From Podarcis vaucheri (taxonomy: Eukaryota): a DNA stretch of 64,000 bases. Below the pieces are notes generated by a model. It did no database searches. It was not told the origin of the DNA and saw only the letters and a list, made by a program, of their open reading frames with translations. The stretch lies in the NCBI GenBank assembly GCA_965113315.1, contig OZ220375.1, one strand, 5' to 3'. A program made the translations under genes and the position numbers. Positions 1 to 64,000 of this stretch are shown piece after piece. Numbering within the stretch: the first letter of the stretch is position 1; each line of letters begins with the position of its first letter.

Positions 1-973
1 ATGCTAAACTATATGTGATGCTAAATGTGTAGAAATGTGTTAAGTACTAGGTGCTGTGCCTTTGCTTGCCAACTCTACCTTACCCCCAATCCTCCTCAAA
101 GCCATTTACCCTTCTCCATACTTCTCGCCAAACCTACCACCTTCCTTTGCCCCTTGCAAAGATAACCCAGCAAGCCCAAGCTTACTGTGACAGCCATCTG
201 ATTTTCTCCACACTCATACCCTTGCATTTCTAACCTCTGCTGTGGTGATTTCCCTAACACCAGCATCCAGGAATATAGCTAGGACTGGCTAGAGGCAGCA
301 GGAGAACATGACAGTGGAATGTATTTGGGAGCAGGTGTGTCTATGTGTGTGGAAAGGAGATTGTTGCTGTGGCCCCAGTGCCTGCTATTTGCACTAGAAA
401 AACCTATAGGGTGAATAGGGTCTCTCTCAGACCATGAAATAGCAGGTGTGGGACTGAAATTGGCCCCTTGCATCTGCAATCTTGCCTTAAAAATCCATTC
501 AAGTAATTGCTATTTTCATGCTTTTGTCTCAACTACTTTGGCTCTTGTATTGAGTGATAGTGCTTTATCACTGAAAACTAGGATAACAGTTATCCCTGAA
601 ATTAGTGTACCGAAGCTGTGGTTGGGTAGCTGAGGGTTGGCCAACTGAACTTGAACCCAAGTTTTGGAAGGTTAGGTTTATCTAAGACTGATGGGATTGT
701 AACTTTCCCTCTGGAAGAGGGTTGTAGTCTGGGAGCTGCTTTTGATCCAGGTTGTTGCAGTGGCCAAGGAAGAAAGAGGGAGCCTGGCCACCCGGGTGAA
801 GGGGGAGGCAGCGCCAACATCAAGCAACCCTGCTCCACAAGGTGTGGATGGGGTGACTAGCACCCCACACCTTGTGGGAGCAGTGCTGAGGCTGCCTTCT
901 GCTGCCTCCGGGCACTGGGAGTGGAGGGAGAGTACTGTTGTGCTCTTTTCCTGATTGTGGGCTTCCCATAGGC

Positions 974-1230
974 CAGGCACGTCCACAGGTAGACCGTGAT
1001 CTACCGGTAGATCACTGGATGTCTGTGGTAGATCACTGGCTCCCCCCAAAGAAGCTCAACAACTTTGGCTCCCTTAAAAACCTCACTATTTTATCCCTGC
1101 ACTCCCCCAAAACGGCGCTCTCCTCTTTTCTAAAAAAAGTGCAACAACTTTGACCTGAATCCCCAAAAAGGGGGTAGATCACTGCCAGTTTGTGAGTAGA
1201 TCGCAGCCTCTTGGGAGTTGGCCACCCCTG
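974..1230. mobile_element. Non-autonomous hAT-type DNA transposon (MITE)
   Basis: 8-bp TSD CCATAGGC at 966-973 and 1231-1238; CAGG...CCTG termini; repeated subterminal GTAGATC motifs. Confidence 0.85.
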
Positions 1231-1712
1231 CCATAGGCCATCTGGTTGGCCAGTGTGAAAAAGGATGTAGAACTACATGGCCTTTGGGTCTGATCTAGCA
1301 GGGTTCTTCATATATTCAAACTGCTGTTCTGGAATTTAATAAATCTCTGTCTGGTCTGTATTAGGCAGCATTTTTTTTACTTCTCTTGAAGAATCAGGTA
1401 CTCAGTTTGGGTGTGTTCCTGGCTCATTACTCGAATTTTCAAATGGTAATAGTGGCCTGGAGCACTTTCCAGCAGCTTTGGCTTGTGTACATTGATAAAA
1501 TGGATCTGCCCACAGTCATTCATCTGCTTGTTACATTCAGATTTGATTATCATAATGTGGTTATGTTTCCTGCCACGAAGTGAACATCTTTACTCTTCAT
1601 GGCTTCCTCTACTGAAACAGCACTTTATCCTCTGTAGCTCTGTATTTTCAATTTTACTTAATAATGACGATTTGTTTTACATACATAACATCCTTGGTCA
1701 CTTTGATTGACT

Positions 1713-2690
1713 CCCCCCCCCCGTTTCCAAATTTCCCCTTTTTATTTTCATTGCATCTAATTATTTATCCACTTAATTTTTACTTTAAATTTCTCATCAT
1801 GCTTCTCACTTTAGTTCATAAATGCTACAACAATCCAGCTAATGTCTCAATGTTCTTGCAATGTTCTTTGAAATAAACTATAAAGTTTTTCCAATCTTGA
1901 CTAAATTTTCTTTCATCTTGGTGCCTGATCTTCATGGTTAATTTTGCCATTTCGGCATAGTACATCATCTTTATCCTCCATTCTTCTTTCGTTGGTAGAC
2001 ACTCATCGTTCCACTTCTGGGCAAGCAGCATTCTGACAGCTGTGGTTGCATACATGAACACTTGCTTTTGCTTCTTTGGTACTTCCTCTCCTAAAATTCC
2101 TAGTAAAAAAACCTCTGGTTTTCTAACAAAAGTTTAAATTTTTTTTCATTTCATTGTATATCATTTCCCAGAAGCTTTTTACCTTTTTACATGTCCACCA
2201 TGTACCACCTTATTCTTTAAATTTCCAACAGATATTAGATGATTTTTTATGCATCTAAGTAAGCTTTACTGGAGTTAAATACCATCTATACATCATTTTC
2301 ATATAGTTTTCTTTTAGCGAACTACATGCCGTAAATTTCTTTCCACAGCTTTCCCCATGTTTCAAGTGGTATGTTATACCTTATATCTTGTGCCCAGTAT
2401 ATTATTACTGCCTTTACCTCTTTGTCTTTCATCTCCCATTCCAACAGGAGCTTGTATATTTTTGATAACAATTTCTAATTATTATCCAATAATTCCTTTT
2501 CGAACTTTGATAATTCCTTCCCAAAGCCCGTCTCTTTATCACTTCTAAATATGTCAATTGGTTAGAAATATTGTAACGAATCTGTTAACATAGATTTTAT
2601 ATCATTATATTCCTTCATCTTTAATTTATAATCTGATTCTGTTAACAGATAATTTATATCTTGACCAATTGCCTTTCATATATTCTCTGT
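1713..2690 (-). mobile_element. Decayed L1-clade LINE, 3' end of ORF2
   Basis: Minus ORF 1825-2061 (FMYATTAVRMLLAQKW...EEW..KMMYYAEMAKLT) plus upstream CWK...WWTCKKVKSFWE motif typical of squamate L1 ORF2 C-terminus; frameshifted; ends approximate. Confidence 0.75.
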
Positions 2691-4518
2691 AACTTTCATG
2701 TTTCCTGTGCACTTTCTTTCTTATCCAGCTAACTAACGTACTGGGTACAGTGAGAAAGCATGGTGTTGCAGTCAAGGCATTAGACCAAGGTTAAATGGAA
2801 CAGTTAATTTAAAGAGAATTTATTTTATTCTCAGATTTTAAAATGAAAACTTAAAACTTTTTTCAAATTTCAGCCTTCAAATTTAACCACTTCCCCTCTT
2901 GCATAGCTGTGAAATACATGGTTGTTTTTAATTTGTTTGCTTCTGCTATCATTAGTGTCCAATGACATTCCATTTAAGAACGGCAAGAAGAGTGCCAACA
3001 TGATCATATGATATATATCATTACAGTGGTTTATTTTAAGCAAGCAATTCCTACCCCTCACCCCCATCTAACCTGAATGTCTTGTGAAATTAAGTGCACG
3101 TTTAGTTTTATTCTTCTATATCAAACTGATACAAACTTTTGTAATATTTGTTGGCGGGAGTCCAGAAAGTATACCCTCTGACTTCCAAACATTTTTGTAT
3201 CTGATTTAGGACATATTTTTAATTGCATAATAAACAACACTGCAGGAGACAGCATACAAAGTAGCAAAAAACTAGGGCTTGAGGATGCTGTTAATTAGAA
3301 GGTGTAATTCTGTATCTGTTGCTGGGCTTTCACTTATGTTTGCAAACAATGGATTGATACTCTGCTTACACATCTGAAAAACTAATGCATAGAAAACATG
3401 TTGGGGGTAAGCTAGAACTTGTGTGAAACACAATGCCATATCATGCAAAATAATACCATATCATGTAAAATTGGTGGTATTTTTATTTATTGTGAAAACA
3501 TGCACACTTCATTCCCAAAGCTACCAGGGAAGCTTAGAGTTAGAATTTTCTGTTTCTGCAAAATAATATGTTGTTGCTGATCACTTAAGTCACAATTATT
3601 AGCTACTTTAAAAATATGATGTTTTTCTTCTTCCCACTACCTGAGGTTTCAAATTGCAAAATTGCTTGCTATCATAGTCATAAGCTAAATAATGTCTCAC
3701 TTTGGATTTACTTGAAATCGGGAATCCCCCATCACCTCTAGCATAGCTTATAGAATCTATGCTGTAGATGGATAACTGGTAGATCTTGGTCCCTCGTTGA
3801 GTCTTCTTGGGATTGGGAGAATGTGGCACTGCTTCTTACCTCCCATGTGTTATGAATAAGACTGACCCAAAGGCTTCTGCAGCATCACAGCTGTTGGTGG
3901 AATTATCTCTCATTTCTGAATGAGCCAGCTGCATTCTTCACCATGGGAGGATGAATACTATGTAGAAAAAACTACTGGGAGTAGTGGTGGGGAAATGCTA
4001 AGACCTTATGGCTGGAGGAGCTTCAGCTCTAGAACACTAAAGGAAGCCTGATCCCACCATCTACTAAACTAAAGAACCTGGCCTTTCATACTTTTAGGGT
4101 GTGGGGGGGGGGGTTGTGTGTGTGTACAGCCTATTATGTCAGGTGTGAGGCAGGTGAGTGTGCTTTGGGGAAAACTACTTCATGGGCTAAATGGGGAGAG
4201 CTGGTGGGCCAAATTTGGTCCACAGACCAGAAGTTTCCTATCCTGGATCTTAAGGGTGCCAGTAGCAACATAGGGTGATAATGATATTTGCAGAGATCTG
4301 GTTGTTTGGTATGGATTTAGGTAGTCACAATTTTGGAGTAAGATGGATGATGAGCATGTATTGCAAAGGAGGCAGGAGCTACAGAGGAAGGCTTGCTTTT
4401 TAAACTTTACTGGCATTCTGCAATAATCTACTCTTCCTTTTCAAATCACACCAAAACTTTATTGCTATGGTCAATAACCAGGACTACTATTCATTTTCTA
4501 GATAACCTTTGTGACAAG

Positions 4519-4591
4519 ATGGCTGACCAGCACCAGGATTTCAATATGACAGATGACCATTTGGTGAGCCAAGCTAGATGGAACCAGACAG
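4519..4591 (+). CDS. MAPT: Tau first coding exon (exon 1), short form; alternative in-frame donor extends it to 4720
   Basis: Acceptor ttttctag ends 4501; ATG at 4519; MADQHQDFNMTDDH resembles tau N-terminus; donors ACAG|gtgagc (4591) and AAAG|gttagt (4720), both phase 1. Confidence 0.88.
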
Positions 4592-4840
4592 GTGAGCCCG
4601 ATCGGGTGGGAGACAGGAAGGAGCTTCTTCCACAGGATGGAATCCAGGATGTTGGTTCACAGTTTGGAGAAAGGCTGTATGTGGGGATGGAGCCTGGAAG
4701 TATAAATGGGTTAAGGAAAGGTTAGTCATGAATCCTAGTCAAAACTACTATTGTGCATGTTATTGCCACTTGCTGCCAGCTTTACTGCTTAAATGTCAGT
4801 TTCCTAACAAGGAACTTAAATAATTGCTGTTTAAGATGGT

Positions 4841-5250
4841 TTTATTTATTTATTTAGTAAATATCCATACCACCCTTCATCCAAGGATTACAGGTTTATA
4901 ATACAAAAGCAAAAGAATACATAAAATAGTAACAAAACAAACAAAAAAACAATAACCACCCCACAGTGTTTAAAACACCATATAATGTTTAATTAGTCAA
5001 AGGCCTGAGAGGAGAGGAATGTTTTTGTCCGGCACCTAAAGGTTTGTAACGAAGACGCCAGATGAGCCTTCCTGGGGAGAGCATTCCACAAATGGGGAGT
5101 CACCACAGAAAAGGCCCACTCTCATGTTGCCACCCTCAAGACCTCTTGTGGAGAAGGTACATGAAGAAGGGCCTCAGATGATGATTGCAGGGTCTGGGTT
5201 GGTTCATATGAGGAGAGGCAGTCTTTGAAGTATTGTGGTCCAGAACCAAA
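4841..5250 (-). mobile_element. L2 LINE 3' fragment
   Basis: (TTTA)n tail then sequence of the same type as other L2 3' ends here (gagagcattccaca, gccaccacagaaaaggcc); ends approximate. Confidence 0.6.
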
Positions 5251-8200
5251 GCGGTGCCACCCACCCCTAACTCAGACAGCTGCTCCAGAAGGATACCATG
5301 GTATTGAAATCCACTGGGAGGTTGAGGAAAATTAACAAGGACACATTTTCCCCATCTCTCTCCAACATAGATAATTGCACAGGGTGATCAAAGCATTTTC
5401 TGTGCCACAACCGGGCCTAAACCTGGTTAGTGAACTGAGTTAAACTACAGTTGTCTGTTTTGGGTGTAACAGGGAACTGTAGAGTAAGCTGAACTTAAAC
5501 AAACCCAATGCAGATTATTTGTTGGTTGAAAAGGGGGACAATAACGTATTTGTTATTATTTGATTGCAGTGTTCCCATTTTCAAAGCTTCTACAAAGTGA
5601 TTGTGTTGTCTTTACAGTAAGAGGCAAATCTTAAATTAAGAAATAGATTCACAGAGTATTTATGAAATGTTACAGTAAAGGAAAGATATTTACAAATTAA
5701 CAGCTTTTTCTCCAAGCATCCTTGTCCCTTGAATATTATGTTAAACTCTGGTCTGGGCTACGTGTGACATGTCTCTGTGTAACGTAATGTATATCTCTGT
5801 GCATGTATGTATTTGTGTGTATTTCAGAATTTGGAAAACTGTTTCTCATAGACTTCACTTACTATGTGAAGCGATATATTCTACAGTTACAAAACACCAG
5901 ATTTTCTCTGTGGACTTTTAAAAAAACCAATGTAGTTGTCATTTTTCTGAAACCTTGAAGAATAGTTCTAGCATCCCCTCCCTAGATATCAGGGGTTACC
6001 TCTTCTTAGTGTGCATTCAGGTGTTGCATTGTTTTCTTCAGTGTTCTCTGTGATACTGGTTGTTGAAAGCTTCAAGGAGTATCAGTGCCAGTACTCATCA
6101 CTGAACAAAGTTGATCAAGCCACCGTCCCATAGCACATCAAAAGTGGTATTGTGCATGCTTGGAAGTAAGCTTAACTCAGATTAGTGGGAGCATCCAAGT
6201 ACATTTCATACTGGATGGATAACAGAGTACAATCTTAAACTAACCAGTTTGTGTACCCAGAAGCAAGGATCAAATTGGCATCAAGTGCCAGAGATATCTA
6301 TAAACATAGTAGTATAAGAATTGAGGTTCAGTATTCTGTCAGTTGCCAGCCAGATGCTCCAAGGAATTCCAAAAGCAAAACTTTAAGGTAGTATTTATTT
6401 AATAGGTATAATGTAATCTGCTTGTGGAAATCATTTCCCCATAACCACCTGTTTTCAGTACCATTTCACTGTAGCATTGTCTATGGCACATGTGCAACTG
6501 CCGTACACTGACAGACCACTGGTCTAACTAGCCCAGCATTGTCTACTGCAGCTCTCTGTGGTCCCAAGGGACCATTTACATACACAGCATATGCTGCACC
6601 CCACTAAACTATGAGTCCTCCCATTAACCCAGGACCCACACATACAAGTGAGATCTGCTGGGGTGAAGTTGTCCGGAATGGCTAATTCCTTTTAATTGCT
6701 GTGGAAGTTCTAGAACAGGGTTGAGTTTCCCCAATTAGGCTGCCAGGCTGTTTTCCCAAACTATGTCCACCTGCCCCATACCTGATGTCATATGTGATGT
6801 CAGGTGTGCAGCAGGCAAAGATGTGGCCACAGAAATCAAGATTGAACTACGTGTGCATCTTGCTTGATTTGTGTGCACCAGCTTGGGATCCACCTCAGTG
6901 GTTTATTTTTCATCTTTGCTTTTAGATGTTGCCAGGCTTTAATCATTTCCCCAGGAGATGATTAGTTATTATCAATAGCATTTCTTAGAGTGGTGAATGG
7001 CACTATTTAGTGGGAAGAAACTCCAATGAAAATCCTCATTATTACATATTTTTACATGGCTGGTTTTTTGTTTATATTTTAAAATTTTATACATGGATGT
7101 TTTATGATGGCCTATATTTGTAATGCCTAATAAAGGTTTGGCGAAGTAAGTAGATTAGTTATTAATTCCCTATCCTTGTGATCATTTGGAGATAATTTCT
7201 TGGAGTATCATCTGTGCAACAAGTTGAAACATCAAGAGTGTTCATGGAGGCATTCTGAGTTGCAGATTATAGAATTCCTTTTTCCTATTTGAGCTTGATC
7301 CCTGCTGCCTTCTATAGTGCTTATCTCCTCCTCAAGCAAGCCATGTTAAATGCAAAGAGAGTCTGAGAAGTCCACCCCCCCTTTCTCACTAATTCTTGCA
7401 CCCACACATACTCTCCTTCTCTCTCACACACAATCCCTCCCAGTGTCAACTCTGGTGAAGAACATGGGATAATTGCAGCCTTTTAATCTTGGACAAAAAC
7501 CTGTAACTTATCAAACTGCATCTCCCCCCTCTCAGCTGAGTTTGTGACAGTAACAATTATCTATGGATTGCTAGACCTCTGAGGGCAGCCACCATTTTCC
7601 TCAGATGGCCTCAACTCTTTGTAATAAGACAGTGCTCTAGTGTCTGGAGCTTAGCTCACACAGTCAGTCCAAAGACCTATGGTTCTCATAACAGTGCAAA
7701 ACTTAAGAAGCAATGTTCTTTGTATAATGGAAAGTCCTTGAAACATTGTGGTGATAGCTAAGGAGTGAGTTTGCCACTCGGGATGAGACAGACCTAATGA
7801 CACGATCCAGGATATGAGGAGGAACAAGGCATAAGGAGTATAACAGTGGATTTCCTGGTGAAAACATACAGAGAAATGATTGGACACAGTATTAAACATA
7901 TCTGGGAGGCTTTGCTCAGCCTTGATTTTTATATTCATGGCAGGATCTTTCCAGACTGATTTGTTATGGGACATGGCAGCAAAAGTCTGATGACTATTCT
8001 GTCCTTTACCCCCTATGAAATCAGTAATAATACCACAGGAAAGTTCTTTTCTGTGAGAGTTAGTTACAGCACCTGCTAGAAAATGTTTACTGTGGGGTAC
8101 TGTGGGATTATTTGCTGCTGAAGACTAGTGTGAGGAGCAGCAGAAGAGAGCTGTAGAAATTAGTTTATAGCTAGCTCAAGCCAGTTTTAGAGTTGCTTAA

Positions 8201-10503
8201 ATGAGCCTCTTCAAAAACAGTGTGCACTGTTGTATCCTCAGTGCCAAGCTTTTTCGTAAAAAAAAAAAAAAAGAGCACCCAGCAGAGAAATACAGCTGAG
8301 ATCCCAATTGTGGGGATGTTCCTGTTGATGCCTAGGAAGAATAACAACCTGCATTGTCTCTACTAACAACAGAAATAATAAGACGCAATAAAAATAGCAA
8401 AGATACCTAGCCAGCAAATAAAACTTTTAACAGCAGTAGCAGTAAAATATATAACATGAGCAGAAGGATTACATACCAATTATGGCAAGACCAAGCTATA
8501 CAGTACCCCCTCAAAAGCCATAAAGTCTTCCTAAGCATGAATTTTTAATTCCGTGGTGGAAGGCCAGCAAGCAGGAAACAAAAATAACTTTCTTAGCTGG
8601 GGTGTTCCAAAGTCTGGGCCTGACACAAGAAAAAGCCCACTGACTCCTTCAAACCAAATGTCTGTTTGAAAGCAAGGAAAGGTCTCTGTAGAGGACCTTT
8701 GTGTGTAGTCAGGCTCATACAGAAGGAAGTTACCCTTCACATATCCACTGTGCCCTTATGTAGTTACCTTTTTAATCTCCGAAAGAGCAGTAGATAGATA
8801 TGACAGATATGTCATAATTAGTACATTTATCTGTCCTCTTCAATAGAACTCAAGATGGTGTTGCCAGGGAGGCTCCCACACAGGCACTGACTAGACATAG
8901 AGTTGATCAGTTGCTGCATGAGGTGCCTTCAGGCTGTGATGTCTCCATAGCATCAGGACTATTAACCTCACAGTTAATCAGAGCTCAGGCTGCATTTTGG
9001 CTTAACTTCAGAACTACCTTGTTGTTTTCAATCCACTTCATTTTGAAACATCAAATCCTTGACCTTTTCACTTGGAGAAATATGCAGTATGTGGGAGCTT
9101 TCCTTCTGTTCCATACAGAAACTTCTTAATGATCTCCCTTAATGGAACTATTTGGTTGTCAGTGCAAATAGGAGGAGAAAGTAAGGGTATTCTTGCAGTC
9201 CTTTCTCCTTCCACCATTTGGACATATAAATAAAGTACCCATTGACTTCCTCTTCAGCTGACTTTGCCTCCATGTATAGGCTCTGGGCATTACCTCCCAA
9301 ACCACATGCACCACTACAAATATTTCCATGCTGTTGTGATGCACGTCACCAATTTATTGTGATTGTCCAGAGCCACTTGGAAAGCACTTAGCTGCAGGTA
9401 AGCAACTTCCATTTTCTCTCTGTGCAGTTTTGGTTCTCTTGGACTTAGAATTATGGGGTGGGGTCTAGCGTAACTTTTGTTGTAACCGCAGCCTGCCTTT
9501 GTCTACTTCCTGGCTCATGATTCTTGTCCATTTACAACATTCAGTCATTAGGGCTACCTCCTGATACAGGGGAGAAAATCAAGTCATCTTTATATCGTAC
9601 AGGTATAAAGGAATTGATAAAAGTTCTGAAAAGTCTGTTATGTCAGCAGAGAGAATAAAAAAATGAGCTCCACAGTAACACTTTCTCAAATTCTTCTCAG
9701 TAGACACTCTGCATGTTGCCCAAGCCCACATATCTAAGAACACCCCACATTCTTCCCCTCTTCAGCCAGTAACATCTTTAGGGAGACTAAAGAGGCTCAG
9801 ATCCTGAAGAAAACAGAGAATTATGTCTCCAAACGCTGCCACAATTCAAGCTCATTTTTGTCACTAAGTCCTTTATGCATAAGTTGTAGGAGGTTGTGGA
9901 TTCCTGCTCTTCTGGACGCCCTATTACAAAAAGTAGATATCTTCCTCTTGATTCTAAAAAGTGGGAATTGGCAAATTCCTGACAACAGTGACCAACTGTG
10001 GTGATGAATGACTTATTTACCTTTACAGAATAAATTGCTCTGAACATTTTTTGTTTGCTTTCTTATATAAAGAACCCCTTATTACTGTCATGCTCTAGTA
10101 TTTGGAAGTGCACTTTCATGCAAAGCAAGGCGTGGCCCACAAAATTCTTTAAATGGTAGTAGTAATGATCTGAACCTAGCAGTAAAAGGAAAAAAAAAAT
10201 CTGTCATCTTTGGACTTCTTGATTTTTTGCTTTCGTTTTTGTTGTCAGTTGATGCACCTCACTGATCAGTTGCTTTTAACAGTTTCACCTTAGTTGCTTT
10301 GATGCTGCCACTGAAACTTGAGTTTGGCGTTTTCTAGTTCTGCCTTTTCCTGCTAATGCCTGATCTTTCTGCTAGCTGATGGTCACATATGCATGCACAC
10401 ACTTTGCATTATGAAGATGAATTCAAGCACATTTTGCACCAAGGACAGGCCATACTCCAAAGCTGATCTCCTTTTGCTGAGTGCTGAATGTGTGTATTTC
10501 CAG

Positions 10504-10590
10504 GCTCTCCCCTCCAGATACCAGTTGATGATGGATCTGATGAACCAGAGTCTGAGGCTTCTGATGCTAAGAGTACCCCAACTGTGGAAG
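10504..10590 (+). CDS. MAPT: Tau exon 2 (N1 insert)
   Basis: 87 nt, phase 1/1; (G)SPLQIPVDDGSDEPESEASDAKSTPTVE; ttccag acceptor, G|gtggga donor. Confidence 0.96.
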
Positions 10591-13097
10591 GTGGGAACTC
10601 TTTGTCTCGTTACTTTGAAATTCACAGCAGTCAGCACTTTATTTTTTAGAAGTGCACCAATATGTTTCCCTCCTAAATAAGCAGAGACTTTCTTTCATTT
10701 TAAATTATCTGTATTTAGTTTTGACAGTTGCTGACACAAGAATCACTATACACAGGATAAACTGCATTCCTACTTCCTCAAATCCAGCATGTCTACACTC
10801 AGCCAAATAATATATTCAAGGTCCTTGATAGGGTGTTAGATTTTGACATTCTTTTAACAATTATTATTCAGTAAGAAATTAAATAGAAAAACTTTGCCAG
10901 CAGGAAGGCCCTTTCCAGCCCACTGAAGAAAATTCAGACTGTAGCCACTTTCTCTTAAGGTTCTATCTATACTACTGGTTTACTTGATTTCACGAACTCT
11001 GGTCTTCCTACAGCATCTACACTGTAAATTTCTAAGCATAATAGGGATATGCAAGCTTAACTAGACTGCTGTCTTACATACTGCAAATAAACTGATGATG
11101 TGCTAGTCATTTATGAGCTGAAAGAAATATTGTTCATTAATAAATTATAATCTATAAATCATTCTTGCACCCCACAGGTGAGTGGATGGGTAGTTTAAAA
11201 CCTACTTGCATGGTTAAAAGTTGAATATACTGTTTGAAGTGGGATAAATTTCCACACTATAATTTAAAAGTTAGTCTTGTGGCAGAATCCCAATTTCTCT
11301 CTCTCTAATTGTGCCACATTTGCCTGTTAAGCCCTTTATCTTATCGAAATACTTGCAAAAGTGCACCCTTGAGTGAAGTTATTGTTCTCTCTTCTGTTCC
11401 TCGTTTAAACTGAGCACATTTGTAGCATAAGATTGTCCTGAATCCAGTGCAATGGGAAAGTCTTAGGTGAGGATGGCCGAGTTACTCAACCTGATTTGGG
11501 AGTAGGCAAAATGTAGGTGACAAAAGTTGATAGAGGGGGAAAGCCACGAAAATAATGTGAGTCAACTCTTGGGCAGAATGACTCAAGGTAACCTGTAGTG
11601 TATGCATGTCCTTATTGGTATATTTAAAGCTACATTTCAAAAATATTGAAATGAAACTTGGTGGCGTTTTTTGTGGGAGAGAGGGAGAATTAAATTACTT
11701 TTCTCTTTTGGGCTGGAAATGCTCTTGAAGATTCAGATATCAAATGTGTTCTACACTTATAACTACTTGTTCCATTAGATACTATTTTTTGGTAACACTG
11801 TAATCTGTGAAACCTGGCAAGTAGAATCTTTTAGATTGGGCATCTTGAAGAATCATTAAATCCATAAGGTAAGCAATTTTCTAAATGTTCTTTCGGTAAC
11901 AACCAAATGCACACAATTTTGGCAACAAATATCAAAAGATTGAACAATACACAAAACTGAAGCAAATTTATTTGCAACCATATCCTTAGAACATCATCAA
12001 ACAGAAATATTTTGAAGGATATCAGACATTTTGAGCTCGTGGCATCAGTAGCGTTAGGGAAATCAACAAAAAAGGGAAAATATCTTATAAAAATTATTCA
12101 CTCTGAAGATCTTTAGCTGAAGAAGGACAATGGATCTATGTGCCAGTCCTTTGAAAAGGGCCAAAATAGCTAACATAATAATAGTTTATCACTTGTTTCT
12201 CTGGGCTCCTTTGGGAGCAAGGGCAGGATATAAATTTAATAAGTAAGCCAGTCAAGTCAACTTTGCTGTCCCTAGATCTCTTTTCTCAGAAAAAATGGAG
12301 GTAAAAGTAAAAAATAAATAAATCTCCCATTGTACTCCCATTGTCTGTCTCATTGTCTGTCCTGTCTATGTTCTGTCTCTTGCTTTGCTTGAGTGAAAAA
12401 CGTGGGTTAAGGAGTTGGTAGTGGAGCATAAATTGTATACTCTGTAACTTGCCATGAGTGGTAAGTCAAGGCCTTTAACACCACTGACCTACCCAAGAAA
12501 ACAGACACTGCACATGCTTGGGAAGTTTCTGGTGTCATGTTTCTGACACCAGGCTTAGTGGTGAACCCTCTGTTCTTTGTATGGCCACTTTCCTATTCTG
12601 ATCACCCATAAACACAAACCTATGCCACATGTGCCAGGGCTCAGTTTAGGTATCCCCTTTATCTGGAAGAAGCAAAAATGAGTCCATGAAAGTCTGCCTC
12701 CTACAAACCTCTGGATGACTCCATGAGCTGACAAGTAAACATGGGGGTGAGGAGAACTACACATTTTAACTTCAGGGAGGTGGAATGAATTGAACAAGGG
12801 TTTTGGATGTGAGCTTCAGGTTCAAATTCCTTTTCAAGCTTGCAGTTTGTGTGGCTTTGAGCAATAATTAGTATGCAGATTTATATCCCAAACCTTTTAG
12901 GTTTAATTGGCTCTTGTTTCTGGATGCAAACCCCATCCTCATCTCATCTGAAGAAAGCATGGTACATGACTGCCTTTGAGTTGCCGTCTTTTACAGCAGG
13001 CTATTACTCCATTTTCTTAAAGTAGCTAATATCTGAAGAATTTTCTTTTTCAGTGCTTTTAAAGTGACAGTTGCTTCATTTTGCCTTTTTGTTTCAG

Positions 13098-13184
13098 ATG
13101 CTACTGCTCCATTAGTGGAGGAGAGAGTGCATGAGAATCGAAATGCGACTCGCCAGCATGCAGAGATACCTGAAGGAAATACAG
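13098..13184 (+). CDS. MAPT: Tau exon 3 (N2 insert)
   Basis: 87 nt; (D)ATAPLVEERVHENRNATRQHAEIPEGNT; tttcag / gtgagg. Confidence 0.95.
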
Positions 13185-15553
13185 GTGAGGCCTCTTAGGA
13201 AGAAAATGATATGAAGAAAAGATTGAAATAGGGCCTCTTCACACATGACCAAATTCCTTCCTGGTATGTTTAGTATATATGTGCTTTGCATTAGTTATTA
13301 ATAGCACACATCCCTACAAATTATACTATTAAAGATCCATGTGGGAAGACATATTTTGCTGTGTTTTAAGGGGAGATATCAATATTTATACATGTGTGCA
13401 CCATTTATAACTGATGCAAAATTTATGTATTCTGTTTGTGTATATGTATGTATCATAGTTACATCCCCCTCTTACTTTATAAAGCTCTGAGTCAGTTTAC
13501 ATGAGGCTCCAAATGATCAGGTGCACACTTGCTTAATTTGAGCACCATTGCTACAGCAGGGTCTCCATACCATTTACTGTTATGCATTCCCTGCTTCCCT
13601 GAGTGAAAAAAGTACAGGGCAGGACTAGAGTTTCATTTCTGAAATGAGAGAACACAATATACTTATAATGTGTCTGTAATGTTTGTTCTTCTTTGCAGTC
13701 ACATAAGTAGGTTGTGTACCTGTAGAGAACAACATCTCAAAAATAATAATAATTAAAAATAGTGTTTCAGAAAGCAGGAGCTGGCTAACAAAGTCTTTGA
13801 AAGGGCATGCCTATTTTTTCCTCAATATCTTTATTTTTGGCCAACATACACTGTTGAATTGACTTGCCAGTTTAGGGTGGTTTTTTATCTCTCTTTCATG
13901 CTGACACCTTGGCCTGTTTGCACACCCCTATTGAAGGGACAAGTCACAATTCAGCAGCACTTTCATAGGCTACACCTTTGCCAGAGCTCTGCCAATCGGC
14001 TACCTGATCTACTTCATCAACTTTTATCACAGAACCATGCTAGCTATATCAGGGCCAGGGCAAATACAACCCTTAGGAGAGTCAGCCTACATAACTGGTT
14101 CAATTGAGCTGCCTCCATCCACCTTCGGGTAGGTCATCTTGGTAGTCTCCATATATGTGACTGTGTGGAGCCCACGAATAAAAAGTCAAATTACTTCATG
14201 AGTGGAATAGCACTTGCTTGTCCCTTGAGGCATAAGCATCATGCAGGGTCTGCCCACTCAAGGGGAGAAAGCCAGTGTGAGCTCCCGAATTTCTAAAACA
14301 TTTCTGAGATGTTGCTTTGTGCAGATGCAGATCCATATGTTCTGATTGCACAGAAGACCACTTAAACATTAGTTACAAGCAAACAACTTGTCTTTCCATT
14401 TACAAATATAGAAGTGGCCTGGAAGCAGTTGACTGCTACAACAGGAAAAACAGTGATCCTTCATCAGTTTTCTAAAAAGAACAACTACTTATGCCCCTAT
14501 AAATCCCTTTAATTTCTCCCCATTTGATGATTTAAATTTAACTAAATTTGCAACATTCTCTCTAAATTCAGACCCATTATAAACAGTTTTTCTGCTCTTC
14601 CTGCTAGCTCTGATTTGTGTCATATCCCACAGGCTGGTTGGGAGGAGAGAGATTTTCAGACCATTAAGGAAAATATCCCCAGTGACTAGGGAAGATTAAT
14701 GTTCATTTGACAAATCCCTAACCCCATCAAGTGACACTGTAGGCAGCAGCAATAATGATAGACTCAATAAAAATGATCAAGGCAGTTCTAGCTCATAACA
14801 ATATTGTAAAAAACAGCCCCTGGAGACAGTCCTCAAGTTATGAAATAAATAACTGAGCCTTGTAAAATGTGTTCCATTAAAAACCAAGATAAATGGGCAG
14901 ATCAATCTTAATCATACCTTATGGAGGAAGCAGGGACTTGGGACTTGAAGAGCCCCTCCCAAGGGAATTTGGGGGTGGGGGGATTGACCAATTCTATAGG
15001 TGTACTACACTCTGCTCTATGACTTTGTGAAGGCATGCACTAAATCTGAGGTTGAAGGGAAAAAATCAAGAAGCTGCTTGTACCTCCTAGATATGCTTAC
15101 TCCCATTGTTCTAAATGGGTATAGCCATACCTAGGTCTGCATAGTATCAGGCTGTTAACCATTTTGTAGGGAAGGATGCTCTCACTTTTGAGAAACTTCA
15201 AAATAAATTCATTGCAATATATATGGTCAGATTTATTTTATTTATTCGTTAATTTTTTTAGTAAGATTCTATTTTATAAAAGCTGTCAATTTTACTACAT
15301 CCTTCTCCAAGCTCTGGACATAATTCACTGCTGAATATGGCTCAAGAGTAGATCAGTGCTGATTTGTTTGAGAGGGGATGTTTCTATCCATTTCATCCCA
15401 TTTTCATTTAAATGTGCTGCCATTCAGGTTCAATATGTTTCATTCCTCTGATATTAAAAAAACAATTAAAGCTGGTAAGAAAGTTAGAGGCATTTGTCTT
15501 GTACCATTTTTAATGTTGAAACCATTTCCCCATCCTCGACTTGAAAAATGTAG

Positions 15554-15616
15554 CTGAGGAAGCAGACTTAGGCTCTACTTCTAGCCTTGAAGACCAGGCT
15601 GCGGGGGATGCTCAAG
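15554..15616 (+). CDS. MAPT: Tau exon 4
   Basis: 63 nt; (A)EEADLGSTSSLEDQAAGDAQ; tag / gtaagt. Confidence 0.94.
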
Positions 15617-17147
15617 GTAAGTACAGTATTGTTGCTCTGCAGAACTTAAAATGCTAAGCTATGGACTCCTGGGTCGGGATGGAAGTTACAACCAGATAGA
15701 AATAATATTTGGTGTGTTGGTTCCTTTTTTATAGCCCACAAATATTAGCAATCCTGCTTTTATTTTTATGGTTGAATCCCTTATTTTCATTTTTGCTGGG
15801 TTCTGCGATTGCTGTTACCATGAAGGAAAGCATCTTGGAATCCTTATACTTCCATCATCTTTTGTTCTGCACTGTTTTATTAAGGAAATTAATGGAACTT
15901 AGTACAGTACACACAATACATACCCCTTATTAAATCAGTGATTGTTCTTGTTTGGGAATCACCATAAACCATTGTTTTTCATTAGGGAAATGAGCTACAG
16001 CAAGTCTTGGGTTTTCACACTCCTCTGGTGTGGTTAGGAAGAGTTAAAAAAAAATTCTGTCCATTTGAACTGACTGCAGTTAAGCAATATGTTCAAATCA
16101 AGACAAATTGTGGTTTGTTAATTCTGTTCAGTTGAAACCAGCATACTTCAAACAATAGTCTGTGATGCTGGCTTCTTTCAGCTAATTAAAGTTAAGATAA
16201 AATACAGTTAAGGTTTTTGATGCAGTGTTCGACTGTGGTTAATGGAAATCAAAAGTCAAAGCTCCCTGTCTCCTCCTTACAGCCACACTGGAGGGGAAGG
16301 GGAAGTCATTAGCTTGAGGCTAATGCATGGAGCAAATCATTGTTAAACCATTGTTTATTGTGGAGGCCATTCACCTTCACTACTGTTTTAGAATTTTAGC
16401 AACATGCCTCACAAAAGATAGTAGAGAACTAGTAAAAAGTACAGGAAAGGGAGGTGGAAGGTGGTGATTGAGTGTGCTGGAACACTGCTATCGTGGCCCT
16501 AAAGCTGTGAACTTTTTTTTTTTTAGCATGCCTTTATAACCCAAAATAAGAGAAATACATTTAGTACTATAGTGATAAAGACCATGAGTGAATAAGATTA
16601 CAGAATAATGATAGATATTATGAAAATGAAAGTTTTCAGGTAATTAACCTACAGATCTAATTTTTGAATTACTTCAACAAACTGGTTGAAGTAACTATTG
16701 AAAATGGGAAGAAATATGTGTATGTCTCGTAGCACTGTTTTGATAATAGAGGTTTATTTTTTTAAACATCCAGTATCAGCTTCTATTATTTTGCATTATT
16801 CGATGGATTTTATAAGTTAAATGCTTGTGTTTGTGTTTCATTATCGTAACTCACATTTGAGAAGTACAATATTGTGATCTCAAACAGATTAGGAGTTCTG
16901 AGGACTACTTTTAGGCTAACCAAAGTAGAGTTGACCATAGCAAATGGTGCTGTGGTATTCAGTTTTGCTCTTTCAATGATATTCTCTCAAATATTTATAA
17001 TTAATAATAATTAAAAATGGCTTTCTATTGATATAAACATGCTAACTTCTTACTGTGCCTAATGCCCTGCTTGTATACCTTAATAGAACTGCATACCTCA
17101 GTATTGCTGGGGAGAGTTGAACCAAGAATTTAGGAACACGTTGTTAT

Positions 17148-17214
17148 ATAGGTTAAGAATGAAGTCACTCAAATGCAAATAGGTTAAGAATGAAATCACT
17201 CAAAATCCAAAATA
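17148..17214. repeat. ~31-bp tandem duplication
   Basis: ataggttaagaatgaa(g/a)tcactcaaa present twice in tandem. Confidence 0.8.
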
Positions 17215-17268
17215 GCTTGTTTATCTGAGCACCTATGAAATCATCCAAGGCATATTATAGCTACCCTC

Positions 17269-17331
<63 letters not shown>
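17269..17331. repeat. (AAC)n microsatellite forming the tail of the adjacent L2
   Basis: About 20 perfect AAC units. Confidence 0.95.
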
Positions 17332-17332
<1 letters not shown>

Positions 17333-17333
<1 letters not shown>

Positions 17334-17628
17334 TTATTTATACCCTGCCCATCTGGCTGGGCCTCCCCAGCCACTCTGGGCGGCTTCCAAAAGAATATTA
17401 AAATACTATAATACATCAAACATTAAAAGCTTCCCGAAACAGGGCTGCCTTCAGATGTCTTCTAAAAGCCTGGTAGTTGTTGTTCTCTTTGACATCTGGT
17501 GGGTGGGTTTTCCACAGGGAAGGCGCCACTACCCTGTAACTTGGCTTCTCGCAGTGAGGGAACCGCCAGAAGGCCCTCGGAGCTGGACCTCAGTGTCCGG
17601 GTAGAACGATGGGGGTGGAGACGCTCCT
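17333..17628 (-). mobile_element. L2 LINE 3' fragment
   Basis: Microsatellite tail plus ccagccactctgggcggcttcc...aaacagggctgccttcagatgtcttctaaaag; reverse complement of the copy at 28745-28997. Confidence 0.8.
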
Positions 17629-17718
17629 AGTAAATTTCCTAGAATTTACTCCCTTTGTGGGAGATCATTGATGGGCTAGAGATTTTTTTTGGGGGGTGGG
17701 GAGTCTCTTCATCATTAG

Positions 17719-18447
17719 GCAATGAAATTGAATCTGCACAGACTGATAAAGCCCATCAAGCAGATTGTGTGGAACCCTTTTATGTAGCCACTATGCTAAA
17801 GATGCCAGATGGATACATGGAGTTCCACACAGCTGAAAGAAGCCAGGAGAAGGCTGTCTTCAGAATTCATAATCAGTTGCAGGATCTTATTGAGAAAGTG
17901 GTTATTGGCATGCCCACAACATCAGTACCTAAAAAAGTTGGTGCAGGATTGGGACCAGCCAGCCTAAAAATGATGGAAGGGTTGGGACTTTTGAGAGATT
18001 CCCTGCTGATTTCGATAAGCAAGCCGGTGGGAATTGCTCACACGGCATATTTTCCAACAGCTGATGGCTCACTCTACTTCAGAGGTGATTTGAAAGAAGT
18101 TGCATTTGGACAGATAAAAGTTGAAGACAGAGACACTGATGAAACAACTCAGCAGGATAGTCTGGATGAGAGAAGGCCATTCGTATCAGAAGATGAAAGG
18201 TGTGCCATGGTTGCAGAATTGGACCCCTCTGAGCATATTTACCAAGTTGAGGTTGAAGCTAATGTCCCGAAGGAGAGCAAAACTTTGGAATGTGTACTAG
18301 AAGTAGGCAAGCTTTCAGGGGAGAGCATCTCCCTGGAAGGGGAGACATTGGAAACTGTGCAGGCCTCAGAACTGCAAAAGGCTTCTGGAAAAAAAGCTGC
18401 CTATTGTACACCAGAGAAACAAAGCAGTCGATTGCCACTTCTGAAAG
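17719..18447 (+). CDS. MAPT: Tau exon 4A (big tau)
   Basis: 729-nt stop-free frame inside ORF 17655-18554; phase-1 acceptor cattag|GC and donor AAAG|gtgtgt; ends SSRLPLLK like the mammalian 4A end; lies between exons 4 and 5. 5' boundary less certain. Confidence 0.85.
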
Positions 18448-18793
18448 GTGTGTGCATGTGCGTGTGTTGCTCAGTTGTCCTGCTTAAAGAAAGCAAGACT
18501 GCTAAAACCACAAATGATTTTGCACATCTCTCCCTGCTTCGGCAGTTTTCCTGATAAATTGACAGGAAACAAAAATGTTTGTGTGGCACTGCTCTACATC
18601 CATGGCTGTCTGCTTCATTTGGACTTGGGGTGTGAGTACAGTCCATTAATACAATGGCTGCATGCTTATCCTGCATGGATGCTGATGCTGCTTCTCACCA
18701 ATCACCACCGCAATTTATATTTTGTGGAATTTTAGCTCTTTTCACTTCATCTGAGATCCTCCACTGGCAGGTCTTATAACCAATTAGATAAGA

Positions 18794-18915
18794 CAGTGAT
18801 GGCCAAACTTGGCCCTCCAGCTGTTTGGGGACTACAATGCCCATCATCCCTGACCACTAGGGATGATGGAAGTTGTAGTCCAAAAACAGCGAAGACCCAA
18901 GTTTGGCCAACACTG
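18794..18915. mobile_element. Palindromic hAT-type MITE
   Basis: TIRs cagtgatggccaaacttgg / ccaagtttggccaacactg; 8-bp TSD AGATAAGA at 18786-18793 and 18916-18923. Confidence 0.88.
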
Positions 18916-19328
18916 AGATAAGATATAGGTAAAGCAAGAATGGAGCTAACTGATCTTGGCTTTGATCAGAAACTTACTAGATAAGCTGTGTCTCATCATT
19001 CTTTCAAGTCTCTGATTCTCATCATGCATTCCCATTCTAGCTTATCTAATAGCTGTCAGAGATCACTGTGGTGTGTATTAAACAAAGAATGTTTTGTGCT
19101 GGCCTTGGCTGTTTAATGCTAATGTGAAACATACACTGGCTAAAATTTTCTCTCCATTTCCATTCTGTATTCTACCCATCCATTAACTACACTTACACAT
19201 GGCACAAATGCTGCACAGTGCACATGTAAACGTACAATCAAGCCTCATGTGTAAAAACTTCCAAAGGGTGTAAGGGTTTTTGTTTTATTATTTTTTGCTC
19301 ACCTGCATCCAAGAGAAATAAAGTAGGG

Positions 19329-19463
19329 TAGGGGTAGCCAATGTGGTGTCCTCAAGATGTTGTGGACTACAACTCTCAGCATCCCTGACTATTGATCACA
19401 CTGGCTGAGACTAATGGGCATTGTTATCCACAACAGCTGAGGGTAATCATGTTGGCTACCCTT
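19329..19463. mobile_element. Degenerate palindromic MITE (gactacaactc family)
   Basis: Inverted ends ggggtagccaa / ttggctaccc with internal gactacaactctcagcatccct; similar degenerate copies near 52580-52660 and 59500-59650. Confidence 0.55.
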
Positions 19464-20109
19464 TGTATAGGGTGTCAGCTAAAGGTGATAGATGGTGTGA
19501 CCTATAGGCAGGAGAAAATGCTTAACAATGGTCCTTCCATAATAAAGGGGGGCTACTTCCATTACAAATACATTTGCATTAACTTCAAAAAAATCTTCAA
19601 TTTGCTGTATGAAATTTTGCATGATTTCAGGCATCTCAAGCTATTCCTATTTTTTTGAGGAACTGCGTGAATAGAAAATACATGTATGTATCTTCTTTAA
19701 GAACATCCCTTTCTACATTGCCTCTTCATAGTTTCATATGTGGGGTTTTTTTTGGGGGGGAACCAAAGAGTTTTCTAAATAACAGATATTGACATCACAG
19801 TTGGGACCTTTTGTAACTTCTGCAATAAGGAGGCATGAGTCTTCCTCCTCTGCTTGAAAGACTTAATATTTTTGCATCTTGCACAGTAGGCAAGCAGGTG
19901 AAACAATTACCACTGGTATTTCTTTTCCCCCCTCCAGCTTTTCAGAATTTGTAGTAGAGTAAATTGGAATGTTGAAATCCCTTCACGAAGGGTAACCTGA
20001 TCTTCATGGGTTGGGGAAACCTAGCCAGATGGGCAGAGTATAAATAATAAATTATTATTATATTATTATATGGGTTCCAGTGAACACTGCTAGTCATAAA
20101 TGGCTCATG

Positions 20110-20720
20110 GGGGTTGTTAATGCACCATCTCTTTGGAAGAAAGATCCTATTGTCAGTTGAGCATGACCATTGTCTAATATTCCATAGAGCGGGGCATGAT
20201 GTTGAATCCCGCCAGAACTGCCCAAATTATGCAAAGAGATCTTGGATGGACTTTGCAAATCAGCTCAAAGCACTCATATGGGAAAAAGCCTGTGCTACAT
20301 CCACTAACAGTTTGCTGGGCTGTCTTTTAGTTTCTCCGAAGGAATCTTAGCTCAAAGAACTTAACTGTGAGCTTCCTTGGCATTGAAACATCTGGCTAAG
20401 TTAGAGGAGATGGCCTTTCTGTCAGCTGCAAAGAGAGCATTAGAACTGAAAGGGGAGAAAATCAGCAGAACCAAAGCTCAAGAAGAAGAGACCCAAGGCC
20501 CAGAACAATCCAAATGATACTTTAAATATTCTGTCCAAACCTGAGCAGTTGATGAATGTGAAAATGTTTTGCATAGGCTGATCAGATGACAAGGTTCATA
20601 ACTCCAGAAGCTTCAGTTTGTAGTAAAGAGGGTGGTGGTGGCTACAATTAACTGTCAGACTCTGCTAGAATGAAGAATTTGCTAAGCCATTGAAAAGGAA
20701 GCCTCTGGAAAAGAAAAATA
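20110..20720 (+). mobile_element. Decayed DIRS-like retrotransposon ORF1 fragment
   Basis: GRKILLSVEHDHCLIFHRAGHDVESRQNC...LKALIWEKA resembles the Cys/His N-terminus of reptile DIRS ORF1; pattern recognition only. Confidence 0.45.
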
Positions 20721-20724
20721 TATG

Positions 20725-21279
20725 TAGGTATAAAGTTAGGTAAAGGATCCTTGGATGGCTAAGTCCAGTCGAATTTGACTATGGCGTGTGGTGCTCATCT
20801 CTGCTTTCAGGCCAAGGCATTCGGCATTTGTCTGGGTCATGAGAGCCAGTGTGGTGTAGTGGTTAAGAGCAGTAGTCTCGTAATCTGGTGAATCGGGTTC
20901 GTGTCTCCGCTCCTCCACATGCAGCTGCTGGGTGACCTTGGGCTAGTCACACTTCTCTGAAGTCTCTCAGCCCCACTCACCTCACAGAGTGTTTGTTGTG
21001 GGGGAGGAAGGGAAAGGAGAATGTTAGCCGCTTTGAGACTCCTTCAGGTAGTGATAAAGCGGGATATCAAATCCAAACTCTTCTTCTTCTCTTCTTCATG
21101 TGGCCAGCATGGCTAAACTGCTTCTGGTGCAACGGGACACCATGATGGAAACCAGAGCACACAGAAACGCCGTTTATCTTCCTGCCTCAGCAGTACCTAT
21201 TTATTTACTCGTGCTAGTATGCTTTTGAACTGCTAGATTAGCAGGAGCTGGGACAAAGCAATGGGAGCTCACTCCGCCT
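20725..21279 (-). mobile_element. Sauria SINE, older copy, interrupted by a second SINE
   Basis: aggtaaagg tail and body (catgtggccagcatg, gtacctatttat, gaactgctag, gggagctcac) are the reverse complement of the SINE at 43331-43684. Confidence 0.8.
20841..21096 (+). mobile_element. tRNA-derived SINE (Squam3-like) nested in the Sauria SINE
   Basis: Box A (tggtgtagtggtt) and box B-like (gggttcgtgtc), tgaccttgggc core, (TCT)n tail; splits host motif gggtcat|gtggcc. Confidence 0.8.
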
Positions 21280-22059
21280 GGACTAAGCATTGGTGATTCT
21301 AACATCAAGTCATTCTATGACAAGCTGCTCTTTGAAAGAAACTCAGTGACTCATGGCCTTATGGAATTCTTTTGCATCAAGCTTATCACTTCAGCTTGGG
21401 GTAGCTGAGAAGTGGGCCCTCATACTCACCCTGCAATTTATTGTGTTCTGGCAGCAATGGACAATTGTCTACAAAATTCTATCAAGAACCAGGAAAGATG
21501 GGTAGCATGATTACAGGCTGTACCTAGAATCTTTCGTTATAAGGCTTCGTTTGTTCAGAAAAGGGTCATGCAGATGTCCATGCAAATATGGGAAATGTAA
21601 TCATCAGTGAGCATTTTTATTTATTTATTTATTTGCTTTATATTGCCCAAGGCAACCCAGAGTGACATATACACAGCAAAAGATATCAACTTTCTCGTAA
21701 CAGAACAAAAACAATGTGTGCACTTCAGCAGCAGAGTATAGTACCAGTCTTTATGTGTCCATGATATACTAGTCAAGGATTATAATCTTTGCATTCCCTC
21801 AGATTCCTGTAGGGCAGAGGTGAACAGAATGTTGGTTGCAATCAATCCATCTTTCCCAGGCTGATTTGCAGGCAAACATTTCAGCCTCTCTTCTCCTTTA
21901 GCCGATTCTGTTGGCTGAATGTGGGTGTATCAGCCCCATTTTCGATATATGTATTCAGATTTTGCTATTTAAAAACAAAAAAAAAAAAGTTTGCGTGTGA
22001 AGCTACTTCCTGCCAGCAGCCTCTTTGTTGCCCTGCTTCTTTCTGCAACTTTTCCCTCA

Positions 22060-22330
22060 GTGAATAATATGAGGCTGACAATTATCATTATTGGATGGTC
22101 CTAGATTATTGTATGAATAAGCCTCAAATGCAGCTTCTCATATAGGAGTTGTTCCGGTCCCATGATAATTTTGGCAGCCCTTTTCTAAACTCTTTCATAG
22201 CCAATTACTAATCCACAAGAGAGTCTCTCCTCTTATTCCATAACCACTACCTTCAATAAGGAGTCTTTGATGAGTTACTTTATCAAAGTCTTTTTGAAAT
22301 TCTAAGTACACAGTGTCCTCACACTACATC
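22060..22330 (-). mobile_element. Old CR1 LINE fragment
   Basis: ttcatagccaattactaatccacaagaga...ctttatcaaagtctttttgaaattctaagtacac, antisense of a CR1 RT segment. Confidence 0.5.
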
Positions 22331-24355
22331 TTATGGACAAGTGAGACTTTTTAAAAAAGAAGATTCCTTGGCCACAAGGGGATGAGCTTGTTCCCTGAGG
22401 GTCAGGAGCTCTCTGCACTGAGTAAACACCCATGACTTCTATCTAGGCAGCCATTAGTTGTTTATGTGGCATTCTGTACAGTGTTCTAAATAGACCCTAC
22501 ACCCCTGCTGGCTTCCTACCTGCATGTTTTGTGTTGTTTGAATTTTAAATCAAAGAAGAGGTGGAGCATAGTGAGGCTTGACCCGCTCGCTCTCTTTTAA
22601 ACTTGCACAAATGCCTAACTTGCATTGTTACCTTGGCACTTCGTCACTGGGACTGAGAATCTTCACCAGATGGGGCTCCTTTTGTGCTTCTAAGACAGAT
22701 TCTTTCTCTCCGGGTTGCCTGAAGCTTATTGTCCTGTCTAGCTTCCCCCGACTTCTGCAGCAGCCAATTAGATCAGGAAGTCATTGTTGGAAAAACACAA
22801 GGAGGCAGGCCCCTGCAAGGTGTGGGGAGGGGGTGCAAACAGTCGGGTACACTAACCCCAGGCCTTGCTGGGCTAAGGCGACTGACGGGCCCCACCAGGG
22901 ACTGGCTTTTTTTTGTGTTGTTTCAGCTTATAACTTTATTCCAACAAGACTCCCGCCCCAGGCCTCAGACAAGTTCTGCATGGGCCTGCAAGGAGGTAAG
23001 ACTCCTTGGGTTGCAATAAATTCCAATGACTAAAAATCTGAAAGGGAAATTTATGTCAGTTTGGCACCCTGGGTAGTGATATTGAGGGATATGTGATGTG
23101 GGCAGTTGAAACCCCTCCAGGAATGAAAGTGCTTTAAATCTGAATGATTTTAACTGATTTTGAAACTGAACAAAAAAACTGAGCTTTCAACTTGCCCTAA
23201 GGTCAACCCTTACCCCTTAGTTTACATGCTATGCTTAATAAGCTCAAACTAGACCTTTACTGAGCTTGAATTGGGGTTTTTAAAATACCCTAATGTTTTA
23301 AGTTTTAACTTAAAATCTATTTAGCATTCAAAATTAGAGTGTAAGTGTTATAAAAGCTGAATTTAAAGCTAAAAGCCTAGGGTCCGCCCCCCCCCCCCGG
23401 TTGAACTATTTTAAACTGGTTTTAACTGAACTGAAAGCTGAAACTTTAGCTTTTAACTTGGACTGAACTTAACCCTTTCACTAAATTTACATGTTGCCCT
23501 TTATGGCCTATAACTGAACCCTATATACTTAGAGTGAGCTGAAAGCAAGGCTTACACTTTTCGTTTTAAGCTGATTTTTCCATTAGCTAGGTTGTATTGT
23601 TTGGAACTAATTAGTAGCTTCTTTATCCTCTATCAAAATGATAAACTGTAGCCTTTCAGACCTTTCCCATTGGTTGGGTATATGTGTGTAATCATAATTC
23701 TATGAAAACATTGATTTAGCATTTTGTATGACTTGATCCAAAGCAGGATCCTAAATTCTGTTAGAAAAGAGCATGAATACTTTTGACACAGAATCATACT
23801 TTTTGTCCCAAGTAAGTGTTTTATTAAACTTGGGTGTTCCATTATAGGGAGTGTGGAAACTACCGGAACCAACTAAATGGTTCAGCTTTAACTGGTTTGC
23901 TGCTTTTTTCAGATAGTTTAATGCAGACAGGTGGAAGTTATTGGACTACTTGTATTTAGAAGTCTATGGGGTTATTAAAAGTGATCTGTTACTTCAGTGG
24001 TTAAAGGCCACAGTGCTGTTGCCAGTTCCTGACATCACACTGCAAACAGAGCTTCACACAAAACACTTGGAAGAGCTTCCAAAAGTGGTACCAATCAGTT
24101 GGGAACTCTTATTATTTTTTCATTCCCAATACAGCTGGCAATACTTATTTATTTTATTTTGCTTTCCCAGATGGTGTGAGGCACAACATGCTTGCTTGTT
24201 GCATTGAAGCTTAGCCTGAAAGAGTGAGAGCAAATTTATAAATCAGAAATATGGTTCTATAAGGAATGGAGCTTTCCTACTACTGTTTATGCAAGGGCAG
24301 AGGAGAGTTGCATGCTACAGTTACAATCTGAGTGGCTTACCTTCTCTAGAAGCTA

Positions 24356-24597
24356 CAGTGGTACCTCGGGTTACATACGCTTCAGGTTACATACACTTCA
24401 GGTTACAGACTCCGCTAACCCAGAAATAGTACCTTGGGTTAAGAACTTTGCTTCAGGATGAGAACAGAAATCGTGCTCCGGCGGCGCGACAGCAGCGGGA
24501 GGCCCCATTAGCTAAAGTGGTGCTTCAGGTTAAGAACAATTTCAGGTTAAAAACGGACCTCTGGAACGAATTAAGAACGTAACCAGAGGTACCACTG
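24356..24597. mobile_element. Tc1/mariner (Tigger-like) MITE
   Basis: TIRs cagtggtacctcgggttac / gtaaccagaggtaccactg flanked by TA on both sides. Confidence 0.9.
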
Positions 24598-24659
24598 TAT
24601 TTTAGAACTGCCACCCCTCCACGCAGCAAAATGTAACAGTAAATCTCCTTTCTCATCAG

Positions 24660-24715
24660 CTCGAATGGACAACAAAGATAAAAATGAGACTGGGACTGAA
24701 GAGCCTAAACCAAAG
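24660..24715 (+). CDS. MAPT: Tau exon 5
   Basis: 56 nt; (A)RMDNKDKNETGTEEPKPK; catcag / gtaagc. Confidence 0.94.
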
Positions 24716-25270
24716 GTAAGCTGACAAGCATATATGATCATGGGTGCAGTTCATCCTCTCTGCATTCTTGGTTCTTCCTTAAAACATTTTTCTTTATCTT
24801 TGATGGAGTAAATATTTTGCTTTCTGCTAGAAACCTTTAAATGCAGTTGTCTCCCCCACCCCCACCCCCACCCCCACCCCTTTTTTTTGCAAGGCCCAGT
24901 GTGCATTCTAAGTTAGAATCTCTTTAAAATCTGTATTTTAAGCTTGAGAAGCCACTTTCTTCCCTGTAACTAAACTAGGTGTGAACAGGAAGTTGCTGCT
25001 GTAAAACTTGACATCTCCTTTTGCACAGAGTTTCATTCAAGCCTGAGTATCTCTGAGAAGCATTTCTGTGTGGCAATCAGTGTTAAGCTTGTTTGTGGAA
25101 CTTCTGCTTCAGGGACAGCCTCTCTTCCTCCCTGTGGTGCTGGCTTTGGAGAATCCTACCCACTAGTTTAAACACGTTTTAATGTGAGCTTGATTTTATT
25201 GTGTATTTCTGTGTGTAGCTTTTAAAGTGTAACCTACTTAGGGCTAATGGTGAGAGGGATAGAAATCTAT

Positions 25271-25303
<33 letters not shown>
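25271..25303. repeat. (ATCA)n microsatellite
   Basis: About 8 units. Confidence 0.9.
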
Positions 25304-25304
<1 letters not shown>

Positions 25305-26577
25305 GAGATAAAGTGAATGAAAGCCCCTTTTTGCTGTACAAAATCAGCAGTTGTCATACCTTGCCCTATAACTCGAGCTTTGAAAGGATTGTTTGCCTCA
25401 TTAATCAGAACAGACTGAATTGCCTAAAGAGCAAATAAGGCAAGCCACAAAATGGATCAGAGCACGCACAGGAAGCTTGAAAATAAGGATTGCTTTGACA
25501 GGCCCACAGACTTGCCTGGAAAAAGGCATGTGACTGGAAGGACTACAGTTTTATTCTGCCGGTTTTTTAAAGGCTTGTTCTCCCAAGCCTCTGTTTCTGG
25601 GTTAAGTTTTGGAACTTAACTGCTCTCTCCCCTTCCTAGCTCTCAAACAGATTGCCTGGAAAATGTCTGCTGGCCATGTAGATAGCAATACATACACAGA
25701 GGCTGGCTTGTTTATTGATTGTTGTAGTTCAGAAACCCTTCTTCCTCATTCAGTAGTAATAATGAAATGGCTTACTAGTGAAGAGGCTGAAGCAAACTTC
25801 TTTATTTAATGGAAACCTGTTCAGACACTAACCAGCTATTCCCATGGGAGTAAAACAATAAATGGCAAAACCTGTGGTTTTTCTAGGTTATGTTGCAAGC
25901 TCAAAGGGATTGATGGAGCCAGTAGTGGCTGGCAGAGTGGCTCAGGTGGGGCTGAATTGCTGTCCCCACTTTCAAACACAGTGTGTTGCTGCTGCTTACT
26001 GGGAGGGGGAGAGGGCAAGGCAACTGAGAGCTTAGCAGGTACTGGTGTGGCAGCAGAGCCAGTTGAACACTCCTACACCAAGTTCTCGTTGCCCTCCTAC
26101 TCCCCCTCTCAATAAGCAGCAACATCATGTCATGTTTGGAAGGCAAGAGAGTAAGGCAGCCAGATCTGTAATGTCCTGCCAGCCCCTATTGGATGTAGCT
26201 GTCACTATCTCTCCCAGAATTCTTCTTTATGATGATGTCATGGTGGAAACCAATGCCACGGAACTGATAAATGCAATATGTGGGAGCATATTTACTTGCA
26301 GATGCTCCTTTGATGATGTAGTCTTCAAAAACCTGTGATTTTGGTACCCTATCCTTGAGATAGATGATGTGATGCTTTGAAATTCTTCTTAATGCCAGCG
26401 CAGTGCAGGAGATAGCCAGTTTCAGTTAGGTTTTGATTTTCTTTTAACATGCTTAAGGCCATTGGTCATTCTGACTTTACTTTAACCAACACACTTTTTC
26501 AGTTTATTTTGATTATTTTTTACTTTTTTCTCATGCTGATCTTTGGTTTTATTTTATTTTGTTCGCATGTTTTTAAG

Positions 26578-26775
26578 ACATCCATACCTTCCTCTGTCAA
26601 AATCTTGGAAGGTAGATCCTCCATTATTCCCAAACGAAACTCCTCTGTTAGTTCTATCCCTTTGAAAAAACCCTCCAACCCTGCTGAGTCCTCAGTACCA
26701 ACCTCCATCCCTAAATGCATCTCTTCTATCGCATCCCGACCAACCAGTACAGGAACAAAAGAGAAAAGGGGCAAG
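26578..26775 (+). CDS. MAPT: Tau exon 6
   Basis: 198 nt, phase 0/0; TSIPSSVKILEGRSS...TGTKEKRGK; tttaag / gtaaga. Confidence 0.93.
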
Positions 26776-27988
26776 GTAAGAAATGGCGTAAAAAGAAGTT
26801 GGTGGAGTGAGGGGCTGGGGTAAATCTATTTCTTTCCCATTTGCTTAGATTCTTTGCATTGGGTTGGGCATGCATTTACAGCAAGTGGTTGTTGTTGTTG
26901 TTTGTAATTTGTATTTACCTGCCTGTTTCCTAATGACCAAGATATGAATGTACTTTACTTGGTTATGGCTAACTACTACCACCCCAATCTATTGTTTTTT
27001 CCTCCTGTTTTAAGAGATTGTGCTAGGATTGACCAGTGATTATAGCCAAGTTGAAGAATACTTCTTTCTAATAGTTGAACAAGCAGCCTCAGAATGCACT
27101 TAATATTGTGTTTAATTTGCACATAAATGAAGTCAAATAAATTGCCACTTGATACATTAATGTGCTCAGATGGAATGTCATTTAGTCAGTCTACAAACTG
27201 CCCCACATCTGCAGATATCTGGGTAGGTAACAATAAAACTTTGCAATTTAGAGAAGAAATGAAAAGTGCAAATATAAATTCCCTTTAGCTATCTTTGTTT
27301 ATTCTCCTTAAATTCTTCTTAGTTTTTTATATTCATGTTTTTCCCCCTGGACATTGCCAGCATTTTACTGAGCTTTATTTAGTTAATGGATATGTAAGAC
27401 ATTTGATGTTGCTTGTTGCTCAGGTTTTCCAGATGGCACAGTATTTGCATGTTATCACACCTGCTCCTGCAAGCTGTGGTGACGTAACAGTGAAAAATTT
27501 ATTCAACAGTCACACATGTTTTCATGTGGATATCACATTTTTTATGCAACAGAAAGGACTCATGAAATAAGTGCATTCAATTAATGTGGGTGAAAAAGGG
27601 ATTATGTAATACTGTTATTACCGTGGATATCTATTCTAAAAGCTGCATGTTTAGGAGCTAAGTAGGGACAAGGCATCATCAACTTTGCATTTGGACAAGC
27701 CATTAGTTTTACTTTACGTAGGCTGTTCATTATTTATGTTCTGAAATCAAATGAGAAAATGGTAGAATTGAATAGAAAAGCATTTTGTATGCCAAGCCTC
27801 ATAAAAATACATATAATAAGCACATGGTAAAGTCTTGAAACTTGTATTGGCATTTCGAGTCCATTTCTCAGGCTTAGGTTGAAAATGTGTAAATAAAGAG
27901 GAAATCCCCTAATCCACAGCAATTTACTCTGCTTTTTTAGTCTATGAGCAGTCAATAAATACTGCCCTTTCTCAATTTCTGTCACCAG

Positions 27989-28115
27989 GGTCCAGATATG
28001 AAAACAAAGATAGCCCCTCCACGTCCTGGTATGGGACAGAATCAGAAGAGTCCAGCCAATGCTTCTCGGATCCCTGCCAAAACTCCCACCATCCCCAAGA
28101 CACCACCCAGCCTTG
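27989..28115 (+). CDS. MAPT: Tau exon 7 (proline-rich P1)
   Basis: 127 nt; [12 protein letters not shown]...[16 protein letters not shown]. Confidence 0.97.
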
Positions 28116-28744
28116 GTAAGAGAAGAGGGGTTTTTTGTGTGTTGCTCATGTGTCGCATAGCAGTTTGGGGTTTTTTGCTTTCAGGAAATTGCTTCAAACA
28201 AACTGTGGTTTACTTGAGCTCCCTCACATTCAAATACAAACGTGTCAGGTTTTTGCTTTTATTTGTAGTGTATCAAGAGAAAGTACAAGTCCTTCCTCAG
28301 TATATTCTTCTTGGCAGTAGATGTGACCAAGAACTGTGGCTATGCAGACAAACCTTTTAAAAGAACCCAAAAAGCCTCTGAAGAAGGTGGCATGAAGTTG
28401 ATGTGGCCTAGCACCGCGAAAGTTCATTTGACACAGGCCTTAAGGCAGGAATTTTAATAAAAGTAACATGAGAAGTAGCCTTTTCTCAAAATCATAAGAT
28501 GAGCTTTTATAAAGGGCAGGGAGCACCAGCCAACCTGTCCATTTCTGCCTCTGACTGCCACCATAATCCTGCTTAAGAACCAAGTCTCACTCAGCACTGG
28601 ATGATTGGATAGCAGGTGGCTGCCATCTTGTATCACCCTCAGTGCAATGCTTGACATGGTGACAAAGGGATCTAAGATGGTGGTTTCTTGCTACCAGCTT
28701 GTCTTCTTTTTAAAGAATCACCAAGTTACAGGGAATCAGCCAAG

Positions 28745-28997
28745 TTACAGTGAACCAGGCAGAGGGCCTTCTCGGTGGTGGCACCCTGTGGAACTCCCTC
28801 CCACCAGATGTCAAAGAGAAAAACAACTACCACACTTTTAGAAGACATCTGAAGGCAGCCCTGTTTAGGGAAGCTTTTAATGTTTGAAACACATTGAGTA
28901 TTTTAATACTTTGTTGGAAGCCACCCAGAGTGGCTGGGGAAACCCCGCCAGATGGGTGGCATATAAATATATTATTATTATTATTATTATTATTATG
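28745..28997 (+). mobile_element. L2 LINE 3' fragment with (TTA)n tail
   Basis: ttttagaagacatctgaaggcagccctgttt...cccagagtggctgggg...ataaat + (TTA)n. Confidence 0.8.
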
Positions 28998-29328
28998 GAT
29001 CACCTCATTGCAACAAGATGCTGATAGTGGCACCTGCTGGAAAGCCTTGAGCCTAGGTCTTGGTCTGGTGCTGCTTCTACCACCCCCAGATACATGTGTT
29101 CCCCCATAGTCACCCAGTGAGTGGTTTACCCAGTCTTGGAGGTAGGGTTAAAATAGGGCTTAAGCTCCTGCTCCTGTGCTCCCTGTCCTCTTAGTGCTCT
29201 TTCCCTGTTTCCCTTTCATTTTCTAATATTCATTGGAATCTCTGTAGTCTGCCCTTCCTTTCCCCCCTAGCAACCAGGATGCAAGATTATCATTGTTTTT
29301 CACGGAGCAGTTGTTTTTGTTCTTTCAG

Positions 29329-29382
29329 CTGCCAAAAAGGAGCAAAGAAGGCCCCCTAACACAGCAGCAAAATCTGAGAGAG
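29329..29382 (+). CDS. MAPT: Tau exon 8
   Basis: 54 nt; (A)AKKEQRRPPNTAAKSER; tttcag / gtaaga. Confidence 0.92.
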
Positions 29383-29950
29383 GTAAGAAAAGTTTACTAT
29401 TTCCTCTTCATTCCTAACAAATCGTGTCCACTGGCATTGACTATAAATTCTGTAAAACCTTGATACTTAAATTACCTTTTTTGGGGGTAGGTAAAAGGTT
29501 GTTTTATTCATATTTTAAAATATCTTTCCATTGGAAAGAAAGTTGCAACAGTACTAAATGCAACATAGCATTTTTTTTTTATTTAAAACATTTTTATATC
29601 ACTCTTCATTAAAATTCTAGGGTGGTCTGCAATAGATGCCGATATAATAAAACGGCATATTAAAATACAATAAAAACAGTAAAAACGGCAACAACTGCAG
29701 TAGCTGAACAGTTTTCTGTGGCAAAGACCTGGATGAACAAGTGTATTTTCAGAAGGTGCTAAAAACTCACCAAAGTTGGTTCCTGCCTTATTTCAGTGGG
29801 GAGATGATTCCATAAGCTAGGTGTTCTAACAGAAAACGTCCTGCCCCTGCTTGCTAATTTCCTTTGTGCATATTGAACAGTGTGGAAGGTTCTTTTGAAT
29901 CAACAGCTTAACGATTACTTAACATATTGTACTTTAATTTCAAATTGCAG

Positions 29951-30216
29951 GTGAACCAGTAAAGTCTGGAGATAGGAGTGGCTACAGCAGCCCTGGATCT
30001 CCAGGAACTCCTGGCAGTCGCTCCCGCACACCCTCCCTGCCAACTCCACCAAACAGGGAGCCCAAGAAGGTAGCAGTGGTTCGCACCCCGCCAAAATCCC
30101 CTTCTTCTGTCAAGAGCCGCTTGCAGACAGCCCCTGTCCCCATGCCAGACCTGAAGAACATAAAGTCCAAGATTGGTTCCACTGAAAATTTGAAGCATCA
30201 GCCAGGGGGTGGAAAG
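29951..30216 (+). CDS. MAPT: Tau exon 9 (P2 region + repeat R1)
   Basis: 266 nt; [30 protein letters not shown]...[16 protein letters not shown]. Confidence 0.99.
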
Positions 30217-33200
30217 GTAAATCCAGTGCACCTTGTCTTTATGTGTGGGCAAATGAAATACAAGTTTGGAGTTAGATGGGAAGTTACCTACCTTCCGTTC
30301 GTCCCCTTCTCAACTTACATTGCATTCTGACCCTTGCAGCGGCAGCCATCTCTTCAATATGTGAGTCCCCTGAATCTTTACACACAGATGTCTCTGTGTA
30401 GCCCACAACTTTGTATAAAGATCTTTTGACTGGGGCACAAACCTAGCAGCAGTTTTACAAGAAAACTGAAACAGCATCTCAAACTTCCTCCTGAAACTAG
30501 TCATCCGGGAAAGGAGGCAGGATGGAGAGCAGCTCCTGTGGCCAGGCACTCTGAAAATGCCATGGCTGCCACTTTGAGACTTCCATGGGCAGCCCTGTAA
30601 TTTCGGTTGCTTCAAAACTAAATTTCTGCTGCTGGGAATAAAAGGCCTATGGTAGCACCTACTGTGTTATCTTCTCCCTCTCTAGAACTCTGTCTTCTGT
30701 CCCAGATATCTTGCACTTCCCTGGAGGGCCTTTTCTATAGTTTGAGAACCACTGTACTACAAAGTAGTGAATGGGCTCAATCTTCTCCATGCCATGTTAC
30801 ATTACTTGCAAAAGTTCTGTTTTCCAATTCCAACCTCCCCCTATCTCTGTTCAAAAAGAAGAAGTTTCATCTTTCAGATCACCCTGTGCTCAAAGTGCAT
30901 TTGTACAAACTAAGGGTTAGAAAGCACATGGAATCTGAGCAGATAGAGTAAATGGAGTATGTATGGAACACTCTTACCAAGATTAGAGCTGGGGTGACAC
31001 GCATTTAAAAGCCATGTCATAGAATCACTGACTCACAGTGGTGAGGAAAAGTGCTATGTGCCTGGTTAGATAGAGCTGTGCTGTACCCAGCCAACATGTG
31101 AAAGGAGACTAGACATGGTATACACATGTCACTTGGCAAATTCTTAAGCTAGGTTTATCTATGTCGACAACTTTCACTGCTAGAACACCTGCTGTGTTTG
31201 GAAGAGGCTTGTGCAGGGGGCAGAGAGATAATCTTCCTTCAGCACAGGGGTGAAGAACCTTTTTTAGCTTGAAGATCACATTCCTTTCTGGGCCACATAT
31301 CAGTGATAATCAGGGCCAGAGGCAAAAGTGAGCAGAGCAATCAATGCATTTAAATGTTACCTTTGTGCAGGAGATTAGTTTTTATACACACTGTCCTCCA
31401 TCTAGGTAAGAAAGAGACATTATCAATGGCCTTGGTGCCATGCATGCCTTCCATCAGCTTTGGCGGGTGGCTCAGCTATGCCCTTATCTGGACAAGGATA
31501 GCCTAACTTCTGATAACTTCTAGGGTTCCTTCAATGTATTATTATATGTGGGTTTGCATTTGGAAGGTGCAGCTGAATCAGCTAGATTGCTGATTGGAGG
31601 GACTTAGCTCATTACACCAATTCAGACATGACTTCATTGGCCACCAATAAATTTCCCTGCTCAATTCAAAGTGCTAATCTTGGCTGCTTCACTCCTCTCC
31701 CCAAGCACTGGGGAGAAAGAGACCGCAACCCTTGCCTTAGGAACTGACACCATTAGGAGATTTCTGAGTTTGAACTGGGGACCTTGTGCATGCAAAGCAG
31801 ATGATCTGTCACTGATCTGTGGCCCTTCTTCTACATGAAGGCATGTTGGGGGCTTATGTGGCTAAGGTAGTTGTATTATTCTCCCTTCCTCTAAAGGACA
31901 AATATCTTTCAGCAAAACTGTAAGGCTTCTTTATCAATAGCCAGACTCACTAGTTCAATTCTCTTGCATAGAGAATTTACAGAGAGGAAGGAAGAAAGTA
32001 AAGTGACATGGAATTAGGCCCACAGAAGGGCAGAGAATCTGAAGCCACGTCTTCAGTTTGCTGCAGTACTGTGTTGCTGATAATTTCTATCTAGTTGTGG
32101 GCTCCTTCTCGTGCTACTACAATATATAGTCATTCTTTGAAGGGTTGCTCTAAACTAAAGGGTTGGATTATTATGAGACTGCTGCAGCCCAGGGTAATTT
32201 AGGGATCTATGGTTTGTCCCATTCCCTGCACTGATGCAACAATTGCCAGACCTAAATATTCTGTATCTGCAAAACAATGTGAGTAGTCTGTAGCTAAGGG
32301 ATGTTCTTAGCTTACTGGTCATAGCTTGCTTCTCTTTATGACCTGCCTTGAAATTGTTAATTAATGTATGACTGTTAGGGGGTTGGTGGTTTTATTTGGC
32401 TTTATCTTAATGTTGTTGTAACCTACCCCGGGGCTTTATGGTGAAGGGTGAATAAGAAATACAGTAAGTAGACAGAGTGGTAACCATTATTGCAAATATA
32501 AACACCACCCACAAATTACCCAGATTACTTGACTGGGTGCTCAGCACCAGGTTTTTAGAGTGTGCTTTTTTCACTTACTTTTTACAGTGGAGCAACATAA
32601 TGCCATCAAATCTTGTAACTCTTGTGTTTCCACCCTCTTTCCTCAGACTATAGAAAATCCAGCAAGTGTAAATCACCTTAGCAATATTCTTGTCATATTA
32701 TTTTTTTAAGGTATGGTTTTGATGTTTGCAATGTTGTATCAGGCAGGCAGGCCTGTCTGTCTTCATCTGTACTTTGGTACACTTCATTATTACCTTTTTG
32801 ATAGGTGTCATTGATGGGTGGAGATTTCTTTTTCAATTAGCACTGTTTCTCCTTTATTTATTTTTTAGAAAACAATAGTATAATAGTGCTTCAACTTAAA
32901 ATGGGTTTTAATGCAACTTTTTAAAAAAATGTTTTTAATAACATGCATGTTATTTGAATATTTGTATTGAGTGCCATTTTATCACTATTGGTCACTCCCC
33001 CCATGCTCACTTTAAAATATTTTTGTTCTAGTTTTAAGCATTATTTTTTTACAGTAATTATGTAATACTGTTGAAATTTTAAAAGCATCGAAGCACAGTT
33101 TTTTAAAAAATGGTACTAGAATTTATTTAAAATGGCTTGTTGTGTTAAATATTTGCTTCTCCAGCCACATGTCTATGCCATGCCCACTAGTGTAGACAGG

Positions 33201-33900
33201 ACATCATGGGAGATAAATGCACAGGAAGTACTATATACCCTGATGTGTGGAAACTCCATTGCAGTTCTGAATGAGGCTTTCAGGGAGAGAGAGAGAGTGC
33301 AACAGTTTGGTTAGGGTACTTTCAGACTGACAACCCTTTTTAAAGTCTGGTGATAGTTTGACGTGCTTCCAAATATAATGGTTATTCTGTGGTGCTAGCA
33401 ATGACTAGGAGGTGAATATGATTATCCTAGCAGCATTTACCATGTCAATGGACATAGCAGAACAGAGAGCCATTAACTGCATTTATTATATACCACCCTT
33501 AACAGTATTTTGCCCTGGCTCTCCAACCAATAAGCAAACACAGTTGCTTTGGTTTTACTTTATATTGTTCATATACACACTTTGTTGCAGTCCTGTGCTG
33601 GGACAAATATCTCTGTGTTAGAAATGGAGGAGCCTATGTCATGATTTTGTTTTGTTTTTGTTCGTTCTTTTAAGCACTGTACTAATTTCAGGCCTGACTG
33701 TAGGACGTTCGCCACTGCGTAAGCTGAAATTTGAAGCTTCATCTTCAAAGCAAGGAACTGGCATTTGTACCAAGGGGAAAGTCCCTTGCTTCTTTCTTTG
33801 TCTTAGATGACTGCTACAAAATGCAAAAGATATCTCTACTTGAAAGGATAATTGTGGATGGCAGCGGTTGTCACTCATATTCTTTTTCTGGCTATCAAAG

Positions 33901-33993
33901 GTGCAGGTGGTTAATAAGAAGCTGAACTTTAGCCATGTGCAATCCAGGTGTGGATCAAAGGATAATATCAAACATACCCCAGGAGGAGGCAGT
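33901..33993 (+). CDS. MAPT: Tau exon 10 (repeat R2)
   Basis: 93 nt; [31 protein letters not shown]; ctggctatcaaag acceptor, gtgagt donor. Confidence 0.98.
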
Positions 33994-34009
33994 GTGAGTA
34001 CCTTCACAC
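33992..34009 (+). promoter_or_regulatory. Exon 10 5' splice-site RNA stem-loop
   Basis: GTGTGA-gtacct-TCACAC hairpin across the donor, as in the human exon 10 regulatory stem. Confidence 0.85.
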
Positions 34010-35274
34010 CATTCAATGCACTATAATAATCTAACTTATTATAAGTGGCATGACTTTTGCATTAACCCTGAAACACCAATGCTGTCTGCACAATCAGATA
34101 GCTATTGATGATGTGTAGTGAATTAACCTGTTACCAGTGAAAATATGGCTTGATTAAAGCTCCAGCAGAGTTAGCTGTATGGGGATGTGCACTGAGCTAA
34201 TTGGGTATTGAATTGGAGGCAATATTATTTAAGTGGCTGCCTTCTCAATACATAGTGTTCAAATTACCCCAGAAATTATCCTTTCTGACTCAGATAGTTG
34301 ATGGAAAATGAAGGTGCAGCGTGTATTGCAAATGGAAAGCTGATTAAAAGTGTGGTGTGTTCATGGACGCATATAACCAGCATTTTTTAAAAAAAATCCA
34401 AATTCTTCATCAAGGAAGCACATGTTCCTTGTTCCCTCAAAATAAAATATGCAAATTAGATAAAATAATGAATCATTTCCCTTAGGCTTACTTTGCAGAA
34501 TTTATTTTGCTTCCATGATATGAGTTTTCAGGGAAATTTTATTTTCTTTAGTGAGGATTTTGGGAGCAGAGGGAAAGGCAGAAAAGGAAAGTGTTTAGTG
34601 TTCTGTATATAGTAGAATTGAGGGGGTAGGGGAGAACTGGTATATATAGGATACAGGAGGGTCTTGCAACAAAATGTTGCAGGATATCACTATCTAATAG
34701 GAATTCTCTTGTCCAGATTTCCAGCCATGGTGCTTTCCTCCAAAACAGTATAAGCTGTTAGGGGCTCAAGCAAGCCAATTCACTCTTCCCCTGCACTTTG
34801 TGATTTTTTGTTTTTACAACTGATATGCAATGTTCAATAGGTTCTGGTGACCACTAAACATACTTGGTGCTTACTGTGCTAGTTGGGTGGGGTGCTATCC
34901 CTCTTGGTTAGAAAAATGGTTTTCTTTTGTACTTCTATGAACTTCAGGATTCTCTTAAGCAGACTGGTACCTCTTTATTGTCTCTCAGTGGCCCTCTTCT
35001 TCTGGCTCCATTTCTAAGTTTGCTATTAGAAGGAGGGAAAATTGAGAGTAAGCACATGACACACAAGCTCTGTCTGCTGATCACTGGCACACCAGCCCAG
35101 CCCAACTCTGGTTTCTAAGCATTCCTCTGCAAACAAGAAGAAAAGTGCCTTTCTAAAGGCTGAGTTTTGAAGGTGCTGGAATTTGAGCTTCCAGGTCAAA
35201 CATTTAGGAGCATGTAATACAGTCATGTGCTTAACACAGACACATCAAAGAATACATCATGCAATCATAGAGTT

Positions 35275-36610
35275 AGATAGATAGATAGATTCTTTATTGT
35301 CATTACACTAGTGCAACATTGCACAAGTGCAACGAAATTGGATGCCAACCCTTAAAAACAACAAAAGCAAAACAACAGCAACAACCAAACAAACCACCTT
35401 CCAACCACACCCACACCCACACCCATCAAACTCCCAGGTCTCACTATCGAGTTACAGCATTCAAAAAGGCCACAGCTCTTGGATAGAAACTGTTTTTCAG
35501 TCTATTTGTCCTAGACTTGATGTTTCTATACCTCCTGCCAGAAGGCAGTAGTGCAAACAGACTGTATCCCGGGTGAGATGGATCCTGCAGGATGTTGTTT
35601 GCTTTCCTAAGGCAACGGGAACCGTACAGTTCTTTCAAAGGTGGGAGAGGGTGACCAATAATCCTTTGGGCTGTGGTTATGACCTTCTGGAGCACCTTCC
35701 TCTCCCTAGCTGTACAACTGGAGAACCAAGCACAAATACAGTATGTAAGTATGCTCTCTATGGAGCCTCGGTAGAAGGACACCAGCAGTCTCTCACTCAG
35801 ATTGTTCTTTTTTAAAAGTCTGAGGAAATAAATTCTCTGCTAGGCCTTCTTCACCAGAGCAGTGGTATTTGCGCTCCAAGTCATGCCCTGATCCATAGTC
35901 ACTCCCAAAAACCTGAATTCCGCCACCCTCTCCACCCGTTCCCCGTTGATATACAAGGGCTGAATGTCCGCCTTTTTTTCCCTGTAATCCACCACCAATT
36001 CCTTGGTCTTAGCCGTATTGAGAGCCAGATTGTTCTCTCCACACCAAACACAGAGCCGCTCCACCTCGTCCCGATAGGCGGACTCATCCCCTCCTGAAAT
36101 GAGCCCCACCACCGTAGTATCATCAGCAAACTTGATGATTTTGTTGCTGGAGTAGATGGCTGTACAGTCATACGTATAGAGAGCATAGAGCAGGGGACTC
36201 AACACGCAACCCTGTGGTGAGCCGGTGTTAAGGCTAAGGGCTGTGGACACATGTGACCCTACTCTAACCCTCTGAGAACGTTCTGACAAAAAATCCGAAA
36301 CCCAGAGACAGGTGGAGTTGGGGAGTCCAATCGTCTCTAGCTTGGACACCAGTCTATGGGGGAGGATAGTGTTAAAAGCAGAGCTAAAATCCACAAACAG
36401 CAGCCTCACATAATTCCCCGGCCGCTCCAGATGGGACAGAGCAGCATGGAGAGTGGTGGTGATAGCGTCTTCTGTGGATCTATTTGCCCTGTATGCAAAC
36501 TGGTAGTTGTCAAAAGTTGATGGAAGACAGGAAATAATATGACGGCGCACCAGTTTCTCAAAACACTTCATGATGATTGGAGTCAGTGCAACTGGTCTGT
36601 AGTCATTCAA
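35275..36610 (-). mobile_element. 5'-truncated Rex1/Babar-type LINE (RT + C-terminal domain)
   Basis: RT motifs YRPVALT, VDFSSAFNT, GSPQGCVLSPLLY, KFADDT; ORFs 35840-36625 and 35444-35782 share a frame split by one TAG; AATAAA + (TCTA)n tail; 63-bp direct repeats 35212-35274 and 36611-36673. Confidence 0.9.
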
Positions 36611-36664
36611 ATGTAATACAGTCATGTGCTTAACACAGACACATCAAAGAATACATCATGCAAT

Positions 36665-37660
36665 CATAGAGTTGAGACCCTGAGAGTCATCTAGTCCAAT
36701 GCAATAATTTCATCTAAAGCATCCATGACAGATGGCCATCCAGCCTCTGCTTTAAAACCTCCAAGGGGGGTCCACACCTTCCCAGGGAGTCTGTTCCACT
36801 GTCAAACAGCCCTAGCCATAATAAAGTTCTCCCTGGTGTCTAGTTAGAAACTCCTTTCTTGTAACTTGAAGCCATTCTCCGAAGCAGGAGAAAAGAAGCT
36901 TGCTCCATCTTCCATGTGACAGCCCTTTAGATCAGTGTTTCCCAACCGGTGTTCCGCGGCACACGAGTGTGCCGTGAGACATCGGCTGGTGTGCCGCGAG
37001 ATACCTGGAGGGAGGCGGGCGAGTCGGGCGGCGAGAGACGGGGCGGCGGCGGCGAGGAGAGGTCGCACCTCCTGCTGCTGCCTGGCGCTCCTCCTCGCAG
37101 CCGGCAGCGCTGCCTGGGCGCCTCCGCGCGACTCTGCCTCGCTGGGTTTGGTCTCCCAGCAGAGACGAGTCACACGCGCCCCTCCCTCCCTCCCTCAGCC
37201 TGCGCGGAGGGAGAGCCAGAGAGAGGCATCGCTCCTGCGCTCCTCCCGGCGTGACGCTGCGCGCTGACGTCACGGGGCGGGGCTTTAATGGTGGTGTGCC
37301 GCGAGATTTTTTTTCAGTAAACAGGTGTGCCGTTGCCCAAAAACGTTTGGGAAACACTGCTTTAGATATTTGAAGATGGCTAGCATCTCTCCTCCCAGTC
37401 TTCTCTTTTCCAGGCTAAGATCTCTAAATCCTTTTCATACGTACTATGAAGCCAGGTGTCTCCCATTTTATATCTGTGCAGATGTTTCTTCCTGCCTGTG
37501 TAGAGCCTTACATTTGTCCCTATTGAAATTCATTTTGTTAGTCTGAGCCCAGTTCTCCAATCTGTTAAGGTCATCTTGAATCCCAATTGTCTTCTGTAGC
37601 ATTAGCTACCCATCACAGTTTTGTGTCATGTGCAAATCAGATGAGCATCCTCTCAATTAA
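36665..37660 (-). mobile_element. CR1 LINE 3' fragment, interrupted by hAT MITE
   Basis: aatcatagagtt tail, gtcatctagtccaa, ctgttccactgtc, tcatgtgcaaatcagatgagcat; similar to the copy at 60462-60750. Confidence 0.75.
36933..37359. mobile_element. CpG-rich non-autonomous hAT element
   Basis: TIRs cagtgtttcccaa / ttgggaaacactg; 8-bp TSD CTTTAGAT (36925-36932, 37360-37367); subterminal gtgtgccg repeats. Confidence 0.92.
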
Positions 37661-40600
37661 TGTCACCCGGTGTGTTTTTCAAAGCAATAAGGAATATGTA
37701 CAAGGCTTGTAGCCTGTATTCAGAACAAGTTCCACATACTTTCACAAGTGTACATAACGTGCTCAAATTAGTTTGATGTATTGGTTTGCCTTGTTTAAAC
37801 AATTTGACTCTTTTGACTTGGTGTTGATATGACTGTATCCTACCACATCCCTTGTGTTGATGTTTTCATGTTGTTTTGTCAGCCAAGATAATTGTGGGAC
37901 ATATCAAAACAGCAGGGTTTATTTTATGCACTAGTCTGCAGTGAATAAATTTCATCTTGAGCTAGCTTTTATAAACAAATTTATATTTTAATAAGAAAAC
38001 CTGAAATGCTTTCAAGGGCTACAGCTACATTCAAGATTAGTAAGGAACTCATTATGCGTTGCACTTAGGCCAGCTTGCTGTTGTACTGTTTAATGTACCT
38101 ATCTATAGGTGCCCTATAAGTTAGGAAGGCTTTTTAGCAAAGTTGGTCATCTCCAAATAAGTTTGCACATCAGAATTGTTTGTACAGTTTGTGAATATTG
38201 CAAAGAGTAGCTGGGGAAGAAAAGGAGTGCACAGAGGGCTTAGATGAAGGCAGATGTTGCATGGGCACTTGTACTTGGAGACTAGATTTCCACATTACAT
38301 AAGGAACCTGCAAAAGTATATTATGCTTTTAATGTTGGCATTCCCAATTTTTTTCTGCCATTTCTTTTATAAATCATGCTTAGAGGAAGCCATGATGTAT
38401 TTTAATTGCGGATTAAAAAATCCTTTTTGCCTTTTTCAAATTTGGAGGAAGATCTTTCAGTAACTAGCATTTGGAAGAGGAAAGAAAATTGCAACAGCAC
38501 TGCTATTTGTATAGTCAATTCTAGCTTAGTCGTGCTCATTAATTTCAGTGGATCTACTCTGAGTAAAGCTTAGTTGAACACCCCTAGTGTTCAGGCACAG
38601 GAACTAGTGCTTAGTGCTTTTATTCTAAGCCATCTGTTCAGTGCTCTGTGGGCATTTGCTGTGCTGCGTGACGCTGATGAGAGCTATAGTCTGAGGCTAC
38701 CACACCCTGCACAATAAAGTGTATTTATTATTTTACTTATCTTAATTTTTGTAAACCTCATTGTAATTTAAAATGAATGTATATAAACTTACCTATTGAT
38801 GGAGGTTTATGTGAGCTTAGGCTAAATTTGCAATATCCCAAAGCAAAACCCAAAAGTGTTCTTAAGTAGGGGAAAGTTTTCTTCAGTGTCAATCTGAAAA
38901 AAAGACACCTGACGTATGAGATAGTAAACACCAAAATAGTACTGCAATACACCATCCTGGGGGTTGGTGTTGAAGGCAATGGAATGGCATTCTTGTTCTA
39001 TTTTTAGAGTCAGAGAGCAGACTTCTTTGTTTACAAAACATGGACAAATTGGATCACCCCAGGAAAAGCCTAGGCTGCTCCCCTTTTATTGAAAATGCTT
39101 CTTTGGGATTTATGTGATAAGTCCATGTGATTTATATGGAGCAATTCAGACATTACAAAGACACTTGGATCTTGAAGAGTTTTAGATCTGATTCACAGTG
39201 ATTAATAGGTTTATAGGTATCATTACTTCCCTGCGCTATGATACTGGATGTGGATTCTGTGCAAAACAATTACTGCATTTCTATCTAGTACACATTAAGT
39301 CTAACCTATTGACCTTGGCAGGCAAGATGGAAATGTGCTCTCAGATGAAGACAGTTTGCCTAGCAAAACACAGAGTTGAGCTGACTTCTATACCAAATAT
39401 AAGCAGATTTTTACTGATCTATGCTTAAGATGTGCTGAACTAGGAAGACAGGCTGCACGTTTTGTGACAAGGTTGAGTTGAAGAGCCTCCTGAGATGCAT
39501 ATGCAAGAAGGGTCTACTTTAGAACAAAGGCAGAGAAAACAGGTGCCTGTTTGTGTGGTCTCTCCTGATACTTTTTCCTATCTATTTCCCCACCCTGTAC
39601 CTTATATATGTGTTCATTCTAGCACTAAGCTACACAACACAAATTCCTGATTTCCCACTGGGTGCTTTTCATCCTGTGCTCAACAATGCATACCAAAATA
39701 TCTCTCCTTCCGTCACAGCTTTCACCAAATGCAAACAGATTAAAAAATACGATAGGAGAAAGATGTTTACAGAGAAATCTTGGAGATGTTCAGGATAGTT
39801 TAGACTCATCTTTAAAAAGATTGGTGGGATCCCAGATCTCAGGATGGTTGGAAGACCTATCAGGACAGCCTGCTCCAGGAGACTGGTGGATCCTAAATGA
39901 TTTTTCGATGGCTTTTGGGAAGAGTTTCCTTTCACCCAAACTGGGCAATCCTGCTGAAGGCCTCATGAGGCTAGGGGCTTGATGCACCCCTTCCTCTCTT
40001 TGGGGAGCTGAGCTGGCCTCTTCATTTGTGAAGTTGGAAGGAGTGAACCAATGGGGTGACTCGTAAAGTGGTAGTAATAGTAGACTTGCATTTAATCTAA
40101 TCAACAGCTTAGATACTGTACTATAGACTATTAGTGTGCCTAGTACAGTCTACTCTGTGGCCACACTATTCCATCACTATTTTGCCAACTGTTCTGGCAC
40201 TTTATCGCAGTCAAAGGGCTGTTAAAGCTTGATTCTTCTACAGATAGGAGGCAACTTGGTAGCTGGCTGTGACCAATATTCCGGACCCTTCGTGGGCAGA
40301 AATGTCTTTACCCATTCTGACTTAGATCCTACAGTTAAGGCAGAGTCAACAGAGGAATTTTGGTATCTGCTTGTTTTGAATACTTTCCCATTTGTACAGC
40401 CTTTGGATGTGGACATGATTATTTTTTTTAACCTCCTTTTTGTTTTATGTTGGTTTTAATATATGTGTCATATATTGTTGTAAGTTGTTTTGAGTTACTT
40501 TTGTTAAAAAAGAAAAAAAAAACCATTAATAAGATACATAGAATTGGAGAACTGAGGTCAAGCCCTTGTATGCTTCATCTTTGGCCTTCTTCACTAACAA

Positions 40601-42687
40601 GAGGTTCTAGAGGGGAACTTTAGAATTGCATGATGGGAGTGGTAAAAGCCTCCTGCAGGTAGGTGTGGTCCCAGAAAACTTAAAAAGAGGTGTTGGCTGG
40701 GAGGAATAAAGCACCTTTGGAAACCTTACCTTTAATCCCCAGTTTACTGGAGATTTCCCATTCGAACTCCAATGTTCTTTTTTGTACAAGATGGCTTCTC
40801 AGTTCCAGGATGTTCTGGATGTAGGTGAGAATCCAGAAACGATTATAACGGTTCCGAGTAGTCTTTCCAAGCACAACATGGAAAGCGCCACTGAGAATTG
40901 AGACCTCTAAAATACTGCTTTGGATGACTGGAAGCAGGATGAAAGTGCCCAGTGAGCAGCTGTAAGTTCAAGTTCAGGGGCCTGGAAGAGGTACCACCAT
41001 CAGATAAAACAATGCTTGTTGTCTGAGAGGCTTACCCTGCAACCTGTTCAGCCATTGCAGGTTGCAGTTCTAAATGCTGAACTTTCATTTGCCTGGTGGC
41101 TGAGAGGATGACAGGCACTTTGACATTGAGTCTGATTTTCAGCAAACTGCACAGGGATAAACTAGGAAGATACTGCCCCACCTACAGCCCACAAGAAACC
41201 CTGAATACCATTTGCCTCTAGTCAGATTGTATTCCTTCCCACAATGTCATTAATGCTTGTAACTCAATAACCACTAATTCAATTTTATCTGTACCTTTTG
41301 TGCATGTTGTACACTTGCTAGCTTGTGTATGCCATTCAAAGGTTCAGAAATGCTTTGTTTAAATACCTTAGTATTCCTTTCCCTGTACTGCATAGATCAC
41401 TATTTAAGCGAAATGGTTCAATGTGTCACAATTGTGCTGTGATTGTAATTATTTTTTAATAGAACATTCAAAGCAAGGAATATTACACATCCAAATTCTG
41501 TGATGGTATTCATCATATCCAAATGAAGCTCTGAAAATTCAGTGCATATTTTTGAGGGCTGGGTAGACATAAGCGAATTTGATGAAATTTCATCAGAAGT
41601 TTCACTCTTGCTGTGAATGCATGCTTTAAGAAAATATTTCTGGAAAAAATGAATCTTTTCCACAGTATGGTTTCAGTCTCCATGTTGTTTCAGATACCTT
41701 TGATCTGTTGCAACATTTAGAAAAGATCCTTTTAGAAAAAAATCAACCCTTTCAATGCACATTGACTATTTCTGTTGTTTCAGTTTTTGTGGACATAAAC
41801 CTTAAGTTTTACATCAGAAAAAGGTATTTAATTCTGTTTCTGGTTTTTTATATTTTCTCTGTAGCATATCTTATTTGATTATACCTCTGTCTGCTCACCC
41901 CTTTCTCCCTGTCTCACTTAAGCATCTTCCGTTCCCATTGCTTTCCCACCTCCTTCCTCTGGAGGTGTGATAAAGAGTAAGTGCATGCTGTGGAAATGCA
42001 ATAAGGATAATGTTGACTATAACCACATGTGGTGATCTTGCTGGACATTTTAAATCTTTTTATATAAAAATGCTTGCAAGTATAAAAGAAATGTCTTTTT
42101 CATTACCTTTTGAACAACTGATTATATTTTTAAATTCTTAAAATATTTGAACAGAAAGGTTAAATATATAGAACAGATTTATTATGAATAACTACAGCAG
42201 TTGGAATCTCATCTAACTTAAAATGAAAATGAATTCCTAAAGTTGAGACTCTGGAATATAGGTATGCTTAAAATAACAACTATGTTATAAACAAGGGACG
42301 AGAGAGGTATATTTTTTCTAAAGCTTTTGGAAACTCAGATTACAAAAATATGTCATCCAATCTACTTTTCCTGTTATATGATGATCCTTGTTACTTTTCT
42401 TTGAATTTCATAAAATCAATCAAAGAAAAAGTATGCATGCCTTTGGCGGGAGATTTTGCTACAACGCGTGCTTTGACTTCACAGTTTCTGGTGGAAAACT
42501 CTCCTTCTCCTGTGCTTGAATGATTAAACTTTTAGACAGCTTTTCAAACTGCATTTCTTCTCCAGTTGGGTTCCAGTGTGTCGTCTGTCTCACTTTTTCT
42601 GCATATCTTGGGGAGACATTCTTTTTCAAGTTGAAATAAATTCCAGCCCCAAACACTCTGTGCACTTCTTTAATTTTGTCCTCACAG

Positions 42688-42769
42688 GTACAAATTGTTT
42701 ACAAGCCAGTGGATCTCAGCCACATAACGTCTAAATGTGGTTCCTTGGACAACATTCATCATAAACCAG
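42688..42769 (+). CDS. MAPT: Tau exon 11 (repeat R3)
   Basis: 82 nt; [27 protein letters not shown]. Confidence 0.98.
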
Positions 42770-42988
42770 GTGATGGTGACTATATATGTTTTTTTAAAAA
42801 ACAACAGTTTCTTACTGGACTTCTAAAGGGGGTGGGACCCAATAGCTTTTTTATTCTGCTTTTTTGCAGACATTGACAAAGGAAAGGGGAAAGGAGGGAA
42901 AGAAGGACAATGATAGGTAGAAGAAGAAGTAATTACAACTGCGAAATGAAAAAAAGATAGTCTGCATCCCATGTAATGGTTGCCTCTA

Positions 42989-43134
42989 CAGTGGTAGCTC
43001 TAGTTACGTTCACCTCCAGTTACATATCCTTCGGGATACGTGCGCAGCAAACCCAGTATTTTTCTGGGTTTCATCGTGCGCATGCGCAGAAGTGGCTCTG
43101 GAACAGATCCCATGTGCCACCGGAGGTACCACTG
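42989..43134. mobile_element. Short Tc1/mariner (Tigger-like) MITE
   Basis: TA-flanked TIRs cagtggtagctc / gaggtaccactg. Confidence 0.8.
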
Positions 43135-43330
43135 TACTAAGTTCTGTCTGAGAGAGAGAAATGTTTGCAAAATATTGGAATTGATCACCTACATGATTTT
43201 TGTCAACTATTGGTTCACAGGGTTATTCTAGAAAAGCCTAGATGCATGACCAAGATAACATAGTTGCATAACTTTTTAGGTTATTATAAACTTAATATAT
43301 TAATGATTAATGGGTTAGTACTTAATAATA

Positions 43331-43684
43331 GGGATGTGGGTGGCGCTGTGGGTTAAACCACAGAGCCTAGGACTTGCCGATCAGAAAGTCGGCGATTCGA
43401 ATCCCCGTGATGGGGTGAGCTCCCGTTGCTCGGTCCCTGCTCCTGCCAACCTAGCAGTTTGAAAGCACGCCAGTGCAAGTAGATAAATAGGTACCGCTCT
43501 GGCGGGAAGGTAAACGGCGTTTCCGTGCACTGCTCTGGTTCGCCAGAAGTGGCTTAGTCATGCTGGCCACATGACCCGGAATCTGTACGCTGGCTTCCTT
43601 GGCCAATAAAGCGAGATGAGCGCTGCAACCCCAGAGTCGGTCACGACTGGACCTAATGGTCAGGGGTCCCTTTACTTTTACCTT
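43331..43684 (+). mobile_element. Full-length Sauria SINE
   Basis: tRNA-like head (ggtggcgctgtgg, ttcgaatccc), body, ccctttactttacctt tail; flanking duplication acttaataat. Confidence 0.92.
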
Positions 43685-44669
43685 ACTTAATAATTTCATG
43701 TGAATGCCTCCAAAAGCCCTCCTACAGAGGCAAACATGCTTTATCAGATCTTTGATCTCTGGAAGCCCTTCCTAGGCATGGTTCATGGACTTGAGTCCTC
43801 TCCCTGTATACATTCTGCTGTAAATTTGCTTTGGGGGGGGGGAACGTTGAAGAAGTCTGGATGCCACAGCAGATGCATACAGGCCTATTGGGGGCAACCA
43901 TCTAACACACACGTTAGTACATACATTTGTGCTCTCTGAGCTATTTTGTCCAACCGGCTGGTACAGAAGCCAGTTGGCAGCAGGCACAGTCTACCTGCAA
44001 ATGTAATTGATAAGGCCTTTTGTTGCTTCCTTTGGTCCTATGGATGGAGGCCATGAAAGAGAAAGGGAGGGAGGGAGGGAGAGAAAAGGGGACTCTTCTT
44101 AAAGAGTGGGTCTCATCAGACTGTTGATGGTATTTATCACCTTGGTATATTAGGTACATATAAGCTTGCTAGCATCTAATTTAAAGTACACCCTATAGTG
44201 GCATGTTCAACTGTTGCCATTTACTTTCTATACAACTGAGTTGCATAGTCAAGTGAGCAAGCCACATACTGGGCACAGGTGGCAAACAAAACTCCTACCT
44301 GACAATATTTCTTCTCTATAGCAGTATCTTACACACTGAGCATCCACCAAGTTGATCCAAGATAATTTTTTCTCAAGCTCATCCAACCCAACATCCTTTT
44401 CTTTTCTTTTAGCTCTTGCCTGCTAGTATTTCATTATTTTTTCACTATTTTGCAATTCATTCAGCTGGCATTATTCTGAACCAACTGCTTCCACTTCTAA
44501 TGCTGAAAGGGAGCATGGACACGTAGTAAAACTTGATCAGTTTTATGAGATCAAAGTATATTTGCAAATTGTGTGGAACTTGCCTTCTGCTGTGTGAACT
44601 TGCTGGGTTTGTTTTTTGCTTTCTAGGCTGTAGAATGTATTATTTACTTGCGCTAAACTCTGAGGATAA

Positions 44670-44906
<237 letters not shown>

Positions 44907-45883
44907 TGAGGGGAAAATCTCATCAAGGTAATAACAGGTAGCAGCATCTTTCTCAAGCCCTGCTCCCCATCAGTCTCTGATGTTGCTGCTTTGAACCTTG
45001 TTTTTTAAGTCCCCTGTTTTCCCCATGCATTTTCTGTATGCTTCTCTAATGCCTACTAAATGCCTATTACGTTTGCCAGACTAACAGCAAAGGGTAATTG
45101 CTTAGCATCATTCTCCACTTTGTTCCAAAAAAGGGAGCTGCCTCAGAGACTAAACTATGTGTTACATGCAAAATCACATATTGGAGCTGTGATGCTGATC
45201 TTCCCCTCTCCAAGCTGAGGTGATTGAGAGCAGAAAAATAGTGTGGGAAGGAGTGTTCAACCCTTTTCCCCACACTGAACACGCCCCTCCCCCCCGGAGG
45301 TTTAAAGCATGTTTGTACATAACATGTGTTTAGTTCCTTAGCAGCTGCCCACAATGATGGCTGAAGTGGGGTAGGACTTGCCCTTCAGAAGAATTCTGTC
45401 CTTCCATACTCTCCAAGAGGCACCTGGGGGTGCGTACAGACATACCTAAAAACAAAGCTTGTGGGCTCTGAAAGCATTGCCATCATGTTATTGCCAGACA
45501 AACCTGTTGCTGAGTTTGGAGAAAAGAGAGTTGAAGCAAAAACTGACTCACTGCAGTGTCTTGTGCCGAGCCCTGCTGAATCTAGTCCTGCATTGCATTC
45601 CCATAGTGGCCGACCAGGTGCCCGTGGGAAGCTGCAAGCAGGCCCTGAATACAACCATTCTCCCAACTTGTGATTCCTGGCTAAACTAAATGAGAAAGGG
45701 AAGTTGGGTGTTCCCGCTTGTTAATTGGTGGGTTGGTGGGCAGACTTACTGGTGTGGCGGTCAGGCAAGCACAGTGTGGGGGGTGGGGAGGTGATGTGTG
45801 CATGGGGCAGCAGCATGTTACATCACTTTTCTCACTCCTAGTTCCTTTTGTCATGCTTTGGTGTTTCCAGCTTTTCCTCAAGT

Positions 45884-45970
45884 GAGCATGCCTGTTGCTA
45901 GACTGTTTCTTTAATGAGTGCGTTTAATGAGCCTGCCTGTTGATAGACTGTTTCTTTAATGAGTGCATTT
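45884..45970. repeat. 45-bp tandem duplication
   Basis: gagc(a/c)tgcctgttg(c/a)tagactgtttctttaatgagtgc twice, units starting 45884 and 45929. Confidence 0.9.
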
Positions 45971-48900
45971 GCTATCTGCCAAGATCTTGGAAGGAAATTC
46001 TTCTCCAACTAGGGATATAAGTTAGGTTGGCCTTGCCTTTGGAGATACAGGAGAAGTTAGTCTTTCTAGCCAGCGATCCTACTGATTAAACAGAGGGAGC
46101 TTCACGGTAAGTTCAGTTTCCCCTTTAATCACACAGCTATATATCATTGGTGCTTTACATAATTTTTCAAAAAAAGCAGAAAGTCTAAAGCATGGGGAAG
46201 GGGCAGCAAGGAATGCGGTGTTTACAATGGAGGTAAGTATGCCTGTTGATTTGCAGCATAAAGGAGGGGGAAACCAGGCTCACATCACTGGAGAAATTAA
46301 CATGTCGGCTGCCATTTTTAGGTACGTCTGTATGCGCCCAGAGGGAGGCAAAGGTTTCAAATGGAGCAAGGAGGAGGAGGGGTCTTTGCTTGCTTGGCTA
46401 TGTTTGCTACTACAGTCAAGACTGATGTCTGATGCTGTGGTCTAGATATCATTTTCATAAGGTACACTTGAGGCCTTTTTAAAATTTCACAAAGCCCCTG
46501 CTTTGCTCTAAGAAGGCCTCTCTCAACTTTTTTTTGTTTAAAAAGAAAGGACCCATTGCCATTACCTGCTCACATATTGCTGATATCCAGGTTGCTGAGA
46601 TATTTAATGTAGCAGAGCAGCCTATTCTGTTGGTCCCTCCATAGGATGCAAATACTGCCAACTGGAGTGGTCCTCCCAGAAAGACTGGTAAAATGATGAA
46701 TCAGCACAGTAATTCTGTTAAGGCGGACCTTCCCCATTGAGGTCATATAATATAGTTAGAAGTTAATTGCACAATTAGCTGTTTTCCTTGGACCAGGCTT
46801 GCCTGCTTACTGTGCATCTGGGAATATCAAATCCCTAAATCATTCCACTTCAGAATAGGATTGCCAGCTTTTCAGCTGGCCTATATATATTTGTGCCTTT
46901 AATAGTGGCTTAATGTACAAACATTAACAGGTGGTGATATTCATTTCCATGCTATGAAAAGGTTTGCCCGCTGCTTTCTGTGTATCAAGCTGCTGTTAAA
47001 AGCACAAGAGCAGTCTAGACTGGGTTATTTTTCCTCATAAATTGGCAACCCAGTTCAGGCAGCTTATGCACAAAAGGCCCTGGAGCTATCAGCAGGGATG
47101 CATCATAGGTTTTGAAACCCCATTTGGAGAGTGATTCACGTATACCAGTTAATTCTGTTTGTTTGTTTGTATTTGCCTCATCTGTTGTGCCTGTCTTGGG
47201 GAGGGAGGCTCTACTCACATGCATTTCAGCCCCTTCCTCTCAGACGCATCTCATTTTAGTAGCCTTAGAAACCTTTCTAGCTCTCATTGGCTCCTTCCAG
47301 TGAATGTGCTGGCTTCTGATGGAGGAACTTCTCCGCTTCCTTATCCTTCTCTCAGTGTCATTCACACATCTGAGCATCCACCTCTTTTCACTCCCCCTCT
47401 CCCCCTCTCCCTTCTTTTTCTGCATTTCCTGGACCACAGTTGGGCTTTTGTAGCGTATCAGAGAAGGAAACCCTTGCAGGCACTGTGAGCATAAGTATGA
47501 CTTTGACCCACTTGGATGGACCTATGCTCCAGGCACAGGAAGAGGAGTCCATGAATGGCAAGCAGCGTAATGAACATAGTTAAAGAGGGCAGAGAATTCA
47601 TGAGAGTGAGAAGGTTTAATGTCAGGAATAGCACTGTTCTCTCCCCCACTGATTCCCCTCCCCAAGAGACAAGTTTAAACTTTGGAATAGTTCCATTAAT
47701 TATATTAGCTATCTGCTCAGGCTTGGTGACCATTCTGTAGTTGTGCCCTGAGACAGCCAGGGCATCTAGAAGGAATCCTTTCCTGTGATAACGAATTCTG
47801 CTAATGAAGTGTGAGCATCTGTTTTTCTTGTGAACAGTAAAAAATATGGAAAACACTACAGAGGTCCTCTGCTTTAGTAGCATCCCTGCACCAGCCATCA
47901 CCAAGCTATATAACTTCATCTCACAATAAGTTGTTGCTTTAAGCAAAAAACCCTGCTGTCGCCACCTGATAAGAAAGAGGAGGGGGATGTAGACTCTAGA
48001 TACCCACGCCTCTAAAGACTTCTGCTTCTACAACTGTGGAATGGGGGTCTGCATAAGACCCTAGCTACCCCTGATCATTTGCTGGTGTCCCTGGGATTGC
48101 TTAGGGGTCTGGGAAGACTCCTGGCTATCTCTAATGTAGAGGCCCAAAGGCTGTAAATGGAGCTCTTTTTCCTCCGCAGAGCCCTTAGACTTAAGCAGGG
48201 AGTTGAGTAGTGCAAGCTCCATCCACCTCCTCCGCACTTCTGGCTAATGAGAGAGGAGATCCAGAGGATAAAGGTGTCAAAGTTAAGGCCTTCTAAGAAG
48301 ATCTATTTTTTTTATTTAAGAAGGCACCTATGGCGACAGCAGTAGCATACAAAGGCAAGAAGTAACCCTGCTTTTTTGTGAAGGCAGAGTTAAGATTGGA
48401 AATTGGACAAAGCTTTCTTCCCCACTAGAATTAATTTTTGGTAAAAATCATTTGACCCTGCTTTCCAGAAGAGGAGTTAACCCCTGCCTGTATGTTCCAC
48501 TCCTCTGTCGACTGACAATGGCAAAATTCACCAGCCATCTGTTGAGTGGTATGAGACACCATCTTTATTCGCTAGCTCTTGCATTCTCCATCTCTGGCTC
48601 CTGTACCTTCTTCTGCACACTGCAGTTATATTCCTGATGCTCTGTCCTCCTCCAATTCTTTATGTCCCTCCCTCCCCATTGAAGATTTTTGGTTTCATGT
48701 CATCTTATTTGACGATGCTATTTTGCATCCCACTGACCTTCTCCACCCACATGCAGAGAGAGAAGGGCAAGGAAGACACGAACGGTGCTCAAAACTGCCC
48801 CAATAAGACTGGGCCTCCTTCCCCCATCACGGAGCCCTCCATCCCTGAGGAGAGCCCACTCCCCGACTTGCACCCATGTGATGCCAGTAAGTAGTTACCT

Positions 48901-49606
48901 GTTCTCATGAGCTTTGTGAGAGCTAGATGGGAATCAGATACCCAGAGCTTGGAGGGCGTGGGGTGGGAAGGCATCATACTAGTTTTCTCTGATTTTGTTA
49001 GACTGAAAACCTGATGTTGTGTACTAACCCTAGCAGCTTAATGTGGAAAAAAACCCTGTACTTTAAAAATATTTTGGACTATCAGACCTCTATCACCATC
49101 TCACCTTTCTGTAATCTATTGGCTGCTGGGATCTTTCATCTGGCATGGTTTCAAGATAAGGGATGCCCAGTTTGATAGGAGACTCGACTTCTTTGCCTGA
49201 AAACATTCATAAATGTATTTGGATAGGTCACCTTTTCATAACATGGTAGTACAATTCTGGGAGAAGCTGCTTTTGAAAGAAGTTGACATTTTTGTATGTT
49301 CCATTTCATAGGCTCATAGCACACAGTTTGCATACAACTTCTGTCTATAGGTTGTATGAAGCAATGTAGGATTCCTAGATCAAGGAAACATGGCTATCAT
49401 TATTTTTTTTAATTAAAAAAAATGTCAGCCAAGCAAATGAGTGGGACTGCCCTTATAACAGCACACTAAAAACTGAGAGCCTGGATTGTCCTAATTCTGA
49501 GCATACACCAGTGTTTTGCCAAAGCGGCGGCGATGGGGAGAAGAGGAGCTGCAGCTGAATGAACCACTTTGGCATACCAGTCAAACGCTAGTGAAGGTAT
49601 AGCTGA

Positions 49607-49909
<303 letters not shown>

Positions 49910-52900
49910 TTGTGTTAAAGTGGGTGGAGAGAATAAGAAGAGAAGAATCCACTCTGGCCTTTCTTCCTCTGTTCCGTTTTACATCTTCATTCCCCACCAT
50001 TCCTTAATTTATTTCGTTTTTTATATTAATGGGCTAACTCTTTTTACCTGGTTCCCTGTCCCCCTTGCCATTTATTCATCTGTGGTCTCAGGATTTCAAA
50101 ATTAGTAACAGTGTGAAAACAAAGATTTCTTACTATATCTCAGTCTAGAGAAAGACATCATTTCACCACTTGCTCCTAAACAAAAGGAAATGTAATTGTT
50201 AGGAAACTTTGTGCTGCTTAAGATATAAGCTTGAGAAAGAGGGTTGGTATCTGCCTCTGTCGATGAGCAGCAGCTAACCAAGTTTGTCCCCATGAACAGA
50301 GAAAAGAGCCTATATTGCTGTGGGATTGTTTAGTAACCTTCTTCAAGAACACCTGCTGCTTTGCATTTTGTTACAGGTATGTGTGATAGTGTAAGTCTAA
50401 AGCAGATATCAACTGCATACACAGGATTTGCAGTGTGAAATATCCCCTACTTCAGTCCTCAGGGAATTAGTCTTCAGAATCTCATCTCTGCAGGGGGACA
50501 TGTTTCTATGCTGGGAAGGGGGCAAATGCCCAATTTGCCACAGGCATATGCCTTTTAAGTTTTCTTGAATGGGGTTTGACTAGAGCCATACCACTGCATG
50601 CAAGGGCCAATGCATTGGCCTTATACCTTTGAATTACAAGAGCAAACAGCATTGAAATCCTGCCAGCTCCCTCAACTATGGTTCAAATGATGCATACTGA
50701 GGAGCAAGGTGACGCTTGCCTCATGCGATTCTCCTTTGGGGACACTGTTTTTGCAAATGTAGGGACATTAAAAGCAAATTTTCATACTATTTGACTATTA
50801 CTACCACTTTTCTCCCCTCTTCCACTTGCCTGCCTTCTTTCTCATCTTTCCAGCCTAAAAAATGCCACAAGTTCCATGCCCGTCTCTTTGCTCTTGCCGT
50901 AACATTTGCAGGTTGTCTCAAAGGACTTGGGAGGCGTTCTTGGGGGAGGGGAGCAAGGAGGTTTGTGGGTTTCAGATTTGCTCCTTGTGTTGAGTCCGAT
51001 AAGCATGGCTGTTTCTCTTGGTTTTCATGACAAAATTGTGGTTGTACGTAGAAATTTGTGAGGTAGAGGTGTGGTTCTAGGGTTTTTTGTTAAATGAGAT
51101 AGGTGCACTTAAGTGCAAGTGCATGGGGGAAGAAGGGTAACTTCCTGGAAGGGCGTGCATGTGGGAATAGGTGCACCTTTTAGAATCAAGAGTCTTTCAT
51201 AATAGTTGCATATATCTGATGCTCTCTTCATCGCATGCATGTTTGTTCCTCAGTACGTGCATGTGTGGAAGAAGCATCACAAATCATAGACACCAAAAGG
51301 TTTCGTTATCACCTCCAATACTTTTCCATGAAGATTGTTCACCCTTTCAGTTATGAGTTAATCAAGCATTGCTCATGTAGTATGAACAAGTCCCCAAATT
51401 TGGGTGTGCATGCTCCAAGGGAAACCTACAGCACAATGCAACCAGCAGGAATCTATTTCCCATATTTTTTGAAAAGGTGCCAGAGAATTCAAGTTTTCAC
51501 AGGTGGGGGGGGGGGAAAGAGTCCAAAACTAGCACACTGTGCAGAAATGTCTGAATAATGACTGTTTCTGAACATAACCTGCATATGTGTACTGGCTGAA
51601 GAAGCTATCATACTAGCAGAAAGAGCTCTTTCCCTCACCTGTCAAAGTTGGAAGACTAATTGCATTTGTAGTACAGATTCCAGGGTCGTCCTTACAAACC
51701 CTTCCCCCCCCCTTGCTGTTTAAAAAACATTTATGGTACGAGTTGTAGTTGTGCATTTACCTAGGCTAAGTGAAACTACTTTAATTGCAGAGAGTACTTT
51801 GCCTTTTGTGAATGGCTCTTCCTCCCTGCCACTGCCTTTATCATCTGATAGAATTTTTCTCTCTCCCCTGCCCTCTCAAATTTCCATCCTTCAGGTGTAA
51901 GTTCCCAAGCAACACAGGCTTTGCAAAACATAGTCTAGTTTATTGGAGTACTACCTGAAACACCGAACAGCAACAGAGCTCCTATTAGAATTATTACACA
52001 ATCTATTGCATGAACGGTTGTAAATGATACAGATTTTATAAGGCAGTCCCACCACCACTTATACATTACACAGTTGGAATTCCCTGGATGTGTTTGGAAA
52101 TTTCCAAGTGAGAGGATAAGATGGTTTAAGTAAAACAAAACACACAAACCCAAGAAGCAGCGGGGGGGGGGATCTCAACTTGGTGATAGCATACATGGCT
52201 TTTTAACAGTAAGTTCACAAATATGGCAACAGAGGCCTGATCCTCAGAGCTAGGTCCAATAAGGAACTATGGTGTAGGTTTACAGTATGCTGTATTTAAA
52301 GCTTGACAAGGCGTATGTTATCTGAGTTTGCCAAACTGATGGTGGTTGTTGGTGACTGGGTGGCAGCCTCTAACTGAACCAGGTGTCTTGTCATGGGTGC
52401 AGAAGATTCTGCAACAGAAAAGGATCATAGCATGCAGAATTAGAATCACAGAACTGTAGAGTTGGGAGGACAGTGCTCAGAGTGATTAGGAATTTCCTCT
52501 TCCTGTTCTCTCCATTTCCTCAAATAGTCTTGCTACCCAACACGTGCATCTGTCTTTGTACTGAGGTGGGGAATCTGTGGCACTGGATGTGGTGCTAGTC
52601 CACAGCTCCCATCATCCCTGATCATTGACCATGTTGTTGGGGACTGGTAGGGAGTCAAGTCTACCTTCTTCTGAAAAGCTACTGGCTCCGCACCTCCATA
52701 TGATGGTGGACTCAACTCTCCATCTGCCCAAGCCAGCATAGTAAATGGTCAAGAATAATGGAAGCAGCCCCACTGCTGCCACATAATTATTCCAAAACCC
52801 CACACCATTGTGAAACACATCTTCTGTACCCTAGCCAGAGCAGCCTTTGTACAATGCCACAGACCTAGGCATTCAAGGATATTGGAGGAATGTTTGTAGA

Positions 52901-54445
52901 AACTGCAGCTGCTCAAAAAAACCCCCCAAAGTGGTAGAGAATATTTTTTTTTGGGGGGGGGAAACTTGCAAAGCGAACTTCTATTTCTAAGTGGTGGTGA
53001 GAAGAAAAATCTTTAAAAACTTTCTTTGCATGTTTTTCTGAGAAAATGTCTGATGCGGTGTTCAAATGTTAAGCCGACGCCGGTTGCTAAACTTAATACA
53101 TTCCTTGCGAGATAAGACACCTTGAAGATGGGCTGTGTGCATGTGTTTTTGTCCTTGTTAGGCTGAGTCGGGACTAAGGCTTTCTGCTTTAGGAGTACCA
53201 CCTTGTAAAGTCTGTTGCTGCCTTTGCTTGCTTATTGTTTTGAGCCATGGATAAAAATCAGTTCAACTAATTGTTGGGAAGTATAGATTGTCCATTGTTT
53301 CTGTAAGCAAAAGTATTTTGTGGAATGAAGTAAAAAAAAGAAAAGTTGAGTAAGTTGTGACTAAGATGGAGGATGGGATAGCATGGGAGAGGAACCGATT
53401 GGGTTCAAGAATGTTACTTTGTTGGCTATATCACTGTACTGCAGTACCAATGTGGTAGCCAGGGTTCTTCAGACAGATCAGCATATTGGTCACCTTTCAA
53501 CAATTTCCAATAACTCTATGATACTGTATTTAAAAATAAAGCCTGCAGTTGTATTACTTTAGGATGTGAGGAAGATTAATATGCCTGAAGTGAACAAATG
53601 TGAGATTTTCCCCACTGAGCGCATATACCATGTCACTGAGATTATTTTCTGTTTGCATTAGGGGATTAAGCTAGGGCTGGAAAAATGTCATCTTTTGTCA
53701 GTTTTTGTATTGGCTTAAGCTGTAAATAAAACAATAGCCCTCTTCATTCAGTATGAAGCAACAAAAACAAACACAAAGTTATATTTGAGATCATTTGACT
53801 CCCTGATTCTCCTGAATATTAACAGCCCTTGCCTTCATCCATTTATTTCACTGCTCAAATCTTCCCCTTCCCCAGGTATAGGATCAACCATTGAAACATT
53901 CTGAGTTATTTTCCCCCACCCCAAATTTAGCCATCTCCCTAAGTCATAATATCTGTTTTCAAACATGGATTTTGATTGTCTTTATGGCTCATTTTAGGAT
54001 GCATAATGGCATCAGTTTTATAGAGGGTTAGACCCATGAGGGTTCCAATCGAGGGCCATGTTGAACTGACTGGCTGGTGTCTTGTCTTGGTATATAAATA
54101 TACATATCTAGGGGGTTGGAAAAGTGTTAAAATTTGACAGATGAAAATCATGGTTTTGAAAGTTAAAGAGGAAAAAAAATGGGCTTTTTGTCATGAACTT
54201 GAAAGTATGAAAAAGGGACAATGGAGTTTGAAAGACCCAACAAATTCCCTTTTAAGTTTCACGGGGGTGGGGAAACGGGGTGGGAGGGGGTGGGAAAGGA
54301 GTAAGATCTCCATATGATCATCCTAGCTTAGCTACCTGTCTGTGACTGTCCATATTGTACTTGTGTGTTATAACAACTGGTTTACACCGACTTGCTGTAA
54401 AAGTGAATTTGGAAATAAAGAATTCATTACTACAATATTAAACGA
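49910..54445 (+). other. MAPT: MAPT long 3'UTR
   Basis: Ends in block tagcttagct...gctgtaaaagtgaatttggaaataaag matching the mammalian MAPT mRNA terminus as I recall it. Confidence 0.8.
54414..54442 (+). terminator. MAPT distal polyadenylation signals
   Basis: AATAAA 54414-54419 and ATTAAA 54437-54442, followed by U/GU-rich sequence. Confidence 0.85.
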
Positions 54446-55059
54446 GCTTTGCCTTTGTTGGAGAGATATGGTGGAGATGGGGGTAGTGCAGAAGTCACAC
54501 CGTTCTTGCCGCAACTAACAAACAGATGTTTGTTAGCACTGTTCCAGTTTCATACACTTAAGCCTTTGTAAATTTACCACATTATTAAACTGAAAAATGT
54601 TCCTGTGAAGATGGTACTTCCAGAATTCCTGTTTTTGCTTTCATTCACTTTAAACTGAATTATCATCTGGACAAGACACTCATCCTCTCTATAGCACTAT
54701 AGGCATGGCAAGACCTTTTTGTATTGAGGGCTGTATTCACCCTTGGGTAACTCTCCAGGAATCATGCGGCAGTAATGAGCATCACAAAAAAAAACCTGCT
54801 TGCATCCTAACCAGGCTGCTGGACTAGGCAGAAAGGTACCCACCTCAGCACCATAGCTACCACCATTTATTATATTCTGGGAGAAAGCCTGTCTTTGAGG
54901 ATGCTAGTTTCAAAAAAGAAATTTTAAAAATGATTTAAAAGTTTAGTCACATTCTTAAAGCCATTGCTTGCTTTTATTCCTTGATAATTTCAATCGATAC
55001 CTCTGCATCCTCACTAATAATAGCACTCATCCAACTGTTATTTCCCAAAGAAGAGATTT

Positions 55060-56981
55060 AGCACACAGTTTTCTTAACTTTTTAATTTTTTTAATCTTTT
55101 TTTTTTTATAAGCACACATTTGTGCTTTGGCCAACAGAATCAAGACATTAAACAAAGATCAGCTTCTCTGAAGAAAAGCGTTTCTATATAACAAGGACAT
55201 TACACAGCTTGAAGCAGGAAAAGAAATATTTACAAAATACAAGGTGGTTTTTTTTCTGGATTTTTCCTTTATAACGCTAAGAGGGTTATTCAGAATTTTC
55301 AACCTTATAAATAGAAAAGCACTTAATGCAGAGGGATATGGTAGCATTGGGTTTTTCCTCTTCTTAAAAAGAAATTAACTAGAACAGAACCAAAAACATT
55401 AGGTAATGTTGAAAATTGTGAAAAAACCCCAACCATTAAGCAGTTTAGCTACTATTTCGTTACGATTACAAAATGAGAAAAAATGTATTTTTTTCCTTTT
55501 TTGGTGATGTGATTAATACAGAAGACAGGCGCAATGCTAACAACAGGACAGGGACCAACAGCCACACCGCTAGGGGTCAGAAAAACATTACAGATGGATC
55601 GGTGTGCAGAATCTGGGAGCCACTGGGGATGTGATGTGAACGGCCTCTTTAAATTAAAAAACAAAACAAAGTGATTTTTAAAATTTTCAAACCTGTTGAG
55701 CTTGTCAATAGCCAGCCCAAGAAGTTATGAGAAAGAGGAAAGAAAACTTGACGGAGAAGTTGACTTTTGAACTAAGGGGTGTGTGGAAGTGGAGTTAAGC
55801 AGTAGTGGTGAAAAACAAAGTCCTATCTTTCTCCAGAAAAAAAAAGTTGAAAACAATTTAGATACTCAAACATAGCTTAAAATATAATATGTAATCTCAA
55901 GCAATGCATAGACCATATATTTCTATATAGGGTGGGGGAAAACAATGAATTTTACGACACTTGCTAAAATATGGCTTGTGAATCTGGGGTGGCAAGTTCC
56001 TGAATCCTGCTGACATCCCTCTCAGTATTTTAAGGCTTAACACTACTGTATTGCAACTGAGCAGCAGAAGAAATCAACCTACTGCAACTTTCAGACTAAT
56101 GGGCAAAGTGCAAAATTAAAAAGGGAATACTGAAGAGAATGACACCCCCCCAAAAAAAAAATTCTAGATGGGCTGACAGCCTTTTCCCTGCTCCTAACTT
56201 GCTACTTGGGGAGGGATTAAGCAGCACAGTATGAGCTGAATAAAACTGATTTAAAAAAATAAAATCACATCCAGGGTACTGATAGGAAATTGCCTTTTCT
56301 TGTACAAATCTTTTAACATGGAGAGATGGTCTGAAAAGCAGCAACAAACAGCAGAATGGATTAATAAATGTAACACAGGGTGAAGGAACTGGAGGGGAAG
56401 AGCTTCTTCTAGCCCACAAGGTGGGAAGCCATCTCTTTTGGGTGCAGCTTCAGGGAGAGTTTGCATTGCAAGTGCATTCTAGTGCCACTGTGGCCCAAGA
56501 GCAGAAACAGATAGTGAGGGAAGTTGTACTCAGAAGACGTCACTTTTCACCACTAATTTCACTCCACTAAAATCCTGGGGGAGGGGCACAGTGATTGTGG
56601 TAAGGTGAGGAGAACAGACACCGAACAGAAGAAAAAGAAAAAAGGAGAAAGAAAGAAAAGCCTTTCACCAGAGAACCAATTCCAGGGGTCACTTGGCCAG
56701 CTTCACCCTCCTGTTTGTGGAGTGTACACCTAAAGAATGGGAAAAGGGAGACAAGTTTGCTCTCCTCATTAGACCACACAGCACTGGATAAAAGGTGTGC
56801 GTGACAAGGAAACATGGAAAGAAAGAAAGAAAAATAAAACAGTTTCTAAACTCCTTAAATTCACTAAAAACTGTGAAAATTCCCGGCAGGATGTTTGAAT
56901 ATCAAACGCAGATTTCAGAAGCTTTAATGCCAAGAGTTAGTTTGGTGGATTGCTTTTTGCTCTCATCTTCCTGTCCATCTC
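55060..56981 (-). other. KANSL1: KANSL1 3'UTR
   Basis: Follows the stop codon; AU-rich terminal block with ATTAAA signals at 55081-55095 and an alternative AATAAA at 54973-54978 (minus strand); end approximate. Confidence 0.7.
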
Positions 56982-57209
56982 TTATCTGTGGGTCGGCCGC
57001 TGAACTGTGGCCACGGCCCCTGGATTCCGGCTCTTGAGGCAAGCGAGGGTGGGCGAGGTGGGAGCTCCGTCTGTTTCCCGGGAAGGCTTGCTGCCGGAGG
57101 TGCGCCGTGTGGACCGTGAGGCCCGGTCGTGCGGATCCAACTGGTCCTCGCACTCTGTCTTGGGGTTGTAGGACAGTGGGAAGTGGCGTCGTTCCCAGGG
57201 CTGTACAGT
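56982..57209 (-). CDS. KANSL1: KANSL1 last coding exon
   Basis: 228 nt; [12 protein letters not shown]...RRTSGSK...QRPTHR*; ttttcag acceptor. Confidence 0.96.
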
Positions 57210-58102
57210 CTGAAAACCAACCAAGACTGGTCAGGGGGGTTTCAACATTGATCTGCACACCCTTTAGAATACATCAAACCATTATCTCTGTAGCTAAGTC
57301 CCAGACACACAGTTCACTACAGAAATCTGTACGGCAATGTTAATTGAGGCGTTTCTGAGAAACATGTTGCCCGGTTGGGAAATGAACGGGAGTTGGGACA
57401 GTTAGCACCAACACTGAATTGGGACCTTGATAGAGTCGTTGCCTTGTCCAAATTTTTCTTGGAAATCTCCAGGAGGTATCCCCCAACTTCCCTGGGCAAT
57501 GTATACATTCTATTCCCATACACAAATCTTCCCAATATTTAACCTAAATCCTCCATCCCTGAATCTCCTCCTGGCCCATCTTGGTTCAGAAGTGTCTGGT
57601 AGACCCTTCTGGTGCCCTGAAGATGTTCTACCATTATTCCCCATTGGCCATATTAGCTGGGGCTGAGAGCTGTTGTCCAAAACATGTGGTAACCCTGGCT
57701 GGGGAAGGTTGTTCCATTATCAGCATAAACAAGGGATGGAAGCTGTCGCCCTCCAGAGATTGGCCAAGCTGGCTGATGCGGAAGAGAGTTAAGTCTAACA
57801 CCAGAAGGCCCCTGGCATAACCTCACCTGTGTACACAGACAGACTGATAGCAGGTCCACTGAAATATTGTGTCCAGTGCTTTTGTTAAGACAGTTTTTGC
57901 ACACAGATGGACTGGGGAAGGGGGCCCTGCTTTCTGTCCAGAAAGTAAAACCCCACTTTAACTACAGGCACCCTGGAAATCCGTTATTGGCGGGCGGGGA
58001 AGAGAAATTGCCTTCTTCACAGTAGACATTACTTGTCTGTCAACACAACTAATATTACCACCTGGAATGCTAAGCAAAGCCACAAAGAAACCCACCACCC
58101 AC

Positions 58103-58349
58103 CTGTTCATCAAGGCCAGATTCCGGTGTGGAACATCGTGTGTCCTCACTGGACAGATGCCGCATGGAGTCCCGGGACAGAGGGGTGTGGGGACCAGAGA
58201 ACATGTCTGGGCTGATGGGGCTGCGTGGCGAGTGGGTGTGGGAGACATCAGAATGCGCGTAGCAGTTGCCAACATCGGGTGATGCTGGTTGCGGGGTCGA
58301 GGGGTTCCCCAGCTGCGGCGTTGTCCGTCCATCTGTGGATCTGTAAGAC
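58103..58349 (-). CDS. KANSL1: KANSL1 penultimate exon
   Basis: 247 nt; [26 protein letters not shown]...[16 protein letters not shown]; phase 2/0. Confidence 0.96.
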
Positions 58350-60461
58350 CTGGAATGACGACAATGCATTTCTTTTCCCCCCTCTGCTTTAAAAAAGGAA
58401 GGTGCCAGCATCACATGTTGAAAGCCACACGTTCCCAATGGCTTACATTCGAAAGGCCACCAGAACCCACCCAATAGTATGCCCTCCCACCTCACTCAAT
58501 CCAGATTAGTTTCAAGCAGAGCACAGCTGCAATGTTGGGAAAGGGCCAGGAGAGCAGGTAGATGAAGACAAGCTCCTTCTTCTCCAAGTCTGACACATCC
58601 TTCCTCAATTGCTGCCACCTCTCCTCTTTCATACCCTGACAGATCCCTGCCTTCACCCTCAGGTCTCCAGCTCCCTCAAAGGGCTCTGCCCTTTCTCCCC
58701 TGCTGTCCCATCGGAACAGCCTTCAAATCCCTCCTACGACCCGCTGCCTCTGGCACAATTCCTTCGTCTTCAGATTCTCCTCCAGAAGTGAGGCACCTGC
58801 AGTCGGGGAGTCTAATGAGGCCCTTTGGTCTGCTGGGCTGTTTGTGCCAAGCCACACAGGTCTGTCCGTCATCCGGTGTCAGGTACAGGGACAGGTTTGG
58901 TGCTGCAGCTTCAAACGCAGCACCAAATGCAAGCCGCGACGGAACAATCCCTTGGGAGACGCAGGTTAAATGCAGCACTGTTTGAATTTGGTACTTTTCG
59001 CTACTGTGCTGCTTCCAAAAGCAGTGCAACAGAAACACACCAAATCCAAAAGCAAAAGTTCCCGATTCTTCCTTTGCAGTTGTGGCTTAAATTCAAGTTG
59101 TGGCTGTACAAGGATCAGGAGCTAAGCAAATTCCCAATTCAAACAGTCTTGTCCACCTGGAGCAAGAGTCCCGCAGAAGATTGACACCTTCCAGCTCCGG
59201 CGAGATCCATTTCCTCACCCCCTGCCCTACTGTGCCCAAACCCAAGCTAATTTAACTGTAATGAAACACCTGTCCTGTCCGTCCCCCGTCTAGCCATGCT
59301 GCAGTCTGCCTCCCTCATCTTTCTACTGTATTCCTTGTGCTGAAGTCCACATTGTAACCTCCTGCACACTTCTACTTTGTTAAATGCCACAAGCCATGCA
59401 TGCCTGTAAAAGTGCAAAACTTTGCAGAACTGTTGTGCCGCCAATCCCAGGCAAATAATGTTAGTTGCCAGTGCCTGTTAATAACCTAGGTGCCATGTTC
59501 TAGGCCAGGAAAGGAGAGGTTGTGAGCTTCCAAATATTGTTGGATCCAAACTCCCATCAGCCCCAGTCAGGATGGTCCATTAAATGGTCTGGGATGATGG
59601 GAGCTGGAGTCTTTAAAACCTCTAAAGGGCTGCAGGTTCCTCAACCAGGCTCTGAATGAACCACAGTTCCTGAAGGCAGCCCCTCTTTCTAGCCTCATAC
59701 CATTGGTGCCTTATATCTTCTTCCCACAAGCAAATACCAGAACATCGCCACACTCAAGACAGACACCGCCTGTGTGGCAATACAGAGGAACACTGAAAGT
59801 AAGTTGCCCACCACCACGGCATTTGGGCTTGCAGAATCACAGAACTGCAGAGTTGGAAGGGAGGGTCATCTGGTCCAACCCAGTAAAGAGCTAAACTCTG
59901 CAAATTCACAATGAAAAGAATAAGCCATGTACTCAAAACCTTACAGGGTGATTACTGGAACCAAGTTATGTAGAGGGGTAGTTCAGATTTTGCTTCCAAA
60001 TTGTGGTTTGTAATTAGGTGCCCAAGCCTAGGGCTCAGGCACTCTGTCCTTCCTTTTGGGTGTGGCAGTTCCCCTTCTCATTTCCTCGTTTGAGACAAAC
60101 CATAGGTTTGTTTTGTTCAAATGGGCAAGATACAGTTAAACATTCTTCTGCAAACAAGGACCGGTTATCAGGATCAAACCCCGGCTTCCAATCCAGGTTT
60201 ACAAAACAAGTTTTGGTTCGAATGGAATGGTAAACAATGGCTAGTGTCCAATCAGGGTAGGAGTGACCTGCACACAACCCAGAGGCTGCACTCACAACTG
60301 AGCCACCTCAGATTGTTTCAGCCCCTGTCCTGTTTCCTTCCTGTCTGCTGGCTAGCATTGTGGGTGTTGTCTTTGACCTGTCAAGTTCTAAAAGGCCTTT
60401 GAGTAGTGCTGGCATTCTCCTTTACTGGAGGCTAGCCAACTCTGAGCATCTGCTGGAACCC

Positions 60462-60750
60462 AGAATCACAGAATCGAAGAGTTGGAAGGGACCCTGAGGG
60501 TTGTCTAGTCCAACCCCTGCAATGCAGGAATCTCAACTGAAGCATCCATGAGAGATGGTCATCCAGCCTCTGCTCAGAAACCTCCAAGGAAGGAGAACCC
60601 ACCAGCTTCCAAGGCAGTCTGCTCCACTGTCAGAACAGCTCTTACTTTCAGAAAGTTCTTCCTGGTGTTTCAATCTCAGATTCTAGGCTGCAGAGAAGGA
60701 GAGAACAAGCTTGCTCCATCCTCCCCCATGACAGCCTTTTAGATATTTGG
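60462..60750 (-). mobile_element. CR1 LINE 3' fragment
   Basis: agaatcacagaatc tail, gttggaagggaccc, tctagtccaacccc; homologous to 36665-37400. Confidence 0.75.
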
Positions 60751-60795
60751 AGGTATTTCTAGGCACTGTGGTGCTGAAACAGCAGCTAGCCTTAC

Positions 60796-60908
60796 CTGCT
60801 GCCCCGCCGCTGAGGCGGCACAGTTGTGCTCCAAAGCCACCTTGCCCGTTCTGACTCCTCACACTTGGCGTGGAGAGTGGCAAAGGCTGAGTCCGACAGA
60901 TCCTCTAT
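60796..60908 (-). CDS. KANSL1: KANSL1 exon (PEHE domain)
   Basis: 113 nt; [37 protein letters not shown](R). Confidence 0.97.
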
Positions 60909-63192
60909 CTGGAAGAGAAATCATGTGAGGTTAGCACTGAGAGAGTCTCCAAAGCCTCTCTGGTTTCAATGAAGGAGGCTGTACAAAACACCACCTGGCA
61001 CACCATAAAGGTGTCCAGGCACAGCAGCTGTTCTCTGCTCTTCCACCCTTAATTTTCTATCCATGAGCAGCTGGAAGGACAATTCAGACAATCCCACTAG
61101 TTTCTGTGAGCACACATTTGAGGCAAGAGAATTTGGGCGAGGGCTCATTTGTTCCAATTCAAAACTCACTTTGCCCATGCAACAAGCCCCAGAGTTTGAT
61201 CAGGAAACAGTCATACACAGCAAGACCCCATTTTAGGAGGTGATGAGCTTTGCTGCAGCAGAAAGACCATCCTCCAGTTCTGAAAACTGATTTAGGTCTC
61301 TCAGGTGTGCTTTTTATCCGTATCCTGGCAGTGAGAGGCTGGAACGGCTTTCTTGCAATGAACATCAGTATTCTACCTGGGACGGTACTTATTTAGGGCA
61401 AGGAGCACAGCAAGTTTTAATTTATTTAATTTGGAATGAAAGAGTGAATGAATGATACCCCCCCCCCTACTCAGCTATTCCACATACCAAACCCAAACTT
61501 CAGAAAGCTGCTGTTTTCAATTGTCAGACAACTTTTGGAAATGAAACAAAATTTTGATCCAAAGGTGGTCAGATTCCATATATGAAATGTCTTTACAACA
61601 TACGTCCTTGTTCGCTTATGTTGCAGGGAACAGGGGATGGAGAGAAGTCTGCAGCTGGAGTCCAGAACATTTAAAATGTTTTGGGCTCCAATATTTCTCT
61701 GCGCCTGGATGCTCTCCCCTTCCCTGGTATTTGGTGCCTTCCCATTTTTCTCTTTTTAAATATTGTATTGCGTTAATTCATTTGGATTGTTGGTTTTTAT
61801 TTTGGCAAAGAGCAGAATGCAGTGGTGAAATCAGAGAATAAATGAGGAGGCAATTTTATTTTTTTGCCGCAAACAAAAGGTATGTCCTCACTGCATGAAT
61901 ATTCTCAAACACTTCTTCATCAGGAAGAGAAACCTGGGAGGCATTGGGCTTTATCTTGTTCCTTCCCTGTAACAGGAGTTAAGATTTTCCCTCATCTTCT
62001 CCAGGAAGCAGACTGTACATGCAAGGAACTTGGAAGACAAGAGGCTGAGTTCCTAAAGTAACTGACAACCACAAAATGCCATCACATGGTTTTTAAAAAC
62101 CAGCTGCTATTCAGTAAAGGAAGCCTGCATGATACAGGCCTCACATGAGTAGACCTAGACGAGGTCAGATATCCTGAAGAATGTTCAGTTTCTTAGGATG
62201 AGGTTAAATATGCACCACCTGGGGGCAAAATCCCGCACGTGGGTAACTTTCCAACCATAAAACGATCACGCCATCTATCAAACACAGTGTCATTGCATTA
62301 AGCAATGAATGCCTAAGCTGAAGGCTAAGAGAGCTGCGCTGCCTGTTCAGTTCCTTCCAGACTCTACAAAGGCATATTAAATAAATCACACTGTAGGTTT
62401 TGTGGCTACATAAAAAGCCACTTCAAGGATGGCAGTCGAAGATTAAGGCAAGGCTTTCTCCTTGTAAGAAGGAATTGTTTGCCAACCCGCCAGTATTCAC
62501 TGCATGCAGCATTGTTTTCATTCTGCTGCAGTTCATCTTTCGAAACAGTTACTTGTCTCACTCTCTGCTGTGGTGAAATTTATGTAGTTTATTACGTACG
62601 TTACACTGTCATTATGTCACTCCACCCCCTTCATTTCAGTGCAAAGAACACAAGGCAAACCAGGGGGGTGGGGAGGCAAGGCAAGTCAGACTAAGCTGGC
62701 GGCTATGTAATTGGACTTTACCTAGTACTTCCGCTGAAAAAGCACCAGCCACCACAGAGGAGGTACAACTTGGCCTTATGTTCATATCAATGCAGCGAAT
62801 GTCTAAGGCAGGTGCTTCCCCTTGCAGTGGATATTCGAAACTGAGAGACACACCGGTACTGAGCCGCCCAAGAAGAGAGCTCTGACTTAGGAGGAGCACT
62901 GTGTGCATTATGTGCTCGCTTTACGCCAGAAAGTCACCCACAGGACGGGTTTTGCCATGCTCCTTTGGTGGAAACTGCTTACATGGAATGCGGCCCTGGG
63001 CACAGAAGCTCCAGAGGGGCCTATTTATTTTATTACTTTATTTTGGTTAATCTATAACCAGTCTTTCATTAAAACCAATCCTAGAGTGGAATACAATAGG
63101 AAAATATGTAACACATAATGAAATATTGTGGGGGTGGGGAGGGAGAGAGAATCAACTGCACAGAGGCCAACGAGGAGAACCATTTGGATTAC

Positions 63193-63250
63193 CTCTTCAT
63201 TGTCTTCATCGGGATTCACCTTCAGGCCACCGATATCCACCACACGCCAG
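63193..63250 (-). CDS. KANSL1: KANSL1 exon (PEHE domain)
   Basis: 58 nt; (S)WRVVDIGGLKVNPDEDNEE; ttgcag / gtaatc. Confidence 0.94.
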
Positions 63251-63491
63251 CTGCAACACAGGTCAGCAGAGAAGTCAGTCAACCGGAGAATGGGTGGCCA
63301 TCCTCAATACTCTGGGCACTTTGTACAGCCAGGCAAGAAATATGGGGCTTTTTGGGACCACCGTCAATGTCCCCCCCTTTCTCACGATGGGGAAAACCTA
63401 ACTTTTGCACACTTGTGTCCTTGTGGGTCTAGGGCCCTCCCCTCCTGTGACCTGGAGGAGAGCAAGGGGGAAACGGCGTCCCTGCGCCTAC

Positions 63492-63616
63492 CTCGGCGTG
63501 AGGATTTCTTTGTACTGCAGTTTCTCTACGCGGGTCGTCGCAGCCACAGACATAGGGATGACAATGTTGTTAATATCGAAAGAGCTTTCGCCTCTCCTTC
63601 TCCGCGGCTGCTGCTG
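63492..63616 (-). CDS. KANSL1: KANSL1 exon; gene continues beyond the window
   Basis: 125 nt; [41 protein letters not shown](S). Confidence 0.96.
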
Positions 63617-64000
63617 CTGCAAAACAGAAAAAGAAAAATGCTCAGGGAAGGGGGAAGAGGAGGAGGAGGAGGAGGAAGCACTTCCAAGAGCAGGGAGCTG
63701 CACGAAGCAAATAAGGTGATGCCCTCTTTTCGGTGTTAACTCTGCCTAGTGATGGCGCAAGGCCAGGTGGCTGCCCAAAGAGATGGAGTCTTGTCCCTCA
63801 CCAAAAACACTCCAGGGTGGTTTGTTTTGTGCCACCAACCTTCAAACCAAGCCCCAGAGGCCATTTCCCCGTCAAGCTCATTCTATGGAGATTGTGCATC
63901 TTCTCATTTCCTTATTTAGTATACCTTCATCCAGGGAATTTGGGCTGCTGCCTTTAGATACCCACACACTCAAGTCTTCTCCACAATGGAGAATTATGTT

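Follow-up and report, generated by a model that had tools for sequence, protein, structure and literature searches.

Exon 1 of the tau gene (MAPT) of the lizard Podarcis vaucheri has two working in-frame 5' splice sites. Its transcripts very probably encode tau with or without a stretch of 43 residues that is homologous to about residues 16–44 of human tau and likely ancestral to tetrapods. Lizard MAPT exon 1 is a real, conserved alternative 5' splice site exon, whose isoforms stand unremarked in public gene models.

Two donors in MAPT exon 1

The window, that is, the whole stretch of DNA analysed (64,000 nucleotides of contig OZ220375.1, assembly GCA_965113315.1), carries MAPT on the + strand, to which all positions below refer. 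The gene was identified by the exon-2 motif, the proline-rich region, four microtubule-binding repeats and the tau C-terminus, which follow downstream in this order, and a search of the genome gave a single match for the stretch. Exon 1 starts with untranslated sequence (4502..4518) behind an acceptor, ttctag; RNA contigs of four runs (X5, X8, X11 and X12) share a loose end before 4500, which we read as an upstream exon. The ATG at 4519 opens a coding core common to both forms (4519..4591, 24 codons plus 1 nt), as seen in the sequence and in RNA contig coverage. Donor A (CAG/GTGAGC, 4589..4597) cuts after 4591, 73 nt from the ATG, and donor B (AAG/GTTAGT, 4718..4726) cuts after 4720, 129 nt further on; both are in phase 1. 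The extension between them (4592..4720) is free of stops and gives the 43 residues listed in a preliminary description of this DNA, 8 of them acidic and 6 basic, with the GDRK codons at 4609..4620. The sequence thus bears out what that description had claimed, two in-frame phase-1 donors at 4591 and 4720 enclosing a GDRK extension of 43 residues. The 67-residue long exon 1 is identical to that of the tau models of Podarcis and Lacerta agilis, and the exon 1 peptide is 100% identical to named lacertid tau proteins.

Could such an arrangement have arisen by chance? The donor consensus is CAG/GTAAGT. Donors A and B each match it at 7 of 9 positions, and they are the sole GT sites scoring 7 within 4520–5000. 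Within intron 1, 58 of 5340 start points (1.1%) are followed by at least 20 open codons that lead, within 200 nt, to a donor-like GT in phase, and 342 of 5471 (6%) are open for 43 codons. Given these background rates, a chance origin is unlikely, if still conceivable from sequence alone; it is the RNA joints and the conservation that decide against it.

Three other features of the region were observed. An open frame already precedes the ATG (4354–4518), and in many lacertid and anole models MADQ is preceded by N-terminal additions that differ between models and were likely read in from upstream exons during annotation. Further downstream, a long acidic open frame (17643–18551) contains a block resembling exon 4a (big tau). 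Two intronic segments (4990–5300 and 6970–7150) attract many partly matching reads or contigs in all of the runs X1, X13, X23 and X24, as expected of interspersed repeats.

Use of both donors was assessed in 8 of 24 listed sequencing runs, selected for containing this stretch. Their labels ('RNA?') were guesses until spliced joints appeared. The spliced runs examined were labelled organism A or B, and the runs containing all sampled words organism C. Joints from donor A occurred in all eight runs, and joints from donor B in four of the eight, from three studies. In each of these four (X5, X8, X11 and X12, organism A), both 4591 and 4720 were joined to 10504 with GT..AG ends, so the possibility, raised in the preliminary description, that only one donor is ever used has failed. 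Exon 1 is therefore an alternative 5' splice site exon, with two GT donors, one acceptor upstream, and both donors joined to the same downstream acceptor in the same four runs. This acceptor opens MAPT exon 2 (10504..10590, 87 nt). RNA joints also place exon 3 (13098..13184, 87 nt), which is joined directly to donor A as well, and RNA contigs place exon 4 (15554..15616, 63 nt). All three spliced paths tested kept the frame, with 0 stops.

Contig depth, which is not an expression level, was 10.5, 4.98, 5.4 and 5.84 for the donor B joint and 5.99, 8.4, 4.07 and 2.3 for the joint from donor A to exon 2 (runs X5, X8, X11 and X12); the contig that joins 4591 to 13098 in X5 had a depth of 17.8, again not a measure of expression. 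In X1, X13, X23 and X24 there was no donor B joint, and that from donor A to exon 3 was the only one. About 12% of the raw reads of each of X23 and X24 gave one read on the donor A–exon 3 joint and none at donor B, which is too shallow to judge. In X1 and X13, low-depth contigs run unspliced across donor B from the extension into the intron, as would be the case for pre-mRNA or a retained intron, with the long gene models being annotation artefacts. This explanation is refuted by the four runs in whose contigs 4720 is spliced to exon 2, with GT..AG at the intron ends and 0 mismatches over 4563–4718, and we regard its probability as close to nil.

The direct joint of exon 1 to exon 3 (4591 to 13098), in which exon 2 is skipped, was found in 5 of 8 runs and in 19 of 179 squamate proteins. 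According to reviews, human tau never contains exon 3 without exon 2 (PMC6999090, PMC8909800), and in the open-licence literature we found no description of exon 3 without exon 2 in chicken. The lizard joints suggest that lizards do not follow the rule 'exon 3 needs exon 2'.

The extension in other squamates

The preliminary description suggested that this lizard may keep both a bird-like short and a mammal-like long N-terminus. Both forms are indeed spliced here; they are not special to this lizard, as the dual donor is widespread in lizards. Among 98 matches to the long exon 1, 40 were long forms, from three species of Podarcis, Lacerta, Zootoca, two species of Anolis, Lerista, Tiliqua, Eublepharis and Gekko, with Sceloporus added from another search. 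For seven species (Podarcis raffonei, P. lilfordi, Lacerta agilis, Anolis sagrei, Sceloporus undulatus, Tiliqua scincoides and Eublepharis macularius), the public gene models, which are predictions, include both forms. Short models alone were found among the gene models searched for snakes, Pogona, Varanus, Elgaria, Rhineura, Hemicordylus, Salvator, Euleptes and Paroedura, which may reflect either loss or thin RNA evidence. In one king cobra model (P0415) the reading continues through donor A into a stretch recognisable as extension-like, though diverged, while the other snake models seen were all short; this is a hint that the long form is decaying in snakes.

The extension is in frame in lacertids, anoles, Sceloporus, skinks and geckos. 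Across the nine aligned squamate extensions the frame is kept in all nine, at lengths of 43, 47 and 50 residues, and the extension also aligns with mammalian exon 1 (below); the stops or frameshifts in related lizards that would have spoken against the preliminary description were not seen. Zootoca shares 23–29 of 42–43 extension residues with Anolis, Tiliqua and two geckos, compared to 26–28 of 29 residues of exon 2 and 18–21 of 25–29 residues of exon 3. The extension is thus less conserved than exon 2 and close to exon 3. Between Lerista and Gekko, 29 of 47 extension residues are identical, compared to 55 of 122 in the 4a block. The lacertid extension is among the more diverged copies: it has Asp at the position of human Tyr18, where skinks, geckos and caecilians have Tyr, and anoles and marsupials Phe. 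Human Tyr29 is kept in no squamate.

These data bear on whether donor B might be a leaky relic, which yields the long form at a low rate and without distinct function, and which is disappearing here as it seemingly is in snakes and birds. The four runs of eight with 0 donor B joints, the short-only models from snakes to Paroedura, the diverged king cobra read-through and the lack, in the lacertid copy, of an aromatic residue kept by other lizards are all consistent with such a relic. Set against it, donor B contigs reach depths of the same order as those linking donor A with exon 2, poor as this measure is; all nine extensions have an intact frame, and their identity is near that of exon 3. 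On balance we consider a relic quite improbable, and favour a conserved alternative splice site.

Homology and age of the extension

To compare the extension with tau from other lineages, we used a profile built solely from the nine squamate extensions, with the core and exon 2 left out, and 1000 shuffles of each target. All five marsupials scored 18.0–23.6 bits, and 0 of 1000 shuffles reached any of these scores. Five of six placentals (fruit bat, leaf-nosed bat, seal, armadillo and horse; 12.8–23.8 bits) likewise beat all 1000 of their shuffles. The sixth, deer, has no motif, and its score was not significant (reached by 237 of 1000 shuffles). Among amphibians the score was reached by 0 of 1000 shuffles for Rhinatrema, 1 of 1000 for Microcaecilia and 5 of 1000 for Ambystoma, while for the fishes sturgeon (324 of 1000) and reedfish (143 of 1000) it was not significant. 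As a control, 1980 windows of other tau regions reached at most 8.6 bits.

The alignments agree with the profile. Marsupials read S-GEPFQIGGERKD..QGGYTLLQD where Anolis reads T-GEPFQVGDRKE..QGG, with GEPFQ common to both, and the GDRKD and QGGY of human tau (PDB sequence) align with the GERKD and QGGY of dunnart. Marsupial GERK and bat GDRK connect the lizard GDRK codons to G21-D22-R23-K24 of human tau in the alignment. Human tau was linked to the lizard through these marsupial and bat sequences rather than by a direct score on the lizard profile, because a direct lizard–human search aligned this region wrongly, with human D22 opposite a lizard residue further on. GTYGLGDRKD, as in human tau, occurs in 27 of 79 placental-type proteins, from bats, in a set selected for the motif, so that this count is no frequency. 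Apart from its closing LK/LRK, the final third of the extension in squamates has no counterpart in mammals.

The misaligned direct search from lacertid to human, and the shortness of the motif, would fit convergence or chance likeness in a low-complexity, disordered region. This is largely refuted: the motif is at the same position of the same exon, GEPFQ recurs in Anolis and marsupials, 10 of 11 mammals tested were unmatched by any of 1000 shuffles, and control windows stayed at or below 8.6 bits. We consider convergence extremely improbable, and the 43-residue extension is, on the alignments, homologous to mammalian exon 1. The motif is present in bats, seals, armadillo, horses, marsupials and lizards, and is therefore not confined to primates.

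How old is this segment? A search of 50% representatives found long N-termini in opossum, dunnart, axolotl, two caecilians, sturgeon and reedfish, and short ones in one turtle (Pelodiscus) and one bird (Calypte). Tau proteins were long in 53 of 53 cases from marsupials (two more pattern matches being unrelated stretches) and in 13 of 13 from axolotl and caecilians; no short models were seen among the marsupial or amphibian proteins examined. Those of crocodilians were short in 21 of 21. A further profile search was informative for crocodilians alone, as its best 120 of 2090 matches scored at least 96 bits, and crocodilian short forms score 96–97. On this profile squamate long forms score 80–89 bits and the short forms of turtles and birds about 65, so that the best 120 of 2090 are mute on long forms in turtles and birds. 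Placentals among these best 120 were selected for the motif, and their counts give no frequency.

The preliminary description proposed that the GDRK segment could be ancestral to amniotes. The alignment with mammalian exon 1 supports this as far as it goes; its date needs amending, because the segment is also found in caecilians and axolotl, and is likely older than amniotes, with the long form probably ancestral. By parsimony, the stretch would have been present in the tetrapod ancestor. From these comparisons, the 'primate-unique' 18–28 motif is likely a stretch ancestral to tetrapods and lost repeatedly, rather than a primate invention. Donor A may have arisen in sauropsids or earlier. It might predate amniotes, because the S/T-G-E junction that carries it is found in sturgeon, a caecilian and every marsupial protein examined; in the form S-G-E, it occurs in the proteins of sturgeon, Microcaecilia and marsupials.

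One further, bird-like locus (L002) is host DNA in a metagenome contig with MAPT exons 1–3, and its exon 1 core is nearest to Calypte among six compared. It has the same donor A 9-mer as the lizard and a stop 30 codons behind donor A. The donor-B-like site at +130 is weaker (5 of 9) and not in phase. Its DNA shows a modest likeness to the lizard extension, whose score was reached by 26 of 2000 doublet shuffles and by 0 of 210 and 0 of 550 intron windows, the bounds having been set post hoc. This single locus fits a decayed extension in birds. In L002:62-270 the first Met codon position is ATA, so the protein would start at a later Met.

The exon 1 switch and known tau systems

We propose that donors A and B, which are equally scored, would compete for U1 snRNP. 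Their choice would set the length of the projection domain and the presence of a GDRK-type putative binding stretch: in this disordered domain, use of donor B would add 43 residues, including the homologue of human 18–28. Historically, the long exon would be the old state, with donor A in use by the sauropsid ancestor. Many lizards would have kept both forms, and crocodilians, probably birds and probably snakes the short form alone. Mammals would have kept the long form alone, with later internal deletions of the motif in mouse, deer and New World monkeys. A bolder reading strikes us as rather unlikely. Under it, exon 1 with its two donors would be a tau switch of ancient vertebrate origin that lineages later fixed in one setting: the donor A region would have been deleted in placentals, donor B would have decayed in archosaurs and snakes, and the disease-linked 'primate' motif would still be toggled in a regulated way in many lizards. 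A conserved binding role of the motif in lizards seems to us slightly less likely than not, since neither tyrosine position survives in the lacertid copy. With Asp at Tyr18, and with Tyr29 missing in squamates, the binding described for human tau may not apply to the lizard.

The switch adds exon 1 to the alternatively spliced exons of tau, and suggests that a motif treated as primate-specific is likely both ancient and switchable. Reviews call human 18–28 primate- or human-specific, and use this to account for the shortcomings of mice as models of tauopathy. Should the motif be ancestral, the mouse difference is a loss, and bats, seals, horses and marsupials carry the motif naturally. Lizards, with both states from one gene in one animal, would offer a natural control for its effect on binding partners, secretion and microtubule spacing.

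The human motif, which is absent in mouse, is reported to bind synapsin-1, synaptotagmin-1, 14-3-3 and annexin A5 (PMC6999090, citing Stefanoska 2018) and to bind EB proteins and aid secretion (PMC6342323). PMC6397507 terms it 'primate specific', and PMC12325407 describes marmoset and squirrel monkey as lacking the 'primate unique motif'. Known MAPT splicing involves cassette exons 2, 3, 4a, 6, 8 and 10 and alternative sites of exons 4a and 6, with exon 1 listed as constitutive (PMC8909800, PMC9755724). The portions available of these two papers and of PMC6759874, PMC3785453 and PMC11782843 hold nothing on an exon 1 donor switch. In the open-licence literature, with subscription journals mostly outside it, we found no description of such a switch, of the age of the motif, or of the motif in bats, marsupials or reptiles. 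RefSeq and UniRef tau models of Podarcis, Lacerta, Zootoca, Anolis, Sceloporus, Tiliqua and Eublepharis already contain the long N-terminus; they are automatic, are named 'isoform Xn', and came with no description of the switch or the homology that we found. Because these isoforms are already in public gene models, we regard the exon 1 switch as a variant of known tau splicing.

Like the splicing of exons 2 and 3, the switch alters the length of the N-terminal projection domain in frame. It differs from the known MAPT events in using an alternative 5' splice site inside exon 1, and the lizard gene differs further in that exon 3 is also used without exon 2. Sundermann et al. 2016 found their motif II (residues 27–34) in mammals only (PMC4815063). 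Compared by alignment rather than with their subHMM, the QGGY..QD part of motif II aligns with QGG...Q of gecko, skink and anole and with amphibian SGYTLLQ, so that it has a counterpart without Tyr in the lizard extension and one with Tyr in caecilians (GYTLLQ). The human 18–28 motif and its lizard counterpart occupy the same place in exon 1 and share an aligned G-D-R-K-D/E core. They differ in that the lizard extension has 43 residues compared to about 29 in human, and in the lacertid Asp at Tyr18. Finally, whereas human exon 1 is described as constitutive (PMC6999090), in the lizard the stretch is switched by donor choice.
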